A stretch of 64,000 nt of DNA from Clostridia bacterium (GTDB taxonomy: Bacteria; Bacillota; Clostridia; TANB77; CAG-508). The position numbers and the translations under genes are program-made. A model generated the notes under the pieces. It saw only the letters and a program-made list of their open reading frames with translations. It was not told the DNA's origin and made no database searches. Below, piece by piece: positions 1-64,000 of the stretch. The first letter of the stretch is position 1. Each line of letters begins with the position of its first letter. The DNA lies in assembly GCA_022797145.1 (NCBI GenBank), contig JAAWKA010000001.1:61745-125744 (forward strand), given 5' to 3'.

Positions 1-727
1 TTGCTCTTCCAGTTATTTCAGCTTCTATTCTTTGAATTTTTAGCTGCTTTCTTATTTCTTCCATTATTTTTTCAATAAATGTTAATCTTTCTTCTCTTTT
101 TTTATCTAAACCCTCTACAATTTCTCTATAGTCTTCTGGATATAGATATTTAAAAGATAAATCTTCTAATTCCCATTTTAAAAAATACATACCTAGTCTA
201 TTAGCAAGTGGTGCATATAAGTCCATGGTCTCTTGTGCATTTTTTATTTGCCTGTCTCTTGTTAAATATTTTAGAGTTCTCATATTATGAAGTCTATCTG
301 CTAATTTAATTAAAATAACTCTAATATCTTTTCCCATAGCAAGAAACATTTTTCTATAATCTTCTACTTGCTGTTCTTTTACACTTGTATAGTCTAATTT
401 TCCTAACTTTGTAACTCCTGCTACCATTTGTGCTATTTCTTCCCCAAATTCTTTTATCATGTCTTGGTGTGTAACTTCTGTGTCTTCAACAACATCATGT
501 AATAATGCCGCACATATTGTAGCATCATCTAGTTCCATATTGGCAAGTGTGTATGCTACTTGTACTGGATGTATAATATATGGTTCCCCCGATTTTCTTT
601 TTTGTACCCCATGTTTTTCCAAAGCATAATGATATGCTTTGGAAATTAATTTTATATTACTTCTCCAGTTATTTTTTTTCATTTTTGACACAACATCATT
701 TATTGTTGCAATTACTTCTTCTTGCAT
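1..727 (-). CDS. relA: RelA/SpoT-family (p)ppGpp synthetase/hydrolase, N-terminal part (partial, runs off window start)
   Basis: Manual minus-strand translation from ATG at 727 gives MQEEVIATINDVVSKM...KAYHYALEKHGVQKRKSGEPYIIHPVQVAYTLA...AALLHDVVEDT, which is the HD hydrolase domain. The frame stays open to position 1. It is absent from the ORF track because it is open-ended. Confidence 0.85.
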   Translation of the reverse strand, partial: MQEEVIATINDVVSKMKKNNWRSNIKLISKAYHYALEKHGVQKRKSGEPYIIHPVQVAYTLANMELDDATICAALLHDVVEDTEVTHQDMIKEFGEEIAQMVAGVTKLGKLDYTSVKEQQVEDYRKMFLAMGKDIRVILIKLADRLHNMRTLKYLTRDRQIKNAQETMDLYAPLANRLGMYFLKWELEDLSFKYLYPEDYREIVEGLDKKREERLTFIEKIMEEIRKQLKIQRIEAEITGRA

Positions 728-744
728 TTTATCTCTCCATTTTT

Positions 745-2433
745 TTAAATTGATTTCATAAGATCTCTTAAGTTAATTTGTACTGTTTCTATTCCATTAA
801 AACTATTAATTTCTAAACTTCCAACTATGTCTATTTTGTCTCCTATTAAATAATCTTCTACTAAATTCCCCATATTAAAGCCTATTGCATCTATAATTAC
901 ATTATCATCTTTTAAGGTCAACTTTAGATGTTTTCCTTCTGTTAATGCTCTTATTGAATTTATTTTTAATCCTTTATATATAAATAATGGCATTTTATTT
1001 GCTTCTCCAAATGGCTCTAACTGTTTTAATTGTTTTACAATATCTGTAGTCATATCTTGTGCTGATATTTCTGTGTCTATATAAATTATTGGTAGTATTT
1101 CTGATATTTTACTTTTGTTTGCTATTTTCTCAAATTTTTGTTTAAATTCATCAAATTTTTCTTTCTTTAAAGTTAATCCTATAGCCATTCCATGTCCACC
1201 ATATTTTTCTAAACAACTACTACACTTGCATAGAGCTTTATGTAAATCAAATCCTGGTATACTTCTTCCTGAACCTTTAGCCATATCTTCCTCAAAACAA
1301 AGTAATATACTTGGTTTAAAATACATTTCTGTAATTTTTGATGCTACAATTCCAATTACTCCATGATGCCAATTTTCACTTCCTAATATAATTGCACTAT
1401 TTAATTGTTCTTTATTTTTCTCAATTTTACTTAATGCTTCTTCTACAATTTTTCTTTCTGTATCTTGTCTAATTTTATTATATTCATTTAACTTTTCTGT
1501 TAGTCTTTTAACTTCTTGTTCATCTTCTGATAAAAATATTTGTAGTGCTTCAGATGCATGTCCCATTCTTCCACATGCATTTACACGTGGCGCTATTCCA
1601 AAAGAAATTGTATTTGAGTCTATTTGTTTATATCCTGCTGCTTGTAATAAATATTTTAATCCTAAATTTTTAGTTACATTTACTAATTTTAAACCTAATT
1701 TTGCTATTACTCTATTTTCATCAACTAATGGTACAATATCTGAAATTGTTCCTATACATACTAAGTCTAAATATTGTAAATATTCTTTTTCTTCTAAATT
1801 TAGTTTTATTCCTATTGCTTGTATTAATTTAAAAACAACCCCTACTCCTGCTAATTGGTTAAATGGATATTCGCTATCTTTTCTTTTGGGATTAATTACT
1901 GCTAATGCAGCTGGCAAAGTTTCCAAAGTTTCATGATGATCTGTTATAATTGTTTCTATTCCTAAATCATTTGCAAATTCCACTTCTTCTATACCAGAAA
2001 TGCCACAATCAACTGTTATCATCAATGTATAACCCTCTTGTGAAATTTCCTTAATTGTTTCAATGTTTAATCCATATCCTTCTTCTAAACGATTTGGAAT
2101 ATATTGTGAAACATTTGCTCCCCTTTTACTTAAAAATTTTTTTAGTACAGATGTACTTGTAATTCCATCTACGTCATAATCTCCATATATAAGTATTTTT
2201 TCATTTTTTTGTATTGCTTTTATAATTCTTTCTACAGCTTTCTCCATATCTGGTAATAAAAATGGATTATAAAAATCTTCTCGTGTAGGTTCCAAAAAAA
2301 TTTTTATATCTTTTTCATTTATAATACCTCTATTAACTAAAATAGTAGCTATTAATTTATTTATTTTAAATTTATTACATATATTATCTATTTTTTCTGC
2401 ATTTGTATTACAAAGTTCCCATTTTTTATTCAT
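745..2433 (-). CDS. recJ: single-stranded-DNA-specific exonuclease RecJ
   Basis: 562-aa ORF with DHH-family motifs DYDVDGITS, TVDCG and ITDHHE, plus DHHA1 motif GGHGMAIG. Confidence 0.9.
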   Translation of the reverse strand: MNKKWELCNTNAEKIDNICNKFKINKLIATILVNRGIINEKDIKIFLEPTREDFYNPFLLPDMEKAVERIIKAIQKNEKILIYGDYDVDGITSTSVLKKFLSKRGANVSQYIPNRLEEGYGLNIETIKEISQEGYTLMITVDCGISGIEEVEFANDLGIETIITDHHETLETLPAALAVINPKRKDSEYPFNQLAGVGVVFKLIQAIGIKLNLEEKEYLQYLDLVCIGTISDIVPLVDENRVIAKLGLKLVNVTKNLGLKYLLQAAGYKQIDSNTISFGIAPRVNACGRMGHASEALQIFLSEDEQEVKRLTEKLNEYNKIRQDTERKIVEEALSKIEKNKEQLNSAIILGSENWHHGVIGIVASKITEMYFKPSILLCFEEDMAKGSGRSIPGFDLHKALCKCSSCLEKYGGHGMAIGLTLKKEKFDEFKQKFEKIANKSKISEILPIIYIDTEISAQDMTTDIVKQLKQLEPFGEANKMPLFIYKGLKINSIRALTEGKHLKLTLKDDNVIIDAIGFNMGNLVEDYLIGDKIDIVGSLEINSFNGIETVQINLRDLMKSI

Positions 2434-2547
2434 TTTAATACTCTCTTTCTTAAATCATAAATTTATTTAATTATTGTATACTATTTTTTATCATTTTTAA
2501 AGAGCTTTTTTAAAAAATGTCCAAAAGAAAAACTTTCTTTTGAACAT

Positions 2548-4434
2548 TTACATTTTAAATATCCTCATTGAATTTAATACTGTAAGAAATGTAACTCCTG
2601 TATCAGCTAATATTGCTGACCATATTGGTGCTTTTCCCATTGCTCCCAATATTAAAACTAGTATTTTTATTGTTAGAGAAAATATTATATTAAACTTTAT
2701 AATATTCATACTTCTTTTAGAAATTTTTATTATCTCTGGTAATATAGATATATTATTGGAAAGCAGTATACCATCTGCTGTACTAGCTGCTATTTGTGAA
2801 CCTTCTCCCATTGCTATTCCAAAGTCACTTGCTGCTAGTACTGGACTATCATTTATTCCATCTCCTACAAATATTACCTTCTCTCCTTTTTCTTTTATTT
2901 TTGTTATCTCTTCTAATTTATCTTGTGGTAATAATTCTGCTTTTATTCTTTTTATTTTTAATTGTTTTTTTATTTTTTCTGCACTCTTTTTATTATCTCC
3001 TGTAAGCATTATTATATTTTTTATTCCTATTTTCTCTAACTGTTCTATTAATTCTTTTGTTTTAGTTCTTATTTGCTCTTTTAATGTTATATATCCAGCA
3101 ATTTTCCCTTCTATTGCCATATATATTGCATCTTCTGGAATTTCATCTTCCTTTTTTACTTTATATTTGTTCAATAATCTTAAATTTCCAAATACCACTT
3201 CTTTTTCTTCTATTTTTCCATAAATTCCATGTCCTGCTATCTCTTTATACTCTGTTATTTTTAACATATCTAAATTAACTGTATATTTTTCTATTGCTGT
3301 TGATATAGGATGATTTGACATTTTTTCTAGACTATACATATATTTTAATATTTCTTCTTTTGTATACGGTGAAAATGCTACTAATTCATTTATCTCCATT
3401 TTTCCTGTTGTTAGTGTACCTGTTTTGTCAAATGCTATTGTTGTAGTTTTTGATATATTTTCTATATGTTTTGTCCCTTTTATTATAATTCCTTTTTTTG
3501 ATATTGCTCCTACACATGAAAAAAATGATAATGGAACTGCTATTACTAAACTACATGGGCATGAAGCCACTAAAAATATTAATCCTCTTGTTATCCAAGT
3601 TTTATAGTCTAGTATTCCAAGACTTGCTGGTAATATTGCTAATATTATTGCTAATATTATTACAGTTGGAGTATATGTTTTTGAAAATTTAGTTATAAAT
3701 TTTTCTGTATTTCCCTTATTATTTTTGGCTTCATATACTAAATTTATTATTTGTGATGCTGTTGAATTTTTGGAATCTCTTATTACTTTGCATGTTAATA
3801 CTCCTGTCAGATTTATACCTCCAGATAATATTTCTGTATTTCTTTCTACATATTGTTGTTTGCTTTCTCCTGTTATTGCAGAAGTGTCTATATTTGATGA
3901 TCCTGATATGATGAGTGCATCTACTGGTATCTTTTCTCCTGGCTTTATTAATATTATATCTCCTACCTGTATTTCTTCAACATCTATTTTTTCTATTTCA
4001 TTATTTTTATTTATTTTATTTGCTATATTGGCTTTTATTTTTAGTATCTCTTTCATACTTTTTTGAGATTTATCTACTGCTCTATCCTCCAAAAATTCTC
4101 CCAGTCTATATAAAATTACAACCATACTACTTTCTATATATTCTCCTAAACAAAATGCTGCAAGTACAGCTATTGTCATAAGTGTATCTTCCTCAAAATT
4201 AAGTCTAAGAATATTTTTTATTCCAGATGCTAATAGCTTATACCCTGAAAATATTACTGATATTCCAATTAAAAATGTCTGTATTATTCTTTCTTGTATG
4301 ATAAATGACACTGCAAGCAATACTATTGCTATTATATATAAAGTTATTCCTAGTCTATTATTTTCTTTTTTTTCTTCAGTATGCATATGTTCTATCTTAC
4401 ATCCTTCATGTTCATGACAGTGTTTACAACCCAT
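2548..4434 (-). CDS. cadA: heavy-metal (Cd/Zn/Co-type) translocating P1B-type ATPase
   Basis: CPC motif (ASCPCSLV), DKTGTLT phosphorylation site, GDGINDSP hinge and a His/Cys-rich N-terminus MGCKHCHEHEGCKIEHMH. The start codon abuts the stop of the upstream ArsR-type gene. Confidence 0.9.
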   Translation of the reverse strand: MGCKHCHEHEGCKIEHMHTEEKKENNRLGITLYIIAIVLLAVSFIIQERIIQTFLIGISVIFSGYKLLASGIKNILRLNFEEDTLMTIAVLAAFCLGEYIESSMVVILYRLGEFLEDRAVDKSQKSMKEILKIKANIANKINKNNEIEKIDVEEIQVGDIILIKPGEKIPVDALIISGSSNIDTSAITGESKQQYVERNTEILSGGINLTGVLTCKVIRDSKNSTASQIINLVYEAKNNKGNTEKFITKFSKTYTPTVIILAIILAILPASLGILDYKTWITRGLIFLVASCPCSLVIAVPLSFFSCVGAISKKGIIIKGTKHIENISKTTTIAFDKTGTLTTGKMEINELVAFSPYTKEEILKYMYSLEKMSNHPISTAIEKYTVNLDMLKITEYKEIAGHGIYGKIEEKEVVFGNLRLLNKYKVKKEDEIPEDAIYMAIEGKIAGYITLKEQIRTKTKELIEQLEKIGIKNIIMLTGDNKKSAEKIKKQLKIKRIKAELLPQDKLEEITKIKEKGEKVIFVGDGINDSPVLAASDFGIAMGEGSQIAASTADGILLSNNISILPEIIKISKRSMNIIKFNIIFSLTIKILVLILGAMGKAPIWSAILADTGVTFLTVLNSMRIFKM

Positions 4435-4806
4435 TTACTTTTCCTCCTCTTGTATATGTTCTAAACTTAAATTTATTATTTTTTCTATATGTTCATCTTT
4501 TAAACTGTAAAAAATTTGTTTACCTTCTCTTCTATACTTTACAAGTTTAGCATTTCTTAAGAGTTGTAATTGATGTGATACTGTAGATTGATTTAAGTTT
4601 AACAACTCACACAAATCACATACACATAATTCTGTGTTTAATATACCATATATTATTCTAAGTCTTGTATTATCTGCAAATATTTTAAAAATATTTGATA
4701 ATTCCTCTATTTGTTTTATGCTTAATTCTTGTTTTTTTACCTTTTTTATTTCTTTAATATGTGGACATTTTTCACTACATATTAGTTCTACTTCTTTTTT
4801 ATTCAT
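4435..4806 (-). CDS. cadC: ArsR/SmtB-family metalloregulator (CadC-like)
   Basis: 123 aa with metal-site ELCVCDLCELL, recognition helix QSTVSHQLQLLR and N-terminal Cys pair CSEKCPH. Translationally coupled to the ATPase gene. Confidence 0.85.
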   Translation of the reverse strand: MNKKEVELICSEKCPHIKEIKKVKKQELSIKQIEELSNIFKIFADNTRLRIIYGILNTELCVCDLCELLNLNQSTVSHQLQLLRNAKLVKYRREGKQIFYSLKDEHIEKIINLSLEHIQEEEK

Positions 4807-4822
4807 TTTACTTAAGCTCCTT

Positions 4823-4840
4823 TCATATATTAATATATGA
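4823..4840. promoter_or_regulatory. 18-bp perfect palindrome TCATATATTAATATATGA, candidate CadC operator
   Basis: The sequence equals its own reverse complement. It sits 17 nt upstream of the cadC ATG, just 5' of the AAGGAGC Shine-Dalgarno. Confidence 0.45.
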
Positions 4841-4882
4841 TTATATGTTCATATGTAAATATATTAATATATATTATATAAC

Positions 4883-4911
4883 TTGTCAATATTATATATT
4901 TTTTTTATAAT
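4883..4911 (+). promoter_or_regulatory. sigma-A-type promoter candidate TTGTCA-17 nt-TATAAT
   Basis: -35 at 4883-4888 and -10 at 4906-4911, 55 nt upstream of the DUF1653 start. AT-rich background makes false positives likely. Confidence 0.35.
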
Positions 4912-4965
4912 ATATTGTACATGAAAAAGTATTTTAAATTTAAAAAAATTTGGAGGTATAATAAA

Positions 4966-5211
4966 ATGAGAGAAGTAAAGATTAATGGTATTTATAAACA
5001 TTTTAAAGGAGATTATTATTTGATTGTTGATATTGCTAATCATTCAGAAACTAAAGAACAATATGTAGTATACAGAAGATTATATGGAGATGGAAGTCTA
5101 TGGATTAGAGCTATAGATATGTTTTTAAGTGAAGTAGATCATGAGAAATATCCAAATGCTAATCAGAAATACAGATTTGAATTACAAGATATAAAGAGTG
5201 TTGCAAAATAG
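4966..5211 (+). CDS. DUF1653-family small protein
   Basis: Start moved to the ATG at 4966, preceded by TGGAGGT. Sequence YKHFKGDYYLIVDIANHSETKEQYVVYRRLYGDGSLWIRAIDMF matches the DUF1653 pattern. Confidence 0.7.
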   Translation: MREVKINGIYKHFKGDYYLIVDIANHSETKEQYVVYRRLYGDGSLWIRAIDMFLSEVDHEKYPNANQKYRFELQDIKSVAK

Positions 5212-5234
5212 TAAATTCTTACCTATCTCTTTTT

Positions 5235-5287
5235 AAATGAAGAATAATCAATATTTTTAGTTAAAAAATATTGATTATTTTTCATTT
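5235..5287. terminator. long near-perfect hairpin (24-nt arms, one mismatch), bidirectional terminator candidate
   Basis: aaatgaagaataatcaatattttt / agtt / aaaaatattgattatttttcattt, between convergent genes ending at 5211 (+) and 5326 (-). Confidence 0.55.
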
Positions 5288-5325
5288 AAAAAATATTCTA
5301 TTACTTATATATTATGTTATAAACT

Positions 5326-6060
5326 TTATTTTCCTATAAAAATTTGAACATATATTTTCCCATATTTATGACTTTTAGCTATTCCTATCCCAGTATAATT
5401 AAAACTATTAGTTAGTATGTTTTTTTTATGTCCTTCTGAATTCATCCATGCTGTAACTGCTGCTGTATTGCTTGAATTTCCTGCTATATTTTCTCCTGCT
5501 GTTTTATATGATATTTTGAAGTTTTTTAACATATCAAATGGCGAGCCATATGTTGGTGATGTATGTGAAAAGTAATTATTGTCTACCATGTCTTGTGCTT
5601 TTATTTTAGCAACTTTTTGTACTTCTGGATCTATTTGCAATACATTTAACCCATTTTTAGTTCTTTGTTCATTAATTAAATTTAATATTTCTTCTTCATC
5701 ATTTTGTAATGTATTTTCTATATTATTATTTTGAGTATTATTATTTTGATATATTGGTTTTACATATTTCTTATTAACTGCTCCAACATAGTCTTGCTCT
5801 GTTTGAATTATATACCAGTCTCCAACTCCTGCAAATACTCTTATATATTCATTTTTATTTACTGTTGTTATAATTCCATATTTAGTACTTGGTCCACTTC
5901 TTACATTTAGTTTTGATGCTGTAACAAGTCCTGTTGAAAAATCTATTTTGTAATAATGTTGCATTCCATAACTGGAATTAAAAAATGAAAAAATAAGTAT
6001 TATACACATGATCATAAAACTAATTAATATTTTTCTTTTTGTAAGATATATTACTTTCAT
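5326..6060 (-). CDS. secreted SH3b + CAP/SCP (YkwD-like) domain protein
   Basis: N-terminal signal/TM, SH3b-like VRSGPSTKYGIITTVNKNEYIRVFAGVGDWYIIQ, and CAP block YFSHTSPTYGSPFDML...GENIAG...WMNSEGHKKNIL. Confidence 0.8.
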   Translation of the reverse strand: MKVIYLTKRKILISFMIMCIILIFSFFNSSYGMQHYYKIDFSTGLVTASKLNVRSGPSTKYGIITTVNKNEYIRVFAGVGDWYIIQTEQDYVGAVNKKYVKPIYQNNNTQNNNIENTLQNDEEEILNLINEQRTKNGLNVLQIDPEVQKVAKIKAQDMVDNNYFSHTSPTYGSPFDMLKNFKISYKTAGENIAGNSSNTAAVTAWMNSEGHKKNILTNSFNYTGIGIAKSHKYGKIYVQIFIGK

Positions 6061-6169
6061 TATGCTTCCTCCTTTATTTAATTAATTTTATACTCATTAC
6101 ATGTACATTATTCGCACATGAAAAATAAAAATATCATTATACAATTATATAACGATATTTTTATTTTTA

Positions 6170-6496
6170 TTATTCATCATCTATAAAGTTAAATTCATCT
6201 TTAAACTTTTCTTTAAATATTTTGAATACTTGATTTAATACTTCTTCATCATCAACACTTACATATGATTCTTCTTCTTCATTTTCTGAGTCCTCTACTT
6301 TTAATATTACTACTTCCCCTTCATCATCTTCTTCATTTTCTTCTATTGGTAATAATACTACATATTCCTCATTTTCTAATTCAATTAAATCTAAAAACTC
6401 AAATTTAACCTCTTCTCCATTTTCATCATTTAAAACTATAATATTATCTAATTCTTCTGGTACATTATTTTCATCCATATTACTTTCTCCTTCCAT
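6170..6496 (-). CDS. DUF1292-family acidic protein
   Basis: IVLNDENGEEVKFEFLDLIELENEEYVVLLP pattern. Located downstream of ruvX, as in the conserved Firmicute IreB-ruvX-DUF1292 cluster. Confidence 0.75.
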   Translation of the reverse strand: MEGESNMDENNVPEELDNIIVLNDENGEEVKFEFLDLIELENEEYVVLLPIEENEEDDEGEVVILKVEDSENEEEESYVSVDDEEVLNQVFKIFKEKFKDEFNFIDDE

Positions 6497-6563
6497 ATTT
6501 TATATTAAATTATATTTGTATAATATTGATATCTCTATTTTGTATTATTTACATTTTCTTTTA

Positions 6564-6995
6564 TCATATACTTTTTATATTAGAATCTTTATTCAAGTAC
6601 ATTTCTAATATGTATACTGCTGAAATAGTATCCACAATATTTTTCTTCTTCTTTTTATCTATATTTAAAAAATTCATTGTTTTATGTGCTGCTACTGTTG
6701 TTAGTCTTTCATCTATAGTTTCTATTTCTATATTATTAAATTTGCATTTAAGCTTATGTATAAATTTATTAGTAATTTCAACTCTTTTAGATGATGTACC
6801 ATTCATATTATATGGCATTCCTACAACAATTATTGTAATTTCATATTTTTCTATAATTTGTTCTAGCCTTTGCAATACTATTTTGTCATTTCCATTATGG
6901 TGAATAGTTTCTAATCCTTGTGCTGTTATTCCTAATGGGTCTGATAGTGAAAGTCCCACTCTACTATCTCCATAATCAATTCCTAATATACGCAT
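6564..6995 (-). CDS. ruvX: putative pre-16S rRNA nuclease / Holliday-junction resolvase-like YqgF
   Basis: MRILGIDYGDSRVGLSLSD N-terminus and RNase H-like YqgF pattern, 143 aa. Confidence 0.85.
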   Translation of the reverse strand: MRILGIDYGDSRVGLSLSDPLGITAQGLETIHHNGNDKIVLQRLEQIIEKYEITIIVVGMPYNMNGTSSKRVEITNKFIHKLKCKFNNIEIETIDERLTTVAAHKTMNFLNIDKKKKKNIVDTISAVYILEMYLNKDSNIKSI

Positions 6996-6996
6996 T

Positions 6997-7251
6997 TTAA
7001 TCTTCTATCCCTATATAATATTTTACTACTTTTTCTAATAATTCATCTCTTTCTATTAATCTAATCATATTTCTTGCATCTTTATAGCTTGTAATATATG
7101 TTGGATCTCCTGATAATATATATCCTACAATTTGATTAACAGGATTATATCCTTTTTCTGCTAGTGCTTGATAAACTGTTTTTAATATCTCTTTTGCTTT
7201 TATGTTTTTGTCTTTTTCTACTGTAAAATTCATTGTTTTATCCATATCCAT
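6997..7251 (-). CDS. IreB-family regulatory phosphoprotein (UPF0297)
   Basis: 84 aa with [38 protein letters not shown], characteristic of UPF0297/IreB. Confidence 0.8.
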
Positions 7252-7270
7252 GACAAAATACCTCCTAATT

Positions 7271-8374
7271 TTAAATGTTGTTTATATCATTTTCTTTTTT
7301 ATCTGCATTATCTAAATATTCTTCTAATTTTTTTGTTACACTTTCTAATCCTGTTCCTTTATAGTAGGTAGTTAAAACAAAATTTAATCTTGGTTTTACA
7401 TATCTTATTTTTTCTTTTTTGGTTTCTGTTTTATTATCTAAAACAATCTCTTCTATTTCTATATTTTCAATATTTTGCTTTAAATCTTGTACAAATTCTG
7501 CAACTCCTTGTATATCTACTCCTGAAAATACAATAACAAATTTAGCCCCCATATATCTTACAAATACATATTCTTCTGATATATTGTCTTTTATATATTT
7601 AGTAATTTGTGTTATAGTTTCATTTCCAGTCTTACGACTATATTCTTCATTTATTTGCTCTAAATTTGTTATTTTAAACATACATACTGTAGAAGTTGTA
7701 TATTTATCAATAATTTTTTTACCTTTTCCATATAAGTGTTCAGCTGATTTAAGTTGTGAAAACAGATCTTCTCTTTCTATATTTTCTATAGTATTTTGAT
7801 ATGATACAGTTTTGTATACTGAAATAATATTTTCTTTTACTACTTCTAGTATAGTTGTATCTATTGTATCAAATGCATTTGGTAGTCCACTTTCTATAAT
7901 CCAATATCCTATATATACATTATCTATATATAATGGGAAAAACATTGCTGATTTTGCTCTACCAAATTCCATTGTCTGGTATGGTAATCTTTCTTTATCA
8001 TCATTTACAGTAACATATTTAGGTGTTGCTGTTGCAATACTGTCTTTAAATATTTCTTGATCATGTAAGTTCCTTAAAGCTTCCCAATGCTTGTCTTGTA
8101 CATTAGATGCTTTTATTACATATTCTGAACCATTAAACATAACAATAGTAGAATATTTTATGTTATATTTTTCTATTAATATTTCATTAATCTTTTCTAT
8201 TTTTTCATCAACAGATGAATATTCTCCTATTGTATTCATAAAATCTTGCAATACATTAAGACTTGCAATTTTTTGATTTATATTTTTAAAATTTTGAATT
8301 TTTTTATATACTACTACATTATATATCATTAATGCTATTATAATAGTCACTAATATTACTAATAATGTTGCCAC
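7271..8374 (-). CDS. membrane-anchored sensor-like protein with degenerate (inactive-looking) GGDEF domain
   Basis: One N-terminal TM. The C-terminal GGDEF-fold pattern [23 protein letters not shown]...[12 protein letters not shown] has MGAKF in place of GGDEF. Confidence 0.55.
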
Positions 8375-8412
8375 ACTATCACCTCAATTATTTTCTTGCT
8401 AGATTTATTATT

Positions 8413-17584: not shown

Positions 17585-19828
17585 TTATTTATTTTTATTA
17601 AAGTATTTCTCAAACTCGTCTTTTAATATTGGTTTAAAATAATAATAGCCTTGAATAATATCACCTTCTAGTCTTTTTACGAAATCAACTTGTTCTTTTG
17701 TTTCAACTCCTTCGATAATTGTTTTTACTTCAAGATGTTTTGCAATAAGCATAATATAGTTAATTATGTTTTTATCACTTTTTAAGTCAGCTTTATCTAC
17801 AAATATTTTATCTATCTTTATTATATCTATTGGCATGCTTTGAAGCATACTAAGTGACGAATAGCCAGTTCCAAAGTCATCTATTGATAAAATAAATCCT
17901 TTTTCTTTGATTTTATTCATTATTTTTAAAATATCTATTTTTTCTTCTATTGTTGCACTTTCTGTAATTTCCAAATCTATTTTTTCTCTATCTACATCAT
18001 ATCTGTCTACAATTTTTACATACTCTTCTATAAAGTTTTCATTTGCAAAATGTTCTTTAGATACATTAATTGAAATAGTTGGAGTAAAGTTATATTTTTG
18101 TTTCCAACTAGCAATGTCTTTACAAACTTGTTCAAAAATATATAAATCTAATTTTATAATAAATTTATTCTTTTCAAATAAAGGAATAAACTTATTAGGT
18201 GAAATAACCTTTCCATCTCTTATCCATCTTACAAGTGCTTCTGCACCTGCAAGTTTTTCAGTTTGAGTATATATTTTAGGTTGATATACTACTTTAAATT
18301 CATGATTTTTTAGTGCTTCTTTCATATAAGCTTCAATTTTTTGTTCCTCTATTAACTGGTTTTCAAGTATTTCATCAAATATATAGTAGTTGTCATGATA
18401 AAATCCTTTTATTTTTGCTCTAGCCATATATGCTTTGTCTAGTATTTTGTTGATATCTTTATCTTCATTCTCAACTTTATAGACACCTATTGCTAAATTT
18501 ACAGTCACTTCTGTTTCATCTATTCTAAATTTTGAAATTTGGTGAAAAATTTTATTAAGTAATTCATGAATATTATCCTCATAACTAAATATAGTTACAA
18601 AAATATCACTCGAAATTCTACAGGTAATATTATCTTTAGGCAATACTTTTGTTAATTTCTCTCCAAGTATTTTTAATATTTTGTTACAAAATTCATATCC
18701 ATAAATATTATTTAAGGCTTTAAATTTATTAATATCTAATGAAATTATATATTTATTGGGTACTGAGTTATTTAAGTATTTTGTGCCATTTTCTTTAAAG
18801 TAATCATCATTACCTAATGAAGTTATTGGATCAATATATGCAACTTGATATAATTTATAGTTTTTCTTTTGATTTGAAATATTGATATAAATAGATATGC
18901 TAATTATAACAGAAATAATAACTAAACAAAGACAAAAAGATATAACTAACAATGTAATAAGTTCTTTTGCAATAGTATTATCTGATATTATTGTTACTAC
19001 ATACCAATCATTTATATTAACTTTTTCATAGTGTATAAAATAGGTTTCTTTATCAAATTTTATATTAAAATTCCCTACTTGATGTTTTTTTATATCTTGT
19101 GCCATTGTATTTATTTTATTAATATCTTCTTGTTTTAAGACATATCTACTTTTTAAGTGATTATATAAATTAGTATTATTGTCTTTTATTTCATCAAATG
19201 TATCAATTAATATATGCCCATTATTATTAATTAGATATGTTCCACCTTTGTCAAATAATCTTCTTAATAATATTTCTTTATAGTCTTCTGTATTAATTGT
19301 TGCCATTAATACTCTTTCTTCTCCCTTTAGTTTAAAAGTCTTAGAGTATATATTTACTTGATTGTTAGAGACTGTACTTGGCCTATTTTCAGATAAATAT
19401 ACTTCTTCTTTATTATCAAAAAATTCCTCAATATTAGCATAATTTTTAACTACCTTTTCATCACTTGTAACTCCATTTCCCTTTTTATCTAAAATAACCA
19501 ATCTTGTAAAATGATAATTTTCTAAATCATCTTTAAATCTATCAAAAATCTCTGTTGTTGTTTCAAAATATCCCCTATTTATTAAATCTACCATTATTTT
19601 TACAAAGTTTTTTTGATCTGTTATAGATAAGTTCAGCTGGGCTGCTGTTTGTTCACTAAGTTCTGTTATATTATTGTTTATATTTTTATATACTAATTCT
19701 TTAATATATTTTACATAGTAAAAGGAGATTATAAGAATTGCAATAAATAAAATTATTATCCATAAAAAACTTGATTTTTGTTTGTTTGTTTGCATATATT
19801 CAGATTCATTTTTATTTTTTTTACTCAT
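17585..19828 (-). CDS. membrane sensor (Cache-like periplasmic domain) + degenerate GGDEF + EAL phosphodiesterase
   Basis: Two TMs flank an extracytoplasmic domain of about 250 aa. The GGDEF position reads RISSDIFV. EAL motifs EALVRW, DDFGTGYSSL and EGVET are intact. Confidence 0.8.
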   Translation of the reverse strand: MSKKNKNESEYMQTNKQKSSFLWIIILFIAILIISFYYVKYIKELVYKNINNNITELSEQTAAQLNLSITDQKNFVKIMVDLINRGYFETTTEIFDRFKDDLENYHFTRLVILDKKGNGVTSDEKVVKNYANIEEFFDNKEEVYLSENRPSTVSNNQVNIYSKTFKLKGEERVLMATINTEDYKEILLRRLFDKGGTYLINNNGHILIDTFDEIKDNNTNLYNHLKSRYVLKQEDINKINTMAQDIKKHQVGNFNIKFDKETYFIHYEKVNINDWYVVTIISDNTIAKELITLLVISFCLCLVIISVIISISIYINISNQKKNYKLYQVAYIDPITSLGNDDYFKENGTKYLNNSVPNKYIISLDINKFKALNNIYGYEFCNKILKILGEKLTKVLPKDNITCRISSDIFVTIFSYEDNIHELLNKIFHQISKFRIDETEVTVNLAIGVYKVENEDKDINKILDKAYMARAKIKGFYHDNYYIFDEILENQLIEEQKIEAYMKEALKNHEFKVVYQPKIYTQTEKLAGAEALVRWIRDGKVISPNKFIPLFEKNKFIIKLDLYIFEQVCKDIASWKQKYNFTPTISINVSKEHFANENFIEEYVKIVDRYDVDREKIDLEITESATIEEKIDILKIMNKIKEKGFILSIDDFGTGYSSLSMLQSMPIDIIKIDKIFVDKADLKSDKNIINYIMLIAKHLEVKTIIEGVETKEQVDFVKRLEGDIIQGYYYFKPILKDEFEKYFNKNK

Positions 19829-20060
19829 ACTTTTCTCCTTAGTTTAATATATATTCATATAAAAATTTAATTTTTATTTTCAAAATTTCTTTTAAAAGAA
19901 TTTGAAAAGTTTGTTTATTATTGTTTTTTCGACTTATTATTTTGTAATAATATATCATATCCCCTATAAAAAGTCTACCAAAATAAGTAAAACTTTGTAA
20001 TTGACTTATTTACATATTGGTGTATAAAATTTTGCTCTGATTATTAAATTTAATTTCATA

Positions 20061-20096
20061 AAAAATTAGATGTAAACTTATTCATTCACATCTAAG
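20061..20096 (-). terminator. rho-independent terminator downstream of the TfoX-N gene
   Basis: Minus strand reads ttagatgt-gaatgaataagttt-acatctaa followed by tttttt. Confidence 0.6.
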
Positions 20097-20152
20097 GATA
20101 TATATAGTTTGTATTTATTTAACATTTTTGTTTTAAAATAATATTATTGTAT

Positions 20153-20461
20153 CTATTTTTTTGCTGACAAATCTTTGCAAGTTTCAATTATTATTTCTTT
20201 TAATCCTTCTTTATTATCTATATCATCAACTAAATACATTGGCTTAGCATTTTTATAAGGTATTTGTTCTTTCATATTATACTTTTTATTACTTGCTACA
20301 ATTTTCACAAGTAATTTATTATCATAGATTCCTCCAAATAAAATATTATTGTAATATAATAAATATTCCCCCATCATTGCTCTGCAAGTTATATTACCTA
20401 ATAAGTCTAATTGTTCCAATATAAATTCTTTATAATCTTTTGATGTAGCTATTTTTCTCAC
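20153..20461 (-). CDS. TfoX N-terminal-domain protein
   Basis: 102 aa with the TfoX_N pattern ILEQLDLLGNITCRAMMGEYLLYYNNILFGGIYDNKLLVK. Apparent GTG start with a weak SD. Confidence 0.6.
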   Translation of the reverse strand: MRKIATSKDYKEFILEQLDLLGNITCRAMMGEYLLYYNNILFGGIYDNKLLVKIVASNKKYNMKEQIPYKNAKPMYLVDDIDNKEGLKEIIIETCKDLSAKK

Positions 20462-20783
20462 CTCTTTTTTATATTAATTCCATTTTCTATTTTTTCTTTC
20501 GTATTTTTATATTTTCATTCCATATTTTAGCTTTTTCCAAGTCTTTTTAGTGTACTCCTCCTGAATATTCATTTTTCGAAATCCTTGTGGTTGTAAGACT
20601 ATTTGTTTTTACGTCGTAGATATCTTTCTTCCTCTGCGATAAAGCATTATGACCACACTTTTATCTTTCATTTTTCTTGTATAATTGTTTTCATTTCCAG
20701 TTTCTAAAATATTTATCATATATAATTTTTCTGACATTTCATATACATTTTATAATTCAAATGTATATGAAATATTATATTTT

Positions 20784-21779
20784 CTACTTCAATTTTTTAA
20801 TATCCTCTCCCATAATTTCAAGATAATCTTTTTCAGCTTGAGTTAAATGGGTTTTCATATATTTATCATATTCTTTATGTGCTTTTTCTAATGCCTTTTC
20901 ATGAGATATTTTTCCAGCACCTTCTAATATTTCTTTATGTGTCATAGTTAAAAATCCATCCAATTCTTTTATCCAATCTTTCATTGTCATAGCATGCATA
21001 TTTAAAGCATTAATTTCTGCTACATCTAAATAAGCTGATACCATTCTATTTAATAAATCTAATTCTTTTTCTGATAAATAATTTTTTGCGATTTCTGTTT
21101 CTGCTCTTGTAGGACTATTTCCTCTAAAATTAGTTAATCCAATATTCTCCTTTTCACTATCTACCCTATTGAAAATCACTTCTGCTGCTGTGTTCCCATG
21201 AACTGCATAATGCATCTTGTTTTGAACAGTTTTAAAAAATTCTTTTGTTTTTTCATCTCTTGCATCATAATCAATACTTGTAGCATATATATCTAAAATC
21301 TTTCTCCAAAATACTTTTTCTGATGAACGAATATCTCTAATTTTTTCTAGTACTTCTTCAAAATATACGCCACCACCATTATTTTTAAACCTATCAACAT
21401 TCAAATTATATCCTTTTATTAGATATTCTTTTATTAATTTATTTGCCCATATTCTAAATTGAGTTCCACGAATTGACTTTACACGATATCCAACTGATAT
21501 AATTAAATCTAAATTGTAAAATTTTGTTTTATAATTTTTACCATCTGAGGCAGTTGTCAAGTTTTCCTTGACAACTGAATTTTCATTCAGTTCTTTTTCT
21601 TCAAAAATATTTTTTATATGTAAACTTATATTTTGTTTCGTTGTATCAAATAATTCTGCCATAGCATTTTGTGTCAGCCAAACATTTTCATCTTCAAGTC
21701 TAACTTCTATTTTAACTTGTCCATCATCAGTTGTATAAAATATTATATCATTATTTTGTTTAACTACCACATTATCCAT
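20784..21779 (-). CDS. RhuM-family protein
   Basis: Characteristic RhuM sequence FYTTDDGQVKIEVRLEDENVWLTQNAMAELFDTTKQNISLHIKNIFEEKEL...YNLDLIISVGYRVKSIRGTQFRIWANKLIKEYLIKGY. Confidence 0.85.
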   Translation of the reverse strand: MDNVVVKQNNDIIFYTTDDGQVKIEVRLEDENVWLTQNAMAELFDTTKQNISLHIKNIFEEKELNENSVVKENLTTASDGKNYKTKFYNLDLIISVGYRVKSIRGTQFRIWANKLIKEYLIKGYNLNVDRFKNNGGGVYFEEVLEKIRDIRSSEKVFWRKILDIYATSIDYDARDEKTKEFFKTVQNKMHYAVHGNTAAEVIFNRVDSEKENIGLTNFRGNSPTRAETEIAKNYLSEKELDLLNRMVSAYLDVAEINALNMHAMTMKDWIKELDGFLTMTHKEILEGAGKISHEKALEKAHKEYDKYMKTHLTQAEKDYLEIMGEDIKKLK

Positions 21780-21807
21780 TTAACATCCTCCTCTCCATCA
21801 TTTTGAT

Positions 21808-23016
21808 TTACAATTCATCAATAAAACCAAGCATAAAATACTCTGTGTGAAATAATTCAGAAAGCAAATTATCTTTATTAAATTCTATATTGCAATTATC
21901 AAAAATTTTTTTATCAATATACATATACTCACTTTTTGGTATTCTATTTCCAGTAATAATAAGATTTTCACCATATTTTTCTTGATGGCTTTGCATATAT
22001 ATTTCAAATTTATCTATTTCTTCTTTTGGTTGATTATTATCAAAATCAAAATATGGCTCAAATTGTTTCAATACAGTTAGTTTTTCATATTTATAAGCAT
22101 TTATAAAGTCTTTATAGATTTCTTCTCCAATAATTTTCTCATACACTTCTTTAAAATAAATAAGTATCAACATATTACTTATATTTACTTTATTATTTTG
22201 GTCAGCAGATAGCATTATTCTACACCTAACACTACCATCTCCCATAATTTCTATAAAATTATTACTGCCCGCATTAGACAATACCTTATTCCCATTCTGT
22301 GTAGATTCGCTTTTTCCTAATACTATAACTATAGAATATCCTACTCTAGTTATATTATAATACTTATTGTCTTTTTTTATTTTTTTAGATAATTCTTCTA
22401 AATCAATATTAAATATCTTTTTCTGTAATCTCTTTGAATCGTTAACAGTTATTGAAAAGCCTACATCTACATATCCACATAAATTATTTGGTAAATTGTT
22501 TACATTATTAATATCGTCAATTTCAATTTTATTCTTTATTTTTTTATTTTGATCTTCTCTCTTATAATATAGTTGTATTAATTTTGAAGATTCGTTGATT
22601 GGAAATGAACCAGATGAAACTCGTTCATATATTTTACCCGTGTTTGTAATATAAGGTGGATGGCTTCCTTCTTCAATTTTTATTATATAAATATTTTTCT
22701 CCTTATCTATGCTTACTTTTTTTACATCAAAGTTAGGAATTGGTGTTATAGAATCATGTATTGTAATATGAATTTTTTGCTCGTCCCATTTAGTGCAACC
22801 TGAAATTTTCTTATCATCATCTATTCCTATTATTATATATCCACCATAAGTATTTGCAAAAGCAGAAATCTCTTTTATTAGCTTTTTAGTACTTACATCT
22901 TCATTTTTATATTCAAAAAAGAAATTCTCATCATCATCACTTGCTAATAAAGTTTCTATATCCTCTTTACTTATTTGATTCCATTGCTTTCCATTTATAT
23001 TAATCACTTTTGGCAT
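21808..23016 (-). CDS. AlbA_2 (Schlafen-like, 'divergent AAA') domain protein with unknown C-terminal half
   Basis: The N-terminal ~150 aa fit the AlbA_2 pattern (ENFFFEYKNEDV...EISAFANTYGGYIIIGIDDD...HPPYI...IYERVSS). The C-terminal ~230 aa show no recognisable motif. Confidence 0.6.
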   Translation of the reverse strand: MPKVININGKQWNQISKEDIETLLASDDDENFFFEYKNEDVSTKKLIKEISAFANTYGGYIIIGIDDDKKISGCTKWDEQKIHITIHDSITPIPNFDVKKVSIDKEKNIYIIKIEEGSHPPYITNTGKIYERVSSGSFPINESSKLIQLYYKREDQNKKIKNKIEIDDINNVNNLPNNLCGYVDVGFSITVNDSKRLQKKIFNIDLEELSKKIKKDNKYYNITRVGYSIVIVLGKSESTQNGNKVLSNAGSNNFIEIMGDGSVRCRIMLSADQNNKVNISNMLILIYFKEVYEKIIGEEIYKDFINAYKYEKLTVLKQFEPYFDFDNNQPKEEIDKFEIYMQSHQEKYGENLIITGNRIPKSEYMYIDKKIFDNCNIEFNKDNLLSELFHTEYFMLGFIDEL

Positions 23017-23100
23017 TTCCTTTCTTCTTCATTTTTAAATAAAATCTTATCAAAAATTGTTATTTCTACATTTAAAATAAATATCTATCACTAATATAAT

Positions 23101-23910
23101 TTATTTTTTAGAATAATTCTCCAATAATCTACAGATAACTTTTTCGACTTGTTTATTAGTATATTCTTTGGGTAAATATTTTCTTAGTTGATCATATGGC
23201 ATAGTAAATTTTTCTTTTTGATTTGGTTTCTCTTCTAGCATAATTTGTTCTATAATTTCTTCATTTAACTTTCCATCTAATTCTAATTTTTTCATTCTAA
23301 TTGCTTGTCCAACTGTTGGTGTCGCATCTTCCATCTCAATAAAGTCATTAACTATGCTTTGATTTTCTTTAGTTAAATATGATAATTCTAATGCAGGACT
23401 AAAAGCTATTCTTCCTATATCTACTAGCTCTAATAATTCTGGAATTAAATTCGTTAATCTTATATAATTATTAATCTTTTTTATACTTTTTTCATTTGTA
23501 AATTCTATATTTTCTAACTTCCACTCTTGAGGAGTTACATCAAAAACAAAAATCCTTTTACTTTGAACTTTTATTGCGTCCAATTTCATTTTATATGCGA
23601 AAGCTCTTTCGCTTGGCAGTATATTTTCTCTATCTATATTACAATCTATCATTGCTTAAATTGCTTCATTATCATTCATCTTTTTAACAATACAAGGTAT
23701 TTTCTTAATGTTTAAGAGTTCAGCTACATACTTTCTTCTATGCCCAGATATGATTTCATATAAATCATTTACTTCCCTAACTATTAAAGGAGTTATGATT
23801 CCATTAATAACTATACTTTCAATTAGTTCTTTCATATTTTCAGTTAATGTTAATTTAAATGGATAATCCTTAAAATTTTTAAGCTTGTTTATATCAATAT
23901 CTGTTATCAT
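23101..23910 (-). pseudogene. ParB/Srx-fold (ParB N-terminal domain) protein interrupted by one in-frame TAA
   Basis: ORFs 23656-23910 (...EIISGHRRKYV...NDNEAI*) and 23101-23652 (MIDCNIDRENILPSERAFAYKMK...) are in the same frame. The minus strand reads GAA GCA ATT TAA GCA ATG ATA GAT, and the two halves together form one ParB-like protein. Confidence 0.7.
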
Positions 23911-23952
23911 ACTTTATTTCCTCATATTATTTTTTAATTATATTAAATTTAT

Positions 23953-24987
23953 CTATCTCTTTTGCAAGTCTTTTGAATAATATATCATATTAGTACAGAC
24001 TAATTCTCCCTCCTTTATTTCTTCATCATAATTATCTATAAAAAAATTCTTTATTGTTTTCTCATATTTATCAAATCCTTGTTTAACATAAAATGGAATA
24101 TTATTTTCTGTTGTTCCTACTAGCATTTTATCATATCTTTGTTTGTAATTACCACATAGTGACTTTAATAAAATTTTTGCATACCCTTTATTTCTATATT
24201 TTTCTTTCGTAACTATATTTTTTAATTCTAAAGCTTTCCTAGAAATAGGCAAAATAACTGCAATACAAATTATCTCATCATTCTTTTTTAGTGCATATAC
24301 ATCAGAATCACTTAGATACTTACGTATCATATTTTCTGAAGGATCTGCCTCTAAAAACATTTCCATATAATCATCTTTATTTTCTATCCTTTTTACTTGT
24401 AATCTTGGCTCTTTTGGATATTCATATCCATTTGGAGTTATATGCTTTAAACTTTTGTGGTCATCGTTGGCTATGTATTCTGAAAATATACATCCACAAT
24501 ATTTTTGCATATATAATCCTAAATCTCTTGCTTTTTGTTGTCCTTGTCTAAAACCTAGCTTGAAATCTTTATATAAAAATTTTAATCCATATTTTTTTGC
24601 TGCCTCTTCTCCTATTTGTTTTATTCCTTCTTGATTTTGATATGGACTAACTAATAAAGTTGTTGAAATTGTATCATATCCATTTTCTTTTGCATATTTA
24701 GCTGTCTTTTCTAATCGTACTTTGTAACAATATTTAATACATCTATTGTCTATATCATTTATTACATTTCTAGTAAATTCTCTTAGTCCATATTCTTCCT
24801 CAAATATTGCTTCTACTTTTATTTGCTTTACATATTCTTTTAATGTATCTCTTCTCATTTTATATTCCATATATGGATGTATATTAGGATTATACCAATA
24901 TATTGTTGGTTCTATTCCCTCATTTCTTAAGTTTTCTATGCAATATACACTGCATGGTGCACAGCAAGTATGTAATAATAATTTCAT
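23953..24987 (-). CDS. queH: epoxyqueuosine reductase QueH (DUF208) fused to a C-terminal GNAT acetyltransferase domain
   Basis: The N-terminus has LLHTCCAPCSVYC and YCGCIFSE (QueH Cys motifs). Residues ~200-344 carry GNAT motif A, KNIVTKEKYRNKGYAKILLKSL. Confidence 0.75.
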   Translation of the reverse strand: MKLLLHTCCAPCSVYCIENLRNEGIEPTIYWYNPNIHPYMEYKMRRDTLKEYVKQIKVEAIFEEEYGLREFTRNVINDIDNRCIKYCYKVRLEKTAKYAKENGYDTISTTLLVSPYQNQEGIKQIGEEAAKKYGLKFLYKDFKLGFRQGQQKARDLGLYMQKYCGCIFSEYIANDDHKSLKHITPNGYEYPKEPRLQVKRIENKDDYMEMFLEADPSENMIRKYLSDSDVYALKKNDEIICIAVILPISRKALELKNIVTKEKYRNKGYAKILLKSLCGNYKQRYDKMLVGTTENNIPFYVKQGFDKYEKTIKNFFIDNYDEEIKEGELVCTNMIYYSKDLQKR

Positions 24988-25077
24988 TTTTTAATCCTTT
25001 TAACTATATTTACAATCTATAGCATTTTATAATCTAAAATATTGATTGTATAAATATTTTAGACACTTTTCTTATCT

Positions 25078-26400
25078 TCAACTTTGCTTTTTACATAATC
25101 CTATAATTTTACCTACTATTATCTGTATACTAATAATACTTAATATTAAAATTCTATTTGTAAAAAACGGATGGTGTATAGAATGGTTTTTTAGTACTAA
25201 ATACCAAACTATTGGCATCATAAATGTTAGTATATCTGGCATTAATTCTATTCCGTTTATATTATTTTTAACTTTTTTATATACTCCAATTCCTAAATAG
25301 ATAAAGCACAAAATAAATACAAATTTTATAATATTTTCTCCTAAAAACTCTAAATTTATTTTTAATACATTTTGATTGTTAGTAATTGCATCATTTGTTA
25401 TGGTTCTAAATAAAATTTGATTTATTGCTAACTCTATTGTATTTCTTCTTAAAATTATATCTACTAATATCCATTTTGAAAGCCAAGTTACCCCATAGCC
25501 TATTCCCCATAGTAGTACTAATTTTATATATTCTAAAATTGTTTTTTTATAAATATTATTTTCTTTATATTTCATTAAAAAATATATACTAAGAGGTATT
25601 CCAAGTGTTATAATTGGTTGTGTTAATAAATCTATAAAATTTGTTATAGAACCTACAATAAAAAAATATATTCCTATGTCTTTTATCTTATTGCCTCTTT
25701 TTAAAATTAAAATAGAAGCTATTATTGATATATAATATACTAATATTTCATTAAAAGATAATGTAACTATAAATATGCTTATACAAATTAAACTAATGAA
25801 ATAAACTATGCTTTCATAGATTCCAAGTTTCTTTTTTATTAAATATATAAAATTTCCTATTAAAATTATACTTGTAATAAATGAGATTATCCTTATTACT
25901 TTATAATCAAATAATAGTAATAGTGGTCTTAATAAAACTAGATATCCATGCCAATATCTTGTATATTCAAAAGATTGTAACACATATTTTTCATCATGTA
26001 CTAAGTCATAGAGTTCTGGAGTTTGCCATGCTCCTTCTCCATATTTGGGATCTGATTTTAAATCTTTTAATGGTTCCCTATTTAGTATTTTTGTTCTTTC
26101 TGGAATATAGTTTTTTCGTGCAAGTAGAAATGACTCTATTGGTTTTTTACTATCTATTGAATATGCTGTATTGATCATTAATGCATCTGTAAAAGTAAAT
26201 AGTATCTCTCTTTTATATGGTAAATTAAAAGTTTCCTTCTCTCCTATTTTTAATAATGTCTCTGAAGATCTTAATACATTTGTACTTATCAATTTTGTAG
26301 GAAAAATGGATGATATTAGCATACTTATTAAGTATATTAATATCAATACAATGAATGTTAAAATATATTTTATAAATTTATTTTGTAATAATTTTTTCAA
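25078..26400 (-). CDS. polytopic membrane protein, unknown function
   Basis: 440 aa with multiple TM segments. No catalytic motif recognised. Confidence 0.45.
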   Translation of the reverse strand: MKKLLQNKFIKYILTFIVLILIYLISMLISSIFPTKLISTNVLRSSETLLKIGEKETFNLPYKREILFTFTDALMINTAYSIDSKKPIESFLLARKNYIPERTKILNREPLKDLKSDPKYGEGAWQTPELYDLVHDEKYVLQSFEYTRYWHGYLVLLRPLLLLFDYKVIRIISFITSIILIGNFIYLIKKKLGIYESIVYFISLICISIFIVTLSFNEILVYYISIIASILILKRGNKIKDIGIYFFIVGSITNFIDLLTQPIITLGIPLSIYFLMKYKENNIYKKTILEYIKLVLLWGIGYGVTWLSKWILVDIILRRNTIELAINQILFRTITNDAITNNQNVLKINLEFLGENIIKFVFILCFIYLGIGVYKKVKNNINGIELMPDILTFMMPIVWYLVLKNHSIHHPFFTNRILILSIISIQIIVGKIIGLCKKQS

Positions 26401-26424
26401 TTTTTTCCCTCTTTTTAGTTTATA

Positions 26425-27432
26425 TTACTTTTGTTCATATGGTATTCCTAAGTGCTTATATGAATCTATCATAGCAATTCTTCCTCTTGGTGTTCTTGAT
26501 AAAAAACCAATCTGCATAAGATATGGCTCATATACATCTTCTATTGTATCTACTTCTTCTCCAATTGTAGCAGCTAATGTTTCTACTCCTACTGGTCCAC
26601 CCTTATATTTTAAAATAATTGTTTCTAACATTTTTCTGTCAATTTCATCTAGTCCCAATTCATCTATTTCTAATTTATTTAATGCTATTTTTGCTATTTC
26701 TAAAGTTATTGTTCCATCTCCTAATACAGAAGCATAATCTCTTACTCTTTTTAAGATTCGATTTGCTATTCTTGGTGTTCCTCTAGAACGTCTAGCAATT
26801 TCTTTTGAGGCCTTATTATCTATTGTAACTCCTAAAATAGTGCTTGAACGTTTTACAATAAGCTCTAGCTGTTCTGGATTATACAATTCTAATCTATTTA
26901 CAATTCCAAATCTATCTCTTAATGGGGTAGTTAATGAGCCTGCTTTTGTTGTTGCTCCTATTAATGTAAACTTAGGTAAATCTAGTCTTATTGATCTTGC
27001 ACTTGGTCCTTTTCCTATAATAATATCTAATGTATAGTCTTCTAATGCAGGATATAATATTTCCTCTACTGTTTTGTGTAATCTATGAATTTCATCAATA
27101 AATAATACATCAAATTCAGATAAATTAGTAAGTAATGCTGCTAAATCTCCTGGTTTTTCTATTGCTGGTCCTGATGTTATTTTTATATTTGAGTTCATTT
27201 CATTTGAAATAATATTTGATAATGTAGTTTTTCCAAGTCCTGGAGGACCATATAATAGAACATGGTCAAGAGGCTCTCCTCTTTTTTTAGCTGCTTCTAT
27301 ATATATTTTCATACTTTCTTTTACTTTATCTTGTCCTATATATTCATTTAAAGTTTTTGGTCGTAATGAGTTTTCTAATCTTTCCTCTTCTACATCCTCT
27401 AATTCAGGATTTATCATTCTGTTATCTTCCAT
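26425..27432 (-). CDS. ruvB: Holliday junction branch-migration helicase RuvB
   Basis: [12 protein letters not shown], Walker [10 protein letters not shown], Walker [10 protein letters not shown], and [11 protein letters not shown]. Confidence 0.95.
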
Positions 27433-27471
27433 CTAGTTATACATTCCTTTCTTTTAATCATTTTTATATGA

Positions 27472-28167
27472 TTATTTTTCTATAGTCACATTATAACCAA
27501 TAAATAATCCTGTTTCAATTACTCCTACTATATTTTTTAAATTTTTTTCTAAATTTTCTTCTACATTTTTAAAAATTACATCTAAAATTACATTTTGTCC
27601 TTCTGTTATAACTGGTCCATCTTTGCCTTTTGCAAGTCTTAATGTTACACTTTCTGCCCCCATTTTTATTAGCTCTTGTCTTACATAATTTATAGCATTA
27701 GGATATGTTTCTACTGGTATTGGAAAGTTATCACATATATTTTTTACAAATTTTGTTTCATCTACTAATATATAGTTTTGTTTTGAATTTACAATATTTA
27801 GTTTTTCTCTAAACATTGCTCCTCCTCTCCCTTTTATTAACCAATTTTTTGAATTTACTTCATCTGCTCCATCAAAAGACCAATCTGGTTTTTTATCTAA
27901 TAATGTTGTAGTTGGTATTCCTAATTGTAAGCATAGTAAATTAATTTCATGCGAAGTTGGGATTGCTATAATATTTAATTTTTCTTCTATTACTCTTTTT
28001 GAAATTTCCTTTATTGTTATAAATGATGTAGAACCTGAACCAACTCCTATTATATCTCCTTGTTTTACTTTGCTTGCTATTCTTTTTGCTATTTTTATTT
28101 TCTGTTCTATATTATTAATTTCTCCATTCCATTCTATTTTTTGTAATACTTTTTCATCCCAATTCAT
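27472..28167 (-). CDS. rpiA: ribose-5-phosphate isomerase A
   Basis: IIGVGSGSTSFITI, FDGADEV and KGRGGAMFREK motifs. Confidence 0.85.
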   Translation of the reverse strand: MNWDEKVLQKIEWNGEINNIEQKIKIAKRIASKVKQGDIIGVGSGSTSFITIKEISKRVIEEKLNIIAIPTSHEINLLCLQLGIPTTTLLDKKPDWSFDGADEVNSKNWLIKGRGGAMFREKLNIVNSKQNYILVDETKFVKNICDNFPIPVETYPNAINYVRQELIKMGAESVTLRLAKGKDGPVITEGQNVILDVIFKNVEENLEKNLKNIVGVIETGLFIGYNVTIEK

Positions 28168-28215
28168 ATTATACCTTCTTTCTTAGTATATTTTAAGGGC
28201 GTTTTACGCCCTTTT

Positions 28216-30166
28216 TTAGTTTGTTTCAATTATTGTAGATAATTGTGCATATGTATCTGTTGATAATAATTGTCTTGATACTACTTTTCCATTTAATTTT
28301 AATATTCTATATGCTCTTGATCTGTATCCTCCATGTCCATTTTGAATTTTTCTTTGAGTTCCTTGTGGTAGATTTGGATTTTTTACATATTCTACTTTTG
28401 TTGGTATTACTTGTATTGTTTCTGATTTTATTTCAACTTCATATTCTACTTCCTCTTTGCAGCCATATATCTCTACTGTTATTTTTCCTCCATTTACATG
28501 TGCTACTATTTTTACTGGATATTTTCTAGAATTTTTGAATATAAATTCTGGCCCTCCCCAAGAAACAGTTGCATCTGTACTTAGTGGTACATATCCTGTC
28601 GAAAATCTATGATTTGATCTTTTTACAATTTCTAAGTTTGCTCTTAATGCTGTATTATATAAAGTTGATGATACTTGACATATTCCTCCACCAAGTTCTT
28701 GTATTACTTTTCCTCCTGAATATGCTGCTGCTGGTTTATATCCTGCTTGAGCAGTTCTTTGACCTACTACTTTATTGTATGAAAAAGTTTCTCCGTGGTA
28801 ATAATACTACTCCATTTATTTTATTGGTAGATAATTTTATATTTGTTGTTCTATTTACATTTTTTGTAGAAAATGTTGTTGAATATGAGGCTAACAAGTT
28901 TGGAAAAGCTTCTGTTCCTATTTGATTTGTTGTAACTTTTGGGTATGTAATTTTTAATGGTATTATTATTTGTTCTTCCTGTGTTTCTATCAGTTTATTG
29001 GCTTCTTCCATTGATATTTTAAAGTCTATACCATTAACATGTGGATATACTGTAAATGGTTCTTTTGTATAGTATGCATCTTTAGGTTCTTTATATATTT
29101 CATCACGTATTTTTTTTAAATCAACTGCTTCTGGCTCTTCTATTTCAACTGGTATTTCTATTGTAATTGTTTCTTTGTCTAGTTTTTCCATACTTTCTAA
29201 TATCATTTTTTTTAATTGTTCTTGTTTTACTTTTACTCCTTGTTTTCCTTTTGTTACAATTAATTTATTTCCATCTATCTCATAGGTTGGTGTTTTTACA
29301 CTATTAGGTAAATTTTCTGATATATTGGTTATAAAATTATCTAAAGCTTCATTATTATATTTTAATTGTGGTGTAATATCTATTTTATTAATATTTACAC
29401 TAATAATTTTATAATTATCTTTTAATATTTTTCCACTTCTCCCAACATTATATGCCTCCTCTATAGTTTCATCTATTTTAAAATTAGCTTCTATTTGTTC
29501 TGGAGTGAGTGAAGTTTCATATTCATCTTGCTTCAATATTATATTTTGTTTTAATTTATCTATATAATTTTCATTTACTTTTTGTTTAGCTTCCTCTAGT
29601 GAGAGTTCTGATATATCTATTCCTTTTATAGACACTCCTTTTATAATTTTGTTAGTATTTTTATTTATAAGAGCAAATATTGTTGAAAAGGATAATAAAA
29701 TTATTAATAAAATTATTGACAATATTAGTATAACCTTATTAATGTTATTTTTTACTTTTGGCTCTTCTCCTGGTTCTAAATCAGATTGTTTTTCTATCTT
29801 GGTTTGTTCTTCTTTTGTAGTATCATTATCCAATATTTCATTTATAACTTCTTCTTTTGGTTCTTCTTTTATAATTTCTTCATTTTCTTTTTCTAATTCT
29901 TTTTCTTTTATACAATTTAATTCATTTTCTTTTTCTATAGATTCTTCTTGTTTATTTTCAGTAATTTTTTCATTTTCTTCTTTTATTTTTTCTTGTGTTA
30001 TTTCTTTTTTATTCTCTTTTTTTGTACTATTTTTTTTGTTTGTACTATTTTTTTTCTTACTACTATTTTTATTATTATTTTGTTTTTTTGTTTCTTCTTT
30101 TTTATTACTTTCTTCTTTGTCTACTTTTAATACTTCATTTTCTACTTCTATTTCTACTTTATCCAT
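28216..30166 (-). pseudogene. VanW-family protein with a +1 frameshift (or sequencing error) at ~28795
   Basis: ORF 28772-30166 ends ...KINGVVLLPRRNFFIQ*. Shifting one base at CCA-C-GGA-GAA gives GETFSYNKVVGQRTAQAGYKPAAAY...GGGICQVSSTLYNTALRANLEIVKRSNHRFSTGYVPLSTDATVSW..., the VanW core, down to a TAA at 28216-28218. The N-terminus is K/E/N-rich low complexity followed by one TM. Confidence 0.75.
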
Positions 30167-30329
30167 TTTGTTAACATCCCTTCTATTAAGTATAAGTTTT
30201 ATTTCTTAAAATAAAATAAACCGTATTATATCTTTATTCATAATACGATCTATATATTATCACATTTTTATAAAATTAACAACATTTTAATTTTTTTATA
30301 CTTTTATTACAAAAAACTACACTTTTCTT

Positions 30330-31427
30330 TTAATCTTGTTCAAATATAGTTTTTAAAATACCTTTATTTATAATTTCTTTGAATACATTTTTTAATACTA
30401 ATAATGTAATTGGTCCTAACATAAGTCCTAATACTCCAAATATTTTAAATCCTGTATACATACCTATTAATGTAAATACTGGATGTATTCCCATTTGTTT
30501 ACTTATCATTTTAGGTTCTAATAAATTTTTTATAATTGCCCATATTATCCATAGTATCCCTACTCCTATTGCTGCTGGTATATTTTTTATTATTATTAAG
30601 TATATTGTCCAAGGTATCATAACTGCCCCTGCTCCAAATAATGGTAATAAATCAATAAATCCAATTAAGATTGCCATTATTACTGGATATTCCAACTTTA
30701 TTCCCATAGTTCCCATTATAATTAAACCTGTTAATACTAATATAAAGCATATTCCTGATAATTTAGCTTCTGCTTTTATATACTCTATCACTATGTTACA
30801 AGTTTCTTTATAAATTAACTTAATTTTATCTATCCATTTTTTTGGAATTTGTTTTTTACATGTACTTATAATATAATCTCTATCAAAACAGATGAATATT
30901 ACAGCAAGTATAGTAATAAATCCATATGTAAACCATATAGGTATTGCTGTTAAGGTATTTACTAATCCTGTAAAAAATCTTACTAAGAAAGTTTTTAAAG
31001 TATCTAACAATCCACTATATGATTTCTCTAAAATTTGTATAATTTCACTTGGGATTTGCATTTTTGCTTCTTTAACCTCATTAAAAAAGTTAATCCCATA
31101 ATCATATGCTTGTATTACATAAGTGTTTATGTTGTTTATCAATTTGCTTGATTCTGTTATTAAATTAGTTATAAGTATTGCCAATATTGTTATTATTAAT
31201 GTTACTATTAATAATAAAGCTATAATACTTGCTAACTTTCTTTTCATTTTTGTTTTATTGATTAATAGTCTTATTAAAGGCTCTGTTAGACTTGATATTA
31301 TTAATGCTATTAAAAATGGCATATAGAATATTGCTATTTTATATGCCATAAACATCATTATTATTATAAATAAAGCTATTGCAAATTTTGAAAGCATTTT
31401 TAAATAATATTTATGTTTATCTTCCAT
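30330..31427 (-). CDS. AI-2E/PerM-family transporter (YtvI-like sporulation membrane protein)
   Basis: 365 aa, polytopic, with LLPLFGAGAVMIPWTIYL typical of the family. Confidence 0.7.
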   Translation of the reverse strand: MEDKHKYYLKMLSKFAIALFIIIMMFMAYKIAIFYMPFLIALIISSLTEPLIRLLINKTKMKRKLASIIALLLIVTLIITILAILITNLITESSKLINNINTYVIQAYDYGINFFNEVKEAKMQIPSEIIQILEKSYSGLLDTLKTFLVRFFTGLVNTLTAIPIWFTYGFITILAVIFICFDRDYIISTCKKQIPKKWIDKIKLIYKETCNIVIEYIKAEAKLSGICFILVLTGLIIMGTMGIKLEYPVIMAILIGFIDLLPLFGAGAVMIPWTIYLIIIKNIPAAIGVGILWIIWAIIKNLLEPKMISKQMGIHPVFTLIGMYTGFKIFGVLGLMLGPITLLVLKNVFKEIINKGILKTIFEQD

Positions 31428-31509
31428 TATTCTCTCCTATATTATTTATTTTTTATTAATTATATCATTAAAAAAATAATATAACAATATAGGAATTATT
31501 AAGATTTTA

Positions 31510-33288
31510 TTAGTCAATAAATATTTTTTCAAATTGTTCTTTAGTAATTGTTTCTTCTTTTAAAAGTAAGTTTGCTAATATATGAAGCTTATCAATATTT
31601 TTATTTAAGATTATCTGAGCTTTTTGATATGCTGCATCTATTAATTTCTTTATTTCTTCTCCTATTATATCTTCTATATTCTGTCCAAATATTGTTAAAT
31701 TTTCTTCTAGTTCTAATGAAATTGGACCTAGTGTATCACTCATTCCATAAACTGTAACCATATCTTTTGCAATTTGTGTAGCTACTTGAATATCATTCCT
31801 TGCTCCTGTCGATATATCATCTAATGCCAATTTTTCTGCTGCTCTTCCTCCAAGTAATCCTATTAATTTTTCTTCCATTTCTGTTTTTGATTTATAGAAT
31901 TTATCTTCATTTGTTTTATACATTGTATATCCGCCTGCTGGTCCCCTTGGTATAATTGATATTTCTTTTAATTCCTCTCCTGTTTGTAAAAACTTTCCTA
32001 CTATTGCATGTCCTGCCTCATGATATGCTGTTAAATTTTTTTCTTTTTGTGAAACAACTCTACTATTCTTTTGCAAACCTACTGTTACTTTTTTTACTGC
32101 TTCTTCTATATCTATTTGCTCTATTTCAGTATGTTTATTTATTGTTGCAATGATTGCTGCTTCATTTAATATATTAGCAAGCTCTGCTCCTGTAAAACCT
32201 GCTGTGTCTTCTGCAATACTTTTTAATGTTACATCTTTTGAAAATTTCTTTTCTTTACTGTGTATTTTTAGTATTTCCTCTCTTCCTTTTATGTCTGGAG
32301 GTGCTATTGTTATTTGTCTGTCAAACCTTCCTGGTCTAAGTAAAGCTTTGTCTAGCATTTCTGGTCTATTTGTTGCGGCAAGTACTATAATCGTTTCATT
32401 CTTTTCAAATCCATCCATTTCAACTAATAATTGATTTAAAGTTTGATTATTCTCCGATTCTGCCCCACTTTGACTAGTTCTTCTTGATCCTATAGCATCA
32501 ATTTCGTCTATAAATACAATACATGGAGATATTTTTCTTGCTTTTTCAAATAGTTTTCTTACACGTGAGGCTCCTAATCCTGCAAACATCTCTATAAACT
32601 CTGATCCACTCATAGAAATAAATGGGACTCCTGCTTCTCCTGCTATGGCTTTTGCAATTAATGTTTTTCCTGTTCCTGGTTTACCATATAGTAATATTCC
32701 TTTTGGTATTTTAGCCCCCATATCATAAAATCTTTTTGGTTCTTTTAAAAAATCTACTATCTCAATTAATTCTGTTTTTTCTTCTTCTAATCCTGCAATA
32801 TCTTCAAATTTTACATTACTTACATTTCCTTCACCATCATATATTTTTCCTTTGTCTCCTAATCCTTGTACTTTATATATCAGTACAAACAATGCCACCA
32901 TCATTAAAGTTGGTAATAGGCTAAATAGCATTGATGGTATTTTTAAGAATATGTTTTGTTGTTTTTGTTCAACATTTATTTCATTTCCTTCTTCTGCTTT
33001 GGTTTGTATTAATTCTATAAATGCTTGTGTACTTGGAATTATTGCATTTTTAGATTCTTCTTCTCCTTTTAACTTTACTTTTATACTGGTACTTCCAACT
33101 GTCATTTCTACTTTTTCTACTGCTTGTTCATTTATTTGTTTTATCAAGTCTGTATACGATATATTTTTTTCTTCATCATTATTTTTTGAGTTTATTAGGT
33201 ATAACGCTATTAATATTAGTAGAAATATTAGTGTTATACTTAATCCAATATATATATATATATGTTTTTTATTTTCTTTTTTATTCAT
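31510..33288 (-). CDS. ftsH: ATP-dependent zinc metalloprotease FtsH
   Basis: Walker A GKPGTGKT, Walker B IVFIDEIDA, SRH region ATNRPEMLDKALLRPGRFD, and zinc site HEAGHA. Confidence 0.95.
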   Translation of the reverse strand: MNKKENKKHIYIYIGLSITLIFLLILIALYLINSKNNDEEKNISYTDLIKQINEQAVEKVEMTVGSTSIKVKLKGEEESKNAIIPSTQAFIELIQTKAEEGNEINVEQKQQNIFLKIPSMLFSLLPTLMMVALFVLIYKVQGLGDKGKIYDGEGNVSNVKFEDIAGLEEEKTELIEIVDFLKEPKRFYDMGAKIPKGILLYGKPGTGKTLIAKAIAGEAGVPFISMSGSEFIEMFAGLGASRVRKLFEKARKISPCIVFIDEIDAIGSRRTSQSGAESENNQTLNQLLVEMDGFEKNETIIVLAATNRPEMLDKALLRPGRFDRQITIAPPDIKGREEILKIHSKEKKFSKDVTLKSIAEDTAGFTGAELANILNEAAIIATINKHTEIEQIDIEEAVKKVTVGLQKNSRVVSQKEKNLTAYHEAGHAIVGKFLQTGEELKEISIIPRGPAGGYTMYKTNEDKFYKSKTEMEEKLIGLLGGRAAEKLALDDISTGARNDIQVATQIAKDMVTVYGMSDTLGPISLELEENLTIFGQNIEDIIGEEIKKLIDAAYQKAQIILNKNIDKLHILANLLLKEETITKEQFEKIFID

Positions 33289-33320
33289 TTCTATATCCTT
33301 TCTATACTATATAAGATTTT

Positions 33321-34337
33321 TTAAACTTCTTGAATACCTGGTTCTTGTCCTACATTATTATCTCTTTCATCTTCTGTTTTATTTTCTTCTTCTGGCTCTT
33401 TGTTTTTATTTTTTTCTTCATCTTTTTGCTCTTCTTCTTGTAATTTTATTTCTTCTTTTACTTTTTCTTGTTCTTCTATTATTTTCATTAATTCAAATTG
33501 TCTATTTATTAAATCTGTTTTTATTATCAGAATTGCAACAATAACATATATATATGATATTGTTGTATACATCCATTGAAAATACTGTATAGTAAAACCT
33601 GTAAATGTATTTACTAAAATATAGATGAGATTTAATAATATTGGCAATGTTAATGCATGTATCCCAATGTTAAACGCAGCTTTAAATTTTATTTTTATTT
33701 TGGCAATTCTTGCTAATAAGAAGCCTAATCCTCCTAATACTAGTGCATCTACTAATGCTGTAGCAAAGTAAATACTAAAAATATATATAGTTACTGTAAC
33801 AAAAAAAGCTAGTGATATATTTATAATATTAATATTTTCAACTTGTTTTACTATATCTTGTTTATTAAAATTATCCATTTTATATGTTTGTGCTATATCT
33901 ACATAGTTATATATCATATTTTGGTTTAATACCTTTGTTTTTAATACTATCTTATCTTGTAAAACGAGAACACTATTATCATATTCTTGCAATAAATCTA
34001 AATATTGGTCTTTATTTGTTGTGGATGTATTGATAATAAGTAAATTTATTATGCTATTTTCATTTTGTATTTTTATTTCTTCCCCATTGTTAATACTTAA
34101 TCTTCCATTGCTATAATCTAATTGTTGTATATTCTCTTCTAAAAATGAAATGCTCTGTTTTAGTGTTGATACAAACTTATATGTATATGTTGCACATACA
34201 AGTATGGAAAAAATTAAAACTATTTGTAATAGATATTTTATATTCTTTTTTAATGTTTCTATTGCAAACTTCTCATATTTATCAAAATCTTTTATACTAA
34301 TTATTATTTTCTTAAAAAAACTTATTTCATCTTGCAT
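33321..34337 (-). CDS. polytopic membrane protein (DUF1189-like) with acidic/lysine-rich C-terminal tail
   Basis: N-terminus FFKKIIISIKDFDKYEKF... and the overall topology resemble DUF1189. The tail EEQEKVKEEIKLQEEEQKDEEKNKNKEPEEENKTEDE is low complexity. Confidence 0.4.
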   Translation of the reverse strand: MQDEISFFKKIIISIKDFDKYEKFAIETLKKNIKYLLQIVLIFSILVCATYTYKFVSTLKQSISFLEENIQQLDYSNGRLSINNGEEIKIQNENSIINLLIINTSTTNKDQYLDLLQEYDNSVLVLQDKIVLKTKVLNQNMIYNYVDIAQTYKMDNFNKQDIVKQVENINIINISLAFFVTVTIYIFSIYFATALVDALVLGGLGFLLARIAKIKIKFKAAFNIGIHALTLPILLNLIYILVNTFTGFTIQYFQWMYTTISYIYVIVAILIIKTDLINRQFELMKIIEEQEKVKEEIKLQEEEQKDEEKNKNKEPEEENKTEDERDNNVGQEPGIQEV

Positions 34338-34664
34338 TTTATTTCTCCTTTATTATTTTCTTATGTATATTATGCCTATAATTATCTAAATATATCATAT
34401 ATTTTTTTAAATGTAAACAGTAATACACATTAACATAAATATTTAAATTATATTATAAAATATTTTAATAAAGCTATATTTAACTTTCTTAAATTTAGGT
34501 TTATATATTTAGATGTATTTTTTTATAGATTATTCTGTAATTTTTTGATTGTTTAATCTGATATTATTCAAGATTTGTATTATTTCATATTATTCTCCTA
34601 TTATTTTTACTAAATATAAAAACTTCAAGTATTGAACTTTATATTTAATTTAATAGTAGCAAGA

Positions 34665-35188
34665 ATGGGAAATCTAGAATATTCAGTACATGTTATATTA
34701 ATTCAAATTGCTGATATATACGAATCCTTTATTCAAGGTTTTGGAGATGGTATTACTATAAGTGTTGGAATTGCATCTGGAAAAAGGATATTAAATACAT
34801 TAACAATGTAAAAATTGTTGCAAAAAAGATAATTAATTATGCTTCTGTAATTTTGCCATTTATTATATTAATAATTTCATTGGTTATTATGAATATATCT
34901 TTAAGAAAACCAGAACTTCAATGTATCTTCTTTAGAGTAATACCATTATTCTTATTAGGAACATATATAACCATGTCAGCAACATATTATTTTGCAATAT
35001 TAAGAGGTAACAGAGACTTTAAATTTCTAGCAAAGAGAAATATCATTAGTTCTATTATAAAAATATTAGTTGCTACCTTATTATCTTATACATCTCTTGG
35101 TATTGTTGGTGTATGGATAGGATATTTAATATATGGAATAGTGCAAAAATATTTATCTAAAAAAAGATATCAAGATTTGAAATATTAA
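34665..35188 (+). pseudogene. C-terminal fragment of a MATE-family efflux transporter, truncated and frameshifted
   Basis: Only the last ~170 codons are present, in two frames joined at an A5 run (tctggaaaaagg, ~34780). The fragments read ...GFGDGITISVGIASGK and KDIKYINNVKIVAKKIINYASVILPFIILI...GIVGVWIGYLIYGIVQ. No N-terminal half lies upstream. Confidence 0.5.
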
Positions 35189-35200
35189 TAAGTTACAAAA

Positions 35201-35234
35201 TTAGGAGAGTTTAGTTTTTACACTACTCTCCTAA
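35201..35234. terminator. bidirectional terminator hairpin
   Basis: ttaggagagt-(14 nt)-actctcctaa, between the MATE fragment (+) and the ORF6N gene (-). Confidence 0.55.
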
Positions 35235-35240
35235 TTAAAT

Positions 35241-36152
35241 TTATAGATTAATAATTTTTTCTATAATATTCATATCTTCTATCTTATTAATCCCAAAACA
35301 TTTCTTTCCTAAATCTTTTATTGAAGCTCCTAAATGATACATTTCTTTGTTATCTATTACTATAAACCTATCATGAAATTTGTTTGTTTTAGCAACTTTA
35401 AGAATAGGATATTCTTTATTGAATTTTTTTATATCTAAATTTTCAATATTACTTTTGTCAGATATTAAAATAACAGTTTCTACATTATTTTTCTTTTTAG
35501 CTAACATTTTTAAAACACTATCATCAATATAATTATCTATAATTAAAATCTTGTCAGTTGCCTTTTTTATGATATCTATAATGATGCTATATGCATCATA
35601 TATTTGACCATCAAAAAATATTCTTTGTTTGATATTTTCTTCTAGTTGTAATTGATCAAATATTATATCGAATTTTTTATCTTGCTCAATGAACTTTTTG
35701 TCCATTTTATTTTCAATAGTAATTACTTTTTCAAATAAACTCTTATTTACATTTATGAATTTTCTCATTTCCACAAATGCATCCATTATTTTAATACTAA
35801 CTTGTATAGCAACTTCACTCTTTAATATTCCAGACAACATAGCTATTCCTTGTTCTGTAAAAACATATGGCAAATATTTTTTGCTTCTATATTTATTATA
35901 TTCTAATTTTGAGGTGGTCACAATTTGTGACCACATAATTTCTAATTCTTTTTCTGTTAATTGAAAACAAAATCTTTCTGGAAATCTATCTATATTTCTT
36001 TTTACAGCTTGATTAACTTTTTTAGTTTCATAATTATATAGCATTGCAACATCACTATCTAGCATGACTTGTTTTTCTCTTATTGTGTATATTAAATTTT
36101 TTATATCTTCATTTGTTAATTCATTTTGAATTGCTAATTTATTTTCTTCCAT
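35241..36152 (-). CDS. ORF6N-domain DNA-binding protein with C-terminal single HKD-variant (PLD-superfamily nuclease-like) domain
   Basis: Start moved to the ATG at 36152. ORF6N pattern IREKQVMLDSDVAMLYNYETKKVNQAVKRNIDRFPERFCFQLT. The C-terminus KFHDRFIVIDNKEMYHLGASIKDLG gives HxR(x4)D(x7)GxS, against the canonical HxK(x4)D(x6)GSxN. Confidence 0.6.
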   Translation of the reverse strand: MEENKLAIQNELTNEDIKNLIYTIREKQVMLDSDVAMLYNYETKKVNQAVKRNIDRFPERFCFQLTEKELEIMWSQIVTTSKLEYNKYRSKKYLPYVFTEQGIAMLSGILKSEVAIQVSIKIMDAFVEMRKFINVNKSLFEKVITIENKMDKKFIEQDKKFDIIFDQLQLEENIKQRIFFDGQIYDAYSIIIDIIKKATDKILIIDNYIDDSVLKMLAKKKNNVETVILISDKSNIENLDIKKFNKEYPILKVAKTNKFHDRFIVIDNKEMYHLGASIKDLGKKCFGINKIEDMNIIEKIINL

Positions 36153-36183
36153 AGATTCACATCCTTTTCTTACTTTATATATT

Positions 36184-36531
36184 CTAAAACATTTGTTCTT
36201 CAATGTCAAGACTTTTGCAATTTTTAATTCTAAAATTTATGCTATTGAAAAGATATAAAGCAACTTTATTTTGCTGTGCTGAATCCATTTCCATAATTTT
36301 GCTTGATACAAAAATTGTATAAGGATAGTTTGCAAAATTGACAGTAGTTGTTCTATATTCTATATTAATTTCTTTTAGCAAATTATCAAAGTATTTACAC
36401 ATTTCTTTTTTATCATATTGTAAATTAGTATGACTGTAATTATCGCACATACATATTGCTAATCTTAATTTATTTTCTAAGTCCATATCTTTTATCATAT
36501 CTATTACATAATTTAATTTTTCATCATTCAT
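36184..36531 (-). CDS. hypothetical protein
   Basis: 115-aa ORF between the recombinase and the ORF6N gene, same strand. No motif recognised. Confidence 0.4.
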   Translation of the reverse strand: MNDEKLNYVIDMIKDMDLENKLRLAICMCDNYSHTNLQYDKKEMCKYFDNLLKEINIEYRTTTVNFANYPYTIFVSSKIMEMDSAQQNKVALYLFNSINFRIKNCKSLDIEEQMF

Positions 36532-36614
36532 AATTTTCTATTCCTTTCAATTTTAAATTTTTATTAATTTTTGGGGTATGGGGTGCAAATCCCATATTGA
36601 AATTTGTGCAGGAG

Positions 36615-36649
36615 TACAAATTCAGTGCTTGCTAGGACAAGAATTTGTA
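36615..36649. repeat. 9-bp perfect inverted repeat tacaaattc / gaatttgta with a 17-nt loop, in a locally GC-richer spacer
   Basis: Read directly from the sequence. A second imperfect inverted repeat, tgcaaat...atttgtgca, lies at 36584-36610. Confidence 0.8.
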
Positions 36650-36696
36650 AATTCTAAAATATTGCATTTTTTCTTGTGCCATTTTTGACTTCATTT

Positions 36697-38481
36697 TTAT
36701 AAAAATTCTGATGGAATTCTTGGTATCAATGTTAAGTAATCTACTATATTTTCATTTTCGATATAAGGGCAATTTATAATTCCACCATCATGAAAATTTT
36801 GTTTTAATAACTCATTATATATTGTTAAAGTAGCAGTATCATATTCATTATTTGCAATTTTTGTATTAGAAAACACAAAATAATCTTCTTGTAATTTTTC
36901 TAATTCTTGTTTGTTAATTGCTTCTTTATAATGAAATCCAACATTATTATTTTTCAGTATTTCATATAAATAATTGATGTAGTCTGTACTACTTTTTGAT
37001 ATAAATTCTTCTGTGAATTTTATATTTGTTATTTCAATATTGTAGTTTTTATCTCTTTTAATTTCGATGCAATCTATTAACCTTTTAATCAATTCTTTCT
37101 TTGATTTTCTATTTAAACTCTCAAAAATAAATGAAAAACTTAATTTGTTTGTGAAAATAAATTCATCATTTTCGGTAGAATAATCTAATTTTTTTAATAG
37201 TTCTATTGTATATTCTTTAAAGTCATTATTAGGATCAATTTGCCTTCTTTTCTTATTTAAGTTTTCTATTTCTTTCTTGATACTATCATTTTTATTGTTA
37301 ATAGTTTCAACATTTAATGTAGAACTCAAATATAAATCGACTAACTTTTTTTCTTGCATTTTTAATTTCTCAATAGCTTTTTCTATATCTTTAATATCCT
37401 TTGTTTTGGTAGAATTACATACTATAATTTCATTATCCATATCATACATATATCTTGTTAATTCATTCAAAACTCTAACTAATTTTTGTTCTATTTTATC
37501 AGAACTATAATGAATTCCTTTTGATTTGCAATTAGGATTTTTGCAAGTTAAATGATAATATACTTTTTCTTTTGGTGTTCCACTATACTTAAAAGAGTTA
37601 GTATAAGATAAAATATTGCCACAAGTAGGACATCTCATAATACCAGTAAATAAGTGAATATGCTCTCCATAATTTGAATGCTTATTTCTTTCTAAAACTT
37701 TTCTTGTGATATTCCATGTTTCAATATCTATAATTTGCTCACAGTAATTCTCAACTCTTAAAATATCTTGTGGTTTTCTACAATATTTACCATATTCAAA
37801 TATTCCAATATAAATAGAATTAGTTAGTATTTTGTAAACTCTATCACTTGTCCATTTACCTTGTTTTAGATAAGAATTGTTATCTCTCATAGTTGTTGCA
37901 ATGCTTCTTGTAGAATTTCCCTGCTTACATAGTTCAAATATTTCTTTAACTACTTGTGCTTCAATATGTTCTACTTCTAAATGACCCGTTTTGCTATTTC
38001 TAGTGTAGCCATAAGGTGCTTTACTAGGGTGTATATGCTCAAGAGCCATTTCTTCCATAGCACGTTTTGTTCTTGCTCCAATTTCTTTTCTTTCTCTTTG
38101 TCCAAATACTAAATTCATTCCAAAGAACATTTCACCATTAGCAGTAGAAACATCATAAGGCTCCAAAATAAGTTCTATTTTAACATCATGTTCTTCACAA
38201 TAATTTAAAAGCCAAAAGCCATCATAGTTATTTCGAGTAAGTCTATCTACTTTAATAGCAACTATTACTTCAATTTTGTGTGATTTAATATCTTTTAAAA
38301 GTCTTTGCATTTCTGGTCTCATTAAATCTTTTCCAGAATGTCCTGCATCATTGTATACATCTACAATATCGTAATTATTCTTTTCACAATATTCTTTTAT
38401 CATTCGTAACTGTGAATCAATAGAATAGCCATTATCTCTTTGGTCATCTGTTGATACTCTTACATAAACTCCACATCTCAC
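36697..38481 (-). CDS. large serine recombinase (resolvase/invertase N-domain + recombinase domain + zinc ribbon + coiled coil)
   Basis: GTG start after TAGGAGGT. Catalytic N-terminus RCGVYVRVSTDDQ...YSIDSQ, then VDRLTRN and zinc ribbon CPTCGN...C...NPNC. 594 aa. Confidence 0.9.
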   Translation of the reverse strand: MRCGVYVRVSTDDQRDNGYSIDSQLRMIKEYCEKNNYDIVDVYNDAGHSGKDLMRPEMQRLLKDIKSHKIEVIVAIKVDRLTRNNYDGFWLLNYCEEHDVKIELILEPYDVSTANGEMFFGMNLVFGQRERKEIGARTKRAMEEMALEHIHPSKAPYGYTRNSKTGHLEVEHIEAQVVKEIFELCKQGNSTRSIATTMRDNNSYLKQGKWTSDRVYKILTNSIYIGIFEYGKYCRKPQDILRVENYCEQIIDIETWNITRKVLERNKHSNYGEHIHLFTGIMRCPTCGNILSYTNSFKYSGTPKEKVYYHLTCKNPNCKSKGIHYSSDKIEQKLVRVLNELTRYMYDMDNEIIVCNSTKTKDIKDIEKAIEKLKMQEKKLVDLYLSSTLNVETINNKNDSIKKEIENLNKKRRQIDPNNDFKEYTIELLKKLDYSTENDEFIFTNKLSFSFIFESLNRKSKKELIKRLIDCIEIKRDKNYNIEITNIKFTEEFISKSSTDYINYLYEILKNNNVGFHYKEAINKQELEKLQEDYFVFSNTKIANNEYDTATLTIYNELLKQNFHDGGIINCPYIENENIVDYLTLIPRIPSEFL

Positions 38482-38546
38482 AAAATATTACCTCCTACAT
38501 TACCTGTGAATTTTCTAAGGTTTTGTATACCAAAATAGTTAAAAAA

Positions 38547-38675
38547 CTTTAAAAAATTTTACCCTCTCATATGTTTGCTCAGAAAAGTACATTTTCGCCC
38601 CCCCTAGTTTAGAAAAAAATTTAAAATTTTTTTATTCTTTCATATGTTTCCTAACTAAAATGCAATTTTGCAAGC
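38547..38675. repeat. two imperfect ~50-nt direct repeats (period 73 bp) flanking a C7 homopolymer, upstream of the recombinase gene
   Basis: Copy A is ...tttaaaaaattttaccctctcatatgtttgctcagaaaagtacattttcgcc and copy B is ...tttaaaatttttttattctttcatatgtttcctaactaaaatgcaattttgcaa. The C7 run is at 38598-38604. Confidence 0.75.
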
Positions 38676-38782
38676 TTAATTTCAAAAATTTTTTATTGCG
38701 AAAGCAAAAAGGTTTTCGGGACCTCACTCACAATCTTTGATTATGTAGTGGGTGAGGTTCTTATAAAATTGCAAAAAGAAGG

Positions 38783-39067
38783 TTAAATATTTAATTTTAT
38801 GAGAATTTGTTTTATTTCTTTAAGATTATACTTTTGTTTATGTTCTTTAATATAGAATGGCTTATTAGCTATCTCGTTTACTTTATATTCATAAATAGTA
38901 AGTGTGATAGGGTATATAATTAAATATTCAGTTGGTTTAATGAATTGCAGATTAGTACCATTTAAATGCTTAATTTTGCCATTCTTAACTGTGTACTCAT
39001 AGTTTTTTATAATTTCCATTAATTCATTATTTGGCTTTAGTTCTTGTATTACTTCAAACTCAAACAT
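38783..39067 (-). CDS. hypothetical protein
   Basis: 94-aa ORF followed by a GC-rich hairpin (38723-38758). No motif recognised. Confidence 0.35.
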   Translation of the reverse strand: MFEFEVIQELKPNNELMEIIKNYEYTVKNGKIKHLNGTNLQFIKPTEYLIIYPITLTIYEYKVNEIANKPFYIKEHKQKYNLKEIKQILIKLNI

Positions 39068-39188
39068 AAAAAATGTCCTCCTTTCTTCAATAAGAGAACA
39101 TTTTTGATATTTTCGTGAGGTTCAATTCATCTTTTCTAAAAACGAAAAAACTTACGAAACTCTTTATAGTTCGTAAGTTGCTATAAAC

Positions 39189-39262
<74 letters not shown>

Positions 39263-39737
39263 AGTTCTACTAATTATACTTATATATCTATAGACAATAT
39301 TTCTTTCTATATACTCTTCAAATTTACCATTAAAAATACTTTTCTATTGCAATATATACTCTACTTACCTTCATTTTTATTTCCTTGTATTTTTAATAAT
39401 TTCTTAAATCTTATTAGGAACTCAATTTCAGTAATTCTTAAAGTTTCCTTTTGAAAAAATAATTGACTTATTAGCTATTAGAATTAGTATAACATAAAAA
39501 TTATAAATTTAATAGTTTTTTACAAATAAAAATGAAATTAATCCTACTATTTACATATAAAGAAGCTACAAAATTACTTATATCTCTATTCCTTATCTGC
39601 ATTTTATATTATAAATTAAAACATATCAAAACTTCAAAAGTTTTTTAGAATCATCATATATAAATACAATTTTATTGACATTTATTTATATATATATTAT
39701 ATTTAATTTATCTTAAACATAGATAGGAGGAAGGATA

Positions 39738-40082
39738 ATGAAAATATTGAACTTAATAGCAAATAAATTATTTTATTTCACTTGTAGTTTTCTTGATGAA
39801 AATGGCTATATAAAAAATCCTATATTATCTATTGATACCCCTAGCTTTTATTACCGTTCTAATGAAGATTTTATAAATGAACGGCCAATATTTATTCAAA
39901 AATTACATTTACAATTAGATTATTGTGAGAAATATACACTTGACAACAAAATATACAGTAAGTTTGTAACTCTTCCTTTTTATATTCCTACTATAGGAAC
40001 TTATAATGGTAGTTTATCTTACTTTCTCCAAAATTCTTATTGTACTGATCCTTTGAATATTATTACACAGAAAGGTACCTAA
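39738..40082 (+). CDS. hypothetical protein
   Basis: 114-aa ORF preceded by GATAGGAGGAAGG SD. No motif recognised. Confidence 0.45.
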   Translation: MKILNLIANKLFYFTCSFLDENGYIKNPILSIDTPSFYYRSNEDFINERPIFIQKLHLQLDYCEKYTLDNKIYSKFVTLPFYIPTIGTYNGSLSYFLQNSYCTDPLNIITQKGT

Positions 40083-40110
40083 ATACCTTTCTGTTTTTAT
40101 CAAAATAGTA

Positions 40111-41499
40111 TTATATTTTTTCTATATTCATTCCTTCTTTTGTGTCTTTTACAATATATCCTTTTTCTTTTATTTTATCTCTTAATATATCTGATAATTC
40201 CCAATCCTTTTGTTGTCTTGCTTGCTTTCTTTCTCTTAAAAGCTCTTGAATCTCTTCTGGAATTTCTTCAGCATAATTTTTTTCCTGCTCTTGTATATTT
40301 ATTCCTAATATTTTATCAAACTTTAGTAAAAGTTGTGCTAATGTTTTTGATTTCTTGGGGTGTTTAGCTACTTCCCATACTATACTCATTGCAAGTGGCA
40401 TATTTAAATCATCATTAATTGCTTCTAAAAATTTAGTCTCATAATTTTTTACTATCTCTTTCTCTACTACTTCTTTTCCCTCATTATGCCTCTTATATGC
40501 TTCTTTCAATTTAATTAATGATTTGTTTGCAGAATCTATAGCTTCCCAAGTAAAATTTAGTTTGCTTCTATAATTAGCACTAAAACAAAATATTTTATAT
40601 GCAAGTGGTGAATATCCATTTTTTATTATATCTTGTAATAAGTATACATTTCCTAAACTTTTTGACATTTTACCACCATTTATCAATAAAAACTCGCCAT
40701 GCATCCAAAACTTTGCTGGATTTTTTCCTGTTACTCCTTTACTTTGAGCAATTTCATTTTCATGATGTGTTGGTATTAAGTCTATTCCTCCTGTATGTAT
40801 ATCAAATTCATCTCCTAAATATTTTTTTCCCATTGCTGAGCATTCTATATGCCATCCTGGATAACATAGTCCCCATGGACTATCCCATTTCATTAAATGA
40901 TTTTCTGGTGCTTTTATCCACAATGCAAAATCATATGGATTTCTTTTTTCCTCATCTAGCTCAACCCTTGCCCCTGCTTTTTGTTCATCTAATTTTATTC
41001 CTGATAATATTCCATATTCTTTTAATTTTGAAACTTCAAAATATATTGCTGTTGAAGTTTCATAAGCATATCCATTTCTTAATAGTTGTTCTACAAATTC
41101 TATCATATCTTTTATATGCTCTGTAGCCTTACATATAATCTCTGGTATATCAATATTTAAAAGTTCTAAATCATTTAAAAATCTATTTGTGTAATATTCA
41201 GCTATTTGTAAAGGTGTCTTTCCTTCTTCTTTTGCAGATTTTATCATTTTGTCTTCTCCCTCATCTGCATCAGATACTAAATGTCCTACATCTGTTATAT
41301 TCATAACATGTTTTAAGTTATATCCATTATATTTTAATACTCTTCTTAGTATATCCATAAAAATGTTTGTTCTCATATTACCTATTGTTGCATCTTTATA
41401 TACTGTTGGTCCACATGAATATATTTTTATCGTCTTTTCTTCTATTGGTTTAAATATTTGCTTTTCTTTTGTTAATGTATTGTAAAATTTAATTTCCAC
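40111..41499 (-). CDS. cysS: cysteine--tRNA ligase
   Basis: Class I signature region CGPTVYKDATIGNMRT, KMSKS motif GKMSKSLGN, and Zn-binding CYPGWHIEC. Confidence 0.95.
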   Translation of the reverse strand: MEIKFYNTLTKEKQIFKPIEEKTIKIYSCGPTVYKDATIGNMRTNIFMDILRRVLKYNGYNLKHVMNITDVGHLVSDADEGEDKMIKSAKEEGKTPLQIAEYYTNRFLNDLELLNIDIPEIICKATEHIKDMIEFVEQLLRNGYAYETSTAIYFEVSKLKEYGILSGIKLDEQKAGARVELDEEKRNPYDFALWIKAPENHLMKWDSPWGLCYPGWHIECSAMGKKYLGDEFDIHTGGIDLIPTHHENEIAQSKGVTGKNPAKFWMHGEFLLINGGKMSKSLGNVYLLQDIIKNGYSPLAYKIFCFSANYRSKLNFTWEAIDSANKSLIKLKEAYKRHNEGKEVVEKEIVKNYETKFLEAINDDLNMPLAMSIVWEVAKHPKKSKTLAQLLLKFDKILGINIQEQEKNYAEEIPEEIQELLRERKQARQQKDWELSDILRDKIKEKGYIVKDTKEGMNIEKI

Positions 41500-41560
41500 T
41501 AAACTACCACCTTTATATAATTTTAGAAAATTTTCGCCCGCAATATGCGGACGATTAGCT

Positions 41561-44317
41561 TCAATGTCTTGTTGTATTTGTTACTATATTATTTATTTGA
41601 TTTGTTATTGTATTATTTACTTGATTTGTTACTGTGTTATTTGTTGAATCTTTTTCAACAATTACTGTTCTTTCCTTTATATCTGTATTTCCTGCTTCAT
41701 CTGATACTATATACTTTATCTTATAAGTTCCTATTTTCTTAGTATCCACATTTCCTTCTATTTTTATTTTATTAGTAATATCTCCATCTATATTATCATG
41801 TGCTGTAGCTCCTAGCTCAGTATATTTTTGGTTTAGTTTTAGCTTAACTACTACTTCCCCTTTTAATGTAATAACTGGTTTTTCAGTATCTACTAGTTTT
41901 GTATGTACATCACAAGTTTCTATTGGTGCCATATATTTTGCATCTTCTGCTGATTTCCAAGAAGTATCTTGTTCACTATCTTTTCTTGTAATAAATACTT
42001 TTTCCTCTGTATCTCTACAAAATTCATTTGCTACTTTTCCAGTTTCTTTACATATTTTCACTTTAACATGTACATCACACTCCCCTGTTGGAACTGTTCC
42101 TTTAACAAATGTTTCTGTATATGCCCTTGCTCCTCTTGGATCCTGTGAGCACAATTCTGTTGGTTTCAAGCCAGAATCTCTACATACTGCTCCTGTAACA
42201 ATTCCACTTGGTTTTTCAAAAGTTTTTGACTCTAATCCTTTATGAATATCTTTCATAATTGCTGCCCAAATAGTTGATGCCATATTATTTGAAAATGGTG
42301 GTCTTTCTTTATAGTTTGGATATCCTATCCAAGTTGCTGCTGTATAATATGGTGTAAAACCACAAAGCCATCTATCTGTATATTCATCTGTTGAACCTGT
42401 TTTTGCTCCCACATCCATTCCTGATACTTTAACCCCTCTTGCAGTTCCTGCTGCCCCTTCTACTGGGCCTTTTAATATCATTTTTTCTATATATGCATTT
42501 TGCTCAGACATTATTCTTCTTTTTTCTTGCTTTGGCTCTAATATAACCTCTCCATTAGAATCTTCTATTTTTGTATAAAATGTTGGTGATATATATTCTC
42601 CCCCATTTGCAATTACTGAATATGCTGTAGCCATTTCTAATGGTGAAACATAGTTTTTAGTTCCTCCTAGTACAAGAGCTAATTCTTCTGGTTGATCTTG
42701 CATATTTAATCCCATACTCTGCATAAATTCTATTGATTTTTTAGGAGTTATTTTTTGCAATAATTTTACCTCTGGAACATTTGATGATATTTCTATCATT
42801 TTCTTTATATTCATCAATCCTTTATAACCTGCATATGAATTACGTGGTGTATATCTTCCATATGATTTTGGAGAATCATCTAATACTGTAGCTGCTGTTA
42901 TTGCATTTGTCTCTAAACCTGGTGCTATTGTTGCAAGTGGCTTTATTGCTGATCCTGGTTGTGCAACCTTTGCAGTTCCATAATTTTTTCCAAATGCTGT
43001 CTTCTCTCCAAGAGTTCCTCCTACTGCTAAAACTTGACCTGTTTTATGATCCATAATTACCATTCCTGATTGTGTTGTTTCATTCTTTAATGTTCCATCT
43101 TCATTTTTCTTTCTTCCTTTTACAATATATTTTGTCTTTAAATACTCTTCATTCACTCTATTTTGTATAGTTGTATTTTGTGTTGTATATATTTTATATC
43201 CACCACCATACAATCTTGCTTCTGCTGCTTTTCTATCTAAACCTTTTTCTTCCACCATTTGATCTAATATCTGATTAATTGCCGCTTCTGAATGATAAGA
43301 TAAAGAATTTTTTTGTATAATATTTCCCTCTTTAAATGCTAATCCTTCTTCTACTTCTGCTACAGCTTCATTATATTGCTCTTCCTCTAAATTTCCTAAC
43401 TCTTTCATTTTTAAAAGTACTGTTTTTGTTCTTGAATTTATTTTTTCAATATTAGGAGTTTCTTTAAATGGTCCATATAAATTTGGAGAATGTGTAATTC
43501 CTGCAATATATGCTGCTTGTGCTACTGTTAATTCTGTTGGATTTTTATCAAAATAATATCTTGATGCTGTTTTCACTCCATGAACATTTTTTGCCCCTCC
43601 ACCAAGAGGAATAGTATTTAAATATGATTCTAATATTTGAGATTTTGACATTACTTTTTCTATCTTATATGCTCTTACAATTTCTTTTACTTTTCTTGTC
43701 CAATCTTGCTCTTTATCTCCTGTTGCATTTTTTATTAATTGTTGTGTTATTGTACTTCCTCCATAAGATGTATCCCCTGCCTTCACTAAATAATTCATTG
43801 TTGCAGAAATTGTTCTTGGAAGGTCTACTCCATTATGAGAATAAAATCTTTCATCTTCTATTGAAACAAATGCTTTTGGCAAATATTCTCCCATCTCTGA
43901 TAAACTTATAATTTCTCTATTTTCATCTCCATTTAATTGTGCAATTTGATTTCCCTCTATATCTAATACTACAGAATTTGATGTTTTTATTGCTAAATTT
44001 TCTTCTGTTATTTCTAAATCATTTCCTATAACTCCAAACACTATTCCTGCTATCGTTCCTATTGCTATTATCGCTAATATAATTATCAATATAAAGAAAA
44101 TTCTAATTACTTTTTTTAATTTTGAATGCTTTACTTCTTTTTTATCTTTTTTCTTATTATCTTTATTTAAATTTACATTATCTTTTCCTTGTACTTTTTT
44201 TACTGTTTTAGTTTGTTCATTATTTGTTGTACTTTTTTTACTTGCTGGTGTATTTTTTTGTGTATTTATTTTTTTTGTATTACTACTTTTTGATTTTTTT
44301 CGTTTTTTATTACTCAT
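41561..44317 (-). CDS. class A penicillin-binding protein (PBP1A-type transglycosylase/transpeptidase) with extended Cys-rich + Ig-like C-terminus
   Basis: GT51 motifs EDERFYSHNGVD and GGSTITQQL. Transpeptidase motifs SAIKP, SSN and KTGST. The C-terminal ~230 aa contain CDVH-type Cys motifs, an Ig-like segment (ATAHDNIDGDIT) and an N/T-rich 8-aa repeat tail. Confidence 0.9.
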   Translation of the reverse strand: MSNKKRKKSKSSNTKKINTQKNTPASKKSTTNNEQTKTVKKVQGKDNVNLNKDNKKKDKKEVKHSKLKKVIRIFFILIIILAIIAIGTIAGIVFGVIGNDLEITEENLAIKTSNSVVLDIEGNQIAQLNGDENREIISLSEMGEYLPKAFVSIEDERFYSHNGVDLPRTISATMNYLVKAGDTSYGGSTITQQLIKNATGDKEQDWTRKVKEIVRAYKIEKVMSKSQILESYLNTIPLGGGAKNVHGVKTASRYYFDKNPTELTVAQAAYIAGITHSPNLYGPFKETPNIEKINSRTKTVLLKMKELGNLEEEQYNEAVAEVEEGLAFKEGNIIQKNSLSYHSEAAINQILDQMVEEKGLDRKAAEARLYGGGYKIYTTQNTTIQNRVNEEYLKTKYIVKGRKKNEDGTLKNETTQSGMVIMDHKTGQVLAVGGTLGEKTAFGKNYGTAKVAQPGSAIKPLATIAPGLETNAITAATVLDDSPKSYGRYTPRNSYAGYKGLMNIKKMIEISSNVPEVKLLQKITPKKSIEFMQSMGLNMQDQPEELALVLGGTKNYVSPLEMATAYSVIANGGEYISPTFYTKIEDSNGEVILEPKQEKRRIMSEQNAYIEKMILKGPVEGAAGTARGVKVSGMDVGAKTGSTDEYTDRWLCGFTPYYTAATWIGYPNYKERPPFSNNMASTIWAAIMKDIHKGLESKTFEKPSGIVTGAVCRDSGLKPTELCSQDPRGARAYTETFVKGTVPTGECDVHVKVKICKETGKVANEFCRDTEEKVFITRKDSEQDTSWKSAEDAKYMAPIETCDVHTKLVDTEKPVITLKGEVVVKLKLNQKYTELGATAHDNIDGDITNKIKIEGNVDTKKIGTYKIKYIVSDEAGNTDIKERTVIVEKDSTNNTVTNQVNNTITNQINNIVTNTTRH
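41573..41644 (-). repeat. 3 x 24-bp tandem repeat in the 3' end of the PBP gene
   Basis: Units at 41573-41596, 41597-41620 and 41621-41644 (ttgatttgtta(c/t)tgt(a/g)ttattt..) encode TNNTVTNQ/VNNTITNQ/INNIVTNT. Confidence 0.85.
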
Positions 44318-44638
44318 TAAATACTCCTCCTTTGTAATAAGAAACCTATATATTTTATTTAAACATAATTTTCTTTTTTAATTTCATTGTATCCTAAAAA
44401 TCCAAGTACGCTAATTATATTATAAATTTTACAAAAATTAAAGCATTTTCATAAAAAATTAATATTATCTTATAAAATTACTAAAAAACTTGTCTCCAAT
44501 ATGTATATTTGTTTTTTTTAAATTTATTCTTATTTAGTTACTTAATACAAGTTTCCAAAACAAATTCTATTGCATAAAATAATGTATATCTAAGAATTTT
44601 TGGTAGATACTATTTATTATATGAAAGGAGATTTTTAT

Positions 44639-45496
44639 ATGAAATCTATATGCATTAAAAGTAATAATAAGTATATTATAGATTATCTACTAAAAGATTT
44701 TTCTAATATGAATTTAGATTGTACTTATCTATCAAATCATACTTTCAAATTATATAATAATGTTATTATACACTATAAGGGCAAAGATACTTCTATTTTT
44801 TATACTTACTTATGTGATATTTTAGCAAGGTGTATAATCTTTTTTTATGAAAAAAAAATTATACAAAATTCTATCAATTATAATTATTTCTATTTTACAG
44901 ATATTGAAAAAAAGAAAATATCAAACTTATGTATTGATTCATTAAACACTGAACTTTCTGTTTATAAGGAAAAATATAACCTCCTTTTTAATCTAATAAA
45001 ACAATACATTACAGAACATCATTCTATTCTATTAACTGGTTTTGTTAATTTTAGAATCAAACCATATAAAGAATTAATTGAAGAAAATGTTGACACTTGT
45101 GTTAGTAATTTTTTAATTGAACGAGAATACTATGAGTTTATAAATATTCTTCGATTATATGTAAGTTCTAAAGAAAGTGAAATAGAACATGTACATCTTA
45201 TTTATATTAATAATGAATCTATTTTAATAGATAATGAAAAAAATATCATTTCTGTAGAAGATAATATTTTTAATGCGAAATATTTATCTGACATATCATT
45301 TTCTTCTAATGATTATTGTTTAAATACATTATTAAATATACTACCTAAAAAGTTAACTATACACTTGATTTCAAATTATGAAGATGAATTTATAAATACA
45401 CTTAGACTTATATTTGAAAATCGCGTTTCTATTTGCTCTGATTGTGATATTTGTAGAGTATATCGTTTAACTAGCAATGTTGCTTTAAAAGATTAA
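44639..45496 (+). CDS. ytxC: YtxC-like putative sporulation protein
   Basis: Start moved to the ATG at 44639 after AAAGGAG. The LLTGFVNFRIKPY...FLIEREYYEFINILR pattern resembles the YtxC family. Confidence 0.5.
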   Translation: MKSICIKSNNKYIIDYLLKDFSNMNLDCTYLSNHTFKLYNNVIIHYKGKDTSIFYTYLCDILARCIIFFYEKKIIQNSINYNYFYFTDIEKKKISNLCIDSLNTELSVYKEKYNLLFNLIKQYITEHHSILLTGFVNFRIKPYKELIEENVDTCVSNFLIEREYYEFINILRLYVSSKESEIEHVHLIYINNESILIDNEKNIISVEDNIFNAKYLSDISFSSNDYCLNTLLNILPKKLTIHLISNYEDEFINTLRLIFENRVSICSDCDICRVYRLTSNVALKD

Positions 45497-45501
45497 TTTA
45501 A

Positions 45502-45542
45502 AATCCTAAAGGAAATGAAACTCTCTTCCTTTAGGATTTTTC
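45502..45542 (+). terminator. rho-independent terminator
   Basis: 12-bp stem aatcctaaagga/tcctttaggatt followed by a T-run, immediately after the ytxC-like stop. Confidence 0.7.
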
Positions 45543-45605
45543 TTATATATATTTACTCCTTTAAAATAATATGTTATTATATTTTTATTGAATGGAGGAA
45601 TATTT

Positions 45606-46589
45606 ATGTATCAAAATGAAAAAAAGACTGTTTCTATACTTATACCTGCATATAATGAACAAGATGTTTTAGAATTGTTATATGATAGATTAAATAAAAT
45701 TATAAATACATTAAATAATTATAATTTTGAAATACTATTTATAAATGATGGAAGTAAAGATAGTACTTTAGAAATTATAAAAGAGTTTAGAAAAAATGAT
45801 AATAGAATATCCTTTGTAAATTTATCTAGAAATTATGGAAAAGAAACTGCCATGATTGCTGGTTTAGATTACTCAATTGGTGATTGTGTTATTATTATGG
45901 ATGCAGATCTTCAAGATCCTCCAGAGCTTATTCCTCAAATGCTTGGTTATTGGGAAGAAGGTTTTGATGATATATATGCTAGAAGAAAATCTAGAAAAGG
46001 TGAAAGTTTTTTGAAAAAATTCACATCAAAATTATATTATAAAACTCTTGAAAATGTAACTAACATAGAAATACAAAAGGATACTGGTGATTTTAGATTG
46101 CTTGATAGACGTTGTGTAGAAGCTTTAAAATCCATACGTGAATCTCAAAGATATACTAAAGGTTTATTTAGTTGGATTGGATATAATAAAAAAGAAATTT
46201 TATTTGATAGAGATGCACGTGCTGCTGGAAAAACAAAATGGAATTACAAAAAACTAATAGATTTATCAATTGATGGATTAACTTCTTTTACTACTGCACC
46301 ACTTAGATGGTCTGCTATAATTGGTCTTTTAATCTCTTTTGCAGGTTTTATTTATATGGGTATAATAATATTTAAAACCATCCTTTATGGTATTGATGTG
46401 CCTGGATATTCTTCTACTATGGTAGTTATTTTATTTTTAGGTGGTATTCAATTAATCTTTTTAGGTATAATTGGTGAATATTTAGGACGAGCTTTTTATG
46501 AAACTAAGGGTAGACCCTTATATTTTGTTGATAGTTATAATGACAAAAAAGAAAATAATCTTAATTTAAATAAAAATATAAAAGAATAA
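45606..46589 (+). CDS. family 2 glycosyltransferase (polyprenol-phosphate sugar transferase, GtrB/CsbB-like)
   Basis: Start at 45606 after GGAGGA. Motifs VSILIPAYNE and IIMDADLQDPPE, with two C-terminal TM segments. Confidence 0.8.
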   Translation: MYQNEKKTVSILIPAYNEQDVLELLYDRLNKIINTLNNYNFEILFINDGSKDSTLEIIKEFRKNDNRISFVNLSRNYGKETAMIAGLDYSIGDCVIIMDADLQDPPELIPQMLGYWEEGFDDIYARRKSRKGESFLKKFTSKLYYKTLENVTNIEIQKDTGDFRLLDRRCVEALKSIRESQRYTKGLFSWIGYNKKEILFDRDARAAGKTKWNYKKLIDLSIDGLTSFTTAPLRWSAIIGLLISFAGFIYMGIIIFKTILYGIDVPGYSSTMVVILFLGGIQLIFLGIIGEYLGRAFYETKGRPLYFVDSYNDKKENNLNLNKNIKE

Positions 46590-46601
46590 GGAGATTTTAA
46601 T

Positions 46602-47282
46602 ATGTCTAGTTTCGTTTTAAAAATAATTGCACTTATTAGTATGTTTATAGATCATCTTGGTTATACACTATACCAAAAATTCTCTAATTTCAATTATATT
46701 GGTAGAATTGCTTTTCCTATTTTTGCATTCCAAATTAGTGAAGGTTATAAACACACTCATAGTAAAAAAAATTATTTGATTAATTTACTTACTTTTGCTA
46801 TTATATCACAAATTCCATTCACCCTATTTCGTTCTATATTTGTAAATAATAGTTCTAGTTTTTCCTTAAATATATTTTTTACTTTATTAATCGGGCTTAT
46901 TGCTATTATTGGCTTTGAAGCTTGTAAAAATAAATGGATTGGCTTGTTGTTAGTTTTTGGTCTTTCAAGTACTGCAAATCTTTTAAAAATGGATTATGGA
47001 TACTATGGAGTTTTAATGATTTTTCTTTTTCACTTTTTTAAAGAAAAAAAATTTTTAATGAATTTATCTTATTGCATTTTAGTATTTTTACACTACCTTC
47101 CTAACATAATTATCTCTAATTTTTCTTATATCTATTTTATTTTGCTATTTTTTACCTTACTTCCTATTATCTTTATAAATATGTATAATAATGAATATGG
47201 AAAAAATATCAAATACTTCCTTTATACCTTTTATCCACTACATTTAATAGTATTGTATTTATTTAATAGCCTTTTTATTTAA
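46602..47282 (+). CDS. TraX-family membrane protein
   Basis: LKIIALISMFIDHLGY N-terminus, polytopic, 226 aa. Confidence 0.7.
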   Translation: MSSFVLKIIALISMFIDHLGYTLYQKFSNFNYIGRIAFPIFAFQISEGYKHTHSKKNYLINLLTFAIISQIPFTLFRSIFVNNSSSFSLNIFFTLLIGLIAIIGFEACKNKWIGLLLVFGLSSTANLLKMDYGYYGVLMIFLFHFFKEKKFLMNLSYCILVFLHYLPNIIISNFSYIYFILLFFTLLPIIFINMYNNEYGKNIKYFLYTFYPLHLIVLYLFNSLFI

Positions 47283-47309
47283 AAACTAATAAATCCATTT
47301 ATGGACTTA

Positions 47310-48248
47310 TTAGTTAATTGCAAAATTTATTCCTCTTGCTACTATATTTGCCATATTTTGTATTAAATCATCTATTTCTTTTGGTGTAACTATAAAATTA
47401 TAGTCTTCTGGCATTAATATTTCTTTTATCATTTCATATTTATCTTCTTCTTGTAATTTATTCAAATATTGATTAGATTCTGCATTTTCTTGTAGTTTTT
47501 CTATAAATAAATCCAAACTATCTGCTGCTATTGTAGCTGCTTCTACAACTGTTGGTACCCCTATTGCAATTACTGGTACTCCTAAAGTTTCTATATTTAA
47601 ATCTTTTCTTTTATTCCCTACTCCTGCTCCTGGAGTTATTCCTGTATCTGCAAGTTGAATTGTACTACTTATTCTTTGTATACTTCTTGATGCTAAAGCA
47701 TCTATTACTATTACCAGTTTAGGTTTTACATTATCTACAATTCCTTTTAAAATTTCTAAAGTTTCTATCCCTGTAGTTCCTAATACCCCTGGTGAAATTA
47801 CACTTACTGGTCTCGTTTCTGGCGATAAATATTCTGGCATATATTCTAATATATGTCTTGTTATATCAATATCTTTCACCACTTTAGGTCCTAACGAATC
47901 TGGTGTTACATAAATATTTCCTAGTCCTACTACTAGTATTGTATCTTTTGGATTCGAATGTTTATTCACAAGTTCTTTTAATTCCTTTGTTAGTGCTTCT
48001 GATGAGTGTTGTATGTCATCTTCTGTTGCTATTTTTAATTTTTTTATATCTATTGTTATATAATTCCCTATCGGTTTTCCTATTGCCTTTTCTCCCTCTT
48101 CATTTATTACTTTCACTCTTGAAGTTGTTATTTTATCGCTTATTTGCTCCTCCTGTGTCTCAATTCCATCAATTTCTTTATCCAGTTTATTTGCTTTTTT
48201 ATATAAGTCCCTTCTTTCTAGTGCTAAGTCTGTTCTAAAATTATACAT
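47310..48248 (-). CDS. gpr: germination protease (GPR endopeptidase)
   Basis: Start moved to the ATG at 48248 after AAGAGGTG. Motifs MYNFRTDLALE..., VGLGN...TPDSLGP and VIVIDALA. Confidence 0.85.
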   Translation of the reverse strand: MYNFRTDLALERRDLYKKANKLDKEIDGIETQEEQISDKITTSRVKVINEEGEKAIGKPIGNYITIDIKKLKIATEDDIQHSSEALTKELKELVNKHSNPKDTILVVGLGNIYVTPDSLGPKVVKDIDITRHILEYMPEYLSPETRPVSVISPGVLGTTGIETLEILKGIVDNVKPKLVIVIDALASRSIQRISSTIQLADTGITPGAGVGNKRKDLNIETLGVPVIAIGVPTVVEAATIAADSLDLFIEKLQENAESNQYLNKLQEEDKYEMIKEILMPEDYNFIVTPKEIDDLIQNMANIVARGINFAIN

Positions 48249-48313
48249 AAAAAACACCTCTTTCTTCATTTTATTGTTTGAAAAAAAAGATGTTTTTATT
48301 CATATATTTAAAT

Positions 48314-49339
48314 TTAAGAACAATATGTACACAATATTGCTTCTAATCCTATATTAATATCAATTAATCCAGTTTTATATTTATAATCTAAATCTATTAA
48401 CTTTTCTAAAATCTCCTTTAATTCTTTTTCTTTGAATTGTTCTGCTTGTATTTTATATTTTGTTATTAAAAACAGTTGATTTGGTTTTAATTCTAAAGTT
48501 TGTACTATATTTTTATTGTATTTTATTGAAAGTTTGGTAATATAAAGTTTTTTAAAATGATTGTACAATGTAATTAAAACTTTTTGTATCGGTTCCTTTG
48601 CATATAGTAGGTTGTTTAATACTAACATTGCTTGTTTTATATCTCTTTTTCCTAAATTATCTGTTAGATCAAATATTACCCCCTCCAAATGTTTTGTTAC
48701 AAGAATATCTATTGTCTGATTCGTAATTATTCCTCTTTCTCCTACATATTCTATTTGCTTTCTAATTTCATTTATTACATCTTGCATATTGGTTCCAACA
48801 TTTTCTATGAAATATTTTAATGTATTATCTTCAGCAGTAACTTTATATGCTTTACATATTGATTTTAGTCTTGATAAAATAGTACTTATCTTTTGATATT
48901 CAAATTTACAAATAATTGCCCCTAATTCTTCTAACGCTGTTAGCATTTTTCCTTTATCTACGGTCTCTTCTATAAACACCATTATAACATCAACTTTCAT
49001 TACTTCCTTGTTGTTTTGTAAATATTTAATTATTTTATCTTTTTCTTCTGATACTTTTATACTTTTTTTCTTAACTTCTCTTTTAAATATATTGGTATTT
49101 TTAATAATTATAAGCTTTTTTTCAAAACCAAATGCTGGTGTTTCAATATTAGGTATTAGTTGCTCTATATTATCTTCATCTATTTCAAGATAATTTATTC
49201 CTTTTATAATTTGACCAAACTTATTTTTAATTTTTTTTACTATAGTTTCCAAAAGGTATCTTTCTTCTCCATATAGTAAATATATATTATTTAATTCATT
49301 ATCCTTTAATTTTTTTTCTAAATTTTCTATTGTTATCAA
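48314..49339 (-). CDS. holA: DNA polymerase III delta subunit
   Basis: Start moved to the TTG at 49339 (AGAGG SD), which removes the overlap with ruvC. The N-terminus IYLLYGEERYLLE and the overall length fit HolA. Confidence 0.7.
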   Translation of the reverse strand: MITIENLEKKLKDNELNNIYLLYGEERYLLETIVKKIKNKFGQIIKGINYLEIDEDNIEQLIPNIETPAFGFEKKLIIIKNTNIFKREVKKKSIKVSEEKDKIIKYLQNNKEVMKVDVIMVFIEETVDKGKMLTALEELGAIICKFEYQKISTILSRLKSICKAYKVTAEDNTLKYFIENVGTNMQDVINEIRKQIEYVGERGIITNQTIDILVTKHLEGVIFDLTDNLGKRDIKQAMLVLNNLLYAKEPIQKVLITLYNHFKKLYITKLSIKYNKNIVQTLELKPNQLFLITKYKIQAEQFKEKELKEILEKLIDLDYKYKTGLIDINIGLEAILCTYCS

Positions 49340-49350
49340 TTTTTCTACCT

Positions 49351-49836
49351 CTATAGTTTTTCTGAAAATTTGGCAGAATGGGCATGACAAATAGCTGCCG
49401 CCATACTATCTGTTGTATCATCTAATTTAGGAAGATTTTCTACCTTCAATATTGTTTTTACCATTTTTTGAACTTGTACCTTATCTGCTCTTCCGTATCC
49501 CACCACAGCTTGCTTTATTTGCAAAGGTGTATATTCATATGTTGGAATATTTTTTCTACATCCAACTACTAATATTACCCCTCTTGCTTGTGCTACATTT
49601 ATTGCTGTTTTAGCATTATTATTAAAAAATAATTCTTCTACAGATATAGCATCAGGTTTATAGGTATCAACTATTTCTTCTAATTCATTATTTAATTTTA
49701 ATAATCTTATTGGGAATGACTCCCCTGCTTTTGTAAGTATAGCTCCTGATGTTACTAATCTAAATTTATTTCCTATATAATCTATAATACTATATCCTGT
49801 TATTGCAAATCCAGGATCTATTCCTAGTATACGCAT
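49351..49836 (-). CDS. ruvC: crossover junction endodeoxyribonuclease RuvC
   Basis: MRILGIDPGFAITGYSII, ISVEELFF, and the C-terminal acidic motif DDTTDSMAAAICHA. Confidence 0.9.
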   Translation of the reverse strand: MRILGIDPGFAITGYSIIDYIGNKFRLVTSGAILTKAGESFPIRLLKLNNELEEIVDTYKPDAISVEELFFNNNAKTAINVAQARGVILVVGCRKNIPTYEYTPLQIKQAVVGYGRADKVQVQKMVKTILKVENLPKLDDTTDSMAAAICHAHSAKFSEKL

Positions 49837-49853
49837 TTTTTCTCCTTTATTTG

Positions 49854-51893
49854 TTACATATTTTTAAACATAATCTTAAATACCTCTGATATGCTCCAGG
49901 CTTGTGCTAAAGCACCTTTTGGTAAATATGGTGGTTTTGAATCATATAATTCTGATATACTTCCTACTATTCCTTCTTCATAAAATGCTTTTACAAACGT
50001 TTTACTAATTGCTTCTTTAAAATTTTGATACATTTTTTCTAATTCCTGTTTTTTTATTTTTGCTTTTTGTGCTGAAATTATATTTAAAAATGCATCATTG
50101 TATAATCCTAATAACCATGGCCAAGTAATTCCTTGATGATAACTCATATCTCTTTTAAATGCATCTCCTTCATAAGTTTCTACATAATTTTTACTACCTT
50201 TTGCTAAAGTCTTTAATCCATATTTATTTAGCAATTTCTTTGTTACTGTATTAAACATTTCATTTGCCATTTCTGAGTCTGGTTCTATAACTGGATATGT
50301 TAATGCTATGCTAAATAATTGATTTGGTCTTATTTCATTATTATCTAAAACATCATATAAACATTTTTTTGAAGGATTATAAAATTTCTTATTAAATGCT
50401 TCTTTACATTTTTTTGCAAGATTTGCATATTCCTTTGTTCCTTTTGTTCCTTCATATTCTTTTTCTAGTTCTTCTATTATTTTTAATGCATTATACCATA
50501 ATGCATTTATTTCTACTGCTTTTCCATTTCTTGGTGTTACTGGAAAATCTCCATATTTGGCATCCATCCATGTGTTTTGAGTTTTATCTGTTCCAGCAAC
50601 TATTAAAAAATCTTTATCTAAATAAATATTATTATCATCTATATCTATTCCATTTTTATATGCTTCTATAATGTTTAATAATATTGGATACAAATTTTCT
50701 TTTATAAAGTCATAATCTTTAGTATATTTTATATATTTTTTTACTTGTTCAAATAATAGTAAAGATGCATCTACACTATTATATAATGGTCTATTATCAA
50801 ATCCTGAATATCCATTTGGTACCAATCCAAATTTTATATTTTTCGCAAATGTCATTAATACTTCTTTAGCAATTTCAAATCTTTTGGGAATTAATAATAA
50901 TCCTTCAAAAGAAATTAATGCATCTCTCCCCCAATCTAAAAACCAATGATATCCTGCTATTAATGTATGTAATCCAAATGATGGTCTATATGCTACAAAA
51001 TTATCTGTTGCAATGATGTAATCTTTTATTAATTCTCTATATTTTTTCTCTTTTTTAGTCTCTCCTTCTTTAAAATTTCCAATTAGGTTTGATTTTAGCA
51101 TTAATTCATTTATTCTTGTAATTTCATTATTTATTACTTGTTTTGCATTTATTTCTTCTATATTTTCATCTAGTGAACATATGAAAGATATTTCCTTTTC
51201 TTCTTTTGGTTTTATATATATTTCATATCTCCCTATTACTGAATGATCTTCCTCTGGATAAAATCCTCTTTTTTCTTCTTCTATATAATACATATTTTTA
51301 AATATATCATTTTTATGTTCTATATAATTTCCTTCACTAATATTAAAATAAATAGGATGTTCTGAATTTCCATCTACTATTACTTTTAATTTTGTATTTT
51401 TTATTTCTTGTTTTAAATTATAGGTATGATTTATATTCATTTGGTGAAAATCTCTAAAATTAACAACAGGTGCTAATGTAAATTTTGCTCCAGTATCCCC
51501 ATTTTTTATTTTATATAAAATACATACTGTATTTTCCATATGCTTCATGCAAATTAATTTTTTTATTTTCAACTCTCCTATATTATATGTAAAAATTGGA
51601 ATATAATCTTTTTCAAATTCTTCCTGATATTTGTATCCTTCTGAAATATAGTTATTACTCATATTAGTATATAAATCATATTTTTTATTTTCAATTTCTA
51701 TACTTTCATCTATTTTTGACAACACTAAAAATCTTCTTGCTGGTGGAGTAAGTGGAGCTATTAATAAACCATGATATTTTCTTGTATTGCAATTTATTAA
51801 TGTTGAAGATGCATATCCTCCTATTCCATTTGTTATTAACCACTCTCTTTTTAAACCTTCCTCTAAATCTAAATACTTTTTACCATATTTCAT
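49854..51893 (-). CDS. glycogen debranching enzyme family protein (amylo-alpha-1,6-glucosidase domain)
   Basis: Start moved to the ATG at 51893 after AGGAGG. REWLITNGIGGYASSTL...RKYHGLL N-domain and WFLDWGRDALISFEGLL catalytic-domain pattern. Confidence 0.8.
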   Translation of the reverse strand: MKYGKKYLDLEEGLKREWLITNGIGGYASSTLINCNTRKYHGLLIAPLTPPARRFLVLSKIDESIEIENKKYDLYTNMSNNYISEGYKYQEEFEKDYIPIFTYNIGELKIKKLICMKHMENTVCILYKIKNGDTGAKFTLAPVVNFRDFHQMNINHTYNLKQEIKNTKLKVIVDGNSEHPIYFNISEGNYIEHKNDIFKNMYYIEEEKRGFYPEEDHSVIGRYEIYIKPKEEKEISFICSLDENIEEINAKQVINNEITRINELMLKSNLIGNFKEGETKKEKKYRELIKDYIIATDNFVAYRPSFGLHTLIAGYHWFLDWGRDALISFEGLLLIPKRFEIAKEVLMTFAKNIKFGLVPNGYSGFDNRPLYNSVDASLLLFEQVKKYIKYTKDYDFIKENLYPILLNIIEAYKNGIDIDDNNIYLDKDFLIVAGTDKTQNTWMDAKYGDFPVTPRNGKAVEINALWYNALKIIEELEKEYEGTKGTKEYANLAKKCKEAFNKKFYNPSKKCLYDVLDNNEIRPNQLFSIALTYPVIEPDSEMANEMFNTVTKKLLNKYGLKTLAKGSKNYVETYEGDAFKRDMSYHQGITWPWLLGLYNDAFLNIISAQKAKIKKQELEKMYQNFKEAISKTFVKAFYEEGIVGSISELYDSKPPYLPKGALAQAWSISEVFKIMFKNM

Positions 51894-51918
51894 TAGTATT
51901 CCTCCTAAATTTTCTTCT

Positions 51919-53433
51919 TTAGTCTTTATTATTCCATTCCATTTTACTTCTATTTTCAATTCTTCTTTCTTCACTTGTTTGAATTGATTCTATCCTATCT
52001 TTATATTTTAAATTAAACTTGCTTTCTTTTTTCTCTTCTTTGTCATGTTTACTATTTTGTTTTACTTTAAAAATAGGTTGTAGGTTTTTCTTTTTCATCT
52101 TCTCTTCTTTTAGTCTAGTTTTTAGCATTATATATTGTGGGTCATTTTGTTTATCTTTAAATTTTAAATCATCACATATTATTTGTGTAATAGCCTCTGC
52201 AACTGCTTTTGGATTATGTCTAATACTTTCCTGTGTTATTATTGATAGATTTTCTTTTAATAATTTTATTCCCTTATCCCTACATTTTTGAGCATCTTGC
52301 TCTACTAAATCTTGACCATTTTTATTGTATCTTCTAACATATTCTGGTATAACTTCTCCAGTATCATAAATGCAATAGTCTATGATATTTTCTCCTGCAT
52401 GATCTATTATTGCTTGTATATGATCTGATACTGAATAGTTATCTGTTTGTCCTTGTTCTGTCATAATATTACTTATATATATCTTTATAGCTTTACTGTC
52501 TTTTATAGTTTTTGATACATTTTTAACTAATAAATTTGGTATAACATTTGTATATAAGCTTCCTGGTCCTAATATAATAGCTTCTGCATCTTTTATTGCT
52601 TCTAAAACTCCTGGTGCTGGTATGCAGTTAGATGGATTTATGTAAATTCTATTTATTTTTGTCACTTTTTCATATACCATTTCTGCAATTTTTTCTTTTT
52701 CTTCTACTACCATCCCGTTTTCAAGTTCAGCACAAATTTTGAATTCGTCTAGTGTTACTGGTAATACTTTTCCTATCATATTTAATATATTAGAACTTTT
52801 TTCTACTGCATTTGTAAAATCTCCATATAATTTTTTTATTGCATATAAATATAATTCACTAAATGTTAAGTCTCCAAGCTGATTATTGGTTAATTTTAAG
52901 TTCATAAGTCCTTCCATTATTTCTTCATTATATGATAATGCTACAATAGAATCTCTGATATCTTCTATTGGTAATAAATTTAATTGTCTTCTTGCTTGTG
53001 ATGGATCTTTTCCATAATCTGATACAGTTACAATTGCTGTAATATTACTTGTATAATTTTTAAGTCCTTTAAGTACTGTATTTATTCCTTGCCCTCCACC
53101 AATTACTACAACTTTTGGTCCTTTATCATATACTTTTTTATTAAATATAAGTGATTTTATATTAATATCTCTTCTACCTTTTTCTAAACGCATATCACTT
53201 GCTTCTATTAGCATTTCCAATGTTCTTTTTTGTGCATATACAATTCCTATAACTGTTATGGTGAACCCTAGTACAAATAAAACTACTATTTTAGCTATAT
53301 CCATAATCTCCATTTCTTTTTTTGTTAGTATTGTAGCTATTCCATAGCACACAAAAACCATTCCTACTAATACTAAACATAACCATCTTTTCATTTTTGT
53401 ATTTGATTTAAACCATGTAAAAAAACCTTTCAT
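51919..53433 (-). CDS. YvcK/CofD-family (UPF0052, gluconeogenesis factor-like) protein with N-terminal TM segments and charged C-terminal extension
   Basis: Core VVVIGGGQGINTVLKGLK...VSDYG...GPGSLYTNVIPNLL. About 90 N-terminal residues hold two hydrophobic helices, and ~100 C-terminal residues are K/E-rich. Confidence 0.75.
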   Translation of the reverse strand: MKGFFTWFKSNTKMKRWLCLVLVGMVFVCYGIATILTKKEMEIMDIAKIVVLFVLGFTITVIGIVYAQKRTLEMLIEASDMRLEKGRRDINIKSLIFNKKVYDKGPKVVVIGGGQGINTVLKGLKNYTSNITAIVTVSDYGKDPSQARRQLNLLPIEDIRDSIVALSYNEEIMEGLMNLKLTNNQLGDLTFSELYLYAIKKLYGDFTNAVEKSSNILNMIGKVLPVTLDEFKICAELENGMVVEEKEKIAEMVYEKVTKINRIYINPSNCIPAPGVLEAIKDAEAIILGPGSLYTNVIPNLLVKNVSKTIKDSKAIKIYISNIMTEQGQTDNYSVSDHIQAIIDHAGENIIDYCIYDTGEVIPEYVRRYNKNGQDLVEQDAQKCRDKGIKLLKENLSIITQESIRHNPKAVAEAITQIICDDLKFKDKQNDPQYIMLKTRLKEEKMKKKNLQPIFKVKQNSKHDKEEKKESKFNLKYKDRIESIQTSEERRIENRSKMEWNNKD

Positions 53434-53441
53434 ATCTTCTC

Positions 53442-54359
53442 CTATTCTCCTATTATTTCTATTTCCAAATCTATATTTTTTCTAAATTTTTCATACACTT
53501 TATTTTTCACATATTTTATTAGTTCTAATACTTCTTGTGCTGTTGCATTTCCTGTATTTACAATAAAACCTGCATGTATGTCTGAGACTTGTGCTCCTCC
53601 AATACTGTATCCTTTTAATCCTGCTTCATCTATTAATTTTGCTGTTATAAAATCATTTCCTCTTTTAAATGTACTACCTGCACTTGGATATTTTATAGGT
53701 TGTTTTTGTTTCCTATATTTAAAATATTCATCCATTTTTTCTTTTATTTCAATTTTATTTTTGTATATCATAGATAGTGTTGTATCTAATATTATATATG
53801 GTGTTTTTGCAAAAATACTTTTTCTATAACTAAATTCTTGCTCCTCATTTGGTATTTCATATATATTTGACTGTAAGTCCATATATGTTGTTTTTACTAC
53901 TATATCTTTCATTTCACTTCCATGTGCTCCTGCATTCATTCTTACTGCCCCACCTATTGTTCCAGGTATTCCTGCCGCAAATTCAAATCCTGAAATACCT
54001 TCTTTTAAAAGCTCTGCCGCAAGTAATGATAATTTTACTCCTGATTGTACTTTTATAATTGCTACATCTTCTTTTTTTGTAATCTGTATTCCATCCATTT
54101 GTATTTTTAATACAAGTCCTCTTATTCCTTTATCTTTTACTAATAAATTACTTCCATTCCCAATTATATATATTGGTACATCATTTTGTTTTGCTATTTT
54201 TATTGCTGATTGAAGTTCTTCTTTTTTATTTATTTTTACTAAAAAATCTGCCTTTCCACCAATTTTAAAAGAAGTATGCTTATGCATAGGTTCATCTTTA
54301 AGTATTTGAGATGAATCTATATTTTGTAATAGGCTGTTATAAAAATTATCCTTTTCCAT
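53442..54359 (-). CDS. murB: UDP-N-acetylenolpyruvoylglucosamine reductase
   Basis: Start moved to the ATG at 54359 after AAAGGAGAG. Motifs HTSFKIGGKADF, IIGNGSNLL, AGIPGTIGGAVRMNAGAHG and PSAGSTFK. Confidence 0.9.
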   Translation of the reverse strand: MEKDNFYNSLLQNIDSSQILKDEPMHKHTSFKIGGKADFLVKINKKEELQSAIKIAKQNDVPIYIIGNGSNLLVKDKGIRGLVLKIQMDGIQITKKEDVAIIKVQSGVKLSLLAAELLKEGISGFEFAAGIPGTIGGAVRMNAGAHGSEMKDIVVKTTYMDLQSNIYEIPNEEQEFSYRKSIFAKTPYIILDTTLSMIYKNKIEIKEKMDEYFKYRKQKQPIKYPSAGSTFKRGNDFITAKLIDEAGLKGYSIGGAQVSDIHAGFIVNTGNATAQEVLELIKYVKNKVYEKFRKNIDLEIEIIGE

Positions 54360-54375
54360 ATACTCTCCTTTACTT

Positions 54376-54846
54376 TTAAACAAAACTATTCGCTTTTGTA
54401 TATAAAGGTTTATTATCACTTGTTCTCTTTACTGTTATATTTATAACTTCTCCTGAAATATAATTAACAATATATTCATCTGTTATATTGTCTATCTTCA
54501 TATGTTTTAATGCTGCCATATCTAATCTATAATATTCTTTATTGCTATAATTATCTGGTATATCTACAAGATTTATTCCTAAATTTGTTGCAATATCTTG
54601 TACTTCTTGCAAATTACATTTTATTCCTAATAAGTTTGAATTATCTTTTGTTAATTTGTATTTTGAATATTGTTGTAAAATAGCTTGTTGTATAACCTCT
54701 AAGTCTGAAATTAATTTAGAATCACTTGCTTTTTGGGTTAAATTTGTTGATACTGTTATTGCTATTGCTGATAAAATTCCCATTATTACTATTGTTATTA
54801 TTAATGATACTAAAGTTATTCCATTTTTTTGTTTGATATTTATCAT
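54376..54846 (-). CDS. type IV pilin/pseudopilin-like protein (prepilin-type N-terminal hydrophobic segment)
   Basis: The N-terminus KQKNGITLVSLIITIVIMGILSAIAI resembles the prepilin cleavage/methylation motif, but Ser replaces the usual Glu at +5. Confidence 0.55.
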   Translation of the reverse strand: MINIKQKNGITLVSLIITIVIMGILSAIAITVSTNLTQKASDSKLISDLEVIQQAILQQYSKYKLTKDNSNLLGIKCNLQEVQDIATNLGINLVDIPDNYSNKEYYRLDMAALKHMKIDNITDEYIVNYISGEVINITVKRTSDNKPLYTKANSFV

Positions 54847-55005
54847 TATTTCTCCTTTGTTTTAAAAAATTATAAATAAATCTTATCATTTTTCAATTTA
54901 ATTTACAACCTAAATTTATAATTTTACTATAAGATTTTTTTATTATCTATAAATTTGAATATAATCAATATTATATGGGTATAATTTTTATAAATGTTTA
55001 TATAT

Positions 55006-55081
55006 TCCTCTTTAGCTCAGTTGGTAGAGCGCTCGGCTGTTAACCGATAGGTCGTTGGTTCGAGTCCAACAAGAGGAGCCA
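55006..55081 (+). tRNA. tRNA-Asn (anticodon GUU)
   Basis: Acceptor tcctctt/aagagga, anticodon loop cuGUUaa, T-arm gttgg-ttcgagt-ccaac, encoded CCA. Confidence 0.9.
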
Positions 55082-55688
55082 AAAATAAAGAAATTTCTAA
55101 AACTTTATATATAGTTATCTCTTTATTTTCCCATATTTCTATCTTATCTACTAAAGATACAAGCATTATTCTTGTTATTTCTTTCATATTAACGAAGTCA
55201 TTAACAAGTTTATTAATGTTTATTGATGAATCTTCTTTTTCTTCTAGTTCTTGCAACTGCTTTATTCTTTCTTCTGCTTGTTTTCTATTTTCTATCTGCT
55301 TTGAATAAAGTCTTGTAAAATCTTCATCTTCAAATAGCCCATTGTATTTATCCTCATATAACTTGTCTATTCGCTTGTTTATATCTTCAACTTTCTTTTC
55401 TAAAATAAGAATTTCATTTTTTATATTAAACCTATCTTTGATTATCTTGTCTTTTGACGTATTGGCTATTTTAGTGTATTTTCCCTCATTTAAAAACTCG
55501 CTACATCTTTTCTTAATTTGTTCAATTACAAAATCTGTTACTTTTTCTAGATTGTTGCTATGCAGTATGCATAATCCTAATTGTGTGTTACTTGCATAAG
55601 TATTGTAGCTTAAATAAAATGTTATTTTGTTTGGATATTTTTGTGGTACTAGACTTAATTTATTTGATAAAAAATGGGGAAATTGCAT
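55082..55688 (-). pseudogene. C-terminal remnant of a large serine recombinase (catalytic domain missing, native stop lost)
   Basis: KDRFNIKNEILILEKKVEDINKRIDKLYEDKYNGLFEDEDFTRLYSKQIENRKQAEERIKQL...ITRIMLVSLVDKIEIWENKEITIYKV matches the coiled-coil and C-terminal pattern of large serine recombinases. The ORF then reads straight into the tRNA-Asn sequence. Confidence 0.6.
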
Positions 55689-56156
55689 ATATACTATAAA
55701 AATGATTTTATTATGCCAAATAGTTGTTCAAAGAAATATCAAAAATTTTGTAATAAAAACGAATATAATATACTAGAATCTTTACATACTAAAAATATAT
55801 TTCTTTCAATGAGTGATACCCCTAAAAGTAACGATTTATCAAGTATTTGTTATGCTGTACTTGATTAACTTTCTAAAACACTTAATTATCTAATTGTGGA
55901 ATGTATTTTATACCAACATCAAAAGTAGATGAAATTTATTGCAATTACCCAAAATGAAACTCAAAAACTTATAGAGGTTTAGGGACTTTTCAATCTTATA
56001 CTGAAAGATTAAAGCAATATAAGACTATGAGTGAATATAGAAGAACTTATCAGCAAAAATTTATGCAAGTTAGAAAAGATATGGAAACTAAGAAACTTTC
56101 TAAAGATTTTGAAACTTGGAAAAAACTTCACGTCATATAATTATCTAATTTAAAAT

Positions 56157-56185
56157 TTGACAAATAAAATTTATCTGTGTATAAT
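56157..56185 (+). promoter_or_regulatory. consensus sigma-A promoter TTGACA-17 nt-TATAAT
   Basis: -35 at 56157-56162 and -10 at 56180-56185. No protein-coding ORF lies downstream. Confidence 0.6.
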
Positions 56186-56191
56186 ATTAAT

Positions 56192-56280
56192 AGGAAATGA
56201 AACACAGAAATGTGTTGTCACTATAAATTGCTTAAGGCACTACATTGTCTGCTAAAACAAAATGTAGTGTCTTTATTTAT
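56192..56280 (+). ncRNA. candidate ~90-nt antisense sRNA (type I antitoxin candidate)
   Basis: Runs from the predicted TSS, 7 nt after the -10, to an intrinsic terminator (11-bp stem 56236-56271 plus tttattt). Its 3' part is complementary to the 3' end of the convergent peptide mRNA. Confidence 0.5.
56236..56271. terminator. hairpin shared by the convergent sRNA and peptide gene
   Basis: ggcactacatt-(14 nt)-aatgtagtgtc, with 11 pairs including one G-U. The U-tract on the plus strand overlaps the peptide stop codon at 56277-56279. Confidence 0.6.
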
Positions 56281-56381
56281 TCCTTATTTGTCCAAAGTAT
56301 GTATATAACTGTTAATAAGGCTACGTTTATAGTTATTGAAATCATAAATCCTATTATTAGGAATAGTAAAAAATCTACCAT
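56277..56381 (-). CDS. 34-aa hydrophobic peptide, candidate type I toxin
   Basis: Not in the ORF track. ATG at 56381 is preceded by GTGAGGTGG SD. Translation is MVDFLLFLIIGFMISITINVALLTVIYILWTNKE: one TM helix with a short polar tail. Confidence 0.55.
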   Translation of the reverse strand: MVDFLLFLIIGFMISITINVALLTVIYILWTNKE

Positions 56382-56469
56382 AAACACCACCTCACTTTCC
56401 CATAGTTAGAAACTATGAAGTTCAGTGGCAACACTCACATCTGCTTTATTCTCATTTCCTATAAAAAAT

Positions 56470-56498
56470 ACTATACTACAAATGTTATTAAAAAACAA
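56470..56498 (-). promoter_or_regulatory. promoter candidate TTGTTT-17 nt-TATAGT for the peptide mRNA
   Basis: Read on the minus strand: -35 at 56498-56493 and -10 at 56475-56470. This predicts a leader of about 80 nt containing the hairpin catagtt-aga-aactatg (56401-56417) next to the SD. Confidence 0.4.

Positions 56499-64000: not shown

Follow-up and report, generated by a model that had tools for sequence, protein, structure and literature searches.

Positions 56157-56505 of the 64-kb stretch of DNA analyzed here (the window) hold a cassette of approximately 350 bp that is unannotated and adjoins the tmRNA gene (ssrA). The question raised by this locus is whether its small hydrophobic reading frame and the promoter that faces it constitute a toxin-antitoxin module, serve some other function, or have come together by chance. 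[quoted passage not shown] All of the elements on which that reading was built (the open reading frame (ORF), its Shine-Dalgarno (SD) sequence, both promoters, the leader, and the hairpins) were found again where they had been placed, and each of its sequence-level predictions now has comparative data behind it. [quoted passage not shown] We infer transcription of the proposed module, toxicity of its peptide, neutralization of the toxin, and the RNase involved.

The peptide gene and its leader

The candidate toxin is encoded on the minus strand by an ORF of 34 codons plus a stop (56277-56381; coding positions 56381 to 56280, stop codon 56279-56277), which was taken from the ORF list and is given here as MVDFLLFLIIGFMISITINVALLTVIYILWTNKE. 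Type I toxins are peptides shorter than approximately 60-70 residues for which a transmembrane helix is predicted, and their C-termini are short and polar or aromatic (PMC2887945, PMC5961336). The window peptide likewise lies below this length; it, too, has one predicted transmembrane helix, and its short C-terminus is polar/aromatic (YILWTNKE). It lacks proline, has a GRAVY value of 1.69, and is modeled by AlphaFold2 as a single helix spanning residues 2-33 (pLDDT 96.6).

A search that used as its query the 42 codons counted from the upstream stop recovered homologues in 54 clusters, none of them named, with 24 representatives at 50% identity. The peptides of the family are 34-38 residues long and end in TNKE, SNKQQ, or HKQ; the TNKE tail of the window peptide is nearly neutral. 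The residues L8, G11, S15, N19, L22, L23, and N32 are invariant, with G11, S15, and N19 forming a conserved face of the helix, and the C-terminus is aromatic/polar throughout the family. Conservation of the ORF had been named as a check on the original proposal, and the ORF is indeed kept across homologues under purifying selection: it is intact in 91 of 91 distinct copies without any frameshift, the SD sequence and its spacing to the start codon are conserved across the family, and dN/dS is 0.25 in frame versus 0.96 and 2.6 out of frame. Between near-identical strains, four of five substitutions in the ORF are synonymous when read by codon.

A peptide conserved in this manner could also be a small membrane protein that is not toxic, such as one that modulates a transporter or sensor, with a cis-antisense RNA doing no more than adjusting its expression; it would then be neither a toxin nor part of an addiction system. 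The dN/dS of 0.25, the nearly uncharged tail, and the invariant G-S-N face, which suggests a specific helix-helix contact, are in keeping with such a protein. We consider it unlikely in light of the control elements and the distribution described below.

Searches of family collections did not assign the peptide to a known group. In Pfam (hmmscan, E ≤ 10), no toxin family was matched by the window peptide or by any of 21 relatives. Scans of the peptide and its relatives against NCBIfam and PADLOC gave nothing meaningful, the PHROG scan of the peptide gave nothing better than E = 0.015, and a full-text literature search for the peptide motifs gave nothing relevant. Homology to the Fst or Hol_Tox families, which the preliminary description had raised, was not borne out by any HMM match.

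Upstream of the ORF is a putative promoter in which TTGTTT (56498-56493) and TATAGT (56475-56470) are separated by 17 nt (56470-56498, minus strand), and which is weaker than the antisense promoter. Most homologues possess a promoter-like site scoring 8-11 of 12 at the same position, approximately 115 nt upstream of the ATG. The -35 element is overlapped by a conserved motif, TGTTCGCTTG (56496-56505, minus strand), at which the conserved block ends on the left in 91 modules. A LexA/Cheo box was considered for this motif and rejected, as only a GTTC half-site, rather than the full box, could be read by eye. With its start placed from the -10 box, the toxin mRNA would begin with a 5' leader of approximately 81 nt (56382-56462, minus strand). 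Because the nucleotide sequence of the leader is conserved, gene callers elsewhere report ORFs of 53-73 residues that run through it; the leader in the window holds an in-frame stop.

The SD sequence, GAGGTGG (56387-56393, minus strand), is invariant in the family alignment, with 8 nt between the end of GAGG and the ATG, and is base-paired in the minimum free energy (MFE) fold of 78 of 78 distinct leaders. Its predicted partner is an anti-SD sequence, GCCACU (56424-56429, minus strand), which RNAalifold pairs with GGUGGU. The partner reads CCACU, CCACC, or UUACC in 70 of the 78 leaders, and pairing of the anti-SD:SD helix reaches 89.9% across the family alignment. Between the two lies a small hairpin, CATAGTT-TCT-AACTATG (56417-56401, within 56400-56418, minus strand), that is supported by covariation, as its stems vary among homologues (CAUAG/CUAUG, CAGAG/CUCUG, CUCAAC/GUUGAG) with changes on both sides in five of eight pairs. 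The predicted folds, in which the SD is paired in every leader, point to sequestration of the ribosome-binding site, which is common, though not universal, among the toxin mRNAs of type I systems (PMC4147584). Pairing of GCCACU with the SD (GAGGUGG) across the small hairpin would keep translation low. Both a sequestered SD and an antisense promoter far stronger than that of the sense strand argue against a benign membrane protein.

The predicted convergent RNA and its terminator

The promoter that faces the peptide gene, TTGACA-17-TATAAT (56157-56185, plus strand), scores 12/12; no other site in the 64-kb window matches perfectly, and 0.06 perfect matches would be expected from shuffles. It scores 12/12 in approximately 75 of the 91 distinct modules and 11/12 in nearly all others, and its distance to the stop codon is fixed at approximately 130 nt across homologous modules. 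Conservation of sequence ends directly after the -35 element; one homologous locus (L001) departs from the window sequence left of 56147.

The RNA predicted to start from this promoter is approximately 91 nt long (56192-56282, plus strand), with its start placed from the -10 box. It would be composed of the 5' segment AUAGGAAAUGA, hairpin 1, an A/U-rich linker, a terminator hairpin, and a U tail. The covariance model (R1) matches 56190-56284 with 90.9 bits, its only match in the window, and in the fetched loci a match lies directly after every peptide ORF and ends 4-5 nt inside the ORF at all loci. Hairpin 1 (56198-56220, plus strand; core ACACA-GAAA-UGUGU) is found in MFE folds and in the family alignment, where it is 88% paired and six of seven pairs have changed on both sides; it is also supported by an alignment made with MAFFT only. 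The sRNA structure as a whole is 88.9% paired in the MAFFT alignment and 91.8% in the model-fitted alignment, compared with 21-55% with slid partners, and compensatory changes occur in 16 of 19 pairs, with the observed values reached by none of 500 shuffles. The fold of a 94-nt plus-strand RNA has a z-score of -3.9 relative to shuffles. Plus-strand ORFs are not conserved among homologues (in L001, a 1-nt indel shifts the frame of a 32-residue plus-strand ORF), in agreement with the initial view that this region lacks a credible ORF. The convergent promoter also proved to be conserved, and the promoter, sRNA, and terminator are kept beside every copy, a single promoterless copy discussed below apart, with helices that covary. 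These data argue for a convergent cis-antisense RNA gene opposite the 3' end of the ORF.

A promoter that is the strongest in the window, and an sRNA that persists where the ORF is gone, would also suit an RNA that is itself the functional product and acts in trans, the ORF being incidental or a leader peptide. This explanation is very improbable, given the frame-specific purifying selection, the conserved SD/start spacing, and the zero frameshifts in 91 copies. Furthermore, within the sRNA it is the hairpin stems that vary most, and these are complementary to the mRNA of their own module, so that cis-specificity fits better than a common target in trans.

Pairing of the sRNA linker (UUACCAC/UUGUCAC) with the SD in trans was a separate proposal that was rejected as unsupported. 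RNAduplex calculations of the linker against whole leaders gave a mean z of -0.64, with long-loop duplexes that are without meaning. Predicted pairing with the 26-nt SD region had a mean of -11 kcal/mol (z -0.7; 18% of modules below -1.64), compared with -17.5 kcal/mol for the anti-SD pairing in cis.

The RNA was also compared with Rfam. A cmscan of 54500-57500 (E ≤ 10) returned tmRNA, tRNA, and noise only, and eight homologous loci scanned at the gathering threshold returned only tmRNA and tRNA; no sequence match was found to the known antitoxin RNA families in Rfam, which holds 13 families of type I systems (PMC8594479). In the searches performed, the peptide and the RNA are both without detectable homology to known toxin or antitoxin families.

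The two predicted transcripts share a 13-bp hairpin (56234-56273), which would serve as the intrinsic terminator of the sRNA and which forms, as its reverse complement, a stem-loop in the 3' UTR of the toxin mRNA. The 11-bp core recognized earlier (56236-56271) is correct and lies within this longer stem. The helix is supported by covariation, being 93.6% paired with compensatory changes in 10 of 12 pairs. On the plus strand, the U-rich tail TTTATTTATT (56272-56281) overlaps the peptide stop codon, and family-wide the 10 nt after the stem contain 7.9 U on the sRNA strand versus 4.3 on the toxin-mRNA strand. The hairpin is a canonical terminator for the predicted sRNA only. Of the shared terminator proposed in the preliminary description, the hairpin itself is upheld, while termination of the mRNA is not, since the U-tract is confined to the sRNA strand. 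Because the mRNA strand lacks a U-tract, the hairpin does not fix where the mRNA ends or how far the overlap extends. The predicted sRNA:mRNA duplex would comprise 58 bp if the mRNA ends at the hairpin and 91 bp with read-through, and the overlap would reach only the last two codons of the ORF.

These elements suggest how the proposed module might operate. A weak sigma-70-type promoter would direct synthesis of a minus-strand mRNA with an approximately 81-nt leader that encodes the presumed toxin, a 34-residue single-helix membrane peptide. From the opposite strand, a perfect-consensus promoter would direct synthesis of the approximately 91-nt, two-hairpin sRNA, whose U-tract overlaps the last ORF codons and whose complementarity to the mRNA 3' end would span at least 58 nt (91 nt with read-through). 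By analogy with txpA/RatA and bsrG/SR4, the resulting duplex may undergo RNase III-dependent decay and may possibly lock the SD-sequestering fold, such that the peptide would be made only once the sRNA is depleted. Neutralization by a translation block and/or mRNA decay is suggested by this complementarity together with the precedents (PMC4147584, PMC3834814).

The starts of the two transcripts are related in sequence. An inverted-repeat arm in the start region of the sRNA (56182-56200, plus strand) has 84% complementarity to its pairing partner, an arm in the start region of the toxin mRNA (56452-56470, minus strand), and the first ~40 nt of the leader and of the sRNA, read in the same sense, are 79% identical (84 modules). 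The 5' ends of the predicted toxin mRNA and sRNA are homologous, and consequently a toxin mRNA that extends past the hairpin could form an internal fold-back, like the bsrG mRNA. This leads to a tentative extension of the scheme above, which we regard as possible although somewhat doubtful. Here, the mRNA would continue past the hairpin as far as the position that faces the sRNA start. The ~40 nt at its 5' end, among them the anti-SD, would pair with the final ~40 nt, and the 5' domain of the sRNA would act as a same-sense leader mimic that competes with the leader for the mRNA 3' tail. With the sRNA bound, the anti-SD would become available to close off the SD, and RNase III would be offered a 91-bp substrate. 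The inverted duplication of the module's own promoter and leader would in this way have produced a compact RNA switch.

Several results are consistent with fold-back. Read-through is supported by the lack of a U-tract after the hairpin on the mRNA strand. In this set of phylogenetically related sequences, the leader-tail duplex has a mean energy of -36.4 kcal/mol within a module, versus -29.5 kcal/mol between modules and -13.2 kcal/mol for shuffles, and is stronger with the own-module partner in 77 of 85 modules. In the MAFFT alignment of the same related sequences, the leader-tail helix is 79% paired versus 41-52% when slid, with double changes in 12 pairs, which only 1 of 500 shuffles reaches. 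The terminal 13-bp helix is 91.9% paired, by GC, AU, and GU types with few A.C pairs, and 242 transitions are compatible versus 57 that are incompatible. Few A.C pairs in the presence of GU wobble fit pairing on the toxin strand. The pairing could alternatively stem from gene conversion between the inverted repeats.

Distribution and decay of the cassette

The genome has 25% G+C, and promoter-like hexamers and hydrophobic ORFs are common for this reason (21 promoter-like sites in 2.3 kb versus 14.6 expected). The surroundings are a decayed islet, as first proposed, and contain an integrase C-terminal fragment at 55082-55688 that was identified through PHROGs (a search of solved structures with this fragment gave no informative match). 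In such a setting, the cassette might be a chance AT-rich arrangement or the functionless pseudogene remnant of a decaying island. This explanation is already refuted by the comparative data, as the conserved block recurs with sharp borders and unrelated flanks in ~200 species, with covarying helices and coding selection. The cassette is well conserved across these sequences and is not a chance arrangement.

The module was detected in 197 species-level genomes. All 80 fetched loci are from uncultured gut Clostridia and, as far as the scan shows, the carriers are uncultured low-GC gut Clostridia of humans, mice, rabbits, ruminants, and chickens. Copies often adjoin tRNA, tmRNA, or integrase remnants, and one adjoins a prophage lysis cassette. 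No second copy of the module was found in the 64-kb window by tblastn, blastn, or the covariance model, and the window contains no second copy of the tmRNA 3' end that could be an island attachment repeat. MITE-like mobility was rejected because the ends of the conserved block, read by eye, are not mutual inverted repeats. Only 2 of 2.9 million viral contigs carry the module, and tblastn searches of phage and plasmid collections gave no match; a role in stabilizing mobile elements is consequently not evident.

The same distribution bears on the possibility of a non-toxic membrane protein. The module occupies one chromosomal site, between tRNA-Cys and plsX, in many species and looks vertically inherited there, which, along with its near absence from phage and plasmid collections, would be compatible with such a protein. 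On the other hand, no conserved partner gene is adjacent, and the flanking genes (tRNA, tmRNA, plsX, and similar neighbors) differ between loci. The module is also multi-copy, with tandem arrays and diverged paralogues; those on one contig stand in tandem and have different hairpin sequences. The pattern of decay points in the same direction. Five copies are orphan sRNAs in which the ORF is truncated or missing (L014, L046, L077, L090, and L058), four of them with an 11/12 promoter, and in the single copy that lacks the sRNA promoter (L040) the toxin -35 element is changed to CTATTT. The sRNA thus outlasts the ORF, while the converse was not seen. The survival of the sRNA beyond the ORF and the joint loss of both promoters in L040 would be expected of a harmful product and not of a benign one, in a pattern that comprises a handful of events: five sRNAs left as orphans and one copy with both promoters lost.

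The families in T1TAdb number 24 and come almost entirely from cultured Proteobacteria and Firmicutes (PMC8594479). If the toxin-antitoxin reading is true, the cassette would add a type I family that is confined, so far, to uncultured low-GC gut Clostridia. The family is defined by sequence alone, with comparative support that is unusually clean for both the peptide and the RNA. The covariance model and peptide profile are ready for the annotation of metagenome-assembled genomes that carry the module, and the ~350-bp cassette is compact enough for work in a surrogate host. In addition, the conserved G-S-N helix face provides a natural set of peptide variants for studies of the mode of action.

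Comparison with known type I systems

[quoted passage not shown] What the predicted transcripts of the cassette share with the TxpA and BsrG-BsrE-BsrH families is the position of the antisense RNA, which lies to the 3' side and overlaps part of the mRNA (PMC8594479); however, peptide homology to these families was not found in Pfam, NCBIfam, or PHROG.

Within the same class, Clostridia, the CD2517.1/RCd8-type modules of Clostridioides difficile have overlapping convergent transcripts, as predicted here, and often lie in prophages or islands, with RNAs that overlap by 131-283 nt (PMC5961336, PMC7699646). Their toxins are 50-53 residues long with a Lys-rich C-terminus and adjoin CRISPR arrays (PMC5961336). 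In contrast, the present peptide has 34 residues with a TNKE tail and tRNA/tmRNA neighbors, and there is no sequence similarity.

The convergent transcripts of par from plasmid pAD1 of Enterococcus faecalis, fst (RNA I) and RNA II, enter one common hairpin (PMC4147584). The cassette is similar in its common hairpin, its very small antitoxin RNA, and the size of its candidate toxin (~33 residues for Fst). In par, the direct repeats DRa/DRb give complementary RNA 5' ends that block ribosome binding, whereas the repeats of the cassette are inverted; a par-like 5' complementarity was accordingly rejected, as the 5' ends of the two RNAs resemble each other rather than being complementary. The predicted pairing of the sRNA 5' domain with the SD region does not exceed that of shuffled sequences (z = -0.7). 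Furthermore, the Fst/Ldr profile is unmatched, with no Pfam match and a peptide that is proline-free.

The structure of the hok mRNA is a 5'-3' fold-back. The hok/sok system is similar to the cassette in that the mRNA's own structure controls translation in addition to an antisense RNA (PMC4147584). It differs in being Gram-negative, in the binding of Sok to the 5' region at mok, and in its unrelated sequence and layout.

TxpA has 59 residues and RatA approximately 220 nt. In the txpA/RatA system of the Bacillus subtilis skin element, the RNAs overlap only at their 3' ends, there is no complementarity to the ribosome-binding site, and decay depends on RNase III (PMC4147584). The convergent, 3'-overlapping transcripts predicted here and the location in a mobile-element remnant are similar, while homology is absent and the overlap in the cassette is shorter (58-91 nt).

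The bsrG/SR4 system of the B. subtilis SPbeta prophage consists of a 38-residue hydrophobic toxin and a convergent RNA that overlaps the mRNA 3' end (PMC3834814). In the bsrG mRNA, the SD lies within a helix, and helix P1 joins the 5' nucleotides to a 3' segment; when SR4 binds, the 5' strand is released and the helix around the SD grows from 4 to 8 bp, which gives SR4 an effect on both decay and translation (PMC3834814). The cassette has, as predicted features, the same sequestered SD, 3' overlap, and complementarity between the leader 5' end and the segment bound by the sRNA. It differs in that neither peptide nor RNA has sequence similarity to its counterpart, SR4 is approximately twice as long as the present sRNA and has four stem-loops, and the reported bsrG/SR4 overlap goes further into the mRNA. 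Moreover, P1 has its 3' strand upstream of the terminator in bsrG, whereas the corresponding segment of the cassette lies downstream of the hairpin, so that fold-back would need read-through. With these differences, the apparent mimicry between leader and antitoxin could broaden the dual control of the bsrG/SR4 type.

Organization and genomic setting of the cassette

The candidate toxin is encoded on the minus strand by a 34-codon ORF (56381→56280, stop codon 56279–56277), which is preceded by the Shine-Dalgarno (SD) sequence GAGGTGG (56393–56387), the GAGG of which ends 8 nt before the ATG. Transcription would start from a TTGTTT-17-TATAGT promoter (56498–56470), giving a leader of ~81 nt that contains a 7–8-bp hairpin (56417–56401). 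Facing this gene on the plus strand is a TTGACA-17-TATAAT promoter (56157–56185) directed into a hairpin of 13 bp, including one G·U pair (56234–56273), and the tract TTTATTTATT lies directly 3' of this hairpin and extends across the ORF stop codon. All of the features named in the preliminary description were found where it had placed them, including the 11-bp core of the hairpin. The plus-strand promoter is the sole 12/12 site in a 2.3-kb scan, and a perfect TTGACA-N17-TATAAT occurs once in the entire 64 kb, where 0.06 are expected from dinucleotide shuffles. Relative to shuffles, the fold of the 94-nt plus-strand RNA is better by 3.9 sd, and the small ORFs of this strand vary even among near-identical strains. 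The element TGTTCGCTTG (56496–56505, minus strand) overlaps the toxin -35 and is as conserved as the promoters across 91 homologous cassettes; an operator or UP-like role is possible. A LexA/Cheo box was considered and rejected, as TGTTCGCTTG, judged by eye, carries a GTTC half-site and the full box is absent.

The window has a G+C content of 25%, and the region that holds the cassette is bordered by tRNA-Asn (55006–55081, plus) and the tmRNA gene ssrA (56716–57070, minus), beyond which smpB begins at 58322. Abutting tRNA-Asn is a minus-strand integrase C-terminal fragment (55082–55688) that lacks the N-terminal two thirds and has a weak match to DUF4368. Since this ORF matches only positions 418–564 of the 651-position integrase profile phrog_95 (E = 8e-8), the decayed islet proposed earlier is real. 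As listed, the ORF continues into the tRNA gene, and its final residues are the tRNA read in reverse. A second copy of the tmRNA 3' end was looked for in the window and none is present. The GC-rich, terminator-like hairpin CGTGTACAGAGCGTGTACG (56646–56667), which separates the cassette from the 3' end of the tmRNA, probably represents the terminator of ssrA seen from the opposite strand; the tag peptide of this tmRNA is AKNNNELALAA. The neighboring genes are ordinary and encode a type IV pilin-like protein with an N-terminal methylation motif (54376–54846, minus), a GtrA-family membrane protein (57181–57597, plus), and an M23 peptidase (57636–58247, plus).

Conservation of the peptide and spread of the cassette

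In four contigs carrying the same smpB, the region is 99–100% identical to the window. One of these (L001, GCA_949745545.1) has wholly different DNA left of window 56147, 10 nt outside the sRNA -35: its first 826 nt are unrelated to window 55322–56146, while cassette through smpB is 99% identical. Because the difference is confined to this side, the cassette forms the fixed edge of a variable islet. Near-identical strains differ by 6 substitutions in 620 bp, five of which fall inside the ORF, where reading codon by codon identifies four as synonymous and one as D3E.

The coding status of the ORF has been probed with 51 distinct 34-codon alleles. The dN/dS ratio is 0.25 in the annotated frame vs 0.96 and 2.6 in the other two frames, and the entropies at codon positions 1, 2, and 3 are 0.39, 0.10, and 0.49. 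These substitution patterns indicate that the ORF is a protein-coding gene. Residues L8, G11, S15, N19, L22, L23, and N32 are invariant, and the i, i+4, i+8 spacing of G11, S15, and N19 places these side chains on one helix face. AlphaFold2 predicts a single helix spanning residues 2–33 (pLDDT 96.6), and the GRAVY of the peptide is 1.69.

Searches with the ORF recovered 54 protein clusters, and an exhaustive HMMER scan yielded 24 representatives at 50% identity, none of which carries a name or Pfam domain. All share the core M[VL][DEN]FL.FLIIGFMIS.TINVALL.VIYI.WTNKE. The window's own peptide was never called as a gene. Many relatives are called as 53–73 aa for want of a stop codon in their leader, the "extra" residues being translated SD and leader; in the window, an in-frame TAA occurs in this stretch. 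A second, diverged subfamily of 38 aa (e.g., MIESTLIIMTYLLFYGIVGLAIINIVLLSIICWLLHKQ) came to light via the RNA model only; it occurs in tandem with canonical copies (L091:264–353 and L090:1376–1469, with flanks) and is likewise accompanied by a copy of the sRNA.

Scanning 185,579 species, each represented by a single genome, identified 197 encoding stretches. The best 80 of these matches all fall in gut MAGs (human, mouse, rabbit, ruminant, and chicken) that are labelled Clostridia, Clostridiales, or Clostridium (e.g., Clostridium sp. CAG:245 and CAG:567). Conservation of the ORF together with the convergent promoter in related genomes, a check proposed in the preliminary description, is borne out by 91 distinct copies drawn from the window and the fetched loci. 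The ORF is intact in every one, with a length of 34–38 aa except for a single 45-aa read-through. The antisense promoter scores 12/12 in ~75 copies and 11/12 (TTGACT) in nearly all others, and lies ~130 nt from the stop codon in every case; the sense promoter is weaker (8–11/12). Conservation spans the block from TGTTCGCTTG to the antisense -35 and collapses beyond both borders, with flanking DNA that is unrelated from locus to locus: tRNA-Gly/tRNA-Cys with plsX, ssrA in either orientation, tRNA-Leu, tRNA-Thr, tRNA-Pro, or RhuM/topA. At one locus (L036), the cassette alone fills a 427-bp gap between tRNA-Trp and ssrA. Comparison of these loci indicates that the cassette is a conserved unit and not a local accident.

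Some 24 of 60 scanned loci place the cassette within ~500 nt of the 3' end of a tRNA or ssrA, in either orientation; the tRNA-adjacent cassettes are mostly at a tRNA-Gly/tRNA-Cys pair upstream of plsX. The family is absent from phage and plasmid collections and almost absent from viral contigs (2 matches in 2.9 million). Both viral copies (IMG/VR contigs L096 and L097; cassette 3983–4212, near the contig end; sRNA 72 bits) lie directly upstream of a 66-aa membrane-peptide ORF and a 282-aa ORF, which by eye look like a holin and an amidase endolysin.

Structure and pairing of the two RNAs

A MAFFT alignment of 21 diverse copies supports both the 5' hairpin and the terminator hairpin of the sRNA. 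The structure is 88.9% paired vs 21–55% with partners slid, 11 pairs are changed on both sides, and none of 500 shuffles reaches the percentage paired or the covariation score. A covariance model of the sRNA finds a match directly after every peptide ORF, ending 4–5 nt within it, and a single match in the window (56190–56284, 90.9 bits). The alignment based on this model (93 distinct sequences) is 91.8% paired with compensatory changes in 16 of 19 pairs; being model-fitted, it leans towards structure, and the independent MAFFT result agrees. This covariation indicates that the plus strand carries a gene for a small, structured RNA. The hairpin had been described as a shared terminator. It is canonical for the sRNA but not for the toxin strand because the U-tract is one-sided: the 10 nt following the stem contain 7.9 U on the sRNA strand (minimum 6) vs 4.3 on the toxin strand, the latter taken to be near background for an AT-rich genome.

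In the toxin leader, RNAalifold pairs GCCACU with GGUGGU, and all 78 distinct leaders have a paired GGUGG core in their MFE folds (99.7% of positions), the upstream partner being CCACU, CCACC, or UUACC. In an alignment built on a leader model, the anti-SD:SD helix is 89.9% paired and the hairpin it encloses has double changes in five of eight pairs. The whole structure is 85.3% paired vs 35–55% slid, values reached by 0 of 500 shuffles. These models suggest that the leader sequesters its own SD, as is common among type I toxin mRNAs (PMC4147584).

Over the 3' region of the mRNA, the sRNA shows perfect complementarity; an mRNA ending at the hairpin would form a 58-bp duplex (-92 kcal/mol) with it, and one reading through a 91-bp duplex. 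Related pairs act through RNase III-dependent decay following 3' overlap (txpA/RatA; PMC4147584) or through decay and translational control (bsrG/SR4; PMC3834814). By analogy, an abundant sRNA would destabilize or silence a toxin mRNA that would itself be transcribed weakly and repressed by its own structure. There is no support for direct pairing between the sRNA 5' domain and the SD region (z = -0.7 vs shuffles).

Over their first ~40 nt, the sRNA and the leader show same-sense homology: each opens with AUAGGAAAUGA, followed by a hairpin-like segment and a UUGCCAC/UUACCAC-type motif (UUGUCAC in the window sRNA). In DNA this homology is an inverted repeat (repeat pair I10; 79% identity, 84 modules). 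Alignment scores of 15.0 within modules, 12.0 between modules, and 4.4 for shuffles indicate that the two segments evolve in concert. Consequently, the 5' and 3' ends of a toxin transcript that continues past the hairpin would be complementary to each other. The leader-tail duplex is predicted at -30.9 kcal/mol in the window, with family means of -36.4 within modules, -29.5 between modules, and -13.2 for shuffles, and the own-module duplex is stronger in 77 of 85 modules. In a MAFFT alignment fitted to no structure, the helix is 79% paired vs 41–52% slid, and its 12 pairs with double changes are equalled by 1 of 500 shuffles, among sequences that are phylogenetically non-independent. The terminal 13-bp helix is 91.9% paired, with GC, AU, and GU pairs and almost no A·C. 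In keeping with this pair usage, transitions in the repeat are 242 wobble-compatible vs 57 incompatible, an asymmetry that fits RNA pairing on the toxin strand and that DNA-level homogenization does not predict. Gene conversion between the leader and sRNA repeats is a possible source of the complementarity. A tentative reading of the pairing, held with rather low confidence, is that the sRNA acts as a mimic of the leader, with which it competes for the mRNA tail. The bsrG mRNA has a 5'-3' helix, P1, of just this kind, which SR4 opens as the SD helix lengthens (PMC3834814).

Loss, duplication, and relationship to type I systems

Extra sRNA matches reveal five remnants in which the sRNA is kept and the ORF is truncated or gone (L014:2679–2770, L046:3400–3494, L077:3644–3747, L090:4308–4396, and L058:4886–4982), with an 11/12 promoter in four of the five as read from the printed sequences. 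The L014 remnant retains final codons only (..WTNKE*), directly after a tRNA-Cys terminator; 1.3 kb from it, on the far side of a RhuM-family gene, is a complete cassette. The converse loss was seen once (L040, 2880–3240), where the sRNA promoter and the start of the sRNA have given way to foreign DNA and the toxin -35 is CTATTT instead of TTGTTT. The SD-proximal GAAAG in this locus is changed to GATAG. Several contigs carry 2–4 copies within a few kb, with differing hairpin stems that would insulate paralogues from each other, and tandem duplication is a recognized trait of type I loci (PMC2887945). One contig (L091) has four cassettes in 4.4 kb; a ~200-nt near-exact repeat upstream of two tandem cassettes (1006–1353 and 2257–2610) appears as the same spurious 115–117-aa reverse-strand ORF and has no Rfam match.

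These patterns are those expected of a toxin and an antitoxin; as the events are few, they are supportive, not decisive. Judged from sequence evidence, the ORF and sRNA probably behave as a toxin-antitoxin pair. The main alternative, an antisense-regulated small membrane protein that is non-toxic, is considered unlikely.

Profile searches against known toxin families such as Fst and Hol_Tox, also proposed earlier, returned no Pfam match. The peptide has no family match in Pfam, NCBIfam, PHROG, or PADLOC and the sRNA none in Rfam, so membership in any named family fails on sequence. The peptide does show the defining protein features of type I toxins, namely <70 aa, a transmembrane segment, and a short polar or aromatic C-terminus (PMC2887945). 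The cassette is provisionally filed as a new family of type I toxin-antitoxin, a kind of system already known. Its layout matches the one seen in Gram-positive type I families, in which the antisense RNA lies on the 3' side with partial overlap (PMC8594479), and it is also set apart from par/Fst by the orientation of its repeats, which are inverted here.
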